From an uncultured Candidatus Actinomarina sp. (GTDB lineage: Bacteria > Actinomycetota > Acidimicrobiia > Actinomarinales > Actinomarinaceae), in contig CACHTH010000003.1 in the NCBI GenBank assembly GCA_902582695.1, forward strand, positions 16,273 through 80,272: 64,000 nt of DNA, written 5' to 3'. The notes under the pieces were generated by a model that saw nothing but the letters and a program-made list of their open reading frames with translations, did no database searches and had not been told where the DNA came from. The translations under genes were made by a program, and so were the position numbers. Positions 1 to 64,000 of this stretch are shown piece by piece (within the stretch, counting starts at the first letter, position 1; every line of letters begins with the position of its first letter).

Positions 1-24
1 TATAAACCTTTGACTCAAAAGGCA

Positions 25-378
25 TTATTTATTTAATAATTTAATAAATAAATCATATGACATTGATACAACTTCTGGCATACCGTCTGATGATCTTCTA
101 GAATTACCATCTCTCTTTTTTAACTTTTTCCAAAATAAAACAGTATTATCACTTCCTGATTTTTCTATTGCTTTATCTAATGATTGATGAATGTTTAAAT
201 TTTGTCGGGATTTAGCTTCTATAAAATATTCTTCATCATCAACGAAAAGTTGGACATCTCCTAAATCTTTCGATCCACCTTCTGCAAATCGTTGTGATTT
301 AAATTTATTATTTTTATTTAATCTATTTACTATATTTGTTTCGTACGTAGTTCCCTGTTTTTTTGCTTTATTAACCAT
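25..378 (-). CDS. PD-(D/E)xK nuclease, Hjc-like (archaeal/phage-type) Holliday junction resolvase
   Basis: N-terminal K..G..YE..I...L helix, then GDV and IEAK motifs; 117 aa; directly downstream of yebC. Confidence 0.65.
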   Translation of the reverse strand: MVNKAKKQGTTYETNIVNRLNKNNKFKSQRFAEGGSKDLGDVQLFVDDEEYFIEAKSRQNLNIHQSLDKAIEKSGSDNTVLFWKKLKKRDGNSRRSSDGMPEVVSMSYDLFIKLLNK

Positions 379-397
379 ATCTAAATATTACTTTTTA

Positions 398-1141
398 TTA
401 TTCAGAAAGTAATGACTCTAGTTCTTTTTCTTTAATATCAAAATTTGCGTAAACGTCTTGAACATCGTCAAGTTCTTCTAAAGACTCAATCAATTTTGTT
501 ATTTTAGTAAATTGATCTGCATTTAAATTTATTGATGAAGAAGGTATATAGGCTACTTCAGCATTGGATGGTGTGTAAGGGCTTGAGTTGAAAAGTTCAT
601 AAATTAACTTAAAATCCTTAGGATCGTATTCAAATGTTAATGAATTTTTATCTTCTTGAATTTCTAAACAATTGTTATTTATACCCATTTCAATAAGTTC
701 ATCATCAAATGTGTCGAATTGAAATATAGCCTTTCTTTCAAATAAATAATTAACACTACCAGGATTACCCATTGATCCGTTGTTTTTAGTTAAAGCAGCT
801 CTAACATCAGAGGAAGTTCTATTTTTATTATCAGTTAGACAGTTAATTAAAATAGCCACTCCAAAAGGTCCATAACCTTCATACGTAAGTTCAAATATTT
901 CTCCAGTATCAGAATTTCCGTCAATTCTTTTTAAAGCTCGTTCAATATTGTCATTCGGAACAGAACTGGATTTTGCTTTTGAAATTGCTTGATATAAAGA
1001 TGCATTTGCTGATGGATCAGTACCACCGTTTTTTGCAGCTACTTCTATTCCTTTAATTAACTTTGCAAATAATTTACCTCTTTTTGCATCATTTACACCT
1101 TTTTTTCTCTTGATAGTAGACCATTTAGAATGACCGGACAT
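398..1141 (-). CDS. yebC: YebC/PmpR family protein
   Basis: MSGHSKWSTIKRKK start, YEGYGPFG, TDNKNRT, LEELDDVQDVYANF. Confidence 0.97.
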   Translation of the reverse strand: MSGHSKWSTIKRKKGVNDAKRGKLFAKLIKGIEVAAKNGGTDPSANASLYQAISKAKSSSVPNDNIERALKRIDGNSDTGEIFELTYEGYGPFGVAILINCLTDNKNRTSSDVRAALTKNNGSMGNPGSVNYLFERKAIFQFDTFDDELIEMGINNNCLEIQEDKNSLTFEYDPKDFKLIYELFNSSPYTPSNAEVAYIPSSSINLNADQFTKITKLIESLEELDDVQDVYANFDIKEKELESLLSE

Positions 1142-1706
1142 TTTTACCTTCTTTAATAAAATCGTTTAACCAATTTAAATAATATTCGTCATTATTCAGT
1201 TCAGGATGATATGTTAATGAAACAACATTTTCTTGAGCAACTCCAACTATCTCATCATTATGTTGAGCAATCACATTTACTGTATCAGACAATATTTTTG
1301 ATATTTTTGGTGCTCTAATAAAACAATAAATATCTTCGTTTTCAAAAAACTTTACACTTCCTTCAAATGATTCTGTCTGTCTACCATATGCATTTCTTGT
1401 AACTTCAATATCAATATTTGGAATTGTTACTTCACCGCCAATAACTTCTTTAGCTAAGAGTATTGTTCCAGCACATGTAGTTAAAGTAGGTATGCCATCC
1501 TTAATAAGTTGATCTAAATCAGTTAATAAATTACTAAATTGATTAATCTTTTTCATTGCTGTAGATTCTCCACCAGGGAGAATTAAAGCATCCACAAACG
1601 TTAAATCTTTAGATTGTTTGATTAATAATGATTCATAACCAAGTTCATGAATGCTTTTTGAATGGTCAAGAAAACTACCTTGGAATGAAAGTATCCCAAC
1701 TTTCAA
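1125..1706 (-). CDS. pdxT: PLP synthase glutaminase subunit
   Basis: LPGGESTA, TCAG nucleophile, RNAYGRQ, YHPE. Confidence 0.95.
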   Translation of the reverse strand: MKVGILSFQGSFLDHSKSIHELGYESLLIKQSKDLTFVDALILPGGESTAMKKINQFSNLLTDLDQLIKDGIPTLTTCAGTILLAKEVIGGEVTIPNIDIEVTRNAYGRQTESFEGSVKFFENEDIYCFIRAPKISKILSDTVNVIAQHNDEIVGVAQENVVSLTYHPELNNDEYYLNWLNDFIKEGKNVRSF

Positions 1707-2591
1707 TTACCAACCTCTTTTAGCTAATTTCTCTTCCTCAGATAATGTATCAATGTTTATACCTACCATAGGTTCACCGAGGTCTTTGGATACTTCAGAA
1801 AGAACTTTCGGATCATTGTAGTTAGTAGTTGCAATTACAATTGCTTCTGCTCTTTCAGCGGGATCACCGCTCTTAAATATACCAGAACCAACAAAAACAC
1901 CATCGCATCCCAATTGCATCATTAAAGCAGCGTCAGCAGGTGTTGCAATTCCACCAGCAGCAAAATTGACTACTGGTAGTTTATTTTGTTCTTTTATTTC
2001 TTCTAACACATTAAGAGGAGCCCGAAACTTTTTACTAAGAGCCACAATTTCATTTTCATCACATGCGATAACTTCATTCAATTCATTGATAATAGTTCTC
2101 ATATGTCTTACTGCTTCCACAACATTTCCAGTGCCAGCTTCACCTTTTGTTCTTATCATTGAAGCACCTTCAGCGATTCTTCTTGTAGCTTCACCCAATC
2201 CAGTAGCACCACATACAAATGGAGCTTTGAAATTTTGTTTATTAATATGATTTACCTCATCAGCGGGTGTTAATACTTCTGACTCATCAATAAAGTCAAT
2301 TCCCAATGAGTCCAAAATTTGAGCTTCAACAAAATGACCAATCCTAGCTTTAGCCATCACAGGTATAGAGACTGAGTCCATTACCTCTTTTATTACACCT
2401 ACAGACGACATTCTTGCTACTCCACCGTCTGCCCTTATATCTGCAGGTATTCGTTCTAAAGCCATTACAGCTACTGCTCCAGCTTTTTCTGCAATTTTTG
2501 CTTGTTCAGCATTTACAACGTCCATGATGACGCCACCTTTAAGCATTTCTGCGAGACCTTTTTTAACTTTATTTGTAGATTCGATTTTCAT
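1707..2591 (-). CDS. pdxS: PLP synthase lyase subunit
   Basis: [35 protein letters not shown]. Confidence 0.98.
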
Positions 2592-2606
2592 ATCTTTAAT
2601 ATTACA

Positions 2607-3596
2607 TCATAAGTTTAAATATAATAAAATGAACTTCTTCATATTTTCTTCTAAATCATACTTATGTATATCTTTGTACTGTTTATTCCACAGGAGATTT
2701 AAATCTTCAGAATCTAAATTTGTTAATACATTACATAATGAGTCAAAATTATTATTTTTATATACAATATAGGAATTTGGTAATACATCAATGAAAGAAC
2801 TTAAATCACTTGAAATTACAAGATTCCCATTATTAACTGCTTCTAAAAGAGTTATACCGAAACTTTCACTTTTTGTGTTTAAAGCAAGATAGATATTAGA
2901 TTTACTAAAGATTTCACTTTTAAATTCATCAGATGGATTTTTAAAAATTGTAATATTTTTATCAGATTTATCTTTATTTGTTACTGCATAAAATAATTTG
3001 TTTATAAATTGCTTATTATTTGATAGTTTTACAAAAAAGCTATAGTTCTTCCTAGTTTCTTGACGACCAATAAACAGATACCCTTGACTTTTATTAAAAG
3101 AAATATTTTGATTAATTTTTATCATATTTGGAATCAATACTGGTTCACTATTTAAGGATAGAGCGTTAGATTCGGCCGATTTACTTACATAAGTACTTAT
3201 GCTTCTATATCTATTAAATTTATAAATAATTCTTAATATATTCGTAATAATCCCTCCTAATGAAGCATGGTGGGTAAAAATGTATTTCTTATTTTTAGGT
3301 AGTTTCCAAAAAAATATAGGCACAAATGGTTCGTGTACATGGACAACATCTGCCCAATCAATATATTCTAATAACAATTTCCTATCTGGAAAAAGTAAAA
3401 CTGATGATATAGAGGAATTAAATGGAATATTGAAAACTTTATTCGAATCTAATGATTCTGTTTTACCATATGCAAATACCTTAACTTCAAATTTTTCATG
3501 CGAAGACAAATAATCTTCGATAAGATTTACTTGGTTCTGCACTCCCCCATATTTTTGAAATGAATATGGAGTTAATATAAGTACTTTAATACTCAC
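2607..3596 (-). CDS. pimA: GT4 glycosyltransferase, PimA-like phosphatidylinositol mannosyltransferase
   Basis: PYSF..YGGVQ, HVHEP, ESFGITLLEA; position in pgsA-patA-pimA operon. Confidence 0.8.
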   Translation of the reverse strand: MSIKVLILTPYSFQKYGGVQNQVNLIEDYLSSHEKFEVKVFAYGKTESLDSNKVFNIPFNSSISSVLLFPDRKLLLEYIDWADVVHVHEPFVPIFFWKLPKNKKYIFTHHASLGGIITNILRIIYKFNRYRSISTYVSKSAESNALSLNSEPVLIPNMIKINQNISFNKSQGYLFIGRQETRKNYSFFVKLSNNKQFINKLFYAVTNKDKSDKNITIFKNPSDEFKSEIFSKSNIYLALNTKSESFGITLLEAVNNGNLVISSDLSSFIDVLPNSYIVYKNNNFDSLCNVLTNLDSEDLNLLWNKQYKDIHKYDLEENMKKFILLYLNL

Positions 3597-4431
3597 TTGT
3601 CCAGACAGGTTGAATTGAATGCCACTGGTTCGGATCTAATAATATAAGTTTTTCTAATTCTTTACTCAACACTTTCAATCCATGCTGAATACTTTGAGCA
3701 TCATTTTCAAAATGAGGAACTATAAAAGGTTTTCCAAAAACGAGTTTATATTTATTATCTATTTTTAAAAAAGTAGCTGGAATTATTGGTATTTGTTTTT
3801 CTAAAGATAAAGAAACTGGACCTTTAGGAAATGCTGCTAATTGATTAAAGAACTCTACACCTATTCCACTTTTACCAACATGTCTATCTGCAAGCAAACA
3901 AACATGGTATCCCTCATCAAGATAATTACTTAATTGCTGGTATGTATTTTGACCTTTTCCACCTAATATTATTTTACAACCTAGTGATTCTCTTAAGTCT
4001 GTAAACCATTTAAGAATATTTATATCTGATAGAGGCTCTGCAACCGCAAGTAATTTAAGGTTTAAAGGTTTACCCATTGGAATAGCAAATTCCCAATTAC
4101 CTACATGTGGTAGAGCAATAATGAAAGAGTTAAAATTTTTATTTAATTTTTTTACTTCATCTTCGTTAATTATTTCAACATCTTGCAAAATTTGGGATTC
4201 ATAGCCTTCTTTAGATAGCCATATAGTTTCAATCCAGTACTTTACGTAATTAATTTTTACAAGCAGTGGTGAGTAGTTTGTAATATTTTTCTTTCTTTTA
4301 TTAAGTTTGATGTTGTTTCTTGGCGTTAGAAAATAATATATTAATCCGATTGGATAGGATAAAACCAAAATTTTACTTAAACTAATTTTTCTAATAAGAC
4401 GATGTATAAATTTAATTATTCTAAATTTCAT
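3586..4431 (-). CDS. PIM acyltransferase (PatA-like, lipid A acyltransferase family)
   Basis: ALPHVGNWE, LLADR, FPKGP, QWHSIQPVW; start moved to ATG 4431, which overlaps the pgsA stop (ATGA). Confidence 0.85.
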   Translation of the reverse strand: MKFRIIKFIHRLIRKISLSKILVLSYPIGLIYYFLTPRNNIKLNKRKKNITNYSPLLVKINYVKYWIETIWLSKEGYESQILQDVEIINEDEVKKLNKNFNSFIIALPHVGNWEFAIPMGKPLNLKLLAVAEPLSDINILKWFTDLRESLGCKIILGGKGQNTYQQLSNYLDEGYHVCLLADRHVGKSGIGVEFFNQLAAFPKGPVSLSLEKQIPIIPATFLKIDNKYKLVFGKPFIVPHFENDAQSIQHGLKVLSKELEKLILLDPNQWHSIQPVWTSEY

Positions 4432-5000
4432 TTTGATAAATGTTGATACAGATATGTAAATCTTTGTAATGCTGTTATCCATGTAATAACTGCGAATATG
4501 TATACATAGAAAAAGTTAAAATTAAAAAACATAAACAATACAGCGAATATTACTCTTTCCGGTCTTGCAGCTAAACCTTTTTTATTTTGTAGTCCAAAAT
4601 ATTCAGATTTTGCTCGCATGTACGGAATTAAATTTGACGAAACAAGTATGGTAAAAATTGTAAAGAGTTCAATATCACTATTTGTGAATGAAATACCGAC
4701 AACGCTCCAAATTATTAATTCCCCTATCCTGTCTATAAGAGAATCAAGAATTCCACCTCTATCAGTAACTAAATCCATTTCACGTGCATAAGGACCGTCA
4801 AGACCATCAATTGCACTACCTAGAAAAATTAATATAATACCAAGATTTCTATTTTCAAGATAAAAGCAATAAGATCCAGCAATAATTACAACTAGTCCAA
4901 ATATTGATACTGTATTAGGTTCTAAATTTAAATATTTTAATATCTTTATAAATGGCTTAGCAAAAACTTCAGAACTATTTTTAAAATATTTCTCAAGCAT
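4428..5000 (-). CDS. pgsA: CDP-alcohol phosphatidyltransferase (phosphatidylinositol phosphate synthase)
   Basis: PNTVS, DGLDGPYAR...G.ILDSLIDR signature, RPER. Confidence 0.9.
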   Translation of the reverse strand: MLEKYFKNSSEVFAKPFIKILKYLNLEPNTVSIFGLVVIIAGSYCFYLENRNLGIILIFLGSAIDGLDGPYAREMDLVTDRGGILDSLIDRIGELIIWSVVGISFTNSDIELFTIFTILVSSNLIPYMRAKSEYFGLQNKKGLAARPERVIFAVLFMFFNFNFFYVYIFAVITWITALQRFTYLYQHLSK

Positions 5001-5478
5001 TTAAATTTTCAGTGTATGGTTCAGTAATAACTTTCCCACTAAAAGCGTTAATTTCAATTATTGTTTTGTTTAAAGGGGGATTTTCATGGGAATAAACAAT
5101 TACAGTCCAGACGGGTGTCAATATATTCTTAAAAGTAAATTGAAATGTCAACGCAATTGAATAATAGCCAATTGAGTGAACGATATTATTTGTAATTCTT
5201 TCAATAACTTCTTGCTGTTGTATTTTGAACTTATTATTAACAAGGAACAATAACAAAGTAACAATACTAAGAATAATTATCACGGGTACATAAGATACAA
5301 AGTCAATTATTAAAGATGTAATAAAACTTAATAGCACAACTACTAGTACAACATAGGGATACTGTTTTCTCTTTCTAGGATCCGGAACGACATAACTACC
5401 AACAGCTAAGGAGTTTAAATCATCAGGTAGAAGGGTTTCTTCCGCAATATCTTTATCAATTTCAATTCCGTCAACCAT
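4993..5478 (-). CDS. Hypothetical membrane protein with PepSY-like C-terminus
   Basis: Two TM segments; C-terminal PVWTV...IEINAFSGKV; overlaps thrS and pgsA. Confidence 0.6.
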   Translation of the reverse strand: MVDGIEIDKDIAEETLLPDDLNSLAVGSYVVPDPRKRKQYPYVVLVVVLLSFITSLIIDFVSYVPVIIILSIVTLLLFLVNNKFKIQQQEVIERITNNIVHSIGYYSIALTFQFTFKNILTPVWTVIVYSHENPPLNKTIIEINAFSGKVITEPYTENLNA

Positions 5479-7408
5479 CTAAACTAAACTCCGGTTCTTT
5501 TAAGGATTTCTTAATACTGTTAATTGCCTTCTTATAATCAACATCTTTCATGTTTTCTTTTCCATAAATATTTACAGCCATAGTATTACTTGCTACATCT
5601 TTCTCACCAATTATTATTTGTATTGGGGTTTTTGATTTTTCAGAATTATGTAGTTTTTCACCAAGTCGAATATTTCTGTCATCTAAATTAACTCTGTATG
5701 ATTTTAAATCGTCAATAATGGTTTGAGCATATTCATTAACATTGCCTATAGTTAAAACATCAATCTGAATCGGTGAAAGCCATCCTGGTAAATTACCCGC
5801 AAAGTGTTCCAACAGCACAGCTGTAAATCGTTCTACTGATCCTAATAGTGCTCTATGAATCATTACAGGTCTGGATTTCTTATTATCAGAATTTACATAC
5901 TCAATATCAAAATTATCAGGTTGAGCAAAGTCGATTTGAATTGTGCTTAATTGCCATCTTCTTCCGATTGCATCTTTTGCATGTAAGTCAATTTTTGGAC
6001 CATAAAATGCACCCTCTCCGTCAGCAGTTTGAAATGGAACTTTTAATTCTGTTAACGATTGTTTAAGACTATTAGTAGCGTTATCCCAATCTTTATCACT
6101 TCCAATGTATTTTGTAGGTTTTGTAGAAAGATCCGCTTCAATTTCAGTTAAGCCATAACTTCCTAACAAATTTACAGAAAATGATAAAAGTGTTTTTACT
6201 TCATCATTTATTTGATCAGTTGTACAAAATATGTGAGCATCGTCTTGAGTAAACCCTCTAAGTCTAAGCAATCCGTGCAAAACACCAGTTTTCTCATATC
6301 TATACACAGAGCCAAATTCAAAATATCTTAATGGTAATTCTTTATATGAATGTAAGTCGCTTTTATATACAAGGATATGAAAAGGACAATTCATTGGTTT
6401 TAAATAATAAGTTTCGTTATTTTCGTCATGATTTATTGGAGGATACATATTTTCGCTGTAATGATCTAAATGACCTGATGTTTCCCATAAAATTGATTTA
6501 CCTATGTGAGGAGTATTTACCAAAGAATAACCATTTTGTAAATGTGCTTTTTTACTGTAAGTTTCTATAACATCTCTTAAAACAGCACCTTTCGGTTTCC
6601 ATAGAAAATTTCCAGACCCTAATTCTTCACTTGAAGTAAATAAATCTAATTCGTTACCTAACTTCCTATGATCTCTTTTTTCCGCTTCTTCTTGTTGAAT
6701 TAAGTATTGATCTAAATCCTCTTTAGAGAACCATGATGTACCATATATTCTTTGTAGTTGAATATTAGATTCATCACCACGCCAGTAAGCACCTGAAACT
6801 TTGGTCAGTTTAAAATGCTTAAGTAAACTTGTTGTTGGTACATGCGGTCCCATGCACAAATCTATAAATTCATCATTTGTATATGTAGATACTATCTCTT
6901 CACCAACACCCTCATCAGATTCTGCTGATTCAATTAGCTCTAATTTTAATTTTTGATTTTTAAATATCTTTACAGCATCTTTTTTTGTTATTTCAGATCT
7001 AATGAAACTTTGTGCACTCTTAGCAATTCTTTTCATTTCTTTCTCTATGTTTTCAAGTTCATTCTCTTTGATTGGAGTTTCAAAGAGAAAATCATAGTAA
7101 AATCCGTTTTCGATACTTGGGCCTACTCCAAACTGAGCATTCGGATATAGATTTAATACTGCTTGAGCAAGTATATGTGCAGATGAATGCCTTAATATGT
7201 GCAATGCATCTAAATCTTTAATAGTTACTATTCTTATTTTTATGTTTTCTGATATTTCAAAAGATAAATCTTGAAATTTATTATCTATTTCAACACAAAT
7301 AGCGTCTTTAAGTAACCTAGGACCTATGCTTTCAGCAATCTGATAACCAGTAACGGGTGATTCATAATTTCGTACTGACCCATCAGGTAATGTAATGTCA
7401 ACATTCAT
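5471..7408 (-). CDS. thrS: Threonine--tRNA ligase
   Basis: TGS domain, HSSAH, DLCMGPH, KPMNCPFH, GAFYGPKID, MIHRA. Confidence 0.99.
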   Translation of the reverse strand: MNVDITLPDGSVRNYESPVTGYQIAESIGPRLLKDAICVEIDNKFQDLSFEISENIKIRIVTIKDLDALHILRHSSAHILAQAVLNLYPNAQFGVGPSIENGFYYDFLFETPIKENELENIEKEMKRIAKSAQSFIRSEITKKDAVKIFKNQKLKLELIESAESDEGVGEEIVSTYTNDEFIDLCMGPHVPTTSLLKHFKLTKVSGAYWRGDESNIQLQRIYGTSWFSKEDLDQYLIQQEEAEKRDHRKLGNELDLFTSSEELGSGNFLWKPKGAVLRDVIETYSKKAHLQNGYSLVNTPHIGKSILWETSGHLDHYSENMYPPINHDENNETYYLKPMNCPFHILVYKSDLHSYKELPLRYFEFGSVYRYEKTGVLHGLLRLRGFTQDDAHIFCTTDQINDEVKTLLSFSVNLLGSYGLTEIEADLSTKPTKYIGSDKDWDNATNSLKQSLTELKVPFQTADGEGAFYGPKIDLHAKDAIGRRWQLSTIQIDFAQPDNFDIEYVNSDNKKSRPVMIHRALLGSVERFTAVLLEHFAGNLPGWLSPIQIDVLTIGNVNEYAQTIIDDLKSYRVNLDDRNIRLGEKLHNSEKSKTPIQIIIGEKDVASNTMAVNIYGKENMKDVDYKKAINSIKKSLKEPEFSLDG

Positions 7409-7494
7409 GATTTAATAATAATATCTCTTATATGTAACTCTGAACTTCATAATTAATTAAAAATATTTATAAATATTCCTAATATGATGATTGT

Positions 7495-8055
7495 ATGAAG
7501 AATAATATAAAATTCAATAATTCGAATATTTTATATATATTCTCTAATGTAAACGGTAAATACAGTGTAGAACTTACGTACGATTTTATAAATCAATATC
7601 AATTACAAAATACATCAATAAAAATATCTTCAAAATCAAACAATGCAATTAGTTCCATAGATATAAGGAAATTAAATATATATAGTTTGAACAAAAAAGC
7701 ACAGAAACAAATATCTAACTTAGCAGATGTAGACAATACCTATTTTATTAAAAAAACAGGTAACAAAGACTTCAACAAAATTAATGTATCTAAATTCGTC
7801 AAAAATATTAATACAAGAAGTACTACAAATCGTAATGAATTTATGTGTCAATACGCTTACGTATACGACTTCTATATCAAATCCAATCACAATAATTATT
7901 CACTATTTTTAGCCAAAAAATTAAATTATTCTGAAAATTACATTAAGAATCTTACAAAAGAACTCTTTGAAAAAAAATACCTTCTAAAAAACACCAAGGG
8001 TGTTCCAGGTGGAGTATTTAGTAAAAAAACTTTAAAGTATTTTAATTCTCGGTAA
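7495..8055 (+). CDS. Hypothetical basic protein with possible C-terminal helix-turn-helix
   Basis: LAKKLNYSENYIKNLTKELFEKKYL...GVPGG; TATGAT box 6 nt before ATG. Confidence 0.5.
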   Translation: MKNNIKFNNSNILYIFSNVNGKYSVELTYDFINQYQLQNTSIKISSKSNNAISSIDIRKLNIYSLNKKAQKQISNLADVDNTYFIKKTGNKDFNKINVSKFVKNINTRSTTNRNEFMCQYAYVYDFYIKSNHNNYSLFLAKKLNYSENYIKNLTKELFEKKYLLKNTKGVPGGVFSKKTLKYFNSR

Positions 8056-8674
8056 CTTCAACTGTGCTAATTACAACATCTGTTGTAGGTTTGTCAGCTG
8101 AATCTGTTTCAACAGATGCTATTTTATCGATGACATCAAATCCATCTACTACTTGCCCAAATATTGTATAGCTGTATGGTAGTGGATAATCCACATGCAT
8201 AATAAAAAATTGACTTCCATTTGTGTTAGGACCTCTATTAGCCATAGCTAAAATTCCTTTTTCATAAGGTCTTTGGTTGTTTAATTCATCTTCAAATTCA
8301 TATCCAGGAAATTTTCCATAGTCACCATGACCTGTTCCAGATGGATCTCCACCTTGAATCATAAACCCGGAAATTACTCTATGAAATATAACATTGTCAT
8401 AATATCCATCTTTTGATAATGAAATAAAATTATTTACAGTATTTGGTGCATCTTCTGTAAAAAATTCTACAGTCATGTCACCTAAATTAGTTTTAATAAC
8501 AGCTGTGTATGATTTACTTAAGTCTATTTGCATAGTCGGTTGTGAATCATATATCTTGTCACTCATTTGTTCTCCTATCGTTGAACTAGTAGTTGTTTCT
8601 AAAGGTATTATTTCAGTTTCTTCACTTGATGTGCATAAAGAGAATAATAAAAAAAGTATTATATATTTTTTCAA
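8042..8674 (-). CDS. Cyclophilin-type peptidyl-prolyl isomerase, probably exported/lipoprotein
   Basis: FHRVISGFMIQGGDP, MANRGPNTNGSQFFI; hydrophobic N-terminus with Cys14; TTG start after AGGAGGT. Confidence 0.93.
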   Translation of the reverse strand: MKKYIILFLLFSLCTSSEETEIIPLETTTSSTIGEQMSDKIYDSQPTMQIDLSKSYTAVIKTNLGDMTVEFFTEDAPNTVNNFISLSKDGYYDNVIFHRVISGFMIQGGDPSGTGHGDYGKFPGYEFEDELNNQRPYEKGILAMANRGPNTNGSQFFIMHVDYPLPYSYTIFGQVVDGFDVIDKIASVETDSADKPTTDVVISTVEVTEN

Positions 8675-8833
8675 TTAACCTCCTGCACCTCCTACATTAC
8701 CAATATTTATATTATTTGTATTAACTCTTTCTTGTTCATTACATTTTTCATTTTGAGATTTCCAACAATCTGGATTTAAATTTGAACTTGAATTGCATGC
8801 TGTAAATAAAAAAAGAATGATGAGAAACTTCAT
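8675..8833 (-). CDS. Small putative lipoprotein, 52 aa (not in ORF track)
   Basis: MKFLIILFLFTACNSSSNLNPDCWKSQNEKCNEQERVNTNNINIGNVGGAGG; fills gap exactly, ATG overlaps upstream stop. Confidence 0.65.
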   Translation of the reverse strand: MKFLIILFLFTACNSSSNLNPDCWKSQNEKCNEQERVNTNNINIGNVGGAGG

Positions 8834-9216
8834 TAACTTATTTTACTAAGCCTAACTTTCGATATTGCACATAAATTTTCATCATGATACATTTTACATT
8901 CCCAAAGTTGATAGGATCTTCCAATTTTTATCGGCTCAGCAATACAGATTATTTCCCCCTCCTGAACACTTGATAAAAAATCTGTATTATTATTTACTCC
9001 AACAAAAGTTCCAATACCTAAAAAATTTGCACCATAAGAACATATGGTTTCAGCCAATGAGGAGTATATCCCCCCATGAACAAGACCCATCGGTTGTTTG
9101 TGGTGATCTTTTACATTTAATTTAGACTTTACATAATTTTCTTTTATTTCAATCATTTCATGGCCAAGATAATTATCTAAATTATCACCATCAAAATTAG
9201 TAAATTTATTTGTCAT
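8833..9216 (-). CDS. PaaI family thioesterase (hotdog fold)
   Basis: HKQPMGLVHGGIYSSLAETICS. Confidence 0.92.
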   Translation of the reverse strand: MTNKFTNFDGDNLDNYLGHEMIEIKENYVKSKLNVKDHHKQPMGLVHGGIYSSLAETICSYGANFLGIGTFVGVNNNTDFLSSVQEGEIICIAEPIKIGRSYQLWECKMYHDENLCAISKVRLSKIS

Positions 9217-9775
9217 ATATTCTTCTTAATCTAGATTCGCCTTCATTATTAATGAACCACCAATATCCAATTATGAATGTTATAAATGTAAAAAATATTA
9301 TAAACAGAAAATAATTAATGCTATTTAGTGTTGTAAAAATATTATACATCCCATATACATGTAAAGAAATACCATAAAAAGTAATAAACAAAGTTACGAA
9401 ACTAAACCAAGAGAAATCATTTCCAAGTTTTGCAACAACTATCTTTTTATCTTGAATTGGGAAAAAATACTTGTTTTCTAACTTATGCGTTATAAATACA
9501 TCCTTTTCAAGTAAATTATTAATCTCTTTTTCTAAATATTCTGAGTAATTTCTTGAAAATATAAGATAATATGCATGAAAAGCGAGAATTACACTACCAA
9601 ACAATGATATAAGAGGCAAAACATAGTTAATTTCTACTACATTAAAGGAGAAAATTACCGAAAGAGTACCCAAAATAAAGAAAAAGCGAACATCTATCAA
9701 GAATTGTTTATGATAGAACTTATTCATTGATCGCATTCTTTTAAGTTGATTTTCAACCAAAGTTATTTCATTCAT
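9206..9775 (-). CDS. Hypothetical multi-pass membrane protein
   Basis: About 4 TM segments; coupled to thioesterase. Confidence 0.6.
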   Translation of the reverse strand: MNEITLVENQLKRMRSMNKFYHKQFLIDVRFFFILGTLSVIFSFNVVEINYVLPLISLFGSVILAFHAYYLIFSRNYSEYLEKEINNLLEKDVFITHKLENKYFFPIQDKKIVVAKLGNDFSWFSFVTLFITFYGISLHVYGMYNIFTTLNSINYFLFIIFFTFITFIIGYWWFINNEGESRLRRIYDK

Positions 9776-9796
9776 AATGTAAAGTGTATTTAGTCT

Positions 9797-10168
9797 ATGA
9801 ATAATAAAAAATATTTATTAGTAATTTTATTTTTGATTTATTTATTTACATTTCTATATCTTATAGACGATGTAGAAATCGAATTTGTCGGAGTTTCTAG
9901 ATTTAAATATCAAGAGTTCAAATTAAACTGTGGATCAATTTATGACATATTAGTTAATAATATTGAGTACAGTGAAAAGAATTTAAGAATGAACGAAGTT
10001 GTATGTAGAAATACAGCTGTTGTAAAAATTCTTAACAGTTTTCTAATTTTTATTTCAAGTATTTTATTCTTTATCTCTGGTATTAAATATCTAAATAGTA
10101 GAACTGAGAGAGAAGATATTTCAGATCTACTTAGACTTTTAAAACGTCGTAATAATAAAAAACTATAA
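9797..10168 (+). CDS. Hypothetical membrane protein
   Basis: Two TM segments flanking a loop with two Cys (CGS...C). Confidence 0.55.
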   Translation: MNNKKYLLVILFLIYLFTFLYLIDDVEIEFVGVSRFKYQEFKLNCGSIYDILVNNIEYSEKNLRMNEVVCRNTAVVKILNSFLIFISSILFFISGIKYLNSRTEREDISDLLRLLKRRNNKKL

Positions 10169-10175
10169 TAATAAT

Positions 10176-11117
10176 ATGAAAATTGGTGCATTCATTCCTC
10201 AAGGTTGGCGAATGGATTTATATGGTATAGATGTAAACAATCAGTGGGACACCATATTGAATGTAGCTTCTAAAATAGAAAATTTAAATTATGAATCTAT
10301 ATGGGTCTATGATCATTTTCATACTGTACCTAAACCAACACAAGACCCAACGTATGAATGTTGGACTTTGATGTCAGCTTTATCACAAAAAACTTCAAAA
10401 GCAAGATTAGGGCAAATGTGTACTTGTAATTCATATAGGAATCCTGCTTACTTAACTAAAGTTGCTTCTAACATTGACGTAATGTCTGGTGGACGTCTTG
10501 AATATGCAATTGGTGCTGGTTGGTATGATCATGAGTACAAAGCCTATGGATATGACTATCCAACAGCAGGAATCAGATTAAAAATGCTAGAAGAGTCATT
10601 AATAATATATAAATTAATGACTACTGAAGAGGCTCCAATTTTTAGTGGGAAGTACTATCAAATAAATGGAGCAATTAATCAACCTAAACCATTACAAAAA
10701 CCATATCCACCACTCTGGGTATGTGGCGGTGGTGAAAAAGTTACACTTAAACTTTTAGCTAAATATGGAGATTATGGAAATTGGGATGTTGATGTTGAAG
10801 GCTTTAAACATAAATCAGAAATATTAAAAGAACATTGTCTAAATGAGGGTCGTGATTTTAATGCAATTGGTAGAACACTTCATACAAATGTTCTTATTGG
10901 TAAAGATAGTAAAGACTTGGATTCAAAAATAAACAAACTTGCGGAATATACTAATATTCCGAAAGAATACTATTACGATCGCCCATTAATTGGAACTAAA
11001 GAAGAAGTATTTTCTACTATTGAACGTTTTGAAGAAGAAGGATGTTCATATTTAATTGCTTATGTACCAGACATTGTTTGGGGAGACACGTTAGATATCT
11101 TATCTGAATTAAATTAG
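10176..11117 (+). CDS. LLM-class F420-dependent oxidoreductase
   Basis: SIWVYDHFH, YRNPAYL.K, D.MSGGRLE.AIGAGW, PKPLQKP.PPLWVCGGGEK. Confidence 0.9.
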   Translation: MKIGAFIPQGWRMDLYGIDVNNQWDTILNVASKIENLNYESIWVYDHFHTVPKPTQDPTYECWTLMSALSQKTSKARLGQMCTCNSYRNPAYLTKVASNIDVMSGGRLEYAIGAGWYDHEYKAYGYDYPTAGIRLKMLEESLIIYKLMTTEEAPIFSGKYYQINGAINQPKPLQKPYPPLWVCGGGEKVTLKLLAKYGDYGNWDVDVEGFKHKSEILKEHCLNEGRDFNAIGRTLHTNVLIGKDSKDLDSKINKLAEYTNIPKEYYYDRPLIGTKEEVFSTIERFEEEGCSYLIAYVPDIVWGDTLDILSELN

Positions 11118-11119
11118 TC

Positions 11120-11155
11120 CAAAAAAAACGGAAGCCCCCAAAAAGAGGGCTTCCC
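11120..11155 (-). terminator. Rho-independent terminator
   Basis: Minus strand GGAAGCCCTC-TTTTT-GGGGGCTTCC followed by a T-run. Confidence 0.8.
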
Positions 11156-11194
11156 AACAGGGCTGCGTATCACACTTAATTGAAACGCACTCTT
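11120..11194 (-). ncRNA. Candidate small RNA (hairpin plus terminator)
   Basis: GC-rich two-hairpin element with upstream TGgTATATT extended -10. Confidence 0.35.
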
Positions 11195-11225
11195 AATATA
11201 CCATTTTTAATACATAAAAGTAAAG

Positions 11226-12956
11226 TTAATTGCCAAAAGTAGGTGAAAATGTACTAGGAACCAACGATATCCAGGGTTTTCCAGCAGGAATATACATAGT
11301 ATTTCCATTAGAATCAACTATATGGAACGGATCTAGATTGGAACCTCGTTTCCATCTTACATCCATCATTTTTCCTCCGTGCAGAATTACAGCACGACCT
11401 TCGCCAACTGTTTTTACAGAAGGTAGTTGTAAAGGGTGTATATACGGTTCGCAAAAAAGAGCAATTACAGTTTTAAATGCAATTTCACCAGTTGATCCAT
11501 CTTCATTTTTCCAACTGTGAACATTACCAGAGCTAGAACCACTATATGCATCATAATACGTTCTTACATAGCTTGATCCATTCCAAGTCCAAGTAGTTGA
11601 AGTTTGACTTGAAAATTTAAGTTTTACACTTTTTCCGTTTGCCCAAGTTGAAATATTGGGATTACCCCATGGAAATAATGGTTGTGGATTTTCAGACTTT
11701 TTATAACCTTTCGATATTGCTAATGACTTTAGTTTATAAGTATCAGCATATAAATTATGTGGAGCTCTTCTAGATGATATTCTAAAATATTCTGGTCTTC
11801 TATCAGTAATAACAGGAACACCCATATCTAGTATTTCAGGTATTAAACCGCCAGTAGCACCACTGGCAACTAAAATTCCATCTAATGGTCTTAAAACTGT
11901 AGGATCAGTGGGTCTAGCAGATCTAATTGGTCCATGATAGGATGTATCTGATTCATAAAAAATATTTATAAACCTTGTCATTCCACCTTCAACAAGTACT
12001 TCGAATACTGCATCAGCATTTTGAGGACCCGACTGTGGCCTAGCCCTTACATTGTTATCATTTTTAATCCCTATAACAATTTTATTATTTGCACTACTTT
12101 CCATTTTTAAACCATTTACAGGTGAGTGAACTCCATCAGTAAAATTTTGTGTTTTAACTCTTCCAATAGTTACGAAAGTCTTTTCCTTTGTGAGTGACCA
12201 ACGATCTGCTAAATATGCATCTAGTTCATTTTGTGAGTTTACTTGTGCTGTTTTACCAAATCTATAAACAAATACTGGCTTGAAACAAGGATCTGGTACC
12301 CAAATACCATTAGCATCTACATAACCATTAACACATTGTTTGTTAGGATCGTAGTTGCGAAGATCTAATGCTGAATTTGATGAGCTTACTTCAGTTGTGT
12401 TAGCAGAAGCAGTTGTATTACTATTATCAACTTTAATATAACTTTCTTCTCCTTTTTCAAGTGCAGCTAATGTTAATGGTCCAACAACCCCATCGATATT
12501 TAATCCTGCTTTCTCTTGAAATTGTTTAATAGCTTGTTTGGTGCCCGGACCATTTATTCCATCAACTATTGATGTATATAAACCCAGATTTTTTAATTTT
12601 ACTTGAGCATCATATATCTCTTGTGAATAACTATTTTCAACATTAATTATCTCATTTTCTTCTTGATTATTTGCTACGATATTTTTTTTGTTTAGTAATA
12701 ATTGACATGTTTTCTGACCTAAGACTCCGTCAGGTGATAAATTATTTGCACCTTGAAATAAAACAAGCGCTTTTTTAGATCCAGAACCAAAATTTCCATC
12801 AATTTTACCGTCATAATAACCATAAGATTTTAAGACAATCTGCATCATAACGTCACTTTTAACGAGGTGATTGTCAAAATAGTCATTACAAGAATTAAAA
12901 TTATGCTGACTGGGTAGGGATAACGTTAGGAGAATAGAAAATATTAAATTTTGCAT
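11226..12956 (-). CDS. Peptidoglycan-binding domain + DUF3048 (YerB-like) protein
   Basis: Two PG_binding_1 repeats (IDG.FG..S..AL..FQ....L.PDG..G..T); DN...ARPQSG, VEGGMTRF, GPIRSAR, RRAPHNLY. Confidence 0.85.
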   Translation of the reverse strand: MQNLIFSILLTLSLPSQHNFNSCNDYFDNHLVKSDVMMQIVLKSYGYYDGKIDGNFGSGSKKALVLFQGANNLSPDGVLGQKTCQLLLNKKNIVANNQEENEIINVENSYSQEIYDAQVKLKNLGLYTSIVDGINGPGTKQAIKQFQEKAGLNIDGVVGPLTLAALEKGEESYIKVDNSNTTASANTTEVSSSNSALDLRNYDPNKQCVNGYVDANGIWVPDPCFKPVFVYRFGKTAQVNSQNELDAYLADRWSLTKEKTFVTIGRVKTQNFTDGVHSPVNGLKMESSANNKIVIGIKNDNNVRARPQSGPQNADAVFEVLVEGGMTRFINIFYESDTSYHGPIRSARPTDPTVLRPLDGILVASGATGGLIPEILDMGVPVITDRRPEYFRISSRRAPHNLYADTYKLKSLAISKGYKKSENPQPLFPWGNPNISTWANGKSVKLKFSSQTSTTWTWNGSSYVRTYYDAYSGSSSGNVHSWKNEDGSTGEIAFKTVIALFCEPYIHPLQLPSVKTVGEGRAVILHGGKMMDVRWKRGSNLDPFHIVDSNGNTMYIPAGKPWISLVPSTFSPTFGN

Positions 12957-12965
12957 TATACTATA

Positions 12966-14084
12966 TTAGTTATCTATAGAAATTTCACCTTCATTTGGTA
13001 AAATATGCACCCATTGGGAGCTTGGAGGAACAAATATCGGATTTTGATTTTCGTCAACAAGATCAAATGTTTCTGAAATATCTCCCCTTCTCCATGTGCC
13101 TTTAATAAAGTTTCCATTATTGAAAACATATGCATTGCCAACGCCTACTGTAAGAACACTAGGAAGAGTTGTTGCTTTGTCTTTATATAAAGGACCCTGA
13201 ATAATTACAATTGTCTCTGTTTTTAAAATATCTGTATAGTTCCCATCTTGAGTAATAAAATTATGAGCTGTAGCTTCTTTGTTATCTGAATAATCATCAA
13301 TAATAAATCTTGAATATTTATCTCCATCAAGTTTCCATATAACAGTAGTAAATTCAGAATACTTAACAGTAATTTTGTTTGCTCCTGTATTCCAATTCCT
13401 CTGATCTAAGCCAAAAGGGTATAGAGGATTTGGACCAGGTTGTAAGAAGAAAAAACCTCTATCATTAATTTTTTCGCGGACTAACTCTGTGTCAGCGTAT
13501 AAATTATGTGGAGCTTTTCTTTCAGAGATTCTAAACATAGCGGGAGCGCTTTGTTCTTCAAGTACTGGTACACCTAAATCTCTAATAGCAGGTATTAAAC
13601 CATCAGTAGCACCAGATACTACAAGAGTGCCGCCGTAAGGTCTGACAAGAGTAGGGTCTGTAGGTCTAGCTGATCTAATTGGTCCAAGATAGGTGGAAGT
13701 TTTATCCATAAAAAAAGCTAAGAAACGAGTCATACCACCTTCTACAAGAATTTCATGCACAGCATCTGCTTCTTGAAGACCTGATTGGGGTCGAGCATTT
13801 ATGTTGTTGTCAATTTTAAAGGCAATAACTCTTTTAGGTCGTAATAGCCATGTTTCTGGTGGTAATTCCTTGCCAGTAAATGGTGACATCTTTTCAACAT
13901 CAAAAGTGTAGGCAAAAACAGGATCAGTGGTAGATGTGGTTGTTGTGTCGTCTGATTTTTGAGAAGAAGATGTTGTAGTTGGAGTGTCATTAGAAACTGA
14001 TGTAACATTATCTTCAGCAATTTCATCACCCGAAGAACATGAAACTAAAACTAATAAAAGGAAAGTTACTAAAAACTTTTTCAT
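12966..14084 (-). CDS. DUF3048 (YerB-like) lipoprotein
   Basis: Lipobox LVSC, S/T linker, KIDN..ARPQSGL, GPIRSAR, KAPHNLY. Confidence 0.88.
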   Translation of the reverse strand: MKKFLVTFLLLVLVSCSSGDEIAEDNVTSVSNDTPTTTSSSQKSDDTTTTSTTDPVFAYTFDVEKMSPFTGKELPPETWLLRPKRVIAFKIDNNINARPQSGLQEADAVHEILVEGGMTRFLAFFMDKTSTYLGPIRSARPTDPTLVRPYGGTLVVSGATDGLIPAIRDLGVPVLEEQSAPAMFRISERKAPHNLYADTELVREKINDRGFFFLQPGPNPLYPFGLDQRNWNTGANKITVKYSEFTTVIWKLDGDKYSRFIIDDYSDNKEATAHNFITQDGNYTDILKTETIVIIQGPLYKDKATTLPSVLTVGVGNAYVFNNGNFIKGTWRRGDISETFDLVDENQNPIFVPPSSQWVHILPNEGEISIDN

Positions 14085-14088
14085 ATCT

Positions 14089-15738
14089 CTATATTACTGT
14101 AGAAATAATTAATTTAATTAAATTTAGTTTTGAATTTGTTGCTTGATAATAGGTTAGATTCTTAAATATTCTGTGAGCCTTTTTATTCGTAACAAACCAA
14201 GGAGGATCAATTATTGGGGATAATCTAAATTTAGAATAAACCACTCCTTTTTGAGGGGATTCAAAAAGTAATGAATTATGAACATATCCTTGACCACTCT
14301 GAATATCATTGTCTTTGTTGCCCGGATACCCACCCCAAGGCATTGTAGGTATTACAAAACCAAGTGCTGACCATTCATTGATTGCAACAGTACCATATTT
14401 AAGTTCATCAACATATTTTTCTAGTATTTCTTGGTTTGTTTTCTTTTTATGATTTTTTATTAAAACTGTGACACCTAAGTTACCCCATAATTCATTATTA
14501 ACATATTCGATAGACTTTAAGGCAAAATCTTCATAACTTGTGAATGGTAATTCTTTAAAATATAATGCTGTAGACCAAACTTCTTTGTTAGCATATTCTT
14601 TTTCTAGTTCTAAATCACTTACTAAAAATGGTGTATTGCAGGAAAGTTCATTAATTTGGTCATAATTATCTGTTTCAATTAATTCATTCAGATTTTCAGA
14701 TGCACCAGGATAATATGAAGTTGTATCACCTACTTTTTTAAGGTAAAAAATAATTTCATCTTTTAGTTTTTGAGTATGCTTCCAGTCTTTAGGTAAAACA
14801 ATAACTTGAGCAGCTATACAGTTAAAACCTGAATTATTTAGTTTTGCAGTTACAATTTTTTTTGCTTGATGTTTGAGTTCAGAACGTGACCAATTACCAG
14901 GATGTACAATAATAGGAGTTACATTACCTAGCTCTGAACTGATAGGTTTTTTGTTTATTTTAGGTAATGTTTTTAAGGAACGTTCTTTATCATTAAGTAT
15001 CCTACCATAGACAATATTTTCATATGTATAATTTGAGCCAGTTAAATGTGTTTGATGAAATCCATCATGTCGGGTTAAATATTTTGATGCTTCCATATCG
15101 CCTTCTGTGACGACCATATATCCTCTTGATATAAATGGTTCAAATACTTGTGTAAAGATTGGTAATAAATAATCATTAACAGGGTTGAGCTTTAAGTAAA
15201 TAACAGATTTGTATGCAATCATATGAAATAAAGCATCAAGAACTGGAATTGAGGAAACGTTGCCTGCTCCTAAGACAAGAGTTATTCTTGGTTTATTATT
15301 TTTAAATCTATTAGCAAAACCTCTATATTCATTTATCTGATCAAAATTTAAATTTTTTCCAAACCTAACTTCACCTTCTAAGAAAGGAAAAAGAACCTTT
15401 TCAATATTTTTTGTTGGAAATGCTTTATAACTCTTTTTTGAATCATCATATTTTGATTTATCCAGACCATCTTCATTCATAAGCGTGTCTTTAAAATATT
15501 GTATGGCGTAGATACAAGCAAATGGGCCGCCTATCCACTCTTCACCTTCTTTTGATTTATTTAAAATTCCTTTTTTTTCAGACGCAAGCGTAGCCCAGTA
15601 ATATGATATTGTTTTTATATTATCAATTGTTTGATCGAGCATAGTGACAAGGTTTGCTTTATCAAGATTTAAAAATTCAGAAGAGTTGACTCTTAATTTG
15701 CTTATGTTTCTGTCTATATCAATCTTCGATGGATTCAT
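14089..15738 (-). CDS. Aldehyde dehydrogenase family protein
   Basis: VLGAGN, HLTGS, SELGNVTP, NSGFNCIAAQ catalytic Cys, YGTVAIN. Confidence 0.85.
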   Translation of the reverse strand: MNPSKIDIDRNISKLRVNSSEFLNLDKANLVTMLDQTIDNIKTISYYWATLASEKKGILNKSKEGEEWIGGPFACIYAIQYFKDTLMNEDGLDKSKYDDSKKSYKAFPTKNIEKVLFPFLEGEVRFGKNLNFDQINEYRGFANRFKNNKPRITLVLGAGNVSSIPVLDALFHMIAYKSVIYLKLNPVNDYLLPIFTQVFEPFISRGYMVVTEGDMEASKYLTRHDGFHQTHLTGSNYTYENIVYGRILNDKERSLKTLPKINKKPISSELGNVTPIIVHPGNWSRSELKHQAKKIVTAKLNNSGFNCIAAQVIVLPKDWKHTQKLKDEIIFYLKKVGDTTSYYPGASENLNELIETDNYDQINELSCNTPFLVSDLELEKEYANKEVWSTALYFKELPFTSYEDFALKSIEYVNNELWGNLGVTVLIKNHKKKTNQEILEKYVDELKYGTVAINEWSALGFVIPTMPWGGYPGNKDNDIQSGQGYVHNSLLFESPQKGVVYSKFRLSPIIDPPWFVTNKKAHRIFKNLTYYQATNSKLNLIKLIISTVI

Positions 15739-15747
15739 ATATACATA

Positions 15748-17253
15748 TTATTCAGTTAATTCAAGAAGTTCAAAATCTCCCCAATTAACTGTTAAATGCT
15801 TTGCAGGAATAAGCTCATTTGGCCTTCCAACAGGTAAATTTTTAGGATATTCCTCTAGTGAAACATCCTCACCTTGTAGTTCATCAATAATCGCTTTAAG
15901 TGTTTCTGCTAAATCATCAAGAGTATCTACAGTTTGAGTTTCTGTAGGTTCAAACATAAGAGCCTCTTCGATGATAAGTGGAAAATATATAGTTGGTGAA
16001 TGAAAACCTTTATCTAGTAAAGCTTTTCCAACATCGTAAGCTTTAATTTTATGAGATTTTTTAAGATCCTTAACTGTTGCTACAAATTCATGCATGCATG
16101 GTTCGTTGTAAGCAAGAGGTATAACTTTAGATATGACAGAACTTAAATATCTTGCATTTAGAACAGCATATGAACCGAGTGTATCTAAACCTTCCTTACC
16201 TAATAATTTCATATATACAAGTGCTCGCAAAGCTACTAAGAAATTACCGTGATATCCATGCATACGACCAATGGATAGTTTCGGCATATACCACTCATAA
16301 TTATTTTCATTTTTCTCAACAATTGGACCTGGTAAATATTCTTTCAAGAAAGCTTTTACAGCAACCGGACCTGAACCTGGACCGCCACCGCCATGAGGTG
16401 TTGCGAAAGTTTTATGAAGATTTGAATGTACGATATCAAAGCCCATATCCCCCGGTCTACATACTCCAACGATTGCATTTAAGTTTGCTCCGTCATAATA
16501 AACTAATCCGCCATTCTCGTGAATAATATTTGATATCTCCATAATGTTTTCTTCAAATAAACCACCTGTATTTGGATTTGTTAACATTAATCCAGCAGTA
16601 TTTTCATTTACTAATTCTTTAAGGTCATCAATGTTCACCATACCTCTAACATCTGTTGAGACTTCTACCACATTAAAACCTGCCATCTTTGCAGAAGCCG
16701 GATTAGTACCATGGGCTGAATCTGGAACGATAATATCTGTTTTGTTAGATAAATTATTTTCTTCTAAATATTTTTTAATTATTAATAATCCTGTTAACTC
16801 TCCAGATGCACCTGCTGGAGGTTGGAACGTAGCATTATCCATTCCAGTGATTTCAATTAAAAATTTCTCTAATTCATGGAGTACTTCTAAGTTACCTTGT
16901 GTGAATGCAGAAGGTGTTGATGGATGAGAATTAGCAAAGGTATTTAACCCAGCTACATAATCAGCAAATCTAGGATTGTACTTCATGGTGCAAGAACCAA
17001 GTGGATAAAATCCTACATCAACAGCAAAATTTCTATGAGCAAGTCTTGAGTAGTGCATTACTAAATCATGCTCTGAAACTTCGGGAAGACTTGGTTTGTC
17101 ATTTCTAATTGCTGAATTATTTATTTCAGTTACTGGAACATCCAATTTAGGAAATCTCGAAGCTCTTCTACCAGGTTTGGACAACTGATTAATTGTAGGT
17201 TCAGGAGCACCGCCTACTAAAGGTAATGAACTAGCGTTACCACCACTATGCAT
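15748..17253 (-). CDS. gcvPB: Glycine dehydrogenase (decarboxylating) subunit 2
   Basis: PLGSCTMKYNP, SAHGTNPASA, NLHKTFATPHGGGGPG. Confidence 0.97.
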   Translation of the reverse strand: MHSGGNASSLPLVGGAPEPTINQLSKPGRRASRFPKLDVPVTEINNSAIRNDKPSLPEVSEHDLVMHYSRLAHRNFAVDVGFYPLGSCTMKYNPRFADYVAGLNTFANSHPSTPSAFTQGNLEVLHELEKFLIEITGMDNATFQPPAGASGELTGLLIIKKYLEENNLSNKTDIIVPDSAHGTNPASAKMAGFNVVEVSTDVRGMVNIDDLKELVNENTAGLMLTNPNTGGLFEENIMEISNIIHENGGLVYYDGANLNAIVGVCRPGDMGFDIVHSNLHKTFATPHGGGGPGSGPVAVKAFLKEYLPGPIVEKNENNYEWYMPKLSIGRMHGYHGNFLVALRALVYMKLLGKEGLDTLGSYAVLNARYLSSVISKVIPLAYNEPCMHEFVATVKDLKKSHKIKAYDVGKALLDKGFHSPTIYFPLIIEEALMFEPTETQTVDTLDDLAETLKAIIDELQGEDVSLEEYPKNLPVGRPNELIPAKHLTVNWGDFELLELTE

Positions 17254-18553
17254 TATCTACCTCCATTAAAGACGCTACGTAATTATCTATTTGAGCCTTG
17301 GTTCTCTTTTCGGTTACTGCAACTAAAATTTGATTATCATCATATTTAATACCAGCTAAAAATCCTTTAAATCCCATTTCAAGTATTACCTCTTCCGCAG
17401 ATTTTTTAGTTTCAACTAAAAATTCTCTTAAAGAGGAAGTGTGGTTTAAAACATTGAAATTGTTATCGGTTAATAATTGTTTCATATATGAAGCTTTTTG
17501 AATAGCTTGATATCCTATTTCATAAAGACCTTCGGGTCCTAACCATGATAGGTGTATTGTTGAACCAACAGCATTTAGTGTTTGATTTGTGCAAATATTA
17601 GATGAGGCTTTTTCACGTCTAATGTCCTGTTCACGAGCTCTTAATGTCATAACATAAGTTTTGGTATTATTCGAATCTCTAGATTCACCAATTATTCTTC
17701 CTGGAACAAGTCTTGCTAATTCTTTTCTAGTTGCGAACCAACCAACCGTTGGGCCACCAAATGATAATGGTGATCCCATTGACTGCCCTTCAGCTACAAC
17801 AATATCAAAACCCATTGATCCAGGGGATTTTAAAATACCAAGCATAGATGGGTCCGCATAACATATTGTTATTACACCTGCTGCTTTTGCGTTATGAACT
17901 ATTGATGTTAAATCCTGTGCAGAACCTTCATAGTGAGGCAATGAAACAACAAATGCTGCATCATCTTGTGAAAAAACATAATCTACTGGAAATAAATAAT
18001 CAACTAGATCTACGTAATTAACGTTAAATTTATTTCTATCTACAAGAGTGTTAACAACTTCTTTGGTGTTGGGATTAAAACCACTGGAGATAATAATATT
18101 GTCTTTTTTCGTTTTATTGATAGCTACTGATATTGCTTCTGCAACAGATGTTGCGCCATCGTAAAGGGATGCGTTTGCAAGTTCCATGTCTGTTAAATCA
18201 CAGATAAGTGATTGATATTCGAATAGTACCTGAAGTATTCCTTGTGAGATCTCAGCTTGATAGGGTGTATAAGATGTCATAAATTCCGGTCGCATTGTTA
18301 ACGATTTAACTGTTTGTGGTAGATAAACGTCGTAATGTCCTCCGCCAGCAAAACAAATTAGATTCTGTGTATTTTTGGATTCTAAATTTTCAAAATCACT
18401 TATAGATTCAAGCTCAGAAAGTGATGGCGGAACATTTAAACCATCATTTAGTTTTAATGTTTCAGGAATATGAGTAAATAAATCATCTAAAGAACTTATA
18501 GAAAGTTCTTCAAACATTTTCTTTAAATCAATTTCAGAATGTGGTACAAACAT
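17246..18553 (-). CDS. gcvPA: Glycine dehydrogenase (decarboxylating) subunit 1
   Basis: YTPYQAEISQG, NASLYDG, REQDIRREKASSNICTNQ. Confidence 0.97.
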   Translation of the reverse strand: MFVPHSEIDLKKMFEELSISSLDDLFTHIPETLKLNDGLNVPPSLSELESISDFENLESKNTQNLICFAGGGHYDVYLPQTVKSLTMRPEFMTSYTPYQAEISQGILQVLFEYQSLICDLTDMELANASLYDGATSVAEAISVAINKTKKDNIIISSGFNPNTKEVVNTLVDRNKFNVNYVDLVDYLFPVDYVFSQDDAAFVVSLPHYEGSAQDLTSIVHNAKAAGVITICYADPSMLGILKSPGSMGFDIVVAEGQSMGSPLSFGGPTVGWFATRKELARLVPGRIIGESRDSNNTKTYVMTLRAREQDIRREKASSNICTNQTLNAVGSTIHLSWLGPEGLYEIGYQAIQKASYMKQLLTDNNFNVLNHTSSLREFLVETKKSAEEVILEMGFKGFLAGIKYDDNQILVAVTEKRTKAQIDNYVASLMEVDNA

Positions 18554-19575
18554 TAACTTAAAAACCTCTTATATAACAAATTTCCCTCTATTAAATTACC
18601 ACGAATATCAAACTCTACTAAATCGTCAGCAGGATTACTTTTGAATAATACAAAGCCAATTGGGTAGCCTAATATAGGCGAAATATTGCCAGAAGTTACA
18701 ATACCTTCTACCCCATCAGATGTACAAATTGTTCCAGTACGAGCTATCTGTTTTGCATTCAATTTGAATCTTTTTAGGTGCTTGTGTTCTTTGGATTCAA
18801 TTTGGTGATCGATTACATCTTTTCCTAAATAATCTTCTTTATTGGTAACAGTCCACTTAAGTCCAGCTTCAACTGGTGAAATGTCATCAGTTAATTCAAA
18901 CCCGTATAAAGGTAAAGACGCTTCTAGTCTTAATGTATCTCTTGAGCCTAAACCACAAGGTTTAACACCCTTATCCTCCAATTCAGATATAAAACTGAGT
19001 GTATCCTTAGTATCAAGCATTACCTCAAGGCCATCCTCACCTGTATAACCTGTTCTAGCATAAACATATTTTCCTTCTTTTGAAGTTGAAAATTTATCAG
19101 GAACAGACATAATATTGCTAACAATATCTATCGCATTCTTACCCTGAACAGCTATTAAATCTGTAGATGTCGTGAGATCTTCATAGTTAATTGAATGAAT
19201 ATCTAAATGTGTCTTTATTTTGTTAGTATTGCTTGCATTGCAAATAAGTATTAAATCATCTTCAAATTTCCAAAATATAACATCATCTATGGCAGTTCCT
19301 TCTTCAGAAGTAAAAATAGAATACAGTGCTTTTGTATTACTTATGTTTTTAAGATCAGAACAAATTAAAAAATTAATTTCTTCAATTTGGGAGTAATTTA
19401 ATCGAAGTCTTCCCATATGAGATACATCAAAATATCCTGCCGACTCCCTTACGTAATGGTGTTCTTTTAATGTACCATCATAAGAGAATGGCATAGACCA
19501 ACCAGCAAAATCTATTACCTTTGCATTTTTACTTAAATGAAAATCGTAAAGAGAAGTGGTTTTACTTTCTGACAT
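18553..19575 (-). CDS. gcvT: Glycine cleavage aminomethyltransferase T
   Basis: FAGWSMP, FDVSHMG, RTGYTGEDG, GLGSRDTLRLEA. Confidence 0.96.
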   Translation of the reverse strand: MSESKTTSLYDFHLSKNAKVIDFAGWSMPFSYDGTLKEHHYVRESAGYFDVSHMGRLRLNYSQIEEINFLICSDLKNISNTKALYSIFTSEEGTAIDDVIFWKFEDDLILICNASNTNKIKTHLDIHSINYEDLTTSTDLIAVQGKNAIDIVSNIMSVPDKFSTSKEGKYVYARTGYTGEDGLEVMLDTKDTLSFISELEDKGVKPCGLGSRDTLRLEASLPLYGFELTDDISPVEAGLKWTVTNKEDYLGKDVIDHQIESKEHKHLKRFKLNAKQIARTGTICTSDGVEGIVTSGNISPILGYPIGFVLFKSNPADDLVEFDIRGNLIEGNLLYKRFLS

Positions 19576-19937
19576 TAAGAAATAAATGATTCATATTGCT
19601 GGTACGACATACCAGAATCATCCATTTCTTTTATTTCAGCTTTAACCATCCAGCCTTCACCTACTGGATCGTTATTGATTAGTTCTGGTTCAGTTTCTAA
19701 AGTAGAATTTACTTCAGTTATAACACAATTCATGGGTGCATATGCTTCTGCAACAGTTTTAGTTGCTTCGACTTCTACGATTGCATCACCTTTACTAAAT
19801 TCTTGACCTACCTCAGGTAATGTAACAAAGACTATATCTCCCAGCTCACCCTGTGCGTAGTCAGAAATTCCAACAGTTACATTGTCGCCATCAACTATGT
19901 ACCATTCATGTGTTTCAAGGTATTTTGTTTCTGACAT
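19575..19937 (-). CDS. gcvH: Glycine cleavage system H protein
   Basis: THEW, GISDYAQGELGDIVFV, VEATK lipoyl Lys, PELIN.DP..EGW. Confidence 0.96.
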   Translation of the reverse strand: MSETKYLETHEWYIVDGDNVTVGISDYAQGELGDIVFVTLPEVGQEFSKGDAIVEVEATKTVAEAYAPMNCVITEVNSTLETEPELINNDPVGEGWMVKAEIKEMDDSGMSYQQYESFIS

Positions 19938-19951
19938 TGCTCCCCCTTTAA

Positions 19952-20662
19952 TTATCTTGGTTTTACAGTAGATAGACCGCCATCAACATGTATGGTCTGA
20001 CCTGTGACCCATTTAGCATCTGGGCTCAATAACCACTTTATAACAGGAAGTATATCATCTGCATCTCCAATTTTCGAAATAGGATGCATGTTTTTAGAAA
20101 CTTCCCTTGCAGCTTCAGATGAAAGAATTTTTTCTGACATGTTCGAATCCATAATACTTGGAGCAATAACATTTACTCTTAAATTATCTTTTGCATAAGT
20201 AGCTGCAGCTGACCTAGCAAATCCTTCTATACCTGATTTTGCAGCTGCAATTGCCTCATGATTAGATAGACCTTTAGAGCCTGCTACAGATGAGAAAAAT
20301 ATGGCTGAGCCATTTTTCATCCTTCTAGCAAAGCTTGCTAACAAATAATATGAAGAAAATAAATTTGTTGTTATGACATCATTAAATTCATCAATAGTAG
20401 TTCCATGTAATGGTTTTATTAATATTGATCCAATACAATTAACCAATCCTTTTATTTCAATATCTGTATCTATGATTTTTGCAAACTCTCTGGGTTCTAC
20501 AGTATTGTTTAGGTCTATTACTTGATAATCTGCGTTTATTGCAGAAGCTTGTGCCTTTAATTTGGTTTCATCTCTACCAATAAGAAGTAACTCATTATCT
20601 TTAGATAAGGCATCAACAATAGCTGTTCCCAGTGTTCCAGTAGATCCTGCAATTATGTACAT
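19952..20662 (-). CDS. SDR family oxidoreductase
   Basis: GSTGTLG, HEAIAAAK, WVTGQTIHVDGG. Confidence 0.9.
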   Translation of the reverse strand: MYIIAGSTGTLGTAIVDALSKDNELLLIGRDETKLKAQASAINADYQVIDLNNTVEPREFAKIIDTDIEIKGLVNCIGSILIKPLHGTTIDEFNDVITTNLFSSYYLLASFARRMKNGSAIFFSSVAGSKGLSNHEAIAAAKSGIEGFARSAAATYAKDNLRVNVIAPSIMDSNMSEKILSSEAAREVSKNMHPISKIGDADDILPVIKWLLSPDAKWVTGQTIHVDGGLSTVKPR

Positions 20663-20685
20663 AGCTATATATTAAGTTTTTACGT

Positions 20686-21954
20686 TTAATTTGATAAATT
20701 ATTTGTTTTAGAAATATTGCCAAACCAATAAGCAGATTTATGAGGTTTACGGGAATAATCGTTTTTATCTACTTCTACTAAACCAAAATTCATTTTGTAT
20801 CCAAGATCCCATTCAAAATTATCAAGAACTGACCAATAAAGATAACCCATTACTTTTCCATTTTCTGAAATGTAATCGTGAATATCACTTAATACATCTG
20901 TGACGAATTCTATTCTTTCCTCATCGTCATCAGTTGCTATACCATTTTCTGTTATGAAAATATCTTTATCAGGAAACACTGAATGAATTCTATGAAGGTT
21001 ATATAAAATTGCCTGCGGTCTGTATTCATATCCCATTTTTGTTGTTCTTATTCCATCAGGTTCATATTCATGTCTTCCAGAAAATGTATCTCGAAATCTC
21101 GGAAATGTATAAGTCCTCAGTAATGGAATTTTGATTTGAATCCAAGATAATGATTTAAATAAGATGTTTGGACTTGTTCTTCTAATACTATATGTCTGTA
21201 AAGCTATAAAATCATCTTCGTCAGAAGCATATAAAAACTTATCTTCCATGTGATATTTTATATATTCTTTTAGTGTGCTCTTGTCATCATCTTCCCACTC
21301 ATGGAGTGCGTGAGTCATACCAACTTTTGCTGAAGGATTATGTTCTTTTATTTTTTTCATTGAAAGTTTATGGGCAGAAATAATGTTTTCAGATGCTTGA
21401 ATAAATACTTTTTCATTTTGTACGCCAGGTGGAAATTTCTTTTTAGATAGATAACCAAACATTGAAAAAATTCCTGGTTCATTAATAGTATTAAAAAGCT
21501 CTATTTCCTTTGGAAGGTGTTGCATCATTACGTCTACATAATTAACAAACGCTGTTGTTGTTTTTTCAGATGCCCACAAACCATCATCCATTAACCATTC
21601 AGGTGTAGTGAAATGATGGAATGTAACTATAGGGGTAATATTTTTTTCTAATAAAAGTTTTGCTTTATCTACGTAATGATTAATTTCATTTAAATCGTAA
21701 TTACCTTCTTGTGGTTCTACCCTGCTCCATTCAATTGAAAATCGGAATGCTCTTATTCCTAGATCAACTAATAGATCTATATCTTCTTTATAAAGCTCAT
21801 AATGCTTGCAAGCCTCGTTGCATGGTTCTGCACAAACTGAATTATCTTTATTCTCCCAATGAGTCCAATCATTGTTATAAATACCACCTTCAACTTGATA
21901 TGAAGCAAGTGCTGTACCGAAAATAAAATTATCTGGAAACTTCTTATTTGTCAT
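20686..21954 (-). CDS. Glycoside hydrolase family 1 (beta-glucosidase-like)
   Basis: F.FGTA.ASYQVEG, RFSIEWSR, TINEP, ITENG, DNFEW. Confidence 0.95.
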   Translation of the reverse strand: MTNKKFPDNFIFGTALASYQVEGGIYNNDWTHWENKDNSVCAEPCNEACKHYELYKEDIDLLVDLGIRAFRFSIEWSRVEPQEGNYDLNEINHYVDKAKLLLEKNITPIVTFHHFTTPEWLMDDGLWASEKTTTAFVNYVDVMMQHLPKEIELFNTINEPGIFSMFGYLSKKKFPPGVQNEKVFIQASENIISAHKLSMKKIKEHNPSAKVGMTHALHEWEDDDKSTLKEYIKYHMEDKFLYASDEDDFIALQTYSIRRTSPNILFKSLSWIQIKIPLLRTYTFPRFRDTFSGRHEYEPDGIRTTKMGYEYRPQAILYNLHRIHSVFPDKDIFITENGIATDDDEERIEFVTDVLSDIHDYISENGKVMGYLYWSVLDNFEWDLGYKMNFGLVEVDKNDYSRKPHKSAYWFGNISKTNNLSN

Positions 21955-22315
21955 ATAAATAAATTACATACGTTATATAAATATAAAGGACTTGCAACAG
22001 AAATCTTATGAAGTGTTGTTGATTACTCCAGTAGTTTCTACCATATGGAAGATTGTTTATCCATACATATAGATTTGCACCATATAAAAGTACTAGAAGA
22101 ACAATCATTGCTAAAGCGGCTTCTTTTCTATATTTTGTAAGAAGTAAAAGCGGAATAACGATTTCAAGTATTCCAGTAAATTGATGTACCACTCGAGGGA
22201 ACGGAATAAAACTAGGAACTATTGCATCATAAAATTGTGGATTTAAGAAGTGATTAAATCCAGCTCCAATAAAGAAGAGTACATAAACATAAATTAATAC
22301 TTTTGTTATGTCCAC
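21944..22315 (-). CDS. DoxX-like membrane protein
   Basis: FFIGAGFNHF.NP.FY.AIVP...P, TGILE, AN.Y. Confidence 0.75.
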   Translation of the reverse strand: MDITKVLIYVYVLFFIGAGFNHFLNPQFYDAIVPSFIPFPRVVHQFTGILEIVIPLLLLTKYRKEAALAMIVLLVLLYGANLYVWINNLPYGRNYWSNQQHFIRFLLQVLYIYITYVIYLYDK

Positions 22316-23772
22316 TGTTTTGATTTATTAATAGCTTTATTCCATTTATTTAAATAGTGCTCTCGTTGTTTACTATCCATATTTGGATTCCAAGTTTTTG
22401 ATTGTGAAATAAATAAATTCATATTTTCTAATGGAAGATTATTAATAAAAAGATAAGCCGCAGCACCTGCACCTAAAGCAGTAATCTCATTAATTTTTTG
22501 TGAAGTCACTTTTTTATTAAATATATCAGATTGAAATTGCATGAGAAGATTATTAACAACCATACCTCCGTCTACATTTACAGTATCAAAGGTTGTTCCA
22601 ATGTCTTTCTCCATAGATTCAAGTAATTCATTAGATTGATATGCAACTGACTCTAAAACAGCTCTTGCAATATGTGATTTATTTGAAAATCTTGATAATC
22701 CAACTATCACACCTCTAGCAGTCTCATCCCAGTGAGGAGAAAATAATCCTGAAAAAGCTGGCACAAAATATACATTACCATTATCTTTTACACTCATAGC
22801 AAGTGACTCAATATCTTCACTATTCTCAATAATATTTAAGTTGTCTCTAAGCCATTGAACTGCGGCACCTGCAATTGAAACAGACCCTTCTAATGCATAT
22901 TGAGGATTATCTCCATCTTTTTGATAGGCAACAGTACTAAGTAAGCCATTGTTAGAATGTACTATCTCATTTCCTGTATTTGTTAACGCAAAGCAACCGG
23001 TTCCATAGGTATTTTTAACATCACCTGAATTTATACAGTTTTGGCCAAATAGAGCAGCTTGTTGATCCCCAAGTACAGAAGTCAATGGAACATTTTTTAA
23101 TAAGTCTGAATTAGTTCCGAAATTATAAAGAGATGGTTTTATCTCTGGCAGTGAATTTTCTGGAATATCTAATTTTATTAAAATATCTTTCATCCATTTC
23201 AATGTTTCCAAATCCATCAACAATGTTCTGCTTGCATTTGTTACGTCTGTTACGTGTTCACCTGTAAGCTTAAAAAGCAACCAACTATCAATAGTTCCAA
23301 AGCATAGATCATTATCTTCACGTGCTTGTTTCACTTCTTCAACATTTCTCAATAACCATAAAATTTTGGATAATGAAAAATATGTAGCAATTGGTAATCC
23401 TGTCTTATTAAATGAATCCTCTAATTCAGTTAAACCTTTAAGTTCATCACAAATATTTTGTGTTCTAGTGTCTTGCCAGACTAATGCATTATGTAGCGGC
23501 TCTGCTGTTGATTTTCTCCAAGCTAGTGTAGTTTCTCTTTGATTTGTGATACCAATGCTATCTAACTGGCCAATTGAAAATTCTTTATTTACTTCATTAA
23601 TGCAATTAAGTACTGATTCCCAAATTTCATTAGGATCATGCTCTACGGAGACCTCATCCGGAAAGTACTGGGTAAACTCTTGTTGGTGTTGATTAATTAT
23701 TAAACCAGATTCATCAAAAACTATAAATCTTGAACTTGTTGTTCCCTGATCAATAGCTCCGAAATATTTCAT
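22306..23772 (-). CDS. glpK: Glycerol kinase
   Basis: IDQGTTSSR, GITNQRET, TDVTNASRT, GDQQAALFG, KNTYGTGCF. Confidence 0.97.
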   Translation of the reverse strand: MKYFGAIDQGTTSSRFIVFDESGLIINQHQQEFTQYFPDEVSVEHDPNEIWESVLNCINEVNKEFSIGQLDSIGITNQRETTLAWRKSTAEPLHNALVWQDTRTQNICDELKGLTELEDSFNKTGLPIATYFSLSKILWLLRNVEEVKQAREDNDLCFGTIDSWLLFKLTGEHVTDVTNASRTLLMDLETLKWMKDILIKLDIPENSLPEIKPSLYNFGTNSDLLKNVPLTSVLGDQQAALFGQNCINSGDVKNTYGTGCFALTNTGNEIVHSNNGLLSTVAYQKDGDNPQYALEGSVSIAGAAVQWLRDNLNIIENSEDIESLAMSVKDNGNVYFVPAFSGLFSPHWDETARGVIVGLSRFSNKSHIARAVLESVAYQSNELLESMEKDIGTTFDTVNVDGGMVVNNLLMQFQSDIFNKKVTSQKINEITALGAGAAAYLFINNLPLENMNLFISQSKTWNPNMDSKQREHYLNKWNKAINKSKQWT

Positions 23773-23819
23773 AGCATTTATTTTAAATTTTTAAATTTAA
23801 TTATGTCCAATAAAAGAAT

Positions 23820-24080
23820 TTATATTCCGTTTTGAGAACCAAAAGGACCAATGATAGTTCCCATGATAAATCCATAGGTGAATCCATAAAAGAAACCAAT
23901 TTTAAGATATTTTATAGTCTCATTTCTAAATCGAAGCTTACCGTCATCTTCAAAACGAAACTTATATCTATATTTGTCAGAGAAAGTGTGTCGCACAACT
24001 GGATAGAGATAAAATATAAATCCAATACCAATACCTGATAAAATTCCTTCAATAAGTCTTGATATAGCTTCTTCTAACAT
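23820..24080 (-). CDS. Hypothetical membrane protein
   Basis: Two Gly-rich TM segments. Confidence 0.5.
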   Translation of the reverse strand: MLEEAISRLIEGILSGIGIGFIFYLYPVVRHTFSDKYRYKFRFEDDGKLRFRNETIKYLKIGFFYGFTYGFIMGTIIGPFGSQNGI

Positions 24081-24134
24081 TCTTTCAATTTAGTGACGTT
24101 CTTAAATTATCGAGATACAATAAGGTGACTTATT

Positions 24135-24887
24135 ATGGATTATCTGTACGACGATACAACTGTTTATATAATTTTATTTATTGTTGCCTTTTTTGCTTCT
24201 TTAATTGACTCAATAGCAGGAGGTGGAGGGTTATTGACAACTCCATCAATGCTTCTTGTTGGTATGGCACCACTGAATGTTCTAGCAACTAATAAATTTC
24301 AATCATGTTTTGGCACGTTTACATCAACCTATAATTATTACAGAAATGGTTTACTGGTAGAAAAGAAAAGAGTTTTATATTTTTTATTAGCATTTACTGG
24401 ATCGTCAATAGGTACATTGCTCGTAAGCAGAATTTCTAATGAAACACTTGAGTCAGTAATACCAATTTTACTAATTAGTGCTGCAATATTCTTTATTACA
24501 AACAAAGGACCATCCGGAGTAAAGAAAAATGCAAAATTACTTATCGTTTTCAATTTAGTTGTATTTGCAATTGGATTTTATGATGGATTTTTTGGGCCAG
24601 GTACAGGTTCATTTTTTGTTTTATCTTTCATAATTATTAAAGGAGCAAATATTATGGAAGCTACGGCAATAACAAAGCTTTTAAATTTTGCGTCTAATTT
24701 TGCTGCATTTATTATTTTCGCATTTCAAGATTATGTACTTTGGTACCTTGGCTTAACTATGGCCGTTGCACAAATCGCAGGTGCTTATACCGGATCTAGA
24801 TTTGCAATAAAAAACGGTGAAAAAGTTGTTAGACCAGTATTAGTTATTGTCTCAATACTTCTTTCTATAAGAATACTTATGGGATAA
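24135..24887 (+). CDS. TSUP (TauE/SafE) family transporter
   Basis: IDSIAGGGGL, ATNK.QS.FG, GFYDGFFGPGTGSF. Confidence 0.92.
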   Translation: MDYLYDDTTVYIILFIVAFFASLIDSIAGGGGLLTTPSMLLVGMAPLNVLATNKFQSCFGTFTSTYNYYRNGLLVEKKRVLYFLLAFTGSSIGTLLVSRISNETLESVIPILLISAAIFFITNKGPSGVKKNAKLLIVFNLVVFAIGFYDGFFGPGTGSFFVLSFIIIKGANIMEATAITKLLNFASNFAAFIIFAFQDYVLWYLGLTMAVAQIAGAYTGSRFAIKNGEKVVRPVLVIVSILLSIRILMG

Positions 24888-24914
24888 AAAAAACCGGCAG
24901 ACTAGCTACCGGTT
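24886..24914 (-). terminator. Rho-independent terminator of cold-shock gene
   Basis: ACCGGTAG-CTAGT-CTGCCGGT plus T-run on minus strand. Confidence 0.75.
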
Positions 24915-24935
24915 GTAAAACATGTTTAACTTAAT

Positions 24936-25133
24936 CTATTTAAGATTCTCAGCTGATGTTTTTCCGTTATTTTCTACTAAGTCGTACTCTACTTCTTGAC
25001 CTTCATCAAGATCTTGCATACCTGCACTTTTAACAGCTGAGATATGTACGAATACATCATTATCGCCTTCATCAGGTTCGATAAATCCATATCCTTTAGT
25101 GGAGTTAAACCATTTCACTTTGCCTTTCGGCAT
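24936..25133 (-). CDS. cspA: Cold-shock protein
   Basis: GKVKWFN..KGYGFI, DVFVH; start at ATG 25133 after AAGGAG. Confidence 0.95.
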
Positions 25134-25313
25134 ATTTCTCCTTAATTTCGTCATGTCTTGTAAAAGACATCTTAACTATACAGATACTGCGATTTATATT
25201 TTTAATTTAAAGTAAATTTATTGCTTGCCTAAAACTTCTCAGAACGTTCATATTTACCAAAGAGTTGTTCTGAGAATTTACTATTAAATATTGAAGTTTA
25301 TAAAATATTTTTT

Positions 25314-25433
25314 ATGAAAGCGAATAAATTCTTTATAGGTTCAATAATTGTTGTAATTATCTGTTTCTTAATCTATATTTCTTTTGCACTAATTTCAATA
25401 CCATTTGTATTACTTTTTTCTCTATTTACCTAA
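25314..25433 (+). CDS. Putative 39-aa membrane microprotein
   Basis: MKANKFFIGSIIVVIICFLIYISFALISIPFVLLFSLFT. Confidence 0.35.
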   Translation: MKANKFFIGSIIVVIICFLIYISFALISIPFVLLFSLFT

Positions 25434-25437
25434 AAAA

Positions 25438-25602
25438 TTAATTATTTTTTTTAAAAACAAAGAACCATAAACGAATTCCAAGATACGAAAAAATAACAGC
25501 AAGAATTACTTGTGTTGGAGTGTAGGTTGAGCGAAATAAGTGAAATGCTGGCCAAGCTATTGCTAAAAGACCAAGTAAACCAAAATTTTTTTTATATTTC
25601 AT
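25438..25602 (-). CDS. Putative 54-aa two-TM protein
   Basis: MKYKKNFGLLGLLAIAWPAFHLFRSTYTPTQVILAVIFSYLGIRLWFFVFKKNN; basic termini. Confidence 0.5.
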   Translation of the reverse strand: MKYKKNFGLLGLLAIAWPAFHLFRSTYTPTQVILAVIFSYLGIRLWFFVFKKNN

Positions 25603-25613
25603 TCTTTGTTTAA

Positions 25614-26819
25614 TTAATTTCCCTGTAAAGCACTATAGCAAGCATTAATTAAGTTTTGACACCTCTCACTAATTAAATACTCTCCACCTAATTTATTAAC
25701 CATATAGCCAAAAGATATTTTGCAATCAGGATCGGCAAATGTAGCACTACTGCCTCCAAAACCAACATGGCCAAAAGCATTTTGGCCAATGATAAACGAA
25801 CCACCTTCTCCTTGAAATTTGTTTCGATTGTCCATGTGTAACATGAATCCTTCAGAAAAACTTGTTGGTAACATTAACATTTTGTCTATACCTGGGACAG
25901 AATGTAACTGACTGAGCCTTTTTACTCTATCTTTAGAAAGAAGCTTACCGTTGTTTTGTGCAAGAGGTGTAAGCATTCCAGCTAATGAACGAGCATTTGT
26001 TATTCCACCTACACCACCTATTTCAGCTTTATAAGTTTCGACAGCATTGTAATCATATCCACCAGTATTAGTTAGTGACAATCTTTGCATCGACTCAGGG
26101 TCTGTTCTAAAAGCTTCTGCAAAACCACTTGGTTTATCAGATGGAGAGGAAGTAAATGGTGTTACTTTAGCTACTCTATCAATTTCATTCTGAGGTAAAC
26201 CGATCCAATATTCTAAGTTATATGGCTTACTAACTTCATCTTGAAAGTAATTTCCTAAAGATTTTCCTGTAATTCTTCTAATTAATTCTCCTATTAACCA
26301 ACCAGTTGTCATCATGTGATAACCAGTTTCATCTCCAGGATTCCAGAATGGTTTTTCATTTTCAAGTAAACCTACCATGTATTCCCAGTCATAAAAACCC
26401 CCCTCTTGAACAGGTGTTTTAAAAGCAGGTAATCCGGATGTGTGATTTAAAATCATACCTACGGTTGTTTCTTCTTTTCCATTTCTCCCATACTCGGGCC
26501 AATATTTAACAACCTTCTCTTCAGGGTGTAATTCTTCTCTATCAATTAACAAATGAGCACATAGTGCAAGTGCTGCTTTAGTACTAGAAAAGGCAACTGA
26601 TAATGTGTCCTCATTCCACTGTTCTGTTCTCTGTTCGGTAGTGTATCCACCCCAAACATCTACTGTTATTTCACCATCAACAACAACACAGAGTGACGAA
26701 CCTATTTCACTGTATTTATCATAATTTTCAGCAAATACTTCTACTACTTCTTGGAAGTCCTCATGACACTTTCCATTTATTTGTACTGAGGATTTATATT
26801 GAACTTCGACCTGTTTCAT
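25614..26819 (-). CDS. Serine hydrolase, beta-lactamase/class VIII esterase family
   Basis: FSSTK (SxxK), ILNHTSGL, GYH, FGHVGFGGS. Confidence 0.93.
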   Translation of the reverse strand: MKQVEVQYKSSVQINGKCHEDFQEVVEVFAENYDKYSEIGSSLCVVVDGEITVDVWGGYTTEQRTEQWNEDTLSVAFSSTKAALALCAHLLIDREELHPEEKVVKYWPEYGRNGKEETTVGMILNHTSGLPAFKTPVQEGGFYDWEYMVGLLENEKPFWNPGDETGYHMMTTGWLIGELIRRITGKSLGNYFQDEVSKPYNLEYWIGLPQNEIDRVAKVTPFTSSPSDKPSGFAEAFRTDPESMQRLSLTNTGGYDYNAVETYKAEIGGVGGITNARSLAGMLTPLAQNNGKLLSKDRVKRLSQLHSVPGIDKMLMLPTSFSEGFMLHMDNRNKFQGEGGSFIIGQNAFGHVGFGGSSATFADPDCKISFGYMVNKLGGEYLISERCQNLINACYSALQGN

Positions 26820-26941
26820 AATTTTATCCTACTGGTCAAATACCAGATTTTCTTCAATTGAAACTTTCAATTCTTCCTTGTAAGGAAAGCCTTCATGAAA
26901 CATTGTCATTAATATAAATATAGAAATTAAAAGGAGTCTAA

Positions 26942-27316
26942 ATGCAGTTACATAAAGACAGTGGATCACTAAGAGTTATTATTGATGTCAGCTATACATC
27001 TGCCGATGAATTTATAGACTTTATCGAAAATGAGCAATGTCAATTTATTGAAAGCTTGGGAGTAGATGGTTTAAAAAAGTTTGAATGGTACGTTAATGAC
27101 CAAACAAATACAGCAACCTTGATTGAAGAGTTTGACAATGCTGAGAGTTTTAAGGAAATAGCAAGTAAAGCAATAGGAACTCCAGTTAATTTAAAATTTC
27201 GTGAGATTACAACATTTGAAAATATGACAATTTTAGGTGATGTATCTGATGAAATGAAAGAAAATTTAGCTGCTATGGGACCAAAGTTTAGAACTTATAA
27301 AGCTGGGTTAAATTAA
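26942..27316 (+). CDS. Hypothetical protein, possibly ABM-like alpha/beta barrel
   Basis: G.KKFEWYVN.....ATLIEEF.N.E, TILGDVS; AAGGAG RBS. Confidence 0.55.
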   Translation: MQLHKDSGSLRVIIDVSYTSADEFIDFIENEQCQFIESLGVDGLKKFEWYVNDQTNTATLIEEFDNAESFKEIASKAIGTPVNLKFREITTFENMTILGDVSDEMKENLAAMGPKFRTYKAGLN

Positions 27317-27327
27317 AAAGGTAATAC

Positions 27328-27738
27328 ATGGAACCTAAAAAAAATAGGTCAATAGGTCTTATAATAAGAAGATTTTTCGCAATCTTTATTCTTTTTTCAA
27401 CAGCTTCAGGAATCGTTGCTCAGATAGAAACAGGAACATTTACTAATGAGACATTCGGAAGCGCATTTGTCAGTTTGTTGATAGCATATTATCTTGCGCG
27501 CTCCCCTAGAAATGCTACTCAAAGTTCAGATGTTGGTGTTGAAAGTAACAGCAGTGAGCTTGATGATGCAGTTCCAATGGATGAATTGTTAGAAGAGTTT
27601 GAAGAATCACTTGAAGAGATGGAATCTGAAGAAATCCAAACAAACTTCAAATCTGAGAAAGTAAATAAAAGAAATCCAGTGAGAGACAAACAAAGTATTT
27701 TTTCTAGAATATTCCAAGGAAAAACAGATAGATACTAA
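27328..27738 (+). CDS. Hypothetical membrane protein with acidic tail
   Basis: Two TM segments plus Glu-rich C-terminus. Confidence 0.55.
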   Translation: MEPKKNRSIGLIIRRFFAIFILFSTASGIVAQIETGTFTNETFGSAFVSLLIAYYLARSPRNATQSSDVGVESNSSELDDAVPMDELLEEFEESLEEMESEEIQTNFKSEKVNKRNPVRDKQSIFSRIFQGKTDRY

Positions 27739-28302
27739 CTATTTTATTAACCTGTCTTCAATCTGATCATAGACTTTGTTTTCAATAGTTTCTAATGAAG
27801 AGACAATTTTAGATTCATTTTTTTTACTCTCTTGCCATACAGGAACCATTGCGTTCCAAATTCCTTCTCCTTTATAACGTGAATACAGAGATGCAGCTAC
27901 ATGTACACCAATAGTGATATAACTAAGAAAAGCTGAAAATTCATGTAGCGCTATTGCAATACCCATTCCAGGAATGTCTGCATTAAAAATGCCAGCTATT
28001 AATAAACCAGTTGTTGGTAACATAACTAAACTAAAATACACAAGCCTGTGTGTAGCTTTAGCTATGAATAAATGACCTTTGTGCATCTCTTCATGTGCAC
28101 CAAGTAGTGTTTTTGCATCTTTCATATAGAAAAATCGTAGCATGACTATAACTAGAAAAATAACAGCAAAAATTATCTCAAAATTTAAAAGTGTTGCATC
28201 TTCTAATTCATCTAAGTCCTCTACTTGTTTGAATATTCCATACGCATAAAGAACGGAGAATGTCCAATGTATAGTTTTAGCTAGCAGTGTGTGGCTATTC
28301 AT
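27739..28302 (-). CDS. Cytochrome b561-like / cytochrome b membrane protein
   Basis: AKTIHW, ATHRLVY, PTTG, LHE, GVHVAASLY His pattern. Confidence 0.75.
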   Translation of the reverse strand: MNSHTLLAKTIHWTFSVLYAYGIFKQVEDLDELEDATLLNFEIIFAVIFLVIVMLRFFYMKDAKTLLGAHEEMHKGHLFIAKATHRLVYFSLVMLPTTGLLIAGIFNADIPGMGIAIALHEFSAFLSYITIGVHVAASLYSRYKGEGIWNAMVPVWQESKKNESKIVSSLETIENKVYDQIEDRLIK

Positions 28303-28317
28303 AAATAAAATTATATC

Positions 28318-28881
28318 TCACTTGTGTTGAGAAAACTCATACAGAAGCCAGGGAATCATTAGTAATGCTGCTATTGGATCAAAGTACCATAAATCAGTAA
28401 AATAATTTACTCCAACTCCAACAATTACCAGGACAGATAGATTTAAACAAAACAATGTTTCCTTAGCCTCAGCAATAATTACTGAATTGTTTGATGCCTT
28501 ACCAATTTGTAATTTCTTATAAGAAAGTGGTCCTTCAACAAATATTGAAACTAAAGCAATCAATATTCCATAAAAAGATGGTTCTGGTTTATAACTATTT
28601 AACAAGTCATATGATGATTTAAAGATAATAAAAAACACCAATACTAAAAAGGAGTATGCAATTAATTTTTCAGCAAATTGCTGAGATATTTTACTCGTAT
28701 TTGATAAACCTAAAAGTGCAATAATTGAAGCGTATATTTCTATAAAACTATCTAAACCGAAACTTAATAAGGTAGTAGAATTTTCTCCAATGCCGAAATA
28801 TAACGCAAAGATTCCTTCAGCTAAGTTATAAGCTATTGTAAAAATAATTAAATTTTTTGAAAATCGTAATGCATCACTCAT
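28318..28881 (-). CDS. Cation diffusion facilitator family protein (TM domain only)
   Basis: YNLAEG, FGLDSFIE, AEAKETLFC, WYFDPIAAL. Confidence 0.8.
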   Translation of the reverse strand: MSDALRFSKNLIIFTIAYNLAEGIFALYFGIGENSTTLLSFGLDSFIEIYASIIALLGLSNTSKISQQFAEKLIAYSFLVLVFFIIFKSSYDLLNSYKPEPSFYGILIALVSIFVEGPLSYKKLQIGKASNNSVIIAEAKETLFCLNLSVLVIVGVGVNYFTDLWYFDPIAALLMIPWLLYEFSQHK

Positions 28882-28890
28882 AAATATATT

Positions 28891-29577
28891 CTACAAAATT
28901 GCATTAAATATACTTTTACAATGCTCTTCCACACTGTCATAAACAGGTAATGATACATTGTCTTTATTTAACAACATACCCACTTCCGTACACCCAAGAA
29001 TAACTGAGTCTGCACCTTCTTGTTCAACTTCCTTAACTATATCTAAAAACATGTTTCTACTTTTTTCAGATGTTATATTAAAACAAAGTTCATCATAGAT
29101 TACAGCATGAAGAATAGCTCTAGATTCGTCAGTAGGTATTACAGGGTCTAATCCATAATCAGTTAATTTTTGGACATAGAACTCTTCTTCCATAGTGAAT
29201 TTGGTTGCAAGAAGGGCGGGTTTTTTATAGTCATCCTTAGTTATGTGATGAGCTGTAGACTCTGCAATATGAATTGATGGTATCGATATATCTTGCATCA
29301 TTTCATCAAATACTTTGTGCATTGTATTAGTACATAATGCGAGAACTTCGGCCCCTGCGTTTTCTAATGTTTTAGCTTCGTTGTTGAGCAAAGAGCCTAG
29401 TTCTGACCACTTACCATCATGCTGTAAACTCTCAATGAAAGAAAAGTTGACAGAGCTTAAGATGATTTTTGGTGTTGTTAAATCACCAAAATGATCATTT
29501 GATAGCTTATTTAGTTGTTTATAGTAAATTAACGTAGATGAGTAAGACATCCCACCTATTAATCCAATTGTTTTCAT
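28891..29577 (-). CDS. Aspartate/glutamate racemase family protein
   Basis: IGLIGGMS..ST..YY, CTNTMH, ILGCTE. Confidence 0.93.
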   Translation of the reverse strand: MKTIGLIGGMSYSSTLIYYKQLNKLSNDHFGDLTTPKIILSSVNFSFIESLQHDGKWSELGSLLNNEAKTLENAGAEVLALCTNTMHKVFDEMMQDISIPSIHIAESTAHHITKDDYKKPALLATKFTMEEEFYVQKLTDYGLDPVIPTDESRAILHAVIYDELCFNITSEKSRNMFLDIVKEVEQEGADSVILGCTEVGMLLNKDNVSLPVYDSVEEHCKSIFNAIL

Positions 29578-29602
29578 TATTAAAATATTATAGAGTTAAG
29601 TA

Positions 29603-29881
29603 ATGGAAGATTTATCATCAATTGGAACAGAATTTCAAGTTAAAGTATGGAAAGAAATTGCAAAAATACCATACGGGGAAACAAGAACATATAAAGACTT
29701 GGCGATAGCAATAGGAAAACCAAAAAGCTCAAGAGCAGTAGCTAACGCCTGTGGAAAGAATCCTTACCCTCCAACAATACCCTGTCATAGAGTTGTTCGA
29801 ACTGATGGAAAACTTGGTGGATACAGTGGCAAGGGTGGAATAAAAACTAAAAAGAAATTGCTTGAACAAGAACAGAGATAA
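29603..29881 (+). CDS. Minimal O6-methylguanine-DNA methyltransferase (C-terminal domain only)
   Basis: FQ.KVW....IPYG...TY, RAVANAC..NP, IPCHRV. Confidence 0.9.
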   Translation: MEDLSSIGTEFQVKVWKEIAKIPYGETRTYKDLAIAIGKPKSSRAVANACGKNPYPPTIPCHRVVRTDGKLGGYSGKGGIKTKKKLLEQEQR

Positions 29882-29995
29882 TTACTTTCTTTTACCTGTT
29901 CTATTAGTTCTCCAATCAAGTCGACCTCTACGTTTTAGCATGTGCTTTTTCTTACGTGCCTGTCGTCTAGCCTCAGTTACTTCTTTATCTGCCAT
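29882..29995 (-). CDS. Small highly basic protein, 37 aa (not in ORF track)
   Basis: MADKEVTEARRQARKKKHMLKRRGRLDWRTNRTGKRK. Confidence 0.55.
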   Translation of the reverse strand: MADKEVTEARRQARKKKHMLKRRGRLDWRTNRTGKRK

Positions 29996-30045
29996 AATTT
30001 ATATTTGAATAATAATCTAATTGGTACAAAATGCTACATTGATAT

Positions 30046-30627
30046 ATGCCCTTATTAGTTCGTAGATACATCCAAGCAGTGACAGGTATAACAATGATTG
30101 GTATTGGCGTTGCTTTTAATTACATGGCAAATCTGGGTTTGGGTCCGTGGGGTGTACTACATGACGGTATTTCTAAAACAATAAATATTACCTATGGTCA
30201 AGCTGGAATAATGACCTCATTGATTTCACTACTATTGTGGATACCTCTGAAACAAAAACCCGGTATTGCGACTATCTTTGATGCTTTCTGGATTGGTTTA
30301 ACAGCAGACTTTGTTATTAATATAATTCCAGATGCTCCGTCTTTAGTAATTCAAATAATATATTTAATTACTGGAATTACTTTAATTGGTCTTGGGACTG
30401 CAATATATGTCGGTGGTGATTTAGGTGCAGGTCCAAGAGACGGTATTATGGTTGGTCTTGAAAAACTTGGATTAAAAATTGGAACTGCGAGAACCCTTCT
30501 AGAGTTTGTAGCATTTTCTATTGGATTTCTTTTAGGTGGAAAAATTGGTATTGCATCAATAATAATTGTTTTGTCAATAGGAAGAGTTCTGCAAGTATTT
30601 ATGCCTTATTTCGATTTACGTAAATAA
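30046..30627 (+). CDS. YczE/YyaS/YitT family membrane protein
   Basis: ANLGLGPW.VLHDG, PGIATI, LGAGPRDGIM, LGGKIG. Confidence 0.88.
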   Translation: MPLLVRRYIQAVTGITMIGIGVAFNYMANLGLGPWGVLHDGISKTINITYGQAGIMTSLISLLLWIPLKQKPGIATIFDAFWIGLTADFVINIIPDAPSLVIQIIYLITGITLIGLGTAIYVGGDLGAGPRDGIMVGLEKLGLKIGTARTLLEFVAFSIGFLLGGKIGIASIIIVLSIGRVLQVFMPYFDLRK

Positions 30628-30694
30628 ACTTATTTAATATTAATTTATATTTTTTAACGAGTAAGGTGGTATTAGGTAATAAGCCTGTTACCTC

Positions 30695-30728
30695 AAAAAA
30701 AAGAGTTCGGGAAACTGGACTCTTTTTT
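30695..30728. terminator. Bidirectional rho-independent terminator
   Basis: A-run-GAGTTCGG-GAAA-CTGGACTC-T-run. Confidence 0.8.
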
Positions 30729-30754
30729 GCATATACAGTAATTTAGGCTTATTA

Positions 30755-30892
30755 ATGTTAAACAAATTTTTACTATTCTTTGGTTTTTACTACAAGTATG
30801 ACAGACTCTGGGTCACAAAAAGATTAGAAAAAGTGTTTTGGTTATCATTAATTTATTTAGCATTAAGAAATTTTGTTCTAAACCAAATGTAA
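30755..30892 (+). CDS. Putative 45-aa microprotein
   Basis: MLNKFLLFFGFYYKYDRLWVTKRLEKVFWLSLIYLALRNFVLNQM; TAGGCT box 5 nt upstream. Confidence 0.4.
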   Translation: MLNKFLLFFGFYYKYDRLWVTKRLEKVFWLSLIYLALRNFVLNQM

Positions 30893-30901
30893 TATTAAAT
30901 A

Positions 30902-30982
30902 ATGGAACCAAAGAAAATACTACTTTTAAGTTTTGCTCTTCTCATACCATTATTTTTTGGTCTGTTATATTTGTTATATTAA
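30902..30982 (+). CDS. Putative 26-aa single-TM microprotein
   Basis: MEPKKILLLSFALLIPLFFGLLYLLY; TAATAT box 6 nt upstream. Confidence 0.35.
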   Translation: MEPKKILLLSFALLIPLFFGLLYLLY

Positions 30983-30984
30983 TT

Positions 30985-31887
30985 ATGGATAATAACGCAA
31001 ATCACATAGTGCCTCGAATTGGTCTAGGTACCTACAATATGAATTCTGAAGAAGCTGAAGAGATGACATATGCTGCTATTGATTACGGATACAGACATAT
31101 AGATACAGCTGCAGTTTACAGAAATGAAGATGGCGTAGGCAGAGCATTAAACAGAATATTTACTGATACAGATCTTAACCGAAGTGATATAACTATAACT
31201 ACAAAACTCTGGCCCGGTGGCTTGGTAAAAGTTGATAGGGTGAAAAATAATGAAGGTACTATCAAGTCACTAGAAAAAAGTCTAAGAAATCTTGACCTAG
31301 AATATGTAGATTTATATTTAATTCATTCTCCACATGCTAAAAGTAAAAGATTAGAACAGTGGGAAACATTATTATCTCAACAGGAAATGGGAAAAGTTAA
31401 AAATATTGGTGTATCTAACTGGGGCATTAATCATCTTGAGGAATTAATTGATAAAGGCTACCCACTTCCAGCTGCAAATCAGATTGAGCTACACCCTTGG
31501 TCCCAAAAGCCAGAACTTGTTACTTTTCTTCAAGAAAATAACATTGATATTATTGCATACAGCAGCCTTGTACCACTATCTACATGGCGTCATAAAGATG
31601 GAGAGAATAGTTTAAAAACTGACCAAATGTATAAAGATAGTGAAGATGCAGAATCACCATTTAAAAAACTAGCTATTAAATATAACGTCAGTGAAGCTCA
31701 AATATTACTTAAGTGGGCATTGCAATTAGGTTATGCAATTCTGCCAAAAAGTATACAAATTGATCGAATGAAAGATAATTTTGATTTAACTTTTACAATT
31801 GATCAGGGAGATATGCAGCTAATAGAAACTTTAGATCGAGGCGGTAGTGTTACTTGGGAGTACGGAGATCCTTTAGCCGTAAAATAG
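30985..31887 (+). CDS. Aldo/keto reductase
   Basis: IGLGTY, GYRHIDTAAVYRNE, ITTKLW, DLYLIHSP, IGVSNW, NQIELHP, LPKS; start moved to ATG 30985. Confidence 0.94.
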   Translation: MDNNANHIVPRIGLGTYNMNSEEAEEMTYAAIDYGYRHIDTAAVYRNEDGVGRALNRIFTDTDLNRSDITITTKLWPGGLVKVDRVKNNEGTIKSLEKSLRNLDLEYVDLYLIHSPHAKSKRLEQWETLLSQQEMGKVKNIGVSNWGINHLEELIDKGYPLPAANQIELHPWSQKPELVTFLQENNIDIIAYSSLVPLSTWRHKDGENSLKTDQMYKDSEDAESPFKKLAIKYNVSEAQILLKWALQLGYAILPKSIQIDRMKDNFDLTFTIDQGDMQLIETLDRGGSVTWEYGDPLAVK

Positions 31888-31889
31888 AT

Positions 31890-32138
31890 TTATAAAATTT
31901 TAAAGTATTTCAACACTCTAAAAGCAAAAACCACAATCAGTAAGAAAGCTACGAATGCGGAAATTATTTGAACTACAGTTATGTCTGGCGGTAAGAGTAC
32001 AAATGCATAAGGAATAGCAAATACACTAATTAGGATAAATTGAATAATGATTGAATTTGGCTTCTTCTCGTCTGAATCTACAGATCGACCAAATAAACCT
32101 TGAATATATTTAGCTAATACGTTTATCAAGTGTCCCAT
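31890..32138 (-). CDS. Hypothetical membrane protein
   Basis: Two TM segments; AAGGA RBS. Confidence 0.5.
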   Translation of the reverse strand: MGHLINVLAKYIQGLFGRSVDSDEKKPNSIIIQFILISVFAIPYAFVLLPPDITVVQIISAFVAFLLIVVFAFRVLKYFKIL

Positions 32139-32268
32139 TACAGTTCCTTTTAAAATAACAAATAATTACTTATTAGATTAAATTTTAAATCACAAAAGAT
32201 AAAAATTGGTGATTATTAATAAATAAGAATAAACAATAAAGTTAGATTATGAACTTTAAATTTTCGCA

Positions 32269-32469
32269 ATGATTTACGTACTTATAATTACAGCATTAAT
32301 AATTGTTTACTTTACAAACGGTATATCAAAAATACAGAACAAAGAATATATAAACAGTTTTGAAAATTTCATCTTAAACAATTACAAAGTAATTTTTGGC
32401 ACGATTTTTTTGATATTTTTTATTGCATTTTGGAGATACAGTTGCTTCTTTATTAATTTTAATTGCTAA
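32269..32469 (+). CDS. Hypothetical membrane protein
   Basis: Two hydrophobic segments. Confidence 0.4.
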   Translation: MIYVLIITALIIVYFTNGISKIQNKEYINSFENFILNNYKVIFGTIFLIFFIAFWRYSCFFINFNC

Positions 32470-32491
32470 AAATACATTTATACTTATTTAA

Positions 32492-33322
32492 ATGAAACGC
32501 ATCTACACCTTTGGTCACGAACAGGTAGAAAGAAATATAACTGTTGGTGACATATTAGAAAATAAAAAAAATAATAAAAAAATGACTCAAGTTACAGCTG
32601 CTAATCAAGAAGAAGCTGAAATAATTGCAAACCAAGACGTAGATATGATTATTACGGGAAGTGACTGGTATCAAGATGTTAGAAATGGTGCTCCAAACAC
32701 ATTTATCACAGCGGCTCTTTTTGCTGGAAGATTTATTACAAATGAAGAAATACTTCGTGGCGCATTTGATGTAATGATGGCAGGAGCTGATTCAGTACTC
32801 ACACCAAGAAGCTTTGATGTTGTAGAGATGTTGGCAAAAGAAGGCATGCAAGTACAAGGTCATGTTGGAATGGTTCCTTCAATGGCAACAAAATATGGTG
32901 GCATTAGAACTGTCGGTAAAACTGCAGATGAAGCTATAGAGATACTTAAAGATATGAAAAGACTCGAAGATGCTGGAGCATTTGGTGCAGAAGTAGAGTG
33001 TGTAGCCGAAGATGCATTAAATGAAATTAAAAAACATACATCCCTTGTTATAAACTCACTTGGCTCTGGTTCAGGTGGAGATGTTATGTTTTTATTCTTT
33101 GAGGATATTTGTGGCGAAACAGCTGGAATTAAAATGCCACGGCATGCAAAATCATGGGGTGATGGTCAAAAAATAAAAGATAAATTAAATGAAGAAAGAT
33201 CAAAAGCCATAAAAGGTTTTAAAGATGATGTGGATTCAGGAAAATTTCCAAATAACAATCATACAGTCGACATGCTTCCTGGAGAAAAAGATGTTCTACT
33301 TGAGAAATTAGATAGTTTATAA
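32492..33322 (+). CDS. Divergent ketopantoate hydroxymethyltransferase (PanB-like)
   Basis: GHVGMVP, GKTADEA, LEDAGAF..EVECV, SLGSG..GD, F..DV.SG.FP; lacks canonical GDS motif. Confidence 0.75.
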   Translation: MKRIYTFGHEQVERNITVGDILENKKNNKKMTQVTAANQEEAEIIANQDVDMIITGSDWYQDVRNGAPNTFITAALFAGRFITNEEILRGAFDVMMAGADSVLTPRSFDVVEMLAKEGMQVQGHVGMVPSMATKYGGIRTVGKTADEAIEILKDMKRLEDAGAFGAEVECVAEDALNEIKKHTSLVINSLGSGSGGDVMFLFFEDICGETAGIKMPRHAKSWGDGQKIKDKLNEERSKAIKGFKDDVDSGKFPNNNHTVDMLPGEKDVLLEKLDSL

Positions 33323-33469
33323 ATGAAAAATTGGCAGAAGCTTGCAGTAGGTGTAGGAATCATTGGTATAGGATACAACTTTATAATCAGATATGACTCA
33401 CTACCCTATTATCAATTAATTGCTATTGGAGTCGGTTTATATTTTATCTTTAGAAAGTTTAGGAACTAG
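33323..33469 (+). CDS. Putative 48-aa two-TM microprotein
   Basis: MKNWQKLAVGVGIIGIGYNFIIRYDSLPYYQLIAIGVGLYFIFRKFRN; starts right after panB-like stop. Confidence 0.5.
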   Translation: MKNWQKLAVGVGIIGIGYNFIIRYDSLPYYQLIAIGVGLYFIFRKFRN

Positions 33470-34315
33470 TACAGGAGTATTCCTTTTATAGCGTTGATAC
33501 TCTTCTAAATGTCCATACCTCTCATCAGCAATTCGTTCAAGTAAATTTACACCACTCATACGGGTTAATAAAATGTACACAAATACTGGTGATATAAGTG
33601 TTATGTATTCAATGCCAGTTAAGGTATTTAAAGCAATAACAGCAATACCAGTCCAAAGTGTTATCTCGCCAAAATAATTAGGATGCCTTGACCTTGCCCA
33701 AAGACCTGTATGAATAAAGGCTTCACTAGGATTGTTTTCTTTTCTAAATACGCGTTTCTGATAGTCAGATATAGATTCAATAGCAAAACCAGAGAGCCAC
33801 AGTGCCATACCAACCATTGCTAACACTGGTAGTGTGTCTTCTTCAGGAGATAAGATTGCAATAATTGCTGCGCATGCAGTTAGCGATACCCAGAGTGCTT
33901 GTCCCATCCAGTATTGTAAAAACCAGAAAAAATGCCTTTTTGCTTTTTCAAACCGTACGTCTTTGCCATCATTTCTAACTCGTCTAAATAAATATATCCC
34001 TAGTCTTAAAGCCCAGACCATGACGTAAAAATATATTATTGAATCAATCATAGTTTTATTTTCTACAGCAAAATATGCAAGTGAAACAGTTGTAACATAA
34101 GTCAAGCTTCCTACTAAGTCGTAATATTTCTCAGTTTTTAATAGAAAGGAAGGAATAAAAAAGATTATCTGAAGTAATACTGCAACAATCAAAATAAACG
34201 TAAAAGCATTCATCCCTCTTATATCAATATCAATATTTTGACCTGCAATATTTATTAAACCAATACAAATGAGAAAAGCTGTAATTGCAAAAATATTTTT
34301 AACCTGTCTACTCAT
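33437..34315 (-). CDS. DUF1295 / steroid 5-alpha-reductase family membrane protein
   Basis: TEKYYDL.GS, WALRLG.YLF.R...GKD.RF, GLWA.SRHPNYFGE; start at ATG 34315. Confidence 0.92.
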   Translation of the reverse strand: MSRQVKNIFAITAFLICIGLINIAGQNIDIDIRGMNAFTFILIVAVLLQIIFFIPSFLLKTEKYYDLVGSLTYVTTVSLAYFAVENKTMIDSIIYFYVMVWALRLGIYLFRRVRNDGKDVRFEKAKRHFFWFLQYWMGQALWVSLTACAAIIAILSPEEDTLPVLAMVGMALWLSGFAIESISDYQKRVFRKENNPSEAFIHTGLWARSRHPNYFGEITLWTGIAVIALNTLTGIEYITLISPVFVYILLTRMSGVNLLERIADERYGHLEEYQRYKRNTPVLVPKLSKDKI

Positions 34316-34388
34316 ATCCAAAGTATATACGTCTATTTAGATTTACTTCTTAAACTACTTACGACTTAATAATATTAATGTATATGCT

Positions 34389-34880
34389 ATGGAAGATAAT
34401 TACTACGCCTCTGATGACAAACGTAAACTGTACATTAATTACTTTGATGCGTTGTATTTATTAAATATTGTTTTTAAAGAAAATAAGAAGTATGAATTTA
34501 TAGACACTTCTCATATAGAGTCCATCTGGAATTCTACTGAGTATAAATATCATAAATTCTGTGTTATCAAAGCATTTAAATATGACTTGGGTGGTTATGA
34601 AGTACAAATAGGTGATGAGTACAAAGGTGTTTGTGATGCATTAATTCCTAAAGACAATACAGAAATTACGTACAACCCTCTCTCCTTTGAAGAACATCCC
34701 GATTTTAAAAAATCTTACTGGAAGAGAAGAGACAAGGCTCTCAACTCATTTACAGATGGTGATGAAAATTTAAACGAACATTACTATATTGCAGGTTTTG
34801 CTGAAAAATTTGATTATGAACACCAAAAAATACTGGGCTTAAATACTCCCTACGTAAACTTTGTAATAAACAAAAACTAG
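34389..34880 (+). CDS. Hypothetical protein
   Basis: 163-aa ORF, no recognised motif. Confidence 0.5.
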   Translation: MEDNYYASDDKRKLYINYFDALYLLNIVFKENKKYEFIDTSHIESIWNSTEYKYHKFCVIKAFKYDLGGYEVQIGDEYKGVCDALIPKDNTEITYNPLSFEEHPDFKKSYWKRRDKALNSFTDGDENLNEHYYIAGFAEKFDYEHQKILGLNTPYVNFVINKN

Positions 34881-36886
34881 TCGCTATATTGTCCAGAAGA
34901 GTTGAGTTTAAAAATAAGTGCATCAACGTGTAGACGAGTTCCAGGCATGGTAATATTAACCCCAGTAGTCAATTCTATATTCTGCTGAAATATTCCAGCA
35001 GTATATATATTTCCAGAAGAATCAACCGCTATACCATAACCTACATCAAAAGAAGGAGAGGAACCAGCTATACCACCAGCTGTATACACCCATTGAAATG
35101 TACCAGAAGAGTCAAGTTTTAATACAAAAATATCATCTACTGCATTTGCAGTAACACTTTCAGAACCAAAATTTATTGTGCCAGCAAATCGACCGGTGGT
35201 ATATGAGTTCCCAGATGAATCAATAGCAATATCATATCCAATGTCTGTAAAGCTATTGCCAACTGAGTATGCCCATTGAGATACACCTGCTGAGTTAAGC
35301 TTTAAAACAAAATAATCACTACCACCATTACCACCCGCAGTAATTCCGCCTAAATTTGTATTCTCACAACCCAATTTCCCTGTTATGTATGAGTTCCCAG
35401 ATGAATCAACGGCAATACCATATCCAATTTCAGTGCTGCACTTACCATATTTATTAGCCCATTGGGGAACACCTTCCGAGTTGAGTTTTAAGACAAAAAT
35501 ACCTCCAGAATTATCAGAATCTGTATAAAAATTATGTGTTACACCAAAATCAACACCAACTTTAACGTACCCTGTAATATAACTGTTGTTGTTTGAGTCA
35601 GTGTCGATTGATAACCCTTCATCATCATTATTGCTACCAGCTGTGTATACCCATTGATAAGCACCTGCTGAGTTAAGCTTTAAAACAAAGAAATCAAACT
35701 CACCTTCTGACGAAACAGTACCTCCACCAAAATCAATAGTTTGAGAAAATATTCCAGTGAGTAAGATATTTCCATCTGTGTCTACAGCTATGCCTTTTCC
35801 GTTGTCATTGCCAGCTCCACCAGCCGTATACACCCATTGAAATGCACCTGAAGAGTCAAGTTTTAATACAAAAATATCAGATCCACCTGAAGCAGTTATA
35901 TCGCCATTACCAAAATCTACAGTGCCTTGAAAGTATCCTGTAATATATACATTTGAGGATGAGTCTATATCTATATCTAAGCCTCTATCAGCTAAATTAG
36001 AAGTACTACCATAGGTTTGCACCCATACAAAAGCACCTGTAGAGTCAACCTTTAGCACGTAGATGTCTCGATGACCTCCAGATGTAATATTTCCTCCACC
36101 GAAATCTACTGTATCTCTGAAGTGACCAGTTATGTAGGTATTTCCAACTGAATCAACTACTACATCTTGAGCATCGTCATCACCACCACCACCAAAATAA
36201 ACAACAAAACTCTGACTGCTTATTTGTGAAGAGCTACTTGATTGTGAAGAGCTACTTGATTGTGATGAATAGTCTGTTGAAGTGCACGGATCTGTTTGTG
36301 GAATGGTAAAAGCTGGGCTCTGTGAAGAGTTACCAGCTTCATCAAAAGCTATGACATATATAAGTTGATCTGCACAGGTCATATCATATTTTGGGGTAAC
36401 AAGAAGTGTAGAATCAGATATCGTTGTATACGTAGATAAGGCACCATTCACAAACACTTCGTAAGAGACAATACCTACATTATCAGTAACGGCAGGCATA
36501 TTAAGATTGAATAACGAACCTATCTCTGAAGCATATGGAGGTTGTTCTTCATCCCAAACTGGAGCAAGTGTATCTATAGTTGGAGAATTTGTTTCTTCTA
36601 TTTGTTTCGATGTAGTTTCAGGTGTTTGATGTGCAGCTTCACCAAGAAGAAGTTTAGTAAAAGTCTGCTCTCCAACCATTCCATCAACAATTAATCCATA
36701 TTTTTCTTGGAATAGCTTAATTGCAGATTGAGAGGTTTTGTCATTTACTCCATTAGCTACTTCTAAATATCCAAGTTCTATTAATTTCTCTTGTATATAC
36801 GTGGTGAAGGGATCCTCTTCATGAGGGTGTGACAATTGAGTAAAAGGCAAAATTGAAATTAAGGTAGATATGATTACTTTTCCCAC
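34877..36886 (-). CDS. Surface protein: PG-binding domain, FN3-like domain, Ser linker, SBBP beta-propeller repeats
   Basis: FQEKYGLIVDGMVGEQT; TDNVGIVSYEV...AFDEAGNSS; repeated IAVDSSGN.YITG.F...DIFVLKL.SSG..QW. Confidence 0.85.
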   Translation of the reverse strand: MGKVIISTLISILPFTQLSHPHEEDPFTTYIQEKLIELGYLEVANGVNDKTSQSAIKLFQEKYGLIVDGMVGEQTFTKLLLGEAAHQTPETTSKQIEETNSPTIDTLAPVWDEEQPPYASEIGSLFNLNMPAVTDNVGIVSYEVFVNGALSTYTTISDSTLLVTPKYDMTCADQLIYVIAFDEAGNSSQSPAFTIPQTDPCTSTDYSSQSSSSSQSSSSSQISSQSFVVYFGGGGDDDAQDVVVDSVGNTYITGHFRDTVDFGGGNITSGGHRDIYVLKVDSTGAFVWVQTYGSTSNLADRGLDIDIDSSSNVYITGYFQGTVDFGNGDITASGGSDIFVLKLDSSGAFQWVYTAGGAGNDNGKGIAVDTDGNILLTGIFSQTIDFGGGTVSSEGEFDFFVLKLNSAGAYQWVYTAGSNNDDEGLSIDTDSNNNSYITGYVKVGVDFGVTHNFYTDSDNSGGIFVLKLNSEGVPQWANKYGKCSTEIGYGIAVDSSGNSYITGKLGCENTNLGGITAGGNGGSDYFVLKLNSAGVSQWAYSVGNSFTDIGYDIAIDSSGNSYTTGRFAGTINFGSESVTANAVDDIFVLKLDSSGTFQWVYTAGGIAGSSPSFDVGYGIAVDSSGNIYTAGIFQQNIELTTGVNITMPGTRLHVDALIFKLNSSGQYSD
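36224..36265. repeat. 18-bp tandem repeat encoding SQSSSS linker
   Basis: TTGTGAAGAGCTACTTGA twice plus partial third copy. Confidence 0.85.
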
Positions 36887-36944
36887 AGATAAATTTTAAA
36901 TTAGAACAGATTCTAAGAAAAATGAAAACCAATATAAAACTCTG

Positions 36945-37018
36945 TGGGAGATACAAGATTTGAACTTGTGACCCCTTGCGTGTCGAGCAAGTGCTCTGCC
37001 GGACTGAGCTAATCTCCC
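36945..37018 (-). tRNA. tRNA-Val(GAC)
   Basis: GGGAGATTAGCTCAG...CTTGC-TCGACAC-GCAAG...GTTCAAATC...ATCTCCCA; CCA not encoded. Confidence 0.95.
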
Positions 37019-37060
37019 GTATTTAGAAATATAGCATCATTTATATTTTTTATAAATTGA

Positions 37061-37264
37061 TTATTTCTCTACAGTTATAATTCTTTTGCCGAACCTTAGA
37101 AATAACCTCTCAACAATTTCAATAAGGAGATTTAACACCCAAAGTCCTAAATATATAGCTAAAATTATTTGTATAAACTGCCACAAAACAAACACAATAA
37201 TCCCGTATACAAAAATCCATGTAATTGTAAATTTTAAGGAATATATAGGAGATTGACTATTCAT
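37061..37264 (-). CDS. Hypothetical membrane protein
   Basis: Hydrophobic 67 aa, coupled to SRAP gene. Confidence 0.5.
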   Translation of the reverse strand: MNSQSPIYSLKFTITWIFVYGIIVFVLWQFIQIILAIYLGLWVLNLLIEIVERLFLRFGKRIITVEK

Positions 37265-37908
37265 TAAAACGGAACCTCTTCATATTTTCGTATAAGTGAA
37301 TCGTTGTTGTTTCTTGGATTATTCACTGCTCTGTCCACTTTATGAAATTCTATATCATCATATGTGTAATCTAAAATCTCAGAATAAATCTCTTCACTAG
37401 ATAAATCAGACAACCATATGTCTCTTTGTTCACTAGTAAGTAGTAACGGGGATCTATTATGTATTACTTGCAACGAATCTACAGCTTCTCTTGTGATAAT
37501 AGAGGTTTCAATATCGCCACTACTTCTGTTCCAATAAAGACCAGCAGCAAACAATAAGCTTTCAGAAGTATCGAAAAAATAATATGGTTGTTTGATGCCA
37601 TCTTCTTCTTTCCATTCATACCATCCAGAGATTGGAATTAAACATCTTGAGTTTTTAAATGCAGAAGTAAATGTTTTTTTCTCGAGCAATGACTCATACC
37701 TTGTATTAAATAAAGGCCTCGGATTTGATTGACTCTTCAACCAGTCTGGAAAATATCCCCAGTTAGCAATTACTAAATTGTTATCAATTATGCACGGTGC
37801 CTGAGCCTGTGGTGCAACGTTGAAATTTTGTTCATATTCAATTTCAGAAAAATTATTTACAAAGGAAAGTTCATCTTTTGCAATATCAATATAGTATCTT
37901 CCACACAT
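37264..37908 (-). CDS. SOS response-associated peptidase (SRAP, YedK/HMCES family)
   Basis: MCGRY, FNVAP, FNTRYE, RCLIP..GWYEW, IHNRSP, VNN.RNN. Confidence 0.93.
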   Translation of the reverse strand: MCGRYYIDIAKDELSFVNNFSEIEYEQNFNVAPQAQAPCIIDNNLVIANWGYFPDWLKSQSNPRPLFNTRYESLLEKKTFTSAFKNSRCLIPISGWYEWKEEDGIKQPYYFFDTSESLLFAAGLYWNRSSGDIETSIITREAVDSLQVIHNRSPLLLTSEQRDIWLSDLSSEEIYSEILDYTYDDIEFHKVDRAVNNPRNNNDSLIRKYEEVPF

Positions 37909-37912
37909 GTAT

Positions 37913-38584
37913 TTATTGTAATAATGATACGTCTATTGTGTCACCATCAGAGAAAGTGTGATGTTCTTTCTTGTATATGATGTGAACATTTTGTTTTCCC
38001 AGAACACTAAGTTGATCACCGTCTTTAATAAAGTATGTATCTTTTTCTAAACATAGTAATTTATACTTGCCTCTGTTTAAAACCTTTACAGTATTTGAAA
38101 TCCATGAATAAAAACTCTCGCCATAGTGAGGAATAACAATTGTGTTAGGTAAATAATTTAAACCTATCCCTTTAATCATTTTCTCTCCCATAATCATGGC
38201 ACCAGCACTACACCCTGCAATAATCCCCCTCTTTTCTACATCATGTAGCTCAGTAGAGAAGTCTGAATCATGTATAGAGTCATATAAGTGGTTTGGTGAA
38301 CCTCCAGAAAAAAATACAAAATTTGATTTTTTCATCTCTTCAATGACTAAATCTTGATTTAAATCTTCTCTATTCCTTGCGTCTATATGCGTATGCCTAA
38401 CATTTAAATTCTTGAAATGCTCTATTGCAAGATTTTCCCAGTAAGAAAGTCTTTCATCAGATTCTTTACCGGCAGCTGTAGAAAATGTGAGTACATGTGG
38501 AATATCATCTAAGTAATTTATTAGTTTTCTATCAACATCAAGAATAGATGGTAAAAACTCTCCTGAACCTGTAATAGCAATCAT
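37913..38584 (-). CDS. Peptidase S51 family (peptidase E/cyanophycinase-like)
   Basis: GSGEF, FFSGGSP, GCSAGAM nucleophile, IPHY; true start ATG 38584 (longer ORF runs through tRNAs). Confidence 0.8.
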   Translation of the reverse strand: MIAITGSGEFLPSILDVDRKLINYLDDIPHVLTFSTAAGKESDERLSYWENLAIEHFKNLNVRHTHIDARNREDLNQDLVIEEMKKSNFVFFSGGSPNHLYDSIHDSDFSTELHDVEKRGIIAGCSAGAMIMGEKMIKGIGLNYLPNTIVIPHYGESFYSWISNTVKVLNRGKYKLLCLEKDTYFIKDGDQLSVLGKQNVHIIYKKEHHTFSDGDTIDVSLLQ

Positions 38585-38590
38585 AGTTAT

Positions 38591-38664
38591 TGGAGGCGAC
38601 GACCGGAATCGAACCGGTGTACAAGGTTTTGCAGACCTCTGCGTAGCCACTCCGCCACGTCGCC
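38591..38664 (-). tRNA. tRNA-Cys(GCA)
   Basis: GGCGACGTGGCGGAGTGG...GAGGT-CTGCAAA-ACCTT...GGTTCGATTCC...CGCCTCCA. Confidence 0.96.
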
Positions 38665-38670
38665 ATGTAG

Positions 38671-38743
38671 AGCGGAAGACGGGATTTGAACCCGCGGCCT
38701 CCACCTTGGCAAGGTGGCGCTCTGCCAGCTGAGCTACTTCCGC
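38671..38743 (-). tRNA. tRNA-Gly(GCC)
   Basis: GCGGAAGTAGCTCAG...CCACC-TTGCCAA-GGTGG...GGTTCAAATCCCGTCTTCCGCT. Confidence 0.96.
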
Positions 38744-38780
38744 GTAACTTTTATATTAATAATAGATTTAAATAATAAAA

Positions 38781-39224
38781 TTAATTTTTTCCTGTTGAAC
38801 CAAATCCACCTGATGATCTATCAGAGATATCAAGATCTTCAACTTTTTCAAATGAAATACTGCCTGTAGTAATAGTTACTAGTTGTGCAACTCTTTCATT
38901 TTGTGAAACTGTATACACTTCATCTGAATAATTCATTAATGGCACCATTAGCTCACCTGTATATCCTGGATCAATGAGACCTGGAGCATTAATTGGGGCA
39001 ACAAGGTTCTTACTAGCTAATCCTGATCTTGGTAAAACAAATCCTCCAACATTTTTTGGTAATTGAATTGCTATACCTAAATTTACAAGTACAACTTTCT
39101 GGGGTTCAATAATATACTCTCCGTCTGAATAGAGGTCATAGCCGATATCATCTTCATGACTTTTGCTTGGTATTTTGGCAAATTCATTAAGAATTTTTAT
39201 TTTTATATTAAAATTATTTTGCAG
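38781..39224 (-). CDS. dut: dUTP diphosphatase (not in ORF track; probable CTG start)
   Basis: DIGYDL, PRSGLA, NAPGLIDPGYTGEL, RVAQLV, DRSSGGFGSTG: all five dUTPase motifs in one frame. Confidence 0.93.
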   Translation of the reverse strand: MQNNFNIKIKILNEFAKIPSKSHEDDIGYDLYSDGEYIIEPQKVVLVNLGIAIQLPKNVGGFVLPRSGLASKNLVAPINAPGLIDPGYTGELMVPLMNYSDEVYTVSQNERVAQLVTITTGSISFEKVEDLDISDRSSGGFGSTGKN

Positions 39225-39300
39225 TGGTACCCTTTCAATGATGAATATTAGAGATTATTTCTTAATAAATAAAACTAAAAAAGTTAATAAAATAAAAATT

Positions 39301-40308
39301 TTGGACCTTCTAGGTTTTGAAAGCGATACTCTTATTGAAGCTTCTTCTTACTCTGAAGAAGCAACTGAAGTTGTTGAAGAACTAAATCAAGAAACATTTG
39401 AAACATTATTAAACAATACTGAAGAAATATATGTTGAGCAGAGCAGTATTGAATCATACATTGCAAGCTCTACTGAACCTACTAATGTAGCTGACCTTAC
39501 TCCAACTGATACTTTTAACCCTTTAAATATAACTGAACAGATACAAAGAGTCTGGTCAGACCTTGAGAGCAGAAGAAAATGGGTCTTACCGGCATTTATT
39601 ACAATATCAATGGTCTTTGTAATCACAATTGCAACAAATACGTATCTTAACTATAGAAGTAGTCAAGAAGCTGTTATAGAAGAAGCTGTTGTTGTTACAA
39701 ACAATTCGAATGAACTAGTTGAACTTCTACCTGATTTAATTGAGATATCAACGAATACCTTTTACTCAAAATATGATGTCTCTAATGCAAGTGCAAATCT
39801 GCAACAAATTGAATCATCTTTGCTTCAGTATCAAAATAATTTAGAAAATAGAAGTGATATCTCAAATGTAATTTCTGTTAAAGAAAATTTAGATAATATA
39901 TTTACACTTGTTAACGAGCTTGACCTAGTTCTCTCATATAGAATCTCAATTTCAGAGGTTTTAATTTATGGTGATCTACCAATTGATGAAGATAGTGTAA
40001 ACATCGAAGAAATAACTAGTAATTTATCGAATATAATTGCACAAAGCAAAGTTAATATAGCTACATTGCCAGAAATTAAAGAGTTTGAGAAACACAAGTC
40101 TCTTGTTGTAGATGCTGTTTCAACAGCTGAAGATTTGCATGGTCGATATTTAGGTGCTCTAAGAAACAATGAATATGAAGTTGCACAATCTATAGCCCAA
40201 GCAATTCTTTTAAATAAAGAGACAGAAAGTCGTTCTTTTGAAAATGCTTTACTTGAGTTTAAGGACAAATCAGTACTTAATTACGAAAATTTTAAGAATT
40301 TACCCTAA
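39301..40308 (+). CDS. Hypothetical single-TM protein with helical C-terminal region
   Basis: Acidic N-terminus, RRKW + TM helix; start uncertain (ATG 39238/39241 or TTG 39301). Confidence 0.6.
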   Translation: MDLLGFESDTLIEASSYSEEATEVVEELNQETFETLLNNTEEIYVEQSSIESYIASSTEPTNVADLTPTDTFNPLNITEQIQRVWSDLESRRKWVLPAFITISMVFVITIATNTYLNYRSSQEAVIEEAVVVTNNSNELVELLPDLIEISTNTFYSKYDVSNASANLQQIESSLLQYQNNLENRSDISNVISVKENLDNIFTLVNELDLVLSYRISISEVLIYGDLPIDEDSVNIEEITSNLSNIIAQSKVNIATLPEIKEFEKHKSLVVDAVSTAEDLHGRYLGALRNNEYEVAQSIAQAILLNKETESRSFENALLEFKDKSVLNYENFKNLP

Positions 40309-40309
40309 T

Positions 40310-40747
40310 TTATAACTCTGCTACTTCTTTTTCAAAGTCAGAAGCATCAGAAAACTCTTTATAAACAGAAGCAAATCGTAAATAAGCAACTTCGTTTGTT
40401 TCTTTTAAGTATTTAAGAACAGTTTCCCCTACAATTTCAGATTTAATTTTGTTTCCTTGAGTTTTAATTTCATTATGAATGTTATCAACAAGAGTTTTTA
40501 GCTTTTTGTCATTAATATCTAGGCCGCCAAAAGCATTTTCTATACCTTTATATAGCTTTTCATAATTGAATTCTTGTATATCGCCACTTCTTTTTTGTAT
40601 CATTAAACCTATTTCAGCTTTTTCATACGTAGTGAACCGTAATTCACACTTAGGGCACTCTCTTCTTCTTCTTATAGAGTTACCTTCATTGTTTTTTCGT
40701 GAATCAACTACATTAGTTTCTTCTTTATTGCAGTAAGGACATACCAT
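40310..40747 (-). CDS. nrdR: Transcriptional repressor NrdR
   Basis: CPYC...VVDSR....IRRRREC..C..RFTTYE, ATP cone, VAYLRFASVY; start placed at MVCPYC. Confidence 0.96.
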   Translation of the reverse strand: MVCPYCNKEETNVVDSRKNNEGNSIRRRRECPKCELRFTTYEKAEIGLMIQKRSGDIQEFNYEKLYKGIENAFGGLDINDKKLKTLVDNIHNEIKTQGNKIKSEIVGETVLKYLKETNEVAYLRFASVYKEFSDASDFEKEVAEL

Positions 40748-40783
40748 ATATAGTGTCATTATAGTTACCTCTAAATCTTGTAT
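40741..40783. promoter_or_regulatory. Putative NrdR boxes at nrdR start
   Basis: ATACCATATATAGTGT (40741-40756) and weaker CCTCTAAATCTTGTAT (40768-40783) vs consensus acaCwAtATaTwGtgt. Confidence 0.55.
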
Positions 40784-41055
40784 CAAATATTTACGGGTAA
40801 TATCAGTATTTGATCTTCAATAAGTAATGAATTATCTAAGTTATTCATCTTTTTAATCAAATAAATAAACTCTTGATGATTTTTATTTGTGAATTTATGC
40901 GAAATACCCCATAGTGTGTCTCCTTTTTGTATTTTATATTCAACAGTTGGTGTATTTTGATACTGATATTGTTCGTTAATTGGTTTTTTAACAAAAAATA
41001 TCATTAAGCTACTAAAAAAATACAGATATATTATTAATTTGATTTTTAACTTCAT
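40783..41055 (-). CDS. Membrane-anchored LysM protein, YneA/ChiZ-like SOS division inhibitor
   Basis: TM + Y.IQKGDTLWGIS...IKKMNNL...Q.LILP; divergent from lexA. Confidence 0.8.
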   Translation of the reverse strand: MKLKIKLIIYLYFFSSLMIFFVKKPINEQYQYQNTPTVEYKIQKGDTLWGISHKFTNKNHQEFIYLIKKMNNLDNSLLIEDQILILPVNI

Positions 41056-41092
41056 AAAACAATTGTAGAAATTGAGTATGACAAAAAATTAT

Positions 41093-41108
41093 TCGAACAT
41101 TTGTTCTA
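41093..41108. promoter_or_regulatory. LexA SOS box
   Basis: TCGAAC-ATTT-GTTCTA between lexA and LysM gene. Confidence 0.88.
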
Positions 41109-41130
41109 AATTATGTTATAATTTACTTAT

Positions 41131-41715
41131 ATGAACAAACAATCAGAGATTCTAGAGTACATTAATCATAAATTAACTACTGAAGGAAACTCTCCTTCAG
41201 TTAGAGAGATAGCAAAAGCGGTAAACCTAAAGTCAACAAGTTCAGTACAGTACCACTTAGATAATTTGATTAAAAAAGGTTTACTATCTAAAAAAGCAAA
41301 CTTATCAAGATCGTTATCAAATAATCAAAAACTCAATACATTTATGTCAGTACCAGTTATCGGAGAGATTTCTGCAGGTACTCCCCTTCTAGCTGAGGAA
41401 AATAAAATTGGAGAGATTCCAATTGTTGAAAAAAAATATAATAAAGACCTCTTTGCGTTGAAGGTTAATGGTGATTCCATGATTGATGCCGGTATTCATG
41501 ATAACGATATTGTCGTCGTTGATAAAAACATTGAACCAAAAAATGGAGATATCGGAGCTTTTATGATTAATGAGACAGAAGCAACTGTTAAATATCTGGA
41601 TACAATTTCTGGTAAAAAATATTTAATACCAGCAAATAAAAATTATGAAAATTTTGAAGTTAATGAAAATACACAACCAATTGGAAAAGTTGTCAGTTTA
41701 TTTAGAGATATATAA
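41131..41715 (+). CDS. lexA: SOS repressor LexA
   Basis: PSVREI...V.LKSTSSV..HL, AG cleavage site (ISAGTP), GDSM, TVK. Confidence 0.96.
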   Translation: MNKQSEILEYINHKLTTEGNSPSVREIAKAVNLKSTSSVQYHLDNLIKKGLLSKKANLSRSLSNNQKLNTFMSVPVIGEISAGTPLLAEENKIGEIPIVEKKYNKDLFALKVNGDSMIDAGIHDNDIVVVDKNIEPKNGDIGAFMINETEATVKYLDTISGKKYLIPANKNYENFEVNENTQPIGKVVSLFRDI

Positions 41716-42436
41716 CTTCTCCTGATAAGTATAAATTTCCATTTTCAAATCTAAGATTTAAATCTCCACCCGGATACATCACATATGAATTATTATCAAT
41801 TTGATTTGTTTTGTTTAGATAATTAAACATGCATAGTGCACCTGATCCACAGGCATCTGTTTCACCCACTCCACGTTCGAATACTCTAGCTTTTATATAA
41901 TTTCTACTAACTATTTGATATATTTCAACATTTACACCGTCAGGGAAAATATTTTCTTTCATTACTTCTGAATTCAAATTTTCTAAATCTAATCCATCAA
42001 CGTCTTTTACTTCGATCATAAAATGAGGATTGCCAACTGAAGATTTCACGCCTTCGAATGAATTTACATTAATTTTTTCTTCTTCATAAGTAGGAATAGG
42101 AGCTGATACTTCAACTATATTGTCATCTACATATACTTCTAAATCCCCTACTGGTGCTTTAACAATAAATCTATCAACTTCCACATAGTTATTATCAAGT
42201 GCAAATTTAGCAACGCATCGTACGCCGTTTACACATAGTTCGGCATCAGAACCATCATTATTGTAATAATGCATTTTTACAGAATTATTATCTAATGGTT
42301 CTACAAATATAACACCATCTACTTCATATTCAGCATCGCTCACAAGAGCAATAATTTGAATTTCAGAAACTTCTCCTTCATATTGACCAACAATAAAATC
42401 ATTACCTGTTCCAGACATATATGCAAAATTAGACAT
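41702..42436 (-). CDS. dapF: Diaminopimelate epimerase
   Basis: GTGNDF, NNDGS.AELCVNG.RC, VGNPH, ERGVGET.ACGSG. Confidence 0.93.
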   Translation of the reverse strand: MSNFAYMSGTGNDFIVGQYEGEVSEIQIIALVSDAEYEVDGVIFVEPLDNNSVKMHYYNNDGSDAELCVNGVRCVAKFALDNNYVEVDRFIVKAPVGDLEVYVDDNIVEVSAPIPTYEEEKINVNSFEGVKSSVGNPHFMIEVKDVDGLDLENLNSEVMKENIFPDGVNVEIYQIVSRNYIKARVFERGVGETDACGSGALCMFNYLNKTNQIDNNSYVMYPGGDLNLRFENGNLYLSGEVIYL

Positions 42437-43253
42437 TAATTATCTCCATCATTGCATTGTATACATGGTCTTCGTCATCAGTTTCAATCATATTTAATTT
42501 TGATTCTTTTTTAAACCACGTAATTTGTTTTTTAGCTAATCTTTTAGTTTTTATATTTATATTTTCTTCAAGATTGTCTGATAAATTCATACCTATAGCT
42601 TGAAGAACTGTTTTAGAAGGATTGCTAATTTTGTTTATTTCTTCTACCAAACCATTATCAATCATTTTCTTAGTCCTAGTTTCAATATTATTTTTATGAT
42701 TAGGATGATTCCAAAATATTCCAACTTTATCTAAAGGCAAATTTACTTCTGGAAAAACATACTTTGATTCCTCCAACATAAAGCTTTCAATGTTTCTCAT
42801 TAATCTTCTTTTGTTTAACTCCATATCGGGTATTGGTATCTCATTAAGTTCATGAAATTTTATTAATTGATCAAAATTTAACTGTTCTAATTCTGATCTT
42901 ATTGTTGGATCAGTTGGTTTAAATTCGTACCTATCAATAATTGCTTTTACGTATAATCCTGATCCTCCAACCGCTAATATATTTTCATTAAATGATTTTT
43001 CAGGAATATCCTGATCAATAAGATAGTTTAAATAATCAATTATTGAAAAATTCTGATCACAATCTGCAATATCTAAACCATAATATTTTACTTGGGCTTG
43101 CATAACGTCCGATGGTTTCGCAGTTAGTACGTCAAGCCCCTTATAGACAGCCATTGAATCAACTGAAAGAATAGACATGTTGTTCTCAACTGCAATTCTG
43201 TGTGCTAAATCTGACTTTCCAGATGCTGTTATGCCTGTGAGAAAATATAACAA
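42429..43253 (-). CDS. miaA: tRNA dimethylallyltransferase
   Basis: G.TASGKS, SVDSM.VYKGLD..TAKP, VGGSGLY, AKKQITWF. Confidence 0.93.
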   Translation of the reverse strand: MLYFLTGITASGKSDLAHRIAVENNMSILSVDSMAVYKGLDVLTAKPSDVMQAQVKYYGLDIADCDQNFSIIDYLNYLIDQDIPEKSFNENILAVGGSGLYVKAIIDRYEFKPTDPTIRSELEQLNFDQLIKFHELNEIPIPDMELNKRRLMRNIESFMLEESKYVFPEVNLPLDKVGIFWNHPNHKNNIETRTKKMIDNGLVEEINKISNPSKTVLQAIGMNLSDNLEENINIKTKRLAKKQITWFKKESKLNMIETDDEDHVYNAMMEIINV

Positions 43254-43254
43254 A

Positions 43255-44631
43255 CTAAATTAATTCTGCTTTTAAATAAAAAGGTGTTGAATCAATAATT
43301 TTAACTTCAACAACATCTCCAGTAGAAACATTCTTCTTATCAATATGTGTAATCTGCCCACTATCAATTTTGCCAGTTAGAACCCGGTTATTTTTTTTCG
43401 ATGGCTTTTCGATTAATAAGACTTGTTCGGTTCCAACAAATCTTTTTAGTCTTTTTTCACTAATATCTGTTTGAACGTCTTTTAAATGTTGAAATCGTTT
43501 CTTAATAATATCTTGTTCAACAAATTCATCTTCCATATCGTATGCTTTTGTGCCTGGTCTTGGTGAGAATTGAAACATATAAACAGAGTCAAATTCAACA
43601 TATTTTACAATGTCCATAGTGTCTTGAAAATCTTCTTCAGTTTCTCCAGGGAAGCCAACAATTATATCTGTTGTCAATGAAACGTCTGGAATAATGCCTC
43701 TAATCATGTCGACTTTTTGTATAAATTTTTCCTTATTGTATCCACGATGCATTTTTGACAGGATATCACTACTTCCACTTTGCAATGGTACATGTATCTG
43801 ATTGCATACTTTACTTAGTGACTTGACTGCATTTATAGTTTCTTCTTTAAAATCTTTTGGATGTGGTGATGTAAAACGAATTCTTTCAAGTCCGTCTATC
43901 TCATTAAGCTTATGTAACAACTGAGCAAAGTATGGTCTACTCTTATTATCAATTTTTAAATCTCTCCCATAGGAATTTACATTTTGTCCTAATAAAGTTA
44001 TTTCTTTAATCCCTGACTCTACTAATTCCTGTGCTTCATTAATGATGTCACTTGGTCGTCTGCTTATCTCTGGACCTCTGACAGATGGAACAATACAAAA
44101 TGTACAAGAATTATTGCAACCGATTTGAATTGTTAGCCATGCAGAATGCTCAGACTCTCTAATCGATGGAGCGTCAGTTGGAAGATCTTCTATTTCATCA
44201 ATTATTTCAGTTATAGGACCCCAATCTTCAGATTGGTTGAGTAGATTAATGATATTTGTTAAATTGTGAGTACCAATTACGACATCTACCCATGGGGCTC
44301 TCTCTCTTACAAGTTCTTTGTCTTTCTGTGCAGCACATCCACCAACAAGTAACTTGCGATCGATTCCTTCATTTTTCCATTTTTTTAACTGACCAAGTGT
44401 TCCATATAATCTATCATCAGCATTTTCTCTGATTGTGCATGTATTGATAAACATAATATCTGCGGAATCCTCAATGGTAGCTTTTGTCATACCGTCTAGT
44501 TCAAACATGCCAGCTATTTTTTCAGAGTCATGTTCATTCATTTGGCAACCAAATGTTTTAACAAAATATTTTTTACCCTCTCGCGAAGGAGTAAAATTCA
44601 TTTTTTGCTTAATTACAACTGTTTGTTCCAC
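43255..44631 (-). CDS. miaB: tRNA methylthiotransferase MiaB
   Basis: TFGCQMNEHDS, NTCTIRENA, CNNSCTFC, GQNVNSYG, TRAM domain. Confidence 0.97.
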   Translation of the reverse strand: MEQTVVIKQKMNFTPSREGKKYFVKTFGCQMNEHDSEKIAGMFELDGMTKATIEDSADIMFINTCTIRENADDRLYGTLGQLKKWKNEGIDRKLLVGGCAAQKDKELVRERAPWVDVVIGTHNLTNIINLLNQSEDWGPITEIIDEIEDLPTDAPSIRESEHSAWLTIQIGCNNSCTFCIVPSVRGPEISRRPSDIINEAQELVESGIKEITLLGQNVNSYGRDLKIDNKSRPYFAQLLHKLNEIDGLERIRFTSPHPKDFKEETINAVKSLSKVCNQIHVPLQSGSSDILSKMHRGYNKEKFIQKVDMIRGIIPDVSLTTDIIVGFPGETEEDFQDTMDIVKYVEFDSVYMFQFSPRPGTKAYDMEDEFVEQDIIKKRFQHLKDVQTDISEKRLKRFVGTEQVLLIEKPSKKNNRVLTGKIDSGQITHIDKKNVSTGDVVEVKIIDSTPFYLKAELI

Positions 44632-44669
44632 AATTGAATTATAAAATTGTTTTTTAAATAATCTCTATA

Positions 44670-45722
44670 TTATTTTTCAGGTGTTGCATCCTCTGACTCT
44701 TCTACAGTATCCTCTTCTGTAGCCTCGTCAGATTCAATCATGCCAACTGCCTTGTACACATCAGTTTCTAACTGCAAAGCAATATCAGCATTTTCTCTTA
44801 AAAATCTCTTAGAATTTTCCTTACCTTGACCTAGTTGAATTTCATCATAAGTAAACCATGCACCAGCTTTTCTAACTATTCCATGATCTACACCTACATC
44901 TAGCAAGCTTCCTTCTCTAGAAATACCTTGACCAAACATAATATCAAATTGAGCTTCTTTAAATGGTGGCGCAACCTTGTTCTTTACAATTTTTGCTCGT
45001 ACACGATTACCAATCATTTCAGCTCCAATTTTAAGAGTTTCAATTCTTCTAATGTCAATTCTTACTGATGCATAAAATTTAAGCGCTCTACCACCACTTG
45101 TAGTTTCAGGTGAACCCCACATAACACCAATTTTTTCTCTAATTTGATTGATAAATATAACAGTTGTTTGTGTTTTATTGATAGAAGATGTAAGCTTTCT
45201 TAACGCCTGTGACATTAATCTTGCCTGTAATCCTACATGGGATTGACCCATTTCTCCATCAATTTCAGCTTGAGGAACTAAAGCTGCAACAGAGTCAATA
45301 ACTACTACATCGACACCTTCAGAATCGATCAACATATTTGCAATCTCTAGAGCTTGTTCTCCTGTATCTGGCTGTGATACAAGTAATTCATCAACATCAA
45401 CACCAAGAGCGCTTGCATAGATGGGATCAAGTGCATGTTCTGCATCAATGAATGCTGCTACTCCACCAGCTTTTTGAGCTTCAGCAGCAATGTGTAAAGA
45501 TAATGTTGTTTTACCTGAGCTTTCAGGACCATAGATTTCTATGACTCTACCTTTGGGTACACCACCTATACCTAATGCAAGATCTATTGATAGTGCTCCT
45601 GTAGAAATTGAAGGTATCTTTCTAACTTGGTCGGATCCAAGCTTCATCAAAGAACCTTCACCAAATTGTTTTTCTATCTGCGAAAAAACTGTATCAAGTT
45701 TTTTTGCCCTGTCTTTATCCAT
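44670..45722 (-). CDS. recA: Recombinase RecA
   Basis: [36 protein letters not shown]; no intein. Confidence 0.99.
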
Positions 45723-45787
45723 TATTTTCTCCTATTTATTAACAATAATTAATAAGTATTTAAACATCTCTATATGACAAATTTTAA

Positions 45788-45803
45788 TCGAACATTTGTT
45801 CGA
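45788..45803. promoter_or_regulatory. LexA SOS box upstream of recA
   Basis: Perfect TCGAAC-ATTT-GTTCGA. Confidence 0.93.
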
Positions 45804-45809
45804 ATACAA

Positions 45810-47003
45810 CTATTTAATTAAATTTAATAGATCCCATATACAGTTATTTACTGCTCTATTTATTATATCTTCCCTATTACCGCGTAAATTGTGTGTGAAA
45901 TTAGATATTTCACCATTGATACAGATGGATATAAATATTTCACCTATTTTATATTTACTTGATGGAACGGGGCCTGCTTCACCTAATACTGCTAAACCGA
46001 CAGAAGAATTATATTTTTTCATAGATGCAACTGCTAACTCTTCAGTGAGTAGGGCCCAGTCTTCATTAGGTTCTACATTCAATAGTTCTTTTTTTGCATC
46101 CATAGAATACAAAACATTAGATGCAATTAATGCTTCGCTTGCACCTGGATGAGACACAAGCTCTTTAGAAAATGATCCACCTGTAATGCTCTCTACTAGT
46201 GATATTGTATAATTCTTAGCTTTTAGTTCTCTTAATAAAACTTTTGAAGCAGGGATATTTTCATAACTTAATACATTGTGACTTAATGATTCTTTTATTT
46301 GATTTTTAAAATCTTTTAACGCATCTTCACTGACCGAATTTTTATCGATTCGTAATTTAATGATTCCTTTGCTCGCTAAATAAGCGATATCTAAACCTTC
46401 AGGTTTAAACCTGTCAATTTTTTCTGCCAAAGCAGACTCTGCTTCGTTAAAAAATAAAATAAATTCATAATCTTTTTCTATTTTTGTAAAGTTATCTTTT
46501 AAAAATGGTACTAACTCATCTGTTACTAGCGGTATGAACTCTCTCGGTGGACCAGGAAGTATGAAAACATGTTTACTTTTATATTCAATATATATCCCTG
46601 GTGAGGTTCCGTTTGTATTGTTTAATTTAGTTGCACCTGCTGGGATTTCTGCTTGTTTTACATTTGTTGCAGGCATAGTCATACCTCTACTCTCCCACCT
46701 TGACTTCATCCAGTTCAGATGAACTTCGTCAACAACAAGTTTTAAGTCAAACATTTCAGAAATGACTTCTTTTGTAAAATCATCTTCTGTAGGCCCGATT
46801 CCTCCACATGTAATAATGACATCATTGTTCTCAAGTAGTTCATTTACAGCATCTTGTATTAATTTTTTATCATCAGGTACAGTTTTTTCAGTTGAGAGCA
46901 TAAATCCATTGTTATATAAAGCTTGTCCAAGTGATGCAAGGTTAGTATTAACAGTATCGCCAAGTAAAATCTCAGTTCCAACGCTTAAAAGTGCAATATT
47001 CAC
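45810..47003 (-). CDS. cinA: CinA (molybdopterin-binding-like domain + PncC-like domain)
   Basis: SVGTEILLG..VNTN, GGIGPTEDD.T, LPGPPRE, ESITGG. Confidence 0.92.
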   Translation of the reverse strand: MNIALLSVGTEILLGDTVNTNLASLGQALYNNGFMLSTEKTVPDDKKLIQDAVNELLENNDVIITCGGIGPTEDDFTKEVISEMFDLKLVVDEVHLNWMKSRWESRGMTMPATNVKQAEIPAGATKLNNTNGTSPGIYIEYKSKHVFILPGPPREFIPLVTDELVPFLKDNFTKIEKDYEFILFFNEAESALAEKIDRFKPEGLDIAYLASKGIIKLRIDKNSVSEDALKDFKNQIKESLSHNVLSYENIPASKVLLRELKAKNYTISLVESITGGSFSKELVSHPGASEALIASNVLYSMDAKKELLNVEPNEDWALLTEELAVASMKKYNSSVGLAVLGEAGPVPSSKYKIGEIFISICINGEISNFTHNLRGNREDIINRAVNNCIWDLLNLIK

Positions 47004-47050
47004 ATATTTAGGATAGCAAGGTTATTCACCAATAAGATTATCATTAAGTT

Positions 47051-47533
47051 ATGAAACGTTTCTTGCCAATATTTATCATATTTTTTATTTCCTGTTCGTA
47101 TGGAGCCAGTGGAGAGTTGGAAAGTGAAATACTAGAAGCTGTGTCAGAATCTACAGGTTCTATTACAGAAAGTACTTTTAAGTATATAGATACATCTGAA
47201 GCTGTTGTCACTGAGAATTTTACAGATAAAAAAACAATCATCATTTTCTGGGCTGACTACTGAGGCGTATGTAGGCGGGAGTTACCTGTCGTAGAAAAAG
47301 AATTAGCTAACATTTCTGATGAGTATGATGTTATCGCTTTAGCACACAGTCAGTACGAACCAACAATGGAATGGGTGAATGAGAATCTTAATGGAGACCT
47401 CACAATAGGATTTTCTACACCTGAGTTAAGAGACTACTTTAAGATTGTTGGTCAACCAATTTCAATTGTGCTTGACACCAATGGTGAAATAATTTCTCGT
47501 ACTTATGGTGAAATTGATTTAACAAATTTTTAA
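47051..47533 (+). CDS. TlpA/ResA-like thioredoxin-fold lipoprotein with in-frame TGA (putative selenocysteine, UxxC)
   Basis: FWADY-TGA(47261)-GVCRRELP...IVGQPISIVLDTNGEI, frame open to TAA 47533; lipobox-like Cys15. Confidence 0.85.
47270..47293 (+). promoter_or_regulatory. Candidate bacterial SECIS hairpin
   Basis: GGCGGG-AGTTA-CCTGTC stem-loop starting about 10 nt after the TGA; locally GC-rich. Confidence 0.5.
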
Positions 47534-47595
47534 CTTAAAACAATGTTCTAAAGTTACAAACAAGTATGATGAGCTTATAAGCTAGCGGAGGAAGA

Positions 47596-48732
47596 ATGAC
47601 TAAAAAATCATTTCTTATTTTACTTGTTTTATCATTAGTTCTTGCTGCCTGTGGGGGTAGTGCTGATGAAGAGACAGTAGAAGAACCTGTTGCTGTGGAA
47701 GAAGCCGAAACGCTAGATGCACCAGCTACAACTGTAGCTGAGACATTAGATAAAATTACTTTTGGTTTCGTTCCAAGCGCAGAACAAGCTGAACTATTAG
47801 ACAATATTCAACCTTTAATGAAAGTATTGAGTGATGGTTTAGGTATTGAAGTAGAAGGTTTCGTAACAAGTGACTATTCAGGATTACTTGTAGCTATGGG
47901 ATCTGGTCAAGCAGATATTGGTGCATTCAACACTTTAGGATATGTTAATGCTCTCAATGCTTTTCCAACCAGGCTCGAGGCTATTGCAAAAGTTGTTAGA
48001 TATGGATCTGGTTCATATCATGGAACTTTTTGGACAACTGATTCAAGTGTTTGTAAATCAGCACCTGTAATTGGGGCATTTGAAAATATTGATGGTGTTC
48101 CTACATTAATTACTGGTTCAGCAACAATGCCACCAGATGTAAAAGCTTTACAAGTAGGTTGGGGCTTTGGCGATGATGGTATGATTCCTGAAGTCAGAAC
48201 AATTGATGGAGTAGAAGTAACTGTTAGTCCGGGATATGCATGTGAAGCTGATTTAAGTGTGCTCGTTGGGCAAGAAGTACTTTTTGTTGAGGAAGGTTCG
48301 ACTTCTGGATATCTCTATCCATCCTTACAGTTGAAAAATGCAGGTATTGATTACACAAGTGATATAACCCAAGTTTTTGCTGGATCTCATGATGGTGTTA
48401 TAGCTGGTCTTTATAATGGAGATGCCAAGTTTGGTGTCAGTTATGATGACGCACGAAGAACATTGAGAAAAACCAATCCTGATGTTGGTGAAAAAGTTAT
48501 TGCTATGGGCATAACAGCTGAAATACCAAATGATGTTGTAGCTGTTAGAACAGACTTACCTGAAGATATAAAAGCGCAAATATATCAAATATTAAGTGAC
48601 TATATATCTACTGATGAAGGTGCAGCAGTAATGGATGAGATTTATGGATGGACTGATATCGTTCCAGCTGTAAACTCTGAATTTGATGTAGTAAAACAAG
48701 CTGCAGAAGAATTTGGACTATACGACGAATAA
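47596..48732 (+). CDS. phnD: Phosphate/phosphite/phosphonate ABC substrate-binding lipoprotein
   Basis: LAAC lipobox, FGFVPS, DYSGL..AM, STSGYLYP, GSHD, IPND. Confidence 0.9.
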   Translation: MTKKSFLILLVLSLVLAACGGSADEETVEEPVAVEEAETLDAPATTVAETLDKITFGFVPSAEQAELLDNIQPLMKVLSDGLGIEVEGFVTSDYSGLLVAMGSGQADIGAFNTLGYVNALNAFPTRLEAIAKVVRYGSGSYHGTFWTTDSSVCKSAPVIGAFENIDGVPTLITGSATMPPDVKALQVGWGFGDDGMIPEVRTIDGVEVTVSPGYACEADLSVLVGQEVLFVEEGSTSGYLYPSLQLKNAGIDYTSDITQVFAGSHDGVIAGLYNGDAKFGVSYDDARRTLRKTNPDVGEKVIAMGITAEIPNDVVAVRTDLPEDIKAQIYQILSDYISTDEGAAVMDEIYGWTDIVPAVNSEFDVVKQAAEEFGLYDE

Positions 48733-48738
48733 TTAAAT

Positions 48739-48776
48739 AAAAACTAGGGTGGCATAAGTCACCCTAGTTTTTTTTT
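48739..48776 (+). terminator. Intra-operon stem-loop/terminator after phnD
   Basis: AAAACTAGGGTGGC-ATAA-GTCACCCTAGTTTT plus T-run. Confidence 0.8.
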
Positions 48777-48784
48777 CAAATTTT

Positions 48785-49555
48785 ATGATTGAGTTTAAAA
48801 ATATAAGTGTTACCTACCCTGGTGGTGTAAAAGCATTAAACAATGTCTCCCTTGACATAACAGAAGGAGATTTTGTAATAATTGTTGGCATGTCTGGTGC
48901 AGGTAAATCTACATTACTTAGAACTATAAATAATTTAGTTAAACCTACTGAAGGTGAAGTTATAGTCAATTCAAAAAATGTAACTAAAGCCTCCAAAAAA
49001 GAACTTAAAGAAATTAGATCCGATATTGGTATGATTTTTCAAACATTTAACTTAGTCAACAGATCTTCAGTATTAAAAAATGTACTTACGGGTAGATTGA
49101 GTCAAGTATCAACTCTTAGATCAGTTTTTGGCCTTTGGCCAAAAGAAGATAAGGAAATTGCTTTTGAATCATTAAATAAAGTAGAAATTTTAGAAAAAGC
49201 ATATGTTAGAGGGTCCAACCTATCAGGCGGTCAGCAACAACGAGTGGGCATAGCGAGAGCTCTCGCACAAAAGCCAAAAGTAATGCTCGCTGACGAACCA
49301 GTTGCTTCTTTAGACCCAATTACTTCTAGGGTAGTAATGAAATATTTAAAACAAATAAATCAAGAACTTGGAATAACAACTATTGTAAATTTACATTTCT
49401 TAGATTTAGCCAAGGAATTTGGCGAAAGACTAATAGGTCTAAAAGATGGAGAACTTGTTTACGATGGAAAAGTTGATGACGTTAGCGACCAAGATTTTGA
49501 AAATATATATGGTAGAGCAATAAAATCTTCTGATCTACTTGGAGAAGAAGATTAA
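48785..49555 (+). CDS. phnC: Phosphonate ABC transporter ATP-binding protein
   Basis: GMSGAGKST, LSGGQQQRV.IARAL.Q, LADEPVASLDP. Confidence 0.93.
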   Translation: MIEFKNISVTYPGGVKALNNVSLDITEGDFVIIVGMSGAGKSTLLRTINNLVKPTEGEVIVNSKNVTKASKKELKEIRSDIGMIFQTFNLVNRSSVLKNVLTGRLSQVSTLRSVFGLWPKEDKEIAFESLNKVEILEKAYVRGSNLSGGQQQRVGIARALAQKPKVMLADEPVASLDPITSRVVMKYLKQINQELGITTIVNLHFLDLAKEFGERLIGLKDGELVYDGKVDDVSDQDFENIYGRAIKSSDLLGEED

Positions 49556-50330
49556 AGTACCTAAGAAGCCGCTACCTTCTTTATTAACTGTTTTAGGTTA
49601 CCCTTTTGCAATTTTTTTTAGTATCTACTCTTTTTTACAAATTGGATTTAATTTAGAAGATTTTAAAAGAAATCTCGAAAATAGGAGAATTGTTACAGAT
49701 CCACTATTCAACCCTAAATGGGAGTGGGCAATTGAAAACGCTTCGCAGGCATTATTAGAAACAATTCAGATTGCAATATTAGCAAGTATACTTGGTTGCT
49801 TTATTGCGTTACCATTATCATTCTATGCCTCTAGAGCAACAAACCAAACAACTGTTTCTTATTACATATATAAATCATTTCTAAATTTTATTAGAACAAT
49901 ACCAGACTTATTTTGGGCTATGTTGTTCACCGTAGCTGTGGGAATAGGTCCATTTGCTGGTGTGTTGGCTCTGATTATGTTTTCTATGGCAATTATGGGT
50001 AAGTTATTGTCAGAAACCATAGATAGTATCGATCTAGGACCATTAGAAGCAGCAAAAGCAAGTGGCGCTAAACACAATCAAGCAGTTTTCAGTTCGGCAC
50101 TTCCTCAGATACTCCCAAACTTTACTGCTTACTTTTTATATATTTTCGAGCTTTGCATCAGGGCATCAGTTATTTTGGGATTGGTTGGAGCAGGTGGAGT
50201 TGGTAGGATAATTGAGACACAGCGTATATTTTTAAGATTTGATAGAATCACCCCTATTATTGTGCTCATACTTATTGCGGTAATAGCTATTGAACAATTT
50301 AGTGTATGGCTAAGAAGAAAAATATTATGA
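49539..50330 (+). CDS. phnE: Phosphonate ABC transporter permease
   Basis: ETIQIA, RTIPDL.WA, GKLLSE.I..ID.GP.EA, IRAS.ILG.VGAGG. Confidence 0.92.
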   Translation: MEKKIKVPKKPLPSLLTVLGYPFAIFFSIYSFLQIGFNLEDFKRNLENRRIVTDPLFNPKWEWAIENASQALLETIQIAILASILGCFIALPLSFYASRATNQTTVSYYIYKSFLNFIRTIPDLFWAMLFTVAVGIGPFAGVLALIMFSMAIMGKLLSETIDSIDLGPLEAAKASGAKHNQAVFSSALPQILPNFTAYFLYIFELCIRASVILGLVGAGGVGRIIETQRIFLRFDRITPIIVLILIAVIAIEQFSVWLRRKIL

Positions 50331-51130
50331 AAATTCCTAAACAACCATTTAATCAAAAAATTTTAAGATACATTATTACATTTCTGATAGTAATTGGTTC
50401 TATATGGTCAGCGTCTGGACTTGAAATCACACCTGAAAGATTTTTAACTGCTCCGAGTAAAGTATGGATATTAATATCTGCAATGTTTCCTTTAGATTTA
50501 TCAGAAGAGGCCTTTAGTAGAATAGTACCAAAGGTAGGTGAATCGCTTTTCATTGCATGGGCAGGTACTGTAATTGGAGCTATATTTAGTTTTCCTGTAT
50601 CATTTTTAGCTGCTAATAACGTTGCGTTAAATATGGTTAGTAGAGTTACTAAACAAATTTTAAATATTATCAGGGCATTTCCAGAATTAATTCTTGCTTT
50701 TGTGTTTTTACCTATAACTGGTTTAGGACCTTTAACAGGTACCCTTGCAGTAGGTATACATTCAATAGGTACCTTAGGAAAACTCTCATCTGAAGTGATA
50801 GAGGGAATAGACGAGGGTCCTTTAGAGTCGATAAAATCATCTGGTGGATCTAAATTAAGTGAGCTGTTATTTGGTGTTGTACCTCAAGTAATGCCCACAA
50901 TTACTTCTTACTGGCTGTACAGATTTGAGATTAATTTAAGAGCTTCAGCTGTTTTAGGTGTAGTTGGTGCTGGTGGGGTTGGTGCAGAACTTATTAATCA
51001 ATTAAGATTTAGAGATTTTCCACGTGCTGGCACAGTTTTAGTTGTGACTATATTAATGGTCCTAATAGTAGATACAATTTCAGCTGCAATTAGGAGACGG
51101 ATTATAAAAGGTAGAGAAATTAAGGTTTAA
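50327..51130 (+). CDS. phnE: Phosphonate ABC transporter permease (second copy)
   Basis: RAFPEL, GKLSSE.IEGID.GP.E, YRFEINLRASAVLGVVGAGG; start at ATGA overlap. Confidence 0.92.
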   Translation: MKIPKQPFNQKILRYIITFLIVIGSIWSASGLEITPERFLTAPSKVWILISAMFPLDLSEEAFSRIVPKVGESLFIAWAGTVIGAIFSFPVSFLAANNVALNMVSRVTKQILNIIRAFPELILAFVFLPITGLGPLTGTLAVGIHSIGTLGKLSSEVIEGIDEGPLESIKSSGGSKLSELLFGVVPQVMPTITSYWLYRFEINLRASAVLGVVGAGGVGAELINQLRFRDFPRAGTVLVVTILMVLIVDTISAAIRRRIIKGREIKV

Positions 51131-53491
51131 TTACTCTTCAAACCAATTTTCTTCAGTGTTAACTTCTTCTGATAAATCTTCGGATTCTGTGGATTGTTCT
51201 GAATCTTCAATTGTTGATAAATTGTTGGTTTCATATTCTTCTACAGTAATTAAAACTTCTCTTGCTTTTGAACCTTCAGATGGACCTACTATACCTTGAG
51301 CTTCTAATATATCCATTAACCTTCCTGCTCTTGCAAAACCTACTCTGAGTTTTCTCTGGAGCATTGATGTTGAACCAAGTTGTGAGCGTATAACCAGTTC
51401 TTTAGCAGTTGCTAATAATTCTTCGTCTTCATCATAATCTTCAGATGATGATGAAGAACTAGTTTTTTGTTCTTCTGTTACTGCTGGATTATACACTGCT
51501 TCTTTTTGATCTTTAACCCAAGAAACAACGTCTTTAATTTCACCTTCAGTTACCCATGCACCTTGGATTCGTTCTAATCTAGGGTTTGAAGCAGTAACAA
51601 CTAACATATCACCTAATCCAATTAATTTCTCTGCACCGGATTGATCTAGAATAACTCTTGAATCTGTTGTCGAAGCTACTGAAAATGCAAGCCGTGAAGG
51701 TATGTTTGCTTTCATAACACCAGTGATAACATCTACTGATGGTCTCTGTGTTGCAACTACTAAGTGTATACCAATTGCTCGTGCCATTTGAGCAAGTCTT
51801 ACAATTGCAGATTCTACTTCCCTACCAGCAACCATCATCAAGTCATTTAACTCATCTATAAAAACAACTATGTATGGAAATCTATCAAACTTTTCCTCAT
51901 CAAGTAGACCAGCATCATATTTTTCGTGATAACCATTAATATCTCTAACTTGTCCATCAGCTAATAAGTCATATCTTCTGTCCATCTCTGAGACAGCCCA
52001 ACCAAGTGCATCAACAGCTTTTTTAGGATTTGTAATGACCTTTGTAAGCAAGTGTGGAACATTATTGTACTGACCTAATTCAACTCTTTTCGGATCAACC
52101 ATAACCATTTTTACTTCATCCGGATTAGTTCTTACTAAAAGCGATGTAACAATTGAGTTAATACATGAAGATTTACCAGCTCCAGTTTGACCAGCAATTA
52201 ATACGTGTGGAAGTTCAGATAGGTTAAGTAATCTTGGTTTTCCTGATATGTCTAAACCTAGTCCAACATTTAATGGATGTTCAGAATTTGCAGCTTCTTT
52301 TGAAGAAAGTACATCACCTAATGAAACGAGCTTTCTTTGCCTATTTGGTATCTCTATACCAATAGCACTTCTCCCTGGAATTGGAGCAAGTAAACGTACA
52401 TCTGGAGTAGCTAATGCATATGCAATGTCATGAGAAAGAGAAGTTACTTTTGAAACTTTGACACCAGGTGCTAACTCGATTTCATAACGAGTTACTGTTG
52501 GACCTGGTACAACATTTGTAAGTTCTGCTTCTACACCATGTTCCTTTAATAGTTGAGTTAAGTCATTTGCAGTTTCTTGTAATAGTTTTTTAGAAGTTGA
52601 TACAGAAGATCCATTTTTTAACAATTTAACTGGAGGTAATGTATATGTGTCAGATTTGCTTTGCTTCTTGGCTTTTGGTTTAGTGGTTTGAGTCTTCTTG
52701 TCTTTAAAATCTTTTATATCTGATACATTTGAAACTTTTTCTTTGATTTTTGATGCAGATTTTGAGACAGTATTAGGTTTGTCATCGTTAATAACTGGAT
52801 CCTTGTAAATATCTTCAAGATATATATTTCTGGCTTCTTTTCTAGCTAAAACGAATGCATAAATGAATTTATAAATGTATTTCAATATTGCTTGGATACC
52901 ACCAATTAAATCTTTAAGTTCTATATCAGTCATATAAAGAACTGACATGATTAATCCTAATAAAAGTATTGTATGAGTCATTTGAAGACCAACACTGTTG
53001 GTAAGTGGATAAACAATAAAAGCTGAAATATGACCACCAGACTTTAATAACAGCTCTGAACCAGCGCTTAGTGACAAAGGTTGTGCATGGATTAAAGAAT
53101 GAAACATAGAAGCTGAAAATATTTGAACCCAAAATGTTCCAACTAACACTCTTTGTGCTTTTACTGTCTCACGATCTCTTATGAGTATTGCGGCACCGTA
53201 GAAAAAGAATACTGGTAAAGCAAACACGCCATAACCGAATGCCCACTGAAGCACATTGAAAACAACTTCACCAACAGGCCCTCCTTGTGAGAATATTGAC
53301 AACACAGTAAGCATTCCGAAGGAAAACATAAAAACTGCTACAGCTTGATAAGATTGGACGAATTTAGAAAACGTACTAGAAGTTGTAGATTTAAGTGTAG
53401 TTACTGCCCTGTCTACGTTTATTAACTTGTTTTGTTTAGACACCCGCTTACGCCCATTTACCCTTTTGCGAGTGGATGTCTTCACAGCCAC
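51131..53491 (-). CDS. ftsK: DNA translocase FtsK
   Basis: 4TM N-terminus, PHVLIAGQTGAGKS, IDELNDLMM, ATQRPSVDV, gamma domain LQRKLRVGFARAGR. Confidence 0.97.
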   Translation of the reverse strand: MAVKTSTRKRVNGRKRVSKQNKLINVDRAVTTLKSTTSSTFSKFVQSYQAVAVFMFSFGMLTVLSIFSQGGPVGEVVFNVLQWAFGYGVFALPVFFFYGAAILIRDRETVKAQRVLVGTFWVQIFSASMFHSLIHAQPLSLSAGSELLLKSGGHISAFIVYPLTNSVGLQMTHTILLLGLIMSVLYMTDIELKDLIGGIQAILKYIYKFIYAFVLARKEARNIYLEDIYKDPVINDDKPNTVSKSASKIKEKVSNVSDIKDFKDKKTQTTKPKAKKQSKSDTYTLPPVKLLKNGSSVSTSKKLLQETANDLTQLLKEHGVEAELTNVVPGPTVTRYEIELAPGVKVSKVTSLSHDIAYALATPDVRLLAPIPGRSAIGIEIPNRQRKLVSLGDVLSSKEAANSEHPLNVGLGLDISGKPRLLNLSELPHVLIAGQTGAGKSSCINSIVTSLLVRTNPDEVKMVMVDPKRVELGQYNNVPHLLTKVITNPKKAVDALGWAVSEMDRRYDLLADGQVRDINGYHEKYDAGLLDEEKFDRFPYIVVFIDELNDLMMVAGREVESAIVRLAQMARAIGIHLVVATQRPSVDVITGVMKANIPSRLAFSVASTTDSRVILDQSGAEKLIGLGDMLVVTASNPRLERIQGAWVTEGEIKDVVSWVKDQKEAVYNPAVTEEQKTSSSSSSEDYDEDEELLATAKELVIRSQLGSTSMLQRKLRVGFARAGRLMDILEAQGIVGPSEGSKAREVLITVEEYETNNLSTIEDSEQSTESEDLSEEVNTEENWFEE

Positions 53492-53526
53492 GGATATATT
53501 ATAACATAAAAAAGTGGAGAAAAAGC

Positions 53527-54408
53527 TTAATTATTCTTAATTTTTTGGAAATTATCCAATAATTTATTGGCTAATTCACTAGAAATGTAAGTAATAGGCA
53601 TTAATGGTGATCCAACATCTTCCCACGTTTGCGTAAGTAAGTACTTAACTGGACCAGGACTTGGTTCTTCAAATAATAAATCAAAAAGAGGTAAAAGTTG
53701 ATTTTGCAAATGTTCAGCTGATTCAACCTCATCGTTAAGTACATGGTTTATTAAATCGTAAATTTCATTTCCGACAACATGGGAAGCAACTGAGACAACA
53801 CCTTTTCCACCCATCTTCATAAACTCTATAGTTTCACCATCATTACCTGAATAAATATCAACTTTATCTTTGAGTGCTTCTAATTCATTTTTAGAGAACT
53901 CCAAATCCCCTACCGCATCTTTGATGGAATGTATTCCAATATCATCAACAAGTTTTTCTAAAGTATCAATTTCAATTAACGTTGCTGTTCGACCAGGAAT
54001 GTTATATGCCATAATTGGTAAGTCCGTGTGTTTAGAAACCTCTTCAAAATGCTTCAAAATTCCAAATTGAGATGGTTTTGAATAATATGGTGTAACAATC
54101 ATTATGCCGTCGACACCTATGTCATTAGCCATTTTTGTATACTCTATAGATTCTTTAGTAGAGTATGTACCAGTTCCAGCAATTATCTTTGCCTTATCTC
54201 CTACAGAGTCTTTAGCAGTTGAATAGATAATTTTTCTATCTTCTTTTGTTAAATTTGGTGATTCACCAGTTGTTCCTGATAAAACTAAGCCGTCAGATTT
54301 TTCGTGAACTAATTTTTTACATAGTCTCCACAAAGTATCGGTATTAAGGACCCCATTGCTATCAAAGGGAGTTATGACTGCTGTTAATAGCTTACCGAAA
54401 TCGCTCAT
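53527..54408 (-). CDS. dapA: 4-hydroxy-tetrahydrodipicolinate synthase
   Basis: TAVITPF, GTTGES, PYYSKP, YNIPGRT, IKDA. Confidence 0.95.
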   Translation of the reverse strand: MSDFGKLLTAVITPFDSNGVLNTDTLWRLCKKLVHEKSDGLVLSGTTGESPNLTKEDRKIIYSTAKDSVGDKAKIIAGTGTYSTKESIEYTKMANDIGVDGIMIVTPYYSKPSQFGILKHFEEVSKHTDLPIMAYNIPGRTATLIEIDTLEKLVDDIGIHSIKDAVGDLEFSKNELEALKDKVDIYSGNDGETIEFMKMGGKGVVSVASHVVGNEIYDLINHVLNDEVESAEHLQNQLLPLFDLLFEEPSPGPVKYLLTQTWEDVGSPLMPITYISSELANKLLDNFQKIKNN

Positions 54409-54410
54409 AC

Positions 54411-55160
54411 TTAGATATTAATCTTCTTAGCTATTAAATTTTCTAAACCTAGATTAAAACCCTCTAAATCGTGATAAAGATCAAGAACAACTTTTACTCC
54501 ATAGAGGTATGCTTTTCTATCATATACTTTATGATCTAAATTAAAAGATTCGTATTCATTTACGAAATCTACCTCTTGCTCAGCTAGAAATTTATCATCT
54601 CTCAAAGAATATATATTTTTGTTTTTCACATTATTAATTTGATAAAAGTCGCCATCTTGTTCGTGAGAGTTTATTTCTGGTGGCAAAGAATTTGCTAAAT
54701 CTAGTGCAGTACCAGATGGTGCATCCTGTTTCTTTCCATGATGTTTTTCGGTAATATTTACAGAATTAAATTTATCAGAAAGAGCTAGTGAGAAAAGCTT
54801 TTGATATGCTGCGCCTATAGAAAAGTTTGGTATCACTATAACTTTTCTATCTGTGATTGTTTTTAATTTTGATAACGTTTCTGAGCTCACACCAGATGAA
54901 CCAATAATTAAATCAGCATCTGAATTAAGTAGTGAGTCTATATTTTCGTTAATTACCGTGGCAGGCGAAAACTCTAAGACAACATTTTCTTCTATATTTG
55001 TTAAATCTTCATAGCTTTTATATTCTTGTCCTTTGTAATTAGGATCATGAATTGCTGTTAGAGTAAAATCGTCTCTTGAGTTTATGTAATCTGAAACGAG
55101 TAGACCCATTGAGCCCGCGCCACCAGATATCAAAACAGTATTTTGTGCGATTTCATTCAT
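54411..55160 (-). CDS. dapB: 4-hydroxy-tetrahydrodipicolinate reductase
   Basis: G.AGSMG, PNFSIG, E.HH..KQDAPSGTA. Confidence 0.9.
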   Translation of the reverse strand: MNEIAQNTVLISGGAGSMGLLVSDYINSRDDFTLTAIHDPNYKGQEYKSYEDLTNIEENVVLEFSPATVINENIDSLLNSDADLIIGSSGVSSETLSKLKTITDRKVIVIPNFSIGAAYQKLFSLALSDKFNSVNITEKHHGKKQDAPSGTALDLANSLPPEINSHEQDGDFYQINNVKNKNIYSLRDDKFLAEQEVDFVNEYESFNLDHKVYDRKAYLYGVKVVLDLYHDLEGFNLGLENLIAKKINI

Positions 55161-55208
55161 CTTTGATAATTCCTTATACTTATAGTTGTTAATGATAATG
55201 ATAATTAG

Positions 55209-57161
55209 ATGAATTCAAAGAAAAAAAACATCGAAGCTCAAATAGTAGAAGATTTTGAAAAGATCAGGCCTGCAATTACCAGACTATTGCAAACTCAAAT
55301 GAAAAATGATGATTTATCTATTCGATATGGAAGATCAAAATCTAACAGTAAAAATGATATTGTAATAAATCCATCAATACTTGTTAATACAATTTCAAAA
55401 ACAAATCTTGATAGAGATGAGGTTATGATTGGTACAGTTGTGCACGAAGCGATACATGCAACAAATAACTATAGTTTAGACTCTGAATCCTTAAACAAAC
55501 TATTCCCTGAAGAACTCGATGATGTAGAAGATATTGATGATGTTCTCGAAATACTCACAGGTCCCTTTGGAAAATATGTTTTTGACATCTTAATTCACTC
55601 AATCGAAGAAAAAATCTTTGTGAAACAATATGAAGGTTTAAATTCAATTCTTGAAGATATTTATACTGAGTCATTTTCAGAAATAAAAAAGCTTGGTAAT
55701 TTTAGTCAGTATCTTTCATTATTATTTCACTCAATAACCTCTTATATAGATCCTGAATTTGAAACCTACAAAAAGCCTGTCGTAAGTTCATTGAATGAAT
55801 CTTTACATATTTTAAAAACGTTGAACTATGAAAATGTAAATGTGTCTGAATTAATAGAAGCTACAGTTCAGATGGTTGACATATGTAGACGATATAATAT
55901 TCTTCCAGACTTAGACAACTACACACTTGGAGAACAAAAAGAGATTGAAGAATCCCTTGATGAAAGTGTAGTAAATGATTTAAGTAAAGTTCTTATCCCC
56001 TCCTCCAACAATGTGACAACAGGCAATACTTTGCAGAAATTTCTTGGACAGACAGAGTCTAAATCAACTGATGATAAATTAAATCTAATGGATGATCATA
56101 TATCCAAAGTAGGTGCCTCAACTACAATCTATTTTCCTTCAGGAAATACTGCAAAAGTCGTTGAAAATAAAATTCCAAACAATTACAAAAACTTATACAA
56201 AAATGGTCTAGAAACATACGAATCGTTATTACAACAATGGAATTTACCTATTTATAAAGTTACAAACAAAATAAAACCCTACTTTATACACAACCAAAAA
56301 AGACAAAGAATTAGTGGATTCGATCAAGGAGATTTATCTCCACACGTTCCAATCATGCTTGCGTCAGGCAGGTACGAGAGAATGTTTGAACAAAAACAAA
56401 GACTGTCTAATAAATCATATGCCATATCGCTTTTAATTGATGGAAGTGGTTCAATGATTGAGAAAAATAAAGATGAACTTCATCCTTGGTCTTTAGCTTC
56501 AGCATTAATTGGTGCTAGTTATCTGTCCCAAATATGTTTTGAACTTGATATCGATTTTGAAGTTTCTATTTTTAACAGAGCCTTTGCATCTGAGCATACT
56601 GAAAATGAAGATACATACAATAAAAGAAAATTTGCAGTTTCATCAATGTTAAATAGAACCTACGGATCTTCAGCACAAGAGCTTTATAGTACGGCAAATC
56701 ATTATTTTATAAAAGAGTTTAAAGACTCGTGGAGAGAGAACTATCAGCAATTTATAGGACTAATTGAATTTTCAAGAAACTTAAGAGACTCGATTGACAT
56801 AGGAATAAGTGAAGAGTCAATTCCACCAGTAAGTATGTTTGAAAAAGGAACTAACATCGATGAAATAAATATCATGCATGCAACAAAAAGATTACTAAAC
56901 CATCCTTCGAATACAAAGATGTTGGTTGTGCTGTCTGATGGTATGACTAGAGGGTCGTTGAGTGAACTTCAAAATAGTATAAACTTTGCGACCAAAAATG
57001 GTGTTGATGTAATAGGTATAGGAATAGGTAATAGAGGTTCTTGGAGAGAATATATTAATAATGTACAAATTGAAAAACCGGAACAGTTAATTCATTCCAT
57101 AGTAAACATCACAAAGGATATACTTATTAAAAACATTAAATTAACATCTGGAGTTGCCTAA
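55209..57161 (+). CDS. vWA-domain protein with N-terminal HExxH motif (CobT/NorD-like partner of MoxR ATPase)
   Basis: VVHEAIH; MIDAS DGSGSM and VLSDG; GIGIG. Confidence 0.8.
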   Translation: MNSKKKNIEAQIVEDFEKIRPAITRLLQTQMKNDDLSIRYGRSKSNSKNDIVINPSILVNTISKTNLDRDEVMIGTVVHEAIHATNNYSLDSESLNKLFPEELDDVEDIDDVLEILTGPFGKYVFDILIHSIEEKIFVKQYEGLNSILEDIYTESFSEIKKLGNFSQYLSLLFHSITSYIDPEFETYKKPVVSSLNESLHILKTLNYENVNVSELIEATVQMVDICRRYNILPDLDNYTLGEQKEIEESLDESVVNDLSKVLIPSSNNVTTGNTLQKFLGQTESKSTDDKLNLMDDHISKVGASTTIYFPSGNTAKVVENKIPNNYKNLYKNGLETYESLLQQWNLPIYKVTNKIKPYFIHNQKRQRISGFDQGDLSPHVPIMLASGRYERMFEQKQRLSNKSYAISLLIDGSGSMIEKNKDELHPWSLASALIGASYLSQICFELDIDFEVSIFNRAFASEHTENEDTYNKRKFAVSSMLNRTYGSSAQELYSTANHYFIKEFKDSWRENYQQFIGLIEFSRNLRDSIDIGISEESIPPVSMFEKGTNIDEINIMHATKRLLNHPSNTKMLVVLSDGMTRGSLSELQNSINFATKNGVDVIGIGIGNRGSWREYINNVQIEKPEQLIHSIVNITKDILIKNIKLTSGVA

Positions 57162-58150
57162 TGGGTTCACAAGAATTTATAAATCCTGATAATGAAAAAC
57201 AATCTGTTGAAATAGAGGAATGTAAATTAGATAAAAAATTAGAAGATTTTGACTCACGTAATAATCGAATTCCTGAAGTTGATGAATTTTATGTAGACCT
57301 AGGTATGCAGTACAGACTTGCACAGGTTATGAATTCAAAAAGTAAATCTTTTAAAAATGAGATTCCTATACACATAGCATTAATGGGTCATATGGGAACA
57401 GGAAAAGATCATGACATAGAACAATTTGCAGCAAAACTACGATTTCCATATTACAGAATTCCTTTATCAGGAGAAGTTAGAGACGTAACGCTTTTAGGTT
57501 CTGTTCAGTTGTATGGAGATGGTAAGGGTGGAACTGAAAGCAGGTGGCAAGATGGTGAGCTAACAAGAGCATTAAGAGGGCCAGCAATTGTTAACCTGTC
57601 GGAGCTTAACGCAGCAGGTCCTGAAGTTTTATTTGCCCTTCATTCGTTACTTGATAGACATAGGAAACTAGAACTACCAAACGGAGAAGTTCTTTCTTTA
57701 AGAGAAGATACATATATTTTTGGAACCATGAACCCCACAAGTTTGAGAGATTATGCGGGTACCCAGTCATTAAATAAGGCATTTGCCGATAGGTGGGTCA
57801 TATGGGACAAGCCCTTTCCGAATAAAGAACAATTAGATGCTATTTTTGAAAAAAGATATCCCAAACTTCAAAAAGAATATAGAGAACTAATCATTAAATT
57901 AGCAACAGAAATTAACAACTCATTTATGTCAGATGATATAAGTATCAATATAGAAACCCCTATGAGTTTGCGAACAATAGTAGAGAGAATACCTATTGGC
58001 TTAGATGTTTATGCTGACTCAGCAGATCCATTAAAAGATACTTGGGAAAATTTTGTATTACCTCATGTTAATAAAGAAGACTTAGATCATTACAAAACTT
58101 TGTGGAACACAATAGTTAGAAAAGGGCCTTCTATAAAACCTAAGCTTTAG
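57161..58150 (+). CDS. MoxR/CbbQ/CobS-type AAA+ ATPase with atypical Walker motifs
   Basis: GHMGTGKD, WQDG.LT.A, VNLSELN, TMNP...YAGT..LNKAFADRW, SLR. Confidence 0.88.
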   Translation: MGSQEFINPDNEKQSVEIEECKLDKKLEDFDSRNNRIPEVDEFYVDLGMQYRLAQVMNSKSKSFKNEIPIHIALMGHMGTGKDHDIEQFAAKLRFPYYRIPLSGEVRDVTLLGSVQLYGDGKGGTESRWQDGELTRALRGPAIVNLSELNAAGPEVLFALHSLLDRHRKLELPNGEVLSLREDTYIFGTMNPTSLRDYAGTQSLNKAFADRWVIWDKPFPNKEQLDAIFEKRYPKLQKEYRELIIKLATEINNSFMSDDISINIETPMSLRTIVERIPIGLDVYADSADPLKDTWENFVLPHVNKEDLDHYKTLWNTIVRKGPSIKPKL

Positions 58151-58589
58151 AAAATTTTATTAAAGGGATATCTCTGTTTGTTCTTTTTCTGTACATTTGA
58201 AACGTTGGATACACTTCGTCTAATAAACCCCAGTAATATTCTTTTTCGGAAGACTCGATTAATTCGTAAGTAGCTTCGAAGCGTTCATTGTTTATTGTGA
58301 TAAATGGATTGTCAGTTGAAAGGTTATAAAACCAATCTGGTGTTTTATCATTTCCACTATATGAAGCTGCAACTATAAAATCATTTTCAAAATTTGCATA
58401 AGTTAAAGGTGTTTTTCTAACTTGATTAGTTTTACTCCCAATAGTTTCAAGTAAGAGAATATGGTCCCCTATTATTTTTTCACCAAGGAAAGAGTGATTG
58501 AATCTTATAATTTTGGAGTGAATTTTTGAGATTAACTTATAAAACCATTCCGGCCAGAGATGTGCTGACTTGCCTAGTAATCTCCACAT
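58140..58589 (-). CDS. Deazaflavin (F420)-dependent nitroreductase family protein
   Basis: LLLETIG.KT...R.TPL, AASYSG....PDWFYNL, YP.F..Y...T.RDIP. Confidence 0.88.
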   Translation of the reverse strand: MWRLLGKSAHLWPEWFYKLISKIHSKIIRFNHSFLGEKIIGDHILLLETIGSKTNQVRKTPLTYANFENDFIVAASYSGNDKTPDWFYNLSTDNPFITINNERFEATYELIESSEKEYYWGLLDEVYPTFQMYRKRTNRDIPLIKFSKA

Positions 58590-58601
58590 TGATTACTTAA
58601 T

Positions 58602-58817
58602 TTAAAAATCTTCCTGATTTTCTTCTTGATCTTTAAATTTTGGGTCGTACTTTTTGAAAAAATCTTTTAATTTATTTTCTAAATCATCAGTTTCTAAATT
58701 TGCTAATTCATTTCTAAGCTTTTTAATTTGGATTTTAATATCGACGTTTTCATCCATAAGCCTTAAAACATATCTCAATCCAAGTGCTAAAAGAACAAAT
58801 TTAAAGATTTTCTTCAT
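58602..58817 (-). CDS. Hypothetical small protein
   Basis: N-terminal hydrophobic helix + coiled coil; TATGAT box 6 nt upstream. Confidence 0.55.
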   Translation of the reverse strand: MKKIFKFVLLALGLRYVLRLMDENVDIKIQIKKLRNELANLETDDLENKLKDFFKKYDPKFKDQEENQEDF

Positions 58818-58884
58818 AAATGCATCATAAATAGAAACTTATTTTAAAAAAAGTTTTTTTTGATGAAATTGCCACTGGAGTTAA

Positions 58885-59649
58885 TTGTTGACCTCAAGTA
58901 AACTTAATAAAGTGCAAGAAATATTAAGTAATCTCGTTGCAGAACAGCAATTATTAGATCAATACCTTCAAAGTATTCCTGTTAGAAATTGGAATACTAA
59001 AACTACATACAAAAATTGGGATATCACAGCTCATGTTAGCTACCTTGCAGCTCTTGAAGATCTTGCTCACAATGCACTAAAGAAAAAAGGTACTGACTTT
59101 AATAAATATAAAGGGCCTAAGGGTTTAGAAAAATTTGAAAAAGAAGCAATTAAAAAAGGAAATGACATGAGACCACAAGATGTTATTGAATGGTGGAGAA
59201 TGTCTAGAGCTTCTGTCATTGAAACATTAGCTAAATCATCTCCAGGAAAAAAATTAACTTGGTGGAAAAATGAAATTGATTGTAGAACGTTCGCAGTCAC
59301 TAAACTGGCAGAGACATGGGCACACAGTTTAGATGTTTATGATGCAATGAAAAAAGATTACCAAGACACTGTTCGCGTTGAGCACGTAGCGCTTTTTGGA
59401 TGGCTAAATGCAGAACGAGCAAGTAAGGTCAATAAAACTAAATATCAAGATTTAAGAATAGAGCTAATCGGACCAGAATATAAGGCTTGGCAGTTTGGTG
59501 ATGAAGAAAGCGAAAATAGTATAAAAGGAAATGCTAGTGACTGGTGTAGAGTGGTTACTGGCAGAGTACCCAAGGGTCATAAACTTACACTTTCTACTGA
59601 AGGTGATTTTGCCAAAAAATTCGTTAAATTTAATCACGTAAAAATATAA
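58885..59649 (+). CDS. Mycothiol-dependent maleylpyruvate isomerase family (MDMPI/DinB-like) protein
   Basis: L.AEQ..LD, W...T....W.I..HVSYLA, ETWAHSLD, GP....W.FG. Confidence 0.82.
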   Translation: MLTSSKLNKVQEILSNLVAEQQLLDQYLQSIPVRNWNTKTTYKNWDITAHVSYLAALEDLAHNALKKKGTDFNKYKGPKGLEKFEKEAIKKGNDMRPQDVIEWWRMSRASVIETLAKSSPGKKLTWWKNEIDCRTFAVTKLAETWAHSLDVYDAMKKDYQDTVRVEHVALFGWLNAERASKVNKTKYQDLRIELIGPEYKAWQFGDEESENSIKGNASDWCRVVTGRVPKGHKLTLSTEGDFAKKFVKFNHVKI

Positions 59650-60410
59650 TGCAAGTTTATGGAGTAGTTCACTTAAAAAGCCTCCCTGGCTCCCCTTCTA
59701 ACAGGTTAACTATTGATGAAATTATTGATTCCGCACAAGAAGATGTTAATAGTTTAGTTTATGGTGGTGTTGATGGAATCATAATTGAAAATTTTGGAGA
59801 CACTCCTTTTGTGAAAGATGATATTTCTAAACGTACTCTTGCTAGCTTTACTACAGTTGTAGAAAATTTATCAATAGAAAGAGATATTAAAGTTGGAATA
59901 AATGTTCTAAGAAATGATGGTATTGCAGCTCTTGCAATTGCCGAGGCTACTAAATCACAGTTTGTAAGAATCAATGTTTTAAATAACACTATGTTCACCG
60001 ATCAGGGCGTTATAGAAGGTGATGCTCACGGAGTTAATCAGTTTAAATCAAGCCTCAATAGTTATGTAGAAATTTATGCTGATGTATTTGTTAAACATGC
60101 TGTACCACCTCCCGGTTCAAAAATTGAAAACCATGCAGAAGAATTGATTCATAGAGCTGGTGCAGATGTGGTGATTGTTACAGGAGATGGTACTGGACAT
60201 GAAATAAATATTGAAGATTTACAAAAAGTAAGAAACATTGTTCCAACTGGTAAACTGGCTATTGGATCAGGAGTAACTTCAACAAATGTAGATGCCTATC
60301 AAGATTTGGCAGACATACTGATTGTAGGTACTAGTTTTAAATTTGAAAACGATGTAGCTAAAAGGGTTGACATCAATAGAGTTGAAGAGTTAGTAAGAAA
60401 AATAAAATAA
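59649..60410 (+). CDS. BtpA/SgcQ family TIM-barrel protein
   Basis: GVVHL..LPGSP, IENFGDTPF, GINVLRND, ADVFVKHA, IGSGV. Confidence 0.93.
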   Translation: MQVYGVVHLKSLPGSPSNRLTIDEIIDSAQEDVNSLVYGGVDGIIIENFGDTPFVKDDISKRTLASFTTVVENLSIERDIKVGINVLRNDGIAALAIAEATKSQFVRINVLNNTMFTDQGVIEGDAHGVNQFKSSLNSYVEIYADVFVKHAVPPPGSKIENHAEELIHRAGADVVIVTGDGTGHEINIEDLQKVRNIVPTGKLAIGSGVTSTNVDAYQDLADILIVGTSFKFENDVAKRVDINRVEELVRKIK

Positions 60411-60460
60411 TTTTTATTACTACAGTACAAATCTGTTACTTAACTATCATTTTTATTTGA

Positions 60461-61399
60461 ATGGAAGCCATACTTAATCCAGCACTACTATTGTTCCTTT
60501 TAGGAATTCTGATTGGAACTCTATTTAAATTAATTCTTCCTAACTCTATTTCTAAATACTTGGGATATTATTTGTTGCTTTCACTGGGACTTAAAGGTGG
60601 TGCAAGCCTTCAAGAAAATGGATTTATAAATGAAGTTATAAGCGCATTAACACTTGGAGTAGTGTTTGCTCTTTTAATTCCAATTATTGCTTATCTTTAT
60701 CTTAAAAATTTACTCAATAGTGACGATGCAGCCGCACTCTCTGGAACTTACGGATCAGTAAGTGCTGTTACATTTGTGACAGCTATTGCATATCTTACAA
60801 GTACTAATCAAAACTTTGATAACTATATGTCTGCTGTTTTAGTTGTGATGGAGTTCCCAGCAATATTTATGGCACTCTATTTAGTTACACAAAACAAACA
60901 AAATAAAAGTAATAATTTTGAGACTATTAAGACAGCATTTTTAGAAATACCAAATATCATTTTGATCTCATCCTTGTTTATAGGATATTTTGTCAATCAA
61001 ACACTTTTATCTAATTTAGATTTCATAATTGTTGAAATATTTGATTACGTTTTATATGTGTTTTTATTTGTTATGGGAACTAGGGTCGCAAAGAGAATTG
61101 GAGAACTTAAAGGCAAAGGAGCTAGCCTAATTGCTTTTGCTTTATGTACTCCATTGATTGGTTCTATTATTGCTTTACTGGCATCTCTAAACTTTAATTT
61201 TTCTGTCGGCAACGCAACATTGCTTATGGTGTTAACAGCAAGTGCAAGCTATATTGCAGTACCAGCAGTTGTAAAAGACGCTATACCAAATGCAAATCCT
61301 GCTATATACCTTGGACTTAGTTTGGGTGTCACATTTCCATTCAATATCATTGTTGGAATACCTTTATATAACGAACTAGCTAAATACTTTATTGGCTAA
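60461..61399 (+). CDS. sbtA: Sodium-dependent bicarbonate transporter SbtA family
   Basis: YLLLSLGLKGG, YGSVSAVTF, MEFPAI, ASASYIAVPA, SLGVTFPFNI.VGIPLY. Confidence 0.92.
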   Translation: MEAILNPALLLFLLGILIGTLFKLILPNSISKYLGYYLLLSLGLKGGASLQENGFINEVISALTLGVVFALLIPIIAYLYLKNLLNSDDAAALSGTYGSVSAVTFVTAIAYLTSTNQNFDNYMSAVLVVMEFPAIFMALYLVTQNKQNKSNNFETIKTAFLEIPNIILISSLFIGYFVNQTLLSNLDFIIVEIFDYVLYVFLFVMGTRVAKRIGELKGKGASLIAFALCTPLIGSIIALLASLNFNFSVGNATLLMVLTASASYIAVPAVVKDAIPNANPAIYLGLSLGVTFPFNIIVGIPLYNELAKYFIG

Positions 61400-62107
61400 T
61401 TAGAGAAGGAATCCTCCATCAATGGTTACAACTTCGCCTGTAATCCATGATGCATCATCACTTGAAAGAAAGTAAATCAAACTAGCTATATCTTCTGGTT
61501 CTCCTAGTTTTTTAAGAGCATGAAGGTCCGCACTTCCCTGCTCATCCCCTGCCCAAAGCATTTCTGAAAGCTTAGTTTTAACCACCGCTGGAGCAATACC
61601 ATTCACTCTAATATCAGGCGCAAGTTCCATTGCTAATTGTTTTGTCATATAAATCAATCCTGCTTTTGATATATTATAAGCTCCCATATAGTGCGCAGGC
61701 TTAATTCCACCAACAGAACAGACATTCAGAACAGATTCTTTTAATCCAGCTTTTACAGCTTCTCTTGTCCACATTAAAGGACCCATTAAATTTACATCCC
61801 ATGTTTTTTGTACTGCTGATAAATCAACATCCAATAAGCTTCCACCAGAAGGGTTTGTACCAGCATTGTTAATTAAAACATCTAAAGACCCTGTTTCATC
61901 CACAATTTTTTTACAAGTCTCTGTTGCAGCAGCAAGATCATCCGCTCTTGCAACGAAACCCTTTAACTGTGAATTTTCAGAAAGTACCGCTTCTAGATTC
62001 TCCTCTTTTCTAGAAGTGATGAATACATTCCAACCTTGATCAATAAATTTTTGAGCAGTGGAAAGACCTATACCTCTTGTTCCACCGGTTACAAGTGCAG
62101 TTTTCAT
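61400..62107 (-). CDS. SDR family oxidoreductase
   Basis: TGGTRGIG, NNAG, YNISK, WITGE...IDGG; start moved to ATG 62107. Confidence 0.93.
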   Translation of the reverse strand: MKTALVTGGTRGIGLSTAQKFIDQGWNVFITSRKEENLEAVLSENSQLKGFVARADDLAAATETCKKIVDETGSLDVLINNAGTNPSGGSLLDVDLSAVQKTWDVNLMGPLMWTREAVKAGLKESVLNVCSVGGIKPAHYMGAYNISKAGLIYMTKQLAMELAPDIRVNGIAPAVVKTKLSEMLWAGDEQGSADLHALKKLGEPEDIASLIYFLSSDDASWITGEVVTIDGGFLL

Positions 62108-62153
62108 TATTGTTAAAGTATAGTAGTTATTTCTCAATTCAGTTACAGTTGAA

Positions 62154-63392
62154 ATGCAAATGGAAAATTTTCAAAAATATAGAGTATTACTTACGCAAAA
62201 CCAAAACTTTCGAAAACTATTTGCTGCTCGTTTAATCACACTAGGTGGAGATTGGTTATTAACCGTGCCTCTCTTAGGTATAATTTACGAGTTAACTGAA
62301 AATCCATTTATCACCTCTCTTGTGTTAGTGGTTCAAAGTGCGCCGTTATTTATGCTTGGAAGCTTTGGTGGTTACTTGGCAGATAGATTCGATAGGAAAA
62401 AAATAATCGCAATTTCAGAGTTCTTATCAGGAATGACGGTGTTGTTAATTCTTTACGCAGTAACAACTGAAAATGTTGCATTTATTTTGTTTTCATTTGG
62501 ATTGCTTTCCGTTGTAGGTTCTCCATACATGCCTACTTCTGATGCAGCTTTGCCAAACGTTGTAAAAAAGGAAAATTTAGCTGAAGCAAATGTTATATTT
62601 TTTTCAAGTTGGGGTGTGATGGCCGGTCTAGGTGCTGGTCTTGGAGGTTACTTAACAACAGTCATAAGTAGAAATATGTTATTTGCAATCGATAGTTTAA
62701 CCTTTGTGCTTTCAGCTTTAATAGTTTTCTCGATAAAGAAAAATTTGAGTGAAAAATCTCAGGATAAAGATGAAGAAGAGGATATAAGTTATAAAGAAGG
62801 TCTTAAATATGCTGCATCAAAGAAAGAAATTTTTTCCTTAATTATTACAAAAGCAACATTTAGTATCTCAGCTAGCGGTTTACTCTCTTTGTTTACTGTT
62901 CTCTCTTATGATATTTACAAAACTGGTGATTTTGGTACAGGACTTATGTTTGGTGCAAGAGGTGTTGGTGCTTTGATTGGACCAATTGCAATTAGATATT
63001 TTTTTGGAAGCACAGATGGAAAACTGCTGAATACGATAGGGATAACGATAATGGCTTGGGGTTTGTTTTATTTCTTTATACCGTTTTCAGTATCACTGTA
63101 TTTAACAGTATTGTTATTAATTCTTGGACATTCTGGTGGTGGCTCACAGTGGGCATTTTCTACATATGGACTACAAGTGCTGACACCAGATAGGCTCAGG
63201 GGAAGAATTGCTGGAATTGATTACTCACTTTATTTTCTAATGAATACAATTTCAACTCTTATGATTGGATACCTTGCAACAATATATGGCGTGCTTTTTG
63301 TCTTTAAACTATTTCCTGTACTAGGTTTTATATTCGGATTTGTGTGGTATTTATCCACTAGAAATATTTGGAAGAATTTAGATAAAACTTAA
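62154..63392 (+). CDS. MFS transporter
   Basis: GYLADRFDRKK motif A, about 12 TM segments, PDRLRGR. Confidence 0.92.
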   Translation: MQMENFQKYRVLLTQNQNFRKLFAARLITLGGDWLLTVPLLGIIYELTENPFITSLVLVVQSAPLFMLGSFGGYLADRFDRKKIIAISEFLSGMTVLLILYAVTTENVAFILFSFGLLSVVGSPYMPTSDAALPNVVKKENLAEANVIFFSSWGVMAGLGAGLGGYLTTVISRNMLFAIDSLTFVLSALIVFSIKKNLSEKSQDKDEEEDISYKEGLKYAASKKEIFSLIITKATFSISASGLLSLFTVLSYDIYKTGDFGTGLMFGARGVGALIGPIAIRYFFGSTDGKLLNTIGITIMAWGLFYFFIPFSVSLYLTVLLLILGHSGGGSQWAFSTYGLQVLTPDRLRGRIAGIDYSLYFLMNTISTLMIGYLATIYGVLFVFKLFPVLGFIFGFVWYLSTRNIWKNLDKT

Positions 63393-64000
63393 GGTACTAA
63401 TTCAGAAAATATGTAAAAATCTCTCTGATTGCTAGACCCATCTTCAACATCAGTTGTTGAATTCCATGAAGGAGCTGTTATTGCCTGTCCAATAAATTGA
63501 ACGAAACCTTTTTGATATGCGAAGTAAGCCCCTGGAACGACTCCACATGTAAATTGAGAATAATCAAAATAGTCTTCTACATCTACACTACTGTCACCAT
63601 TGTCATAATCACCAGTTAATGAAATTAACGCAAACATATAATCTTTAGCTAAATTGTAATCTCCCCACCAGGGATTAGCTCTAAACCTAACTTTTGTAGT
63701 GTCATTCCATTTTCTACATTCTACGTTCAAAGCATATGTATTTGAACCATCGACATTTACATAGTAGCCATCAGGACAGTCCACAGTATCACTTGTACTT
63801 AATGAGACATAACTTGCATTAGAAAAATCATTCGATGTTCTTGAGTCTTTATATCTCCATGTAATTGACCCACCATCTGATACAACAACAGTATTAGTTG
63901 TATTTGTGGTACCACCAGAAATAGATTGATTTGTTTGTGCAGTCGTGAAACTACTTCCACTATTTGTTGAATACTCAACTAGATAATAAACTGTATAGCT
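63389..64000 (-). CDS. C-terminal part of a Ser/Thr-rich extracellular protein (5' end outside window)
   Basis: Frame of the 63389-63784 ORF stays open to the window end: SYTVYYLVEYSTNSGSSFTTAQ...ITWRYKDS. Confidence 0.7.
   Translation of the reverse strand, partial: SYTVYYLVEYSTNSGSSFTTAQTNQSISGGTTNTTNTVVVSDGGSITWRYKDSRTSNDFSNASYVSLSTSDTVDCPDGYYVNVDGSNTYALNVECRKWNDTTKVRFRANPWWGDYNLAKDYMFALISLTGDYDNGDSSVDVEDYFDYSQFTCGVVPGAYFAYQKGFVQFIGQAITAPSWNSTTDVEDGSSNQRDFYIFSELVP

What the first reader, a model, noticed from the sequence alone, without database searches (positions are those of the whole stretch)
47051..47533. Hidden selenoprotein: TlpA-like lipoprotein with UxxC and a SECIS-like hairpin
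Seen: the 70-aa ORF stops at TGA 47261, exactly where the first Cys of the TlpA motif FWAxWCxxC should be. Reading through gives FWADY-U-GVC-RRELP and an open frame to TAA 47533 (160 aa), including the cis-Pro loop (VGQP, then IVLDTNG). Just downstream is a GC-rich hairpin, GGCGGG-AGUUA-CCUGUC, using codons (AGG CGG GAG) that look unusual for this AT-rich DNA. Other genes here use TGA as a normal stop and TGG for Trp, so the code is not globally reassigned. Known: UxxC thioredoxin-fold selenoproteins occur in marine bacteria and need a SECIS 3' of the UGA. Inference: a streamlined actinobacterium exports a Sec-containing redox lipoprotein that pipelines would split or call a pseudogene.
Basis: partly seen in the sequence, partly recalled or inferred. 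Interest (0 to 1): 0.88.

Follow-up and report, generated by a model that had tools for sequence, protein, structure and literature searches.

The report
Selenocysteine redox lipoprotein gene in Actinomarina
A small exported redox protein of the tiny marine bacterium Actinomarina is written with an in-frame TGA that almost certainly encodes selenocysteine, so gene finders split or mistranslate it; this kind of selenoprotein is already catalogued.

Summary
Window 47051-47533 (+) is one 160-codon gene. It encodes a lipoprotein signal peptide followed by a TlpA/ResA-like thioredoxin fold, with TGA at codon 71 in the motif FWADY-U-GV-C.

- **TGA conserved:** 55 of 64 genomes of the genus hold the gene, each with exactly one in-frame TGA, and the TGA is in the same column in 30 of 30 aligned orthologs.
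- **Cys alternation:** The one sister-genus genome has Cys there, and no selA or selD was found in it.
- **Hairpin:** The 6-bp hairpin with an AGUUR loop after the TGA pairs in 30 of 30 orthologs, shows a C-G to G-C swap, and is held on rare codons.
- **Selection:** The frame after the TGA is under purifying selection.
- **Sec machinery:** The genome has selA, a Sec-type selD and a truncated selB. tRNA-Sec is missing from this 71%-complete assembly but is present in 9 of 10 congeners tested.
- **Genetic code:** TGA is otherwise an ordinary stop.

The organism is Candidatus Actinomarina. A 2026 preprint already reports its Sec machinery and about 5 predicted selenoproteins per genome, without naming this family or finding a SECIS. 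TlpA-like UxxC selenoproteins have been listed since 2005. Verdict: a real selenoprotein, a new member of a known kind, with unknown clients.

The parts
47051..47533 (+). Complete selenoprotein gene: 160 codons plus the TAA stop, read through TGA 47261
   Evidence: Pfam Redoxin 28.1 bits against a cut-off of 26.6. Orthologs with one TGA in 55 of 64 genus genomes.
47051..47095 (+). Signal peptide ending in the lipobox-like F-I-S-C, with Cys15 at 47093-47095
   Evidence: A Cys follows the hydrophobic stretch in 30 of 30 orthologs. Lgt is over its cut-off in 2 of 3 genomes and LspA in 3 of 3. The lipobox was read by eye; no dedicated predictor was run.
47261..47263 (+). TGA = Sec71, the first position of the UxxC redox motif
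   Evidence: Same column in 30 of 30 orthologs. It aligns with the first Cys of WCxxC in solved relatives. Cys occupies this position in the sister genus. No variant is listed here in 4 sequencing runs.
47270..47272 (+). TGT = Cys74, the resolving cysteine
   Evidence: Invariant across the 58-sequence alignment A2.
47274..47290 (+). SECIS-like hairpin: 5' arm 47274-47279, loop AGUUA 47280-47284, 3' arm 47285-47290. The loop starts 19 nt after the U of UGA.
   Evidence: All 6 pairs are kept in 30 of 30 orthologs, with a C-G to G-C swap in 11 sequences. Rare codons are frozen here.
47456..47458 (+). CCA = Pro136, the thioredoxin-fold cis-Pro position
   Evidence: Invariant in alignment A2. It lies in the confidently modelled fold.

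Best explanation
This is one gene for a 160-residue selenoprotein of Candidatus Actinomarina.

- Shown (from comparison of sequences): the TGA at codon 71 is conserved, a Cys occupies the same site in relatives, and a conserved hairpin lies directly after the TGA.
- Inferred from established bacterial Sec decoding: SelB carrying Sec-tRNA(Sec) binds that 6-bp hairpin with its AGUUR pentaloop and inserts selenocysteine at the UGA.
- Shown: the N-terminus is a signal peptide with a conserved Cys, and the rest is a TlpA/ResA/Etrx-like thioredoxin fold with U71-x-x-C74, Glu77 and Pro136.
- Inferred: after export and lipidation at Cys15 the protein sits on the outer face of the cell membrane.
- Inferred: U71 is the attacking nucleophile on an oxidised client, C74 resolves the mixed selenenyl-sulfide, and CcdA, which these genomes encode, re-reduces the protein with electrons from the cytoplasm.

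It is not the cytochrome c maturation thioredoxin. The ccm operon has its own Cys-type DsbE-like gene. My most likely reading of its role is a high-reactivity surface reductase for repair of oxidised envelope proteins in a sunlit-ocean bacterium. The clients are unknown.
For: TGA conservation
- 32 of 37 genus genomes and 55 of 64 hold the gene, each with exactly one in-frame TGA, at 46-99% identity. The gene is found in 12 of 12 genomes that are at least 90% complete.
- The TGA is in the same column in 30 of 30 fetched orthologs, with no other stop or frameshift.

Cys/Sec alternation
- The sister-genus genome G088 reads FWADY-C-PTC. Neither selA nor selD was found in it.
- P0124 and P0125 also carry Cys.

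Selection
- Median dN/dS is 0.25 downstream of the TGA (407 of 435 pairs used) against 0.43 upstream (369 of 435 pairs).

Hairpin
- 6 pairs have 0 breaks in 30 sequences, with C-G to G-C in 11 sequences.
- 93.2% of cells are paired against 42.9-62.1% for slid partners, and 0 of 500 shuffles reach the observed covariation score.
- Rare codons are fixed inside the hairpin: CGG in 13 of 13 Arg, GAG in 30 of 30, GTC in 17 of 19 Val, CTC in 11 of 11 Leu. Flanking codons vary.

Machinery
- selA, selD (itself with TGA) and selB-like genes are present.
- tRNA-Sec scores 72.6-75.8 bits in 5 of 5 congeners and is found in 4 of 5 closest relatives. ARAGORN calls tRNA-SeC (tca) in 5 of 5.

Genetic code
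- TGA ends 114 of 519 long ORFs.

Fold
- AlphaFold2 mean pLDDT is 83.6, with 10-residue block means of 84-98 over residues 41-160, and U71 lies just before helix 72-88.
- Top Foldseek matches are ResA, Etrx1/2, DsbF, StoA, TlpA and CcmG, with E-values from 5e-9 to 2e-7.
- U71 aligns with the first Cys of WCxxC in 3ia1 and 4hqz.

Partners
- CcdA is present in 3 of 3 genomes.
- The ccm operon has its own DsbE-like protein (85.8 bits).

Field data
- Contigs from 3 metatranscriptome studies and 1 metagenome bridge the TGA. No variant is listed at the TGA, and variants are listed at 47257 and 47266.
Against: - tRNA-Sec was not found in this genome. The assembly is 71% complete.
- selB is cut by the contig end and scores 171 bits against a cut-off of 242.
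- On the single sequence the hairpin is not exceptional (z = 0.77).
- The signature 'TGA + stem + NGUUN loop in an open frame' is not specific genome-wide: 4 hits against 0-10 for control loop motifs.
- The C-G to G-C swap sits in sequences that all share Glu at +5 and Leu at +9, so it may be a single event. Independent covariation events are few.
- dS is near saturation (medians 1.1-1.3), so dN/dS values are rough.
- No Rfam model matches the region.
- All NCBIfam models score far below their cut-offs.
- Contigs found in RNA libraries do not prove transcription.
- There is no protein-level evidence.
- The function is inferred from the fold alone. No conserved neighbour suggests a client. MsrA was found in 1 of 3 genomes and Sco in 0 of 3.
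Confidence: 0.88

Rival explanations
1. The TGA is a nonsense mutation, a sequencing error or a decaying pseudogene. Only the 70-aa N-terminal peptide is made, or nothing at all.
For: Under table 11 the ORF ends at 47263. Public databases hold matching fragments of 65 and 83 aa.
Against: - The TGA is kept in all 55 genus genomes that hold the gene, across 46-99% identity.
- The downstream frame is intact in 30 of 30 orthologs, with dN/dS 0.25.
- The thioredoxin fold is complete only across the TGA.
- The TGA is unchanged in contigs of 4 independent runs.
Confidence: 0.01
2. The TGA is read as Trp, or as another standard residue such as Cys, by reassignment or leaky suppression rather than as selenocysteine.
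For: All 120 full-length database homologs that I saw carry W at position 71 (119 by pattern, plus P0036 by eye). These were the best 120 of 367 hits.
Against: - W is what a gene caller set to TGA=Trp would print on short AT-rich contigs.
- TGA ends 114 of 519 long ORFs here, with a median read-through of 6 codons, and TGG is used 2077 times.
- The site is the nucleophilic Cys of the CxxC motif in every relative. Trp there would abolish redox chemistry.
- A conserved hairpin and full Sec machinery in the genus have no role under this reading.
Confidence: 0.03
3. It is a real selenoprotein, but it works as the cytochrome c maturation reductase (ResA/CcmG role) or the CuA/Sco reductase (TlpA role), not as a general surface reductase.
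For: - The best fold matches include ResA, CcmG and TlpA.
- A Glu lies three residues after the second Cys; from memory, ResA has a Glu at the same spacing.
- System I ccm genes are present.
Against: - The ccm operon carries its own Cys-type DsbE-like gene (TIGR00385, 85.8 bits).
- The Sec gene lies elsewhere, between cinA and phnD, in 29 of 29 and 14 of 14 genus loci.
- Sco was not found in 0 of 3 genomes and ResB in 0 of 3.
Confidence: 0.15

Closest known systems
'Thiol-disulfide isomerase-like protein' selenoprotein family of the Sargasso Sea selenoproteome. Listed in the tables of PMC1088965 (Genome Biol 2005) and again in the 2026 review PMC13188914 as cd02966, UxxC.
   Same: It has a UxxC motif, a TlpA-like domain assignment and a surface-ocean origin (passages and tables seen by text search).
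   Different: I could not compare sequences. Identity with that family is likely but untested. In the passages I saw, those papers give no lineage, no lipoprotein reading and no Actinomarina link ('Actinomarina' occurs 0 times in the review).
[quoted passage not shown]
   Same: It is a TlpA/ResA-like fold with Sec placed after W-A-x-x.
   Different: This protein scores 22.2 bits against a cut-off of 300. The model has 354 positions against 160 residues here. The motif here is U-G-V-C (UxxC), not UGC. It is not a member.
ResA (Bacillus subtilis) and CcmG/DsbE
   Same: Same fold (target-normalised TM-score 0.66-0.74). The redox motif lies at the helix N-terminus, a Glu lies three residues after the second Cys, and the cis-Pro position is conserved.
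   Different: This protein has Sec instead of the first Cys. It scores below the ResA and DsbE model cut-offs (32.1 against 170; 23 against 123). It is not in the ccm operon, which has its own DsbE-like gene.
Etrx1/Etrx2, surface-exposed thioredoxin lipoproteins of Streptococcus pneumoniae (PDB 4hqs, 4hqz, 2yp6)
   Same: They are lipoprotein-anchored extracytoplasmic thioredoxin folds and rank among the best sequence and fold matches. From memory, they depend on CcdA and supply a surface methionine sulfoxide reductase.
   Different: This protein has Sec at the active site. A matching exported Msr partner was not found: MsrA is in 1 of 3 genomes, and MsrB is in 3 of 3 as short ORFs of 124-136 aa.
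The Actinomarina selenoproteome reported in the preprint 'Actinomarina, resolved' (bioRxiv 10.64898/2026.04.03.716425)
   Same: It concerns the same genus. It reports selA, selC and selD in all 84 genomes, a divergent selB, a Sec-form selD, and about 5 deep-Sep-predicted selenoproteins per genome (passages).
   Different: Its main text has 0 occurrences of thioredoxin, redoxin, disulfide, lipoprotein, TlpA or AhpC. Its SECIS search with 4 Rfam models gave only 6 hits, none significant. This family may be in its supplementary tables, which I could not see.

Membership tests
Bacterial selenoprotein gene (Sec-decoded UGA) | In-frame UGA conserved among orthologs, with an intact and constrained frame downstream | tested here: met
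   55 of 55 gene-bearing genus genomes have one TGA. The TGA is in the same column in 30 of 30 orthologs, and dN/dS is 0.25 downstream.
Bacterial selenoprotein gene (Sec-decoded UGA) | Cys in homologs at the aligned position | tested here: met
   G088 reads FWADY-C-PTC. P0124 and P0125 also have Cys. Solved relatives have WCxxC at the aligned site.
Bacterial selenoprotein gene (Sec-decoded UGA) | Stem-loop directly 3' of the UGA, with a G early in the apical loop, at the bacterial SECIS spacing. The rule I used (16-37 nt from UGA to loop) is recalled from the bSECISearch model. | tested here: met
   A 6-bp stem with an AGUUR loop starts 19 nt after the U. It is kept in 30 of 30 orthologs with a compensatory change. 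bSECISearch itself was not available.
Bacterial selenoprotein gene (Sec-decoded UGA) | selA, selB, selC and selD in the same genome | tested here: inconclusive
   selA and selD are over their cut-offs, and selB is truncated at a contig end. selC was not found in G000, which is 71% complete, but is found in 9 of 10 congeners tested.
Bacterial selenoprotein gene (Sec-decoded UGA) | Selenium shown in the protein | not testable with these tools
   This needs 75Se labelling or mass spectrometry.
TlpA/ResA/DsbE-like extracytoplasmic thioredoxin fold (Pfam Redoxin / AhpC-TSA) | Score over the family's curated cut-off | tested here: met
   Redoxin scores 28.1 against 26.6 and Thioredoxin 23.5 against 23.5. 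AhpC-TSA (25.3 against 26) and Thioredoxin_8 (25.7 against 27) fall just below.
TlpA/ResA/DsbE-like extracytoplasmic thioredoxin fold (Pfam Redoxin / AhpC-TSA) | Thioredoxin fold with the redox motif at the N-terminus of helix 1 and a conserved cis-Pro | tested here: met
   Block-mean pLDDT is 84-98 over residues 41-160. U71 precedes helix 72-88. Pro136 and Cys74 are invariant. Foldseek probability is 1.00 to ResA, Etrx, TlpA and CcmG.
NCBIfam ResA, StoA, TlpA and DsbE models (types as listed) | Score over the curated cut-off | tested here: not met
   ResA 32.1 against 170, StoA 32.6 against 210, TlpA 27.1 against 230, DsbE 23 against 123.
ResA-like WAxxUGC selenoprotein (NF041054) | Score over cut-off and the UGC motif | tested here: not met
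   22.2 bits against 300. The motif here is UGVC.
Bacterial lipoprotein | Signal peptide ending in a lipobox Cys, with Lgt and LspA in the genome | tested here: met
   The Cys is conserved in 30 of 30 orthologs. Lgt is over its cut-off in 2 of 3 genomes, with a fragment at a contig end in G000. LspA is present in 3 of 3. The lipobox was judged by eye and acylation was not tested.
CcmG of the System I cytochrome c maturation operon | Encoded within the ccm gene cluster | tested here: not met
   The ccm cluster on G000:C1 has its own 162-aa DsbE-like gene. The Sec gene lies on C3 between cinA and phnD.

The most novel reading that the evidence does not exclude
Actinomarina uses a minimal, lineage-specific SECIS: a short stem capped by an AGUUR pentaloop, read by its divergent SelB. 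The same loop follows the UGA in two unrelated UxxC thioredoxin-fold genes. On this reading, the surface-anchored Sec lipoprotein, together with its membrane-anchored partner family, is the main reason a 1-Mb genome keeps the whole Sec pathway. It would act as a selenol-based front line against photochemical oxidants at the cell surface, possibly with direct peroxidase activity rather than only disulfide reduction.
Probability: 0.15. Interest if true: 0.6.

Novelty: new member of a known kind. Interest (0 to 1): 0.4.

Why it matters
Actinomarina is, according to the preprint's abstract, among the smallest free-living and most abundant surface-ocean bacteria. Which proteins justify keeping a four-gene Sec pathway in about 1 Mb is an open question that the preprint leaves mostly at 'uncharacterized'.

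This analysis gives one of those targets a fold, a location and an active site. It defines the RNA hairpin that the preprint's Rfam search could not find. It also shows a clean Cys/Sec switch at a genus boundary.

There is a practical point too. All 120 full-length public protein entries that I saw for this family carry Trp at the catalytic site, and other entries are fragments. Homology-based annotation and structure prediction of this family start from wrong sequences.

Tried and rejected
- Single-sequence folding does not single out the hairpin (z = 0.77).
- A genome-wide scan for 'TGA + stem of at least 5 bp + NGUUN loop in an open frame' gave 4 hits against 0-10 for nine control loop motifs. 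The shared AGUUR loop is therefore suggestive, not a detector. The scan also missed selD, whose candidate hairpins are a CUCUCC/GGAGAG stem with a 3-nt loop, or a bulged stem that by my own reading would carry a GGUUC loop.
- Rfam at a permissive threshold gave only 5 chance-level hits to unrelated families in 46900-47700.
- Gene neighbourhood gave no partner. cinA/recA/miaB-like genes lie on one side and phnD/C/E on the other. The genes around ccdA include no thioredoxin.
- ResB was not found in 0 of 3 genomes and Sco in 0 of 3. Completeness of the three genomes is 71, 87 and 94%.
- The Haft 2022 preprint (10.1101/2022.07.06.499078, passages) describes other selenoproteins, including a thioredoxin-like SaoT. 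It has 0 occurrences of WAxxUGC, ResA or TlpA, so it does not cover this family.
- Literature searches made: 'Actinomarina' + 'selenocysteine' (1 paper); selenoproteome / Sargasso Sea / thioredoxin-like / SECIS; selenoprotein / ResA / UxxC / lipoprotein.
- I did not run a complex prediction, a protein atlas search or an RNA covariance model. None would have changed the verdict.
- In read laying, stretches without cover in single RNA runs are not evidence of anything.
Full report
**What is in the sequence**

On the + strand an ATG at 47051 opens a frame that table 11 stops at TGA 47261-47263 after 70 codons. Read through, the frame stays open to TAA 47531-47533 and gives 160 residues. The product has three parts:
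- a basic and hydrophobic N-terminus ending in F-I-S-C (Cys15);
- a low-complexity linker;
- a domain with FWADY-U-GV-C-RRELP, later VGQP and IVLDTNG.

The window is G000:C3:16273-80272 of an 894-kb, 30-contig assembly that is 71% complete, with contig GC of 28-35%.

**What kind of protein**

Sequence models:
- Pfam places it in the Redoxin / AhpC-TSA / Thioredoxin group. Redoxin scores 28.1 bits against a cut-off of 26.6.
- NCBIfam's best hits are StoA, ResA, TlpA and DsbE. All are far below their cut-offs, so it belongs to none of those models.
- By sequence, the nearest solved structures are extracytoplasmic thioredoxin-family proteins. Position 71 aligns with the first Cys of their WCxxC motif.

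Structure:
- An AlphaFold2 model built from a 58-sequence alignment has mean pLDDT 83.6, with 10-residue block means of 84-98 over residues 41-160.
- U71 lies just before helix 72-88.
- Foldseek ranks ResA, the pneumococcal lipoprotein thioredoxins Etrx1/2, DsbF, StoA, TlpA and CcmG at the top, with E-values from 5e-9 to 2e-7.
- Cys74 and Pro136 are invariant, and Glu77 and Pro79 nearly so, in the alignment.

Lipoprotein reading:
- A Cys at the end of the signal peptide is kept in 30 of 30 orthologs.
- LspA is present in 3 of 3 genomes tested. Lgt is over its cut-off in 2 of 3, with a fragment at a contig end in G000.
- The lipoprotein reading is therefore reasonable, though I judged the lipobox by eye.

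**Is the TGA real and conserved**

- In a draw of relatives, 32 of 37 genomes of the same genus (G000 included) hold an ortholog at 47-99% identity, each with exactly one in-frame TGA.
- Across the whole order held in the collection (65 genomes), 55 of 64 genus genomes hold it, each with one TGA. The nine without a match are 60-87% complete. All 12 genomes that are at least 90% complete have it.
- In the 30 orthologs I fetched, the TGA is in the same alignment column in 30 of 30, inside an invariant FWADY-U-[GS]-x-C-R. None has another stop or a frameshift.
- Contigs of three metatranscriptome runs from three studies and one metagenome run bridge the TGA. No variant is listed at 47261-47263, and variants are listed at the third-codon positions 47257 and 47266. 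Contigs in RNA libraries do not prove transcription, and contigs drop rare variants.

**Cys/Sec alternation**

- The only genome of a second genus in the order, G088, has a 38%-identical homolog with no internal stop. It reads FWADY-C-PTC.
- In that genome (71% complete) selA and selD were not found. The best tRNA-Sec-model hit (50.2 bits) lies in a run of three tRNA-like hits resembling the tRNA-Ser cluster of G000. It scores well below the 72.6-75.8 bits of the true tRNA-Sec genes.
- An exhaustive search of 1.84 billion representatives found only 4 proteins at E of 1e-30 or better and 22 at 1e-10 or better. Among them are two Cys forms, P0124 and P0125 (FWADY-C-xTC), plus fragments covering residues 1-70 and 78-160.

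**Selection**

Pairwise Nei-Gojobori estimates give a median dN/dS of 0.25 downstream of the TGA (407 of 435 pairs usable). The value is 0.25 beyond the hairpin and 0.43 upstream (369 of 435 pairs). dS medians are 1.1-1.3, near saturation, so the values are rough. The direction is clear: the part after the TGA is at least as constrained as the part before it.

**The hairpin**

- RNAalifold on the 30 orthologs predicts the same 6 pairs, with 0 breaks in 30 sequences. Changes are G-C to G-U, G-U to A-U or G-C, and C-G to G-C in 11 sequences.
- For the 7-pair structure I named, 93.2% of cells pair, against 42.9-62.1% when partners are slid by 1-3 columns. 0 of 500 shuffles reach the observed covariation score. 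The outermost A-U pair holds in only 12 of 23 distinct rows.
- The C-G to G-C swap is made by amino-acid changes on both arms (Arg to Glu, Val to Leu). It occurs in sequences that look like one clade, so it may be one event.
- Synonymous sites are frozen on rare codons inside the hairpin:
  - CGG (1.0% of Arg codons genome-wide) in 13 of 13 orthologs with Arg at +5;
  - GAG (22%) in 30 of 30;
  - GTC (9%) in 17 of 19 Val;
  - CTC (4%) in 11 of 11 Leu;
  - CCT in 29 of 30.
- Codons on either side of the hairpin vary freely.
- The loop AGUUR is invariant and starts 19 nt after the U of UGA. That is inside the 16-37 nt range I recall from the bSECISearch model, with G as the second loop base.
- On the single sequence the fold is not exceptional, and no Rfam model matches.

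**Sec machinery and genetic code**

- G000 has selA (383 bits, cut-off 268).
- It has selD (374 bits), which itself carries an in-frame TGA in GSG-U-ACK.
- Directly after selA it has a selB-like gene that runs off the end of contig C6 (171 bits, cut-off 242).
- tRNA-Sec was not found in G000 by Rfam or ARAGORN.
- tRNA-Sec is present over the cut-off in 5 of 5 better-assembled congeners, where ARAGORN also calls tRNA-SeC with anticodon tca. It is also present in 4 of 5 of the closest relatives, including the one whose ortholog is 99% identical.
- TGA is not a sense codon in general. 114 of 519 ORFs of 250 aa or more end in TGA with a median read-through of 6 codons. TGG is used 2077 times. The neighbouring genes are intact under table 11.

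**Database state**

The best 120 of 367 full-length hits in the 5.8-billion-protein collection all carry W at position 71 (119 by pattern, P0036 by eye). This is what a caller set to TGA=Trp would print. None carries Cys.

**Function**

- CcdA is present in 3 of 3 genomes tested.
- The genus uses System I cytochrome c maturation: ccmC, ccmE, ccmF and an NrfF/CcmH-like gene. That operon carries its own Cys-type DsbE-like thioredoxin (TIGR00385, 85.8 bits).
- ResB and Sco were not found in 0 of 3 genomes each.
- The Sec gene sits between cinA and a phosphonate-type ABC transporter in 29 of 29 and 14 of 14 genus loci for cinA, and in 25 of 29 and 12 of 14 for phnD. The two locus sets overlap in species. 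This neighbourhood does not suggest a client.
- I therefore read it as an additional, Sec-activated surface reductase recycled by CcdA, most like the Etrx type. Its clients are unknown. The ResA/TlpA-type roles are less likely but not excluded.

**Organism and prior knowledge**

- Records of close relatives are titled Candidatus Actinomarina / OCS155.
- The preprint 'Actinomarina, resolved' (bioRxiv 10.64898/2026.04.03.716425; passages read) reports the following:
  - selC, selA and selD in 84 of 84 complete genomes, a divergent selB and a Sec-form selD;
  - about 4.9 deep-Sep-predicted selenoproteins per genome, most of them uncharacterized;
  - a search with four Rfam SECIS models that gave only 6 hits, none significant.
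- Its main text never uses the words thioredoxin, redoxin, disulfide, lipoprotein, TlpA or AhpC.
- The 2005 Sargasso Sea selenoproteome (PMC1088965; passages and tables) lists a 'thiol-disulfide isomerase-like protein' family with UxxC (4 sequences).
- I could not test whether the Sargasso family is this one (one search was switched off; figures and supplements are not held).

**Verdict**

This is a real selenoprotein gene, correctly spotted. It is a new member of a known kind, in a lineage whose Sec trait is already reported in a preprint. What is added here:
- the fold and location of one target;
- a comparative definition of its SECIS hairpin;
- the Cys form in the sister genus;
- the mistranslated database entries.

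Noticed in passing
L069:501-971 (+) = G000:C9:35508-35978, outside the window: A second UxxC selenoprotein candidate. It is a 157-aa protein with N-terminal hydrophobic stretches (read by eye as membrane helices) and the motif FYSDY-U-LGC, which looks thioredoxin-like. No family scan or fold was run on it. It is found with exactly one TGA in 55 of 64 genus genomes. Its post-TGA hairpin AAUUCAU-AGUUR-AUGAAUU is kept in the 29 of 30 fetched loci where my pattern found the motif. It has the same AGUUR pentaloop as the target, starting 29 nt after the U.
   Followed up: partly
L009 = G000:C12:16592-20509; selD at C12:18092-19009 (-): selD itself has an in-frame TGA in GSG-U-ACK, so the Sec pathway depends on its own product. 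Its SECIS is unclear. One candidate is a CUCUCC/GGAGAG stem with a 3-nt loop at the same spacing as the target's hairpin. Another, by my own reading, is a bulged stem with a GGUUC loop further on.
   Followed up: partly
Database proteins P0002-P0121 (homologs of window 47051-47533): All 120 full-length public entries I saw carry Trp at the Sec site, as a TGA=Trp gene call would give. P0036 also has F in place of Cys74 and a C-terminus like that of another clade, perhaps from a chimeric contig.
   Followed up: yes
L102 = G000:C1:106500-113500: A System I cytochrome c maturation operon: CcmC-, CcmE-, CcmF- and NrfF/CcmH-like genes, a TPR protein and a DsbE-like gene. ResB (System II) was found in 0 of 3 genomes. 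As I recall, actinobacteria usually use System II, so this may be unusual for the phylum.
   Followed up: partly
G000:C6:62860-65252 (L010, L012): selA is followed 11 nt later by a selB-like gene that runs off the contig end after 374 codons. In 5 congeners, tRNA-Sec is not within 1.5 kb of selA or selB.
   Followed up: yes
window 47596-51130 (+): A phosphonate-type ABC transporter lies 62 nt downstream of the selenoprotein gene on the same strand: a lipoprotein-like PhnD binding protein, an ATPase and two permeases. It is conserved there in most genus loci. Co-transcription was not tested.
   Followed up: no

Follow-up and report, generated by a model that had tools for sequence, protein, structure and literature searches.

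A CobS/CobT-type gene pair of Candidatus Actinomarina with Asp and Ser at the Walker A Ser/Thr and Walker B Asp positions of its AAA+ ATPase

A coupled pair of genes in Candidatus Actinomarina encodes a vWA adaptor and an AAA+ ATPase in which the two residues expected to organize Mg2+ appear to have changed places. In the window, by which we mean the whole stretch of 64,000 nucleotides analysed here, the stop codon of the adaptor gene overlaps the start of the ATPase gene (Table 1), and alignments place Asp83 of the ATPase at the Walker A Ser/Thr position and Ser147 at the Walker B Asp position. Judged by its sequence matches, the pair is a CobS/CobT-type motor and adaptor, a more precise name than ‘vWA + AAA’. 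The two residues are fixed together in a conserved core gene and the other catalytic residues are retained; thus the variant is selected, under purifying selection, and does not represent decay, as the original prediction had also held. We lean, if only somewhat, towards a coupled pair of this type that is not a cobaltochelatase, with a carboxylate relocated from Walker B to the P-loop, and that would still act as an Mg-ATP-hydrolysing hexamer in which Asp83 ligates Mg2+.

Table 1. Features of the pair and of its 3' neighbours, in window coordinates
Feature	Position	Strand	Basis or conservation
CobT-like adaptor (vWA) gene, 650 aa	55209..57161	+	N-terminal HExxH...E domain, linker, C-terminal vWA domain with MIDAS
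HEAIH (H79, E80, H83), zincin-type HExxH	55443..55457	+	invariant in 27/27 aligned orthologs
E134, candidate third metal ligand, 51 residues past HExxH, in E-D-A-R-x-E-like motif	55608..55610	+	invariant in 27/27
MIDAS D411-x-S413-x-S415	56439..56453	+	invariant in 27/27; over CobT DxSxS (hhalign)
D577 (LSDGMTRG), distal MIDAS Asp	56937..56939	+	invariant in 27/27; over CobT ‘sdg’
TAATG, vWA stop overlapping AAA start	57159..57163	+	read from sequence
CobS-like AAA+ (AAA_5) ATPase gene, 329 aa	57161..58150	+	ORF, Pfam and hhalign
Variant Walker A and helix start, G76-H-M-G-T-G-K82-D83-H84-D85	57386..57415	+	GHMGTGKDH in 27/27 loci
D83 codon GAT	57407-57409	+	codon check
Variant Walker B, I143-V-N-L-S147-E148	57587..57604	+	N[LM]SELN in 27/27 loci
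S147 codon TCG	57599-57601	+	codon check
Sensor-1 Asn191 (TMNP)	57731..57733	+	invariant in 34/34 sequences; matches CobS Asn in alignment
Arg finger R211 (AFADRW)	57791..57793	+	invariant in 34/34; matches CobS ‘drw’ in alignment
Sensor-2 R271 (MSLR)	57971..57973	+	invariant in 34/34; matches CobS ‘sprt’ Arg
TIGR03084-like DinB-fold metal-binding protein	58885-59649	+	family search; co-directional, 3' of pair
BtpA/SgcQ family protein	59649-60410	+	family search; co-directional, 3' of pair

The ATP site of the AAA protein

On AAA_5 (PF07728), where the cut-off is 22 bits, the AAA protein scores 58.9 bits (E 7e-16), and its residues 71-211 span positions 1-138 of the 139 in the model; against AAA_3 (PF07726), the model of MoxR proper, it scores 15.1 bits, below the gathering threshold of 27. 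Among solved structures, midasins (Rea1) are the top relatives by summed score, and CobS, in 9ujv (E 9e-16) and 9udk (E 2e-15), leads the single-domain matches. When midasin AAA domains are aligned to the protein by phmmer, GTGK-D falls over G(x)GK-T/K and NL-S-ELN over LDELN or LDEIS. A profile alignment (hhalign) to the annotated CobS of Cereibacter azotoformans plasmid pORIO5, with a probability of 99.2% and an E of 2.2e-19 over 238 columns, sets GTGK-D-HDIEQ over gtgk-s-thieq and vnL-S-ELNAAg over ivf-d-eydag. Together with the ORF and the codons, both alignments bear out the original reading of Walker A as GHMGTGK-D83 and of Walker B as IVNL-S147-E.

Neither motif takes its classical form. 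The Walker A pattern GxxxxGK[S/T] is unmatched, with GHMGTGK-D in 27/27 loci and in 127/127 proteins, and so is the Walker B pattern hhhh[D/E]+Glu, where Ser stands at the Asp position of IVNL-S-E and the catalytic Glu148 is retained. The sensor-1 Asn, the trans Arg finger and the sensor-2 Arg of the AAA+ catalytic set are all in place, as predicted from the motifs TMNP, AFADRW and SLR, and align with their CobS counterparts. K82 and E148 share the invariance of these three in 34 of 34 sequences, and E148 is unchanged even with a canonical relative (P0252) in the alignment. The spacing of sensor 1, Arg finger and sensor 2 agrees with the CobS elements named in a preprint (10.64898/2026.10.09.757910). 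Just past the lysine, three consecutive residues differ from CobS, S-T-H being replaced by D-H-D, and all three are fixed within this protein family.

E. coli PspF likewise has an acidic residue next to the Walker A lysine, naturally a Glu (GERGTGKE), together with a normal Walker B, LFLDE. PspF is an active ATPase, and bacterial enhancer-binding proteins of the PspF and NtrC class belong with the AAA protein to the pre-sensor-1 hairpin superclade. They differ from the AAA protein in having Glu instead of Asp, in keeping the Walker B Asp, in serving sigma-54 activation and in lacking a vWA partner. PspF is therefore a precedent for the acidic post-lysine residue and not for the double change, since its Walker B Asp is retained. 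Some relatives outside the family, for their part, have Asn-Glu or Glu-Glu at Walker B with a normal Walker A Thr. Each position alone thus shows some natural variation, and the original statement that single changes normally inactivate such enzymes was too strong.

Conservation and distribution of the pair

Because the feature is the identity of two residues, conservation and not chance is the proper test. Asp83 and Ser147 are both present in 127/127 database proteins, 27/27 genomic loci and 11/11 aligned orthologs. All 54 distinct DNA sequences encode Asp and Ser with synonymous codon turnover, Asp83 being written as GAT in 32 and GAC in 22, and Ser147 with all four TCN codons (17, 16, 12 and 9). 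As to the co-variation proposed with the original prediction, GKD always goes with SE in the 127 proteins and 27 loci, and the intermediates GKD+DE and GKT+SE were absent from the 21 closest relatives in the database, from 9 others and from 319 midasin-type domains. Between Actinomarina and high-GC relatives of its class, identity is 54-61% for the AAA protein and 27-30% for the partner, and sequence comparison argues strongly for tight constraint on the AAA protein.

In all 27 loci the adaptor gene lies immediately 5' of the AAA gene, both ORFs are unbroken, and the pair is single-copy at a constant syntenic position next to dapB/dapA. The AAA gene was found in 35 of 36 genomes of the genus, the exception being 69% complete, and the pair is kept in Ca. 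Actinomarina genomes of about 1 Mb. By family the pair is all-or-none: it is present throughout f1 (26/26), f2 (40/40), f10 (11/11), f12 (22/22), f15 (7/7), f23 (3/3) and f25 (3/3), and absent from f7 (0/34), f8 (0/18), f11 (0/18), f16 (0/16) and f20 (0/14), in a tally that takes in one unpublished genome, G240. No orthologs outside the class were found among 401 genomes of the phylum. We conclude that the pair was inherited vertically and belongs to the core genes of Ca. Actinomarina and of several further families of Acidimicrobiia only. The families that carry it may form one clade, in which case the phyletic counts reflect a single event.

Contigs from RNA libraries of three studies cover both genes, as weak evidence, and contigs spanning the gene junction (X19 record 29, 56671-57238; X16 record 12, 57007-57441) do not in themselves prove transcription. 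At 57412 and 57415 the contigs carry differences that are synonymous, in the third positions of the codons of H84 and D85.

An exhaustive search of 1.84 billion representatives turned up a single further full-length cluster, P0123, with 58% identity. Fragments came next, followed by long multi-domain proteins that have midasins as their solved counterparts. Midasin shares the combination of AAA_5 and MIDAS, but it is a eukaryotic six-domain giant, and Asp with Ser was found in 0 of 319 AAA domains of midasin-like long proteins. The nearest single-domain relative, P0252, has GKT and DE and is 46% identical over residues 35-216. P0252-like proteins carry Thr or Ser after the lysine in 21/21 cases, with Asp-Glu at Walker B in 17 and Glu-Glu in 4, and the residue after the lysine is canonical in 9 more relatives, a phage CobS among them. 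In a quick ML tree the family comes out as a single branch with an SH-aLRT of 100; its stem is long, at 3.35 changes per column, and its inner branches are short.

This distribution bears on whether the pair might be an anti-phage or conflict system of the vWA-MoxR type, or some other mobile accessory module, an idea prompted by the AAA+/vWA pairs at the core of the systems described by Kaur et al. 2020 (PMC7159879) and by the phage proteins among the nearest relatives. The fixed single-copy synteny, the all-or-none presence by family and the retention in small genomes all speak against it, as do zero PADLOC matches for either protein and the lack of an adjacent third component (VMAP, iSTAND or FtsH). 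We find this reading barely credible.

Still less credible is that the ATPase is decaying or non-functional, or that the pair is a genuine cobaltochelatase CobST, even though two normally essential residues are changed and CobS and CobT are the closest named families. Decay is contradicted by the synonymous turnover around invariant residues in the 54 DNA sequences and by the intact ORFs at 27/27 loci. A cobaltochelatase is contradicted by the CobS equivalog model TIGR01650, which the AAA protein matches with 59.9 bits and a high-GC ortholog with 50.6 bits against a cut-off of 558.55, and by CobN (PF02514), which was found in 0 of 5 genomes searched (G000, 71% complete; G009, 87%, one contig; G042, G055 and G258, 95-99%) by a search that detected it in 5 reference genomes used as positive controls.

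The adaptor and related machines

The partner has a Pfam VWA match (E 4.1e-5), passes the cut-off of CobT_C (PF11775) marginally, with 22.5 bits against 21, and aligns to the VWA domain of an annotated CobT by hhalign with a probability of 96.4% (E 1.2e-9); 12 of 27 orthologs match CobT_C at E<=1. The intact MIDAS and the HExxH motif that had been predicted for it are both found, and their residues are invariant across the aligned orthologs (Table 1), with DGMTRG around the distal Asp in 26 of the 27 loci. In R. capsulatus CobT the MIDAS is placed at D410/S412/S414 by the preprint cited above (10.64898/2026.10.09.757910).

The N-terminal domain is less easily assigned. At motif level only, the partner is zincin-like, with an HExxH followed downstream by a candidate third ligand. 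No curated peptidase family matched significantly, the best being SprT-like PF10263, which scores 12.9 bits where 25.6 is the cut-off (residues 40-86, E 0.11; 2/27 members at E<=1). The CobT N-domain (PF06213) is matched by 2/27 orthologs with a best E of 0.13, and the hhalign comparison with Cereibacter CobT yields no N-domain match. The motif around E134 aligns with EDQRIE of a phage CobT-like protein; in Cereibacter CobT a similar E-x-A-R-x-E-like motif, EAARCE, was seen at a comparable place by eye only. The HExxH itself recurs in the partner gene at locus L044 and in a CobT-like protein of a Gordonia phage, and is absent from Cereibacter CobT.

Set beside the aerobic class I cobaltochelatase CobNST, whose AAA+/vWA motor is CobS/CobT, the pair has the same two-gene make-up with proteins of like sizes and an AAA_5 fold (10.64898/2026.10.09.757910). 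CobS shares the spacing of Walker A, Walker B, sensor 1, Arg finger and sensor 2, the IEQ-AA motif past the P-loop and NAAG/DAG past Walker B; CobT is described with the same layout as the partner, an N-domain, a linker and a vWA domain with a MIDAS near residue 410. CobS differs from the AAA protein in its Ser next to the lysine and its Asp in Walker B. In our pair the adaptor gene comes first, and the invariant HExxH of the partner has no equivalent in Cereibacter CobT. No CobN accompanies the pair in the 5 genomes searched, and the AAA protein lies far below the CobS equivalog cut-off.

The closest relatives in sequence are uncharacterized CobS-like/CobT-like pairs of phages and metagenomes (the P0252 group, a Gordonia phage ‘AAA-ATPase’ with a ‘CobT-like’ protein, and L043/L044). 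They share GH-TG-GK and LNAA-PEVLFALH-LLD, with a partner carrying HExxH and an ED-R-E motif, but their post-lysine residue is Thr or Ser and their Walker B reads Asp-Glu, Glu-Glu or Asn-Glu; they also place the AAA gene first where the order is visible, and do not show a core-gene distribution. The MoxR-class NorQ/NorD and CbbQ/CbbO systems, matched in the PDB sequence search by 5c3c, 9qh4 and 6l1q, likewise are described as built from an AAA_5 ring and a vWA-MIDAS adaptor, the adaptor engaging pore and client. They are more distant (E 1e-10 to 1e-7), have canonical Walker motifs, and have their known clients, cNOR and Rubisco, encoded nearby. Our pair, as predicted, has no client gene adjacent. 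Its surroundings are LOG, DinB-fold, BtpA, M16 and DapB genes; the DinB-like gene follows 3' in 24/27 loci and BtpA in 19/27, and BtpA matches are almost confined to families that hold the pair. A link between these two neighbours and the pair is possible.

Nucleotide chemistry of the exchanged site

In the reading we prefer, the motor would be a clade-7 AAA+ (AAA_5) ATPase translationally coupled to a CobT-like adaptor. On the stem of the family, a single Mg2+-organizing carboxylate would have shifted from Walker B, where Asp at the strand end became Ser147, to the residue that follows the lysine, where Ser/Thr became Asp83, and D83 and S147 would have stayed fixed since then. Hexameric ring formation and Mg-ATP hydrolysis are presumed to be retained, with the Asp83 carboxylate a direct Mg2+ ligand and the short Ser147 hydrogen-bonded to it, an arrangement that would equal the canonical Ser/Thr-Asp pair in charge and come near it in volume. 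Glu148, Asn191 and Arg271 would work as they do in CobS, and so would Arg211, supplied by the adjacent subunit. If CobST and NorQD are a guide, the adaptor N-domain would dock on the small AAA subdomain with the vWA domain over the pore, and the MIDAS would hold an acidic residue of a putative client; the HExxH site may serve to bind a metal or to cleave that client. We infer the formation of a motor-adaptor complex from the gene overlap, co-conservation and analogy.

A difficulty for hydrolysis lies in the catalytic model of Kozlova et al. 2022 (PMC9599734), in which the Walker B Asp is proposed as a proton trap and the post-lysine Ser/Thr as a proton relay, and the Walker B Asp is described as almost strictly conserved, replaced only by Glu. 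A carboxylate in the first shell would be a poor proton acceptor, and thus under this model hydrolysis here could be slow or absent. The protein might then be a nucleotide-binding switch, in which bound ATP, perhaps held tightly, drives ring assembly with the adaptor and turnover is very slow or client-dependent, making it a scaffold or timer and not a motor. Both relay and trap residues are indeed replaced, mutants lacking the Walker B Asp or the post-lysine Ser/Thr are cited in the same paper as losing activity, and in CobST, ATP binding itself is described as producing the closed, active hexamer (10.64898/2026.10.09.757910). Nevertheless, there would be little reason to keep E148, N191, R211 and R271 invariant without hydrolysis, and the change is a specific reciprocal pair instead of a drift to assorted residues. 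We regard such a switch as rather unlikely.

Since H84 and D85 are also changed relative to CobS, the site may have been rebuilt for something other than Mg2+. K-D-H-D with Ser147 might suit another cation (e.g. Mn2+, Ca2+ or a transition metal) or another nucleotide, and the ATP site might sense or deliver the metal of the system. In favour are the three consecutive fixed replacements after the lysine, and the description of the related CobNST and NorQD as serving metal insertion, NorQD inserting a metal cofactor. However, both sensors and the remaining P-loop residues are those usual for ATP and, from general structural reasoning, helix residues two and three past the P-loop lysine should face away from the phosphate and metal site. 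Overall, altered chemistry of this kind appears clearly improbable.

Returning to the relocated carboxylate, we consider an ‘inverted’ Mg2+ site in the AAA protein plausible. That the protein is a fully active AAA+ motor with the Ser/Thr-Asp Mg2+ pair reciprocally exchanged, so that the P-loop helix provides the carboxylate as a first-shell Mg2+ ligand and the Walker B strand ends in the hydroxyl, is a stronger claim, which we advance tentatively as possible but short of probable. Literature searches found no published description of the variant, in keeping with the original suggestion of a so far undescribed system.

The hydrogen-bonded Walker A Ser/Thr-Walker B Asp pair is treated as near universal in P-loop NTPases, and a recent proposal makes it the relay and trap for the proton in catalysis (PMC9599734). 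A swapped pair in a protein with all other catalytic residues and under strong selection is a direct natural test of these roles. If ATP is hydrolysed at normal rates, the roles assigned to both positions need rethinking; if it is not, an AAA+ ring has turned into a binding-only switch with its sensors retained. An active swapped motor would amount to a natural swap experiment on the proposed module in an abundant marine lineage, inside a machine that may link ATP use to a zincin-like adaptor with a putative, probably metal-dependent client. The pair represents an uncharacterized, clade-specific CobS/CobT-type machine without CobN, and suggests that this abundant ocean bacterium has a task of assembly, metal insertion or processing for it to perform.

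A CobS/CobT-type gene pair with exchanged Walker residues

The ATPase belongs to the AAA_5 family (Pfam E 7e-16) and its gene overlaps that of the vWA adaptor. It had been predicted to carry an Asp at the Walker A Ser/Thr position and a Ser at the Walker B Asp position. An ORF and codon check found the predicted codon coordinates to be exact, and alignments to midasins and CobS match both assignments. In phmmer alignments to midasin AAA domains, D83 falls on the residue right after the P-loop lysine, a Thr (or Lys) in these domains, and S147 falls on their Walker B Asp. Profile alignment with the plasmid CobS of Cereibacter azotoformans (probability 99.2%, E 2.2e-19) places GTGK-D-HDIEQ on GTGK-S-THIEQ and L-S-ELNAAG on F-D-EYDAG, with N191, R211 and R271 opposite Asn, Arg and Arg. 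The spacing of these three residues is the same as that of sensor 1 (N182), the Arg finger (R206) and sensor 2 (R267) of R. capsulatus CobS, as numbered in 10.64898/2026.10.09.757910. The ATPase catalytic set is complete as in CobS, but the carboxylate and hydroxyl of the Mg2+ site are in exchanged places.

Features of the gene pair and its array (window coordinates)
Feature	Position	Strand	Detail
Adaptor ORF	55209-57161	+	650 aa
ATPase ORF	57161-58150	+	329 aa
Adaptor stop/ATPase start overlap	57159-57163		TAATG
ATPase Walker A	D83 codon at 57407		G76-H-M-G-T-G-K82-D83; D83 = GAT
ATPase Walker B	S147 codon at 57599		I143-V-N-L-S147-E148; S147 = TCG
Array adaptor-ATPase-(LOG)-DinB-fold-BtpA	55209-60410; also loci L031-L036, L048-L067		co-directional; divergent from M16/dapB/dapA

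Among solved single-domain relatives, the CobS structures 9ujv and 9udk rank first by sequence, ahead of CbbQ and NorQ. A cobaltochelatase was considered and rejected, as the CobS equivalog model scored 59.9 bits against a cut-off of 558.55, and CobN was found in none of five pair-holding genomes, three of them 95-99% complete, in a search whose control worked. Given CobS/CobT-like domains together with a low CobS score and no CobN found in these five genomes, the pair is, as judged from sequence, a CobS/CobT-type motor and adaptor and not a cobaltochelatase.

The adaptor consists of an N-terminal domain, a variable linker and a C-terminal vWA domain. The last aligns with CobT (hhalign, probability 96.4%), and its match to PF11775 is just above the cut-off. 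Both motifs originally predicted in this partner, a MIDAS and an HExxH, are present and invariant. The MIDAS comprises D411, S413, S415 and D577, and that of R. capsulatus CobT begins at D410 according to 10.64898/2026.10.09.757910. The N-terminal domain holds H79, E80, H83 and an equally invariant E134, the HExxH-plus-Glu pattern of zincins. It had no significant match among peptidase families (best, SprT-like, E 0.11) and none in an hhalign comparison with Cereibacter CobT, and a phage CobT-like protein matched it over 30 columns only (hhalign, probability 0.7%). By eye, the ‘CobT-like’ protein of Gordonia phage ChisanaKitsune (L069 4130-5947) shows HELCH and then EDQRIE, and HExxH also occurs in the gene adjoining the canonical ATPase of an actinobacterial relative (L044 1-1233). 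In contrast, Cereibacter CobT (L072 5659-7518) lacks HExxH and retains, of the second motif, only the remnant E-A-A-R-C-E. Possibly the N-domain of CobT is a zincin that has degenerated.

Origin and conservation of Asp83 and Ser147

An exhaustive HMMER search over 1.84 billion cluster representatives gave 4129 matches, of which the best 150 were inspected. Among these 150, a single further full-length cluster, P0123 (58% identity), likewise has Asp after the lysine and Ser at Walker B; it is followed by fragments and then by long multi-domain proteins, whose solved counterparts are midasins and in whose 319 AAA domains the combination does not occur. The nearest single-domain relative among the same 150 is the canonical P0252, 46% identical over residues 35-216, with the Walker motifs GHTGTGK-T and IL-D-ELNAAEPEVLFALHGLLDD. 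Across the 21 proteins of the P0252 group, the residue after the lysine is Thr (18) or Ser (3), and Walker B reads Asp-Glu (17) or Glu-Glu (4). Thr follows the lysine in all nine further relatives as well (a cyanophage CobS, the Gordonia phage ATPase, a halovirus protein, P0252 and five loci from other Actinomycetota). At Walker B they carry Asp-Glu or Glu-Glu, apart from the Gordonia phage protein with Asn-Glu. The Walker B Asp also varies, to Glu or Asn, among relatives of the family.

The original prediction raised the question of whether the two changes co-vary. They always occur together in the family, and neither intermediate, GKD with DE or GKT with SE, was found among the best 150 of 4129 matches, the 21 P0252-group proteins or the nine further relatives. 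In a quick maximum-likelihood tree, the GKD/SE proteins form a single branch (SH-aLRT 100) with a very long stem, 3.35 changes per column, and short internal branches. From these results we conclude that both changes have a single origin on the family's stem, without a surviving intermediate among the relatives inspected.

Within this CobS-like radiation, the Walker B Asp seems less fixed than usual. The Gordonia phage ATPase (in the stretch L069 2866-5947) pairs a GSAKT Walker A with its Asn-Glu, and a Glu-Glu Walker B accompanies a canonical Thr after the lysine at loci L043 and L044 and in the database proteins P0276-P0279.

In torsins, the Walker A lysine is followed by Asn. E. coli PspF (Walker A GERGTGKE) resembles the ATPase in having an acidic residue there and, unlike it, keeps the Walker B Asp in a normal LFLDE. 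By itself, an acidic residue in this place has a precedent. The literature searched holds no description of the GKD/SE pair or of this ATPase family, leaving aside the exceptions after the lysine that Supplementary Figure S7 of PMC9599734 lists and that might include an Asp. Asp after the lysine together with Ser at Walker B, as a family-wide trait, was not found elsewhere in the sequences and literature searched.

The residues are strictly kept. GHMGTGKDH and N[LM]SELN recur without change in 11/11 aligned orthologs and 27/27 genomic loci, and K-D with S-E occurs in all 127 proteins of the family from two protein databases. Among 54 distinct DNA sequences, Asp83 is encoded by GAT (32) or GAC (22) and Ser147 by TCA (17), TCG (16), TCC (12) or TCT (9); since both Asp codons and all four TCN codons are used, synonymous sites turn over while residues 83 and 147 stay fixed. 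K82 and E148 are invariant in 34/34 sequences, canonical P0252 among them, as are N191, R211 and R271, so that the sensor 1, Arg finger and sensor 2 were rightly predicted to be intact. Between Actinomarina and other families, identity is 54-61% for the ATPase and 27-30% for the adaptor. Residue invariance, synonymous turnover, the kept catalytic set and the high ATPase identity together establish that the GKD/SE ATPase is under purifying selection and, as had been proposed, is not decaying.

Distribution and neighbourhood of the pair

Proteins 82% identical carry names that assign the window to Candidatus Actinomarina. The ATPase gene is present in 35 of 36 same-genus genomes, the exception being 69% complete, and same-class high-GC genomes of 2-4 Mb also carry it, at 54-61% identity. 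Over 301 genomes of class Acidimicrobiia, it is all-or-none by family: present in f1 (26/26), f2 (40/40), f10 (11/11), f12 (22/22), f15 (7/7), f23 (3/3) and f25 (3/3), and not found in f7 (0/34), f8 (0/18), f11 (0/18), f16 (0/16) or f20 (0/14). Class tallies of the ATPase, the DinB-fold gene and BtpA include an unpublished genome, G240, and the DinB-fold tally also includes G209; both genomes contribute to these counts only, and none of their sequence entered the alignments. No ortholog outside the class was found in 401 phylum genomes, where the best matches are 35-36% identical and canonical. A known defence system was considered and rejected: there were no PADLOC hits, and the pair behaves as core genes.

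Synteny extends to both sides. On one side, in opposite orientation, lie dapA, dapB and an M16 peptidase gene; on the other, the adaptor and ATPase genes are followed by a LOG-family gene, which is missing from the array in Actinomarina, a gene for a TIGR03084-like DinB-fold metal-binding protein, and BtpA. BtpA occurs in 102 of the 301 genomes, and both it and strong DinB-fold hits are almost confined to pair-holding families, although BtpA was not found in 6/40 genomes of f2, 2/11 of f10, 5/22 of f12 and 2/7 of f15. The conserved array and the similar family distribution suggest a link of the pair to the TIGR03084-like and BtpA genes. Since the pair-holding families are possibly one clade and BtpA was not found in some pair-holding genomes, these two genes are a lead and not a client; the array may be a functional cassette or reflect mere shared ancestry.

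In the window, a gene of the F420H2-dependent quinone reductase family (58140-58589, minus strand; PF04075, E 6e-25) occupies the place held by the LOG-family gene in high-GC relatives, and it shares 11 bases with the ATPase gene where their 3' ends overlap. Just downstream of BtpA in this small genome lies a gene for an SbtA-like Na+-dependent bicarbonate transporter family protein (60461-61399, plus strand; PF05982, E 3e-88). Three DinB-fold orthologs each contain one in-frame stop, TGA or TAG (G125:C1:237349-238089, G135:C113:7258-7992 and G246:C163:4483-5193), which sequencing error, gene breakage or recoding could explain. Three studies supply four RNA libraries whose Logan contigs span both genes and their junction, a coverage that does not prove transcription. 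The contig differences at 57412 and 57415 fall on the third codon positions of H84 and D85 and are synonymous.

A putative inverted Mg2+ site

Canonical Walker NTPases use the hydroxyl of the residue following the lysine as an Mg2+ ligand, and this hydroxyl also forms a hydrogen bond with the Walker B Asp. Section 4.2.8 of Kozlova et al. (PMC9599734) gives this bond as 2.6-2.7 Angstrom. In the swapped site, Asp83, being longer, would contact the metal itself, and Ser147, being shorter, would hydrogen-bond to Asp83, so that the charge and approximate volume of the Ser/Thr-Asp pair would be preserved. The main rival is a ring with ATP binding but slow or absent hydrolysis. A carboxylate bound to metal would be a poor proton acceptor, and PMC9599734 describes the Walker B Asp as a proton trap replaced only by Glu; however, E148, N191, R211 and R271 are invariant, which argues for retained hydrolysis, and we regard the rival as rather unlikely. 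Altered metal or nucleotide specificity, acting through the fixed K-D-H-D stretch, appears improbable.

By analogy with CobST and NorQD, the adaptor would be docked by its N-domain to the small AAA subdomain, with its vWA domain positioned over the pore, where the MIDAS could hold an acidic residue of a client; the HExxH site might contribute metal binding or proteolysis. On these grounds we lean, with modest confidence, towards a hydrolysing ring in which Asp83 binds Mg2+ and Ser147 takes the place of its partner, served by an adaptor that would act like those of CobST and NorQD. The swap is of interest chiefly for research on P-loop catalysis and on MoxR-class chaperones.
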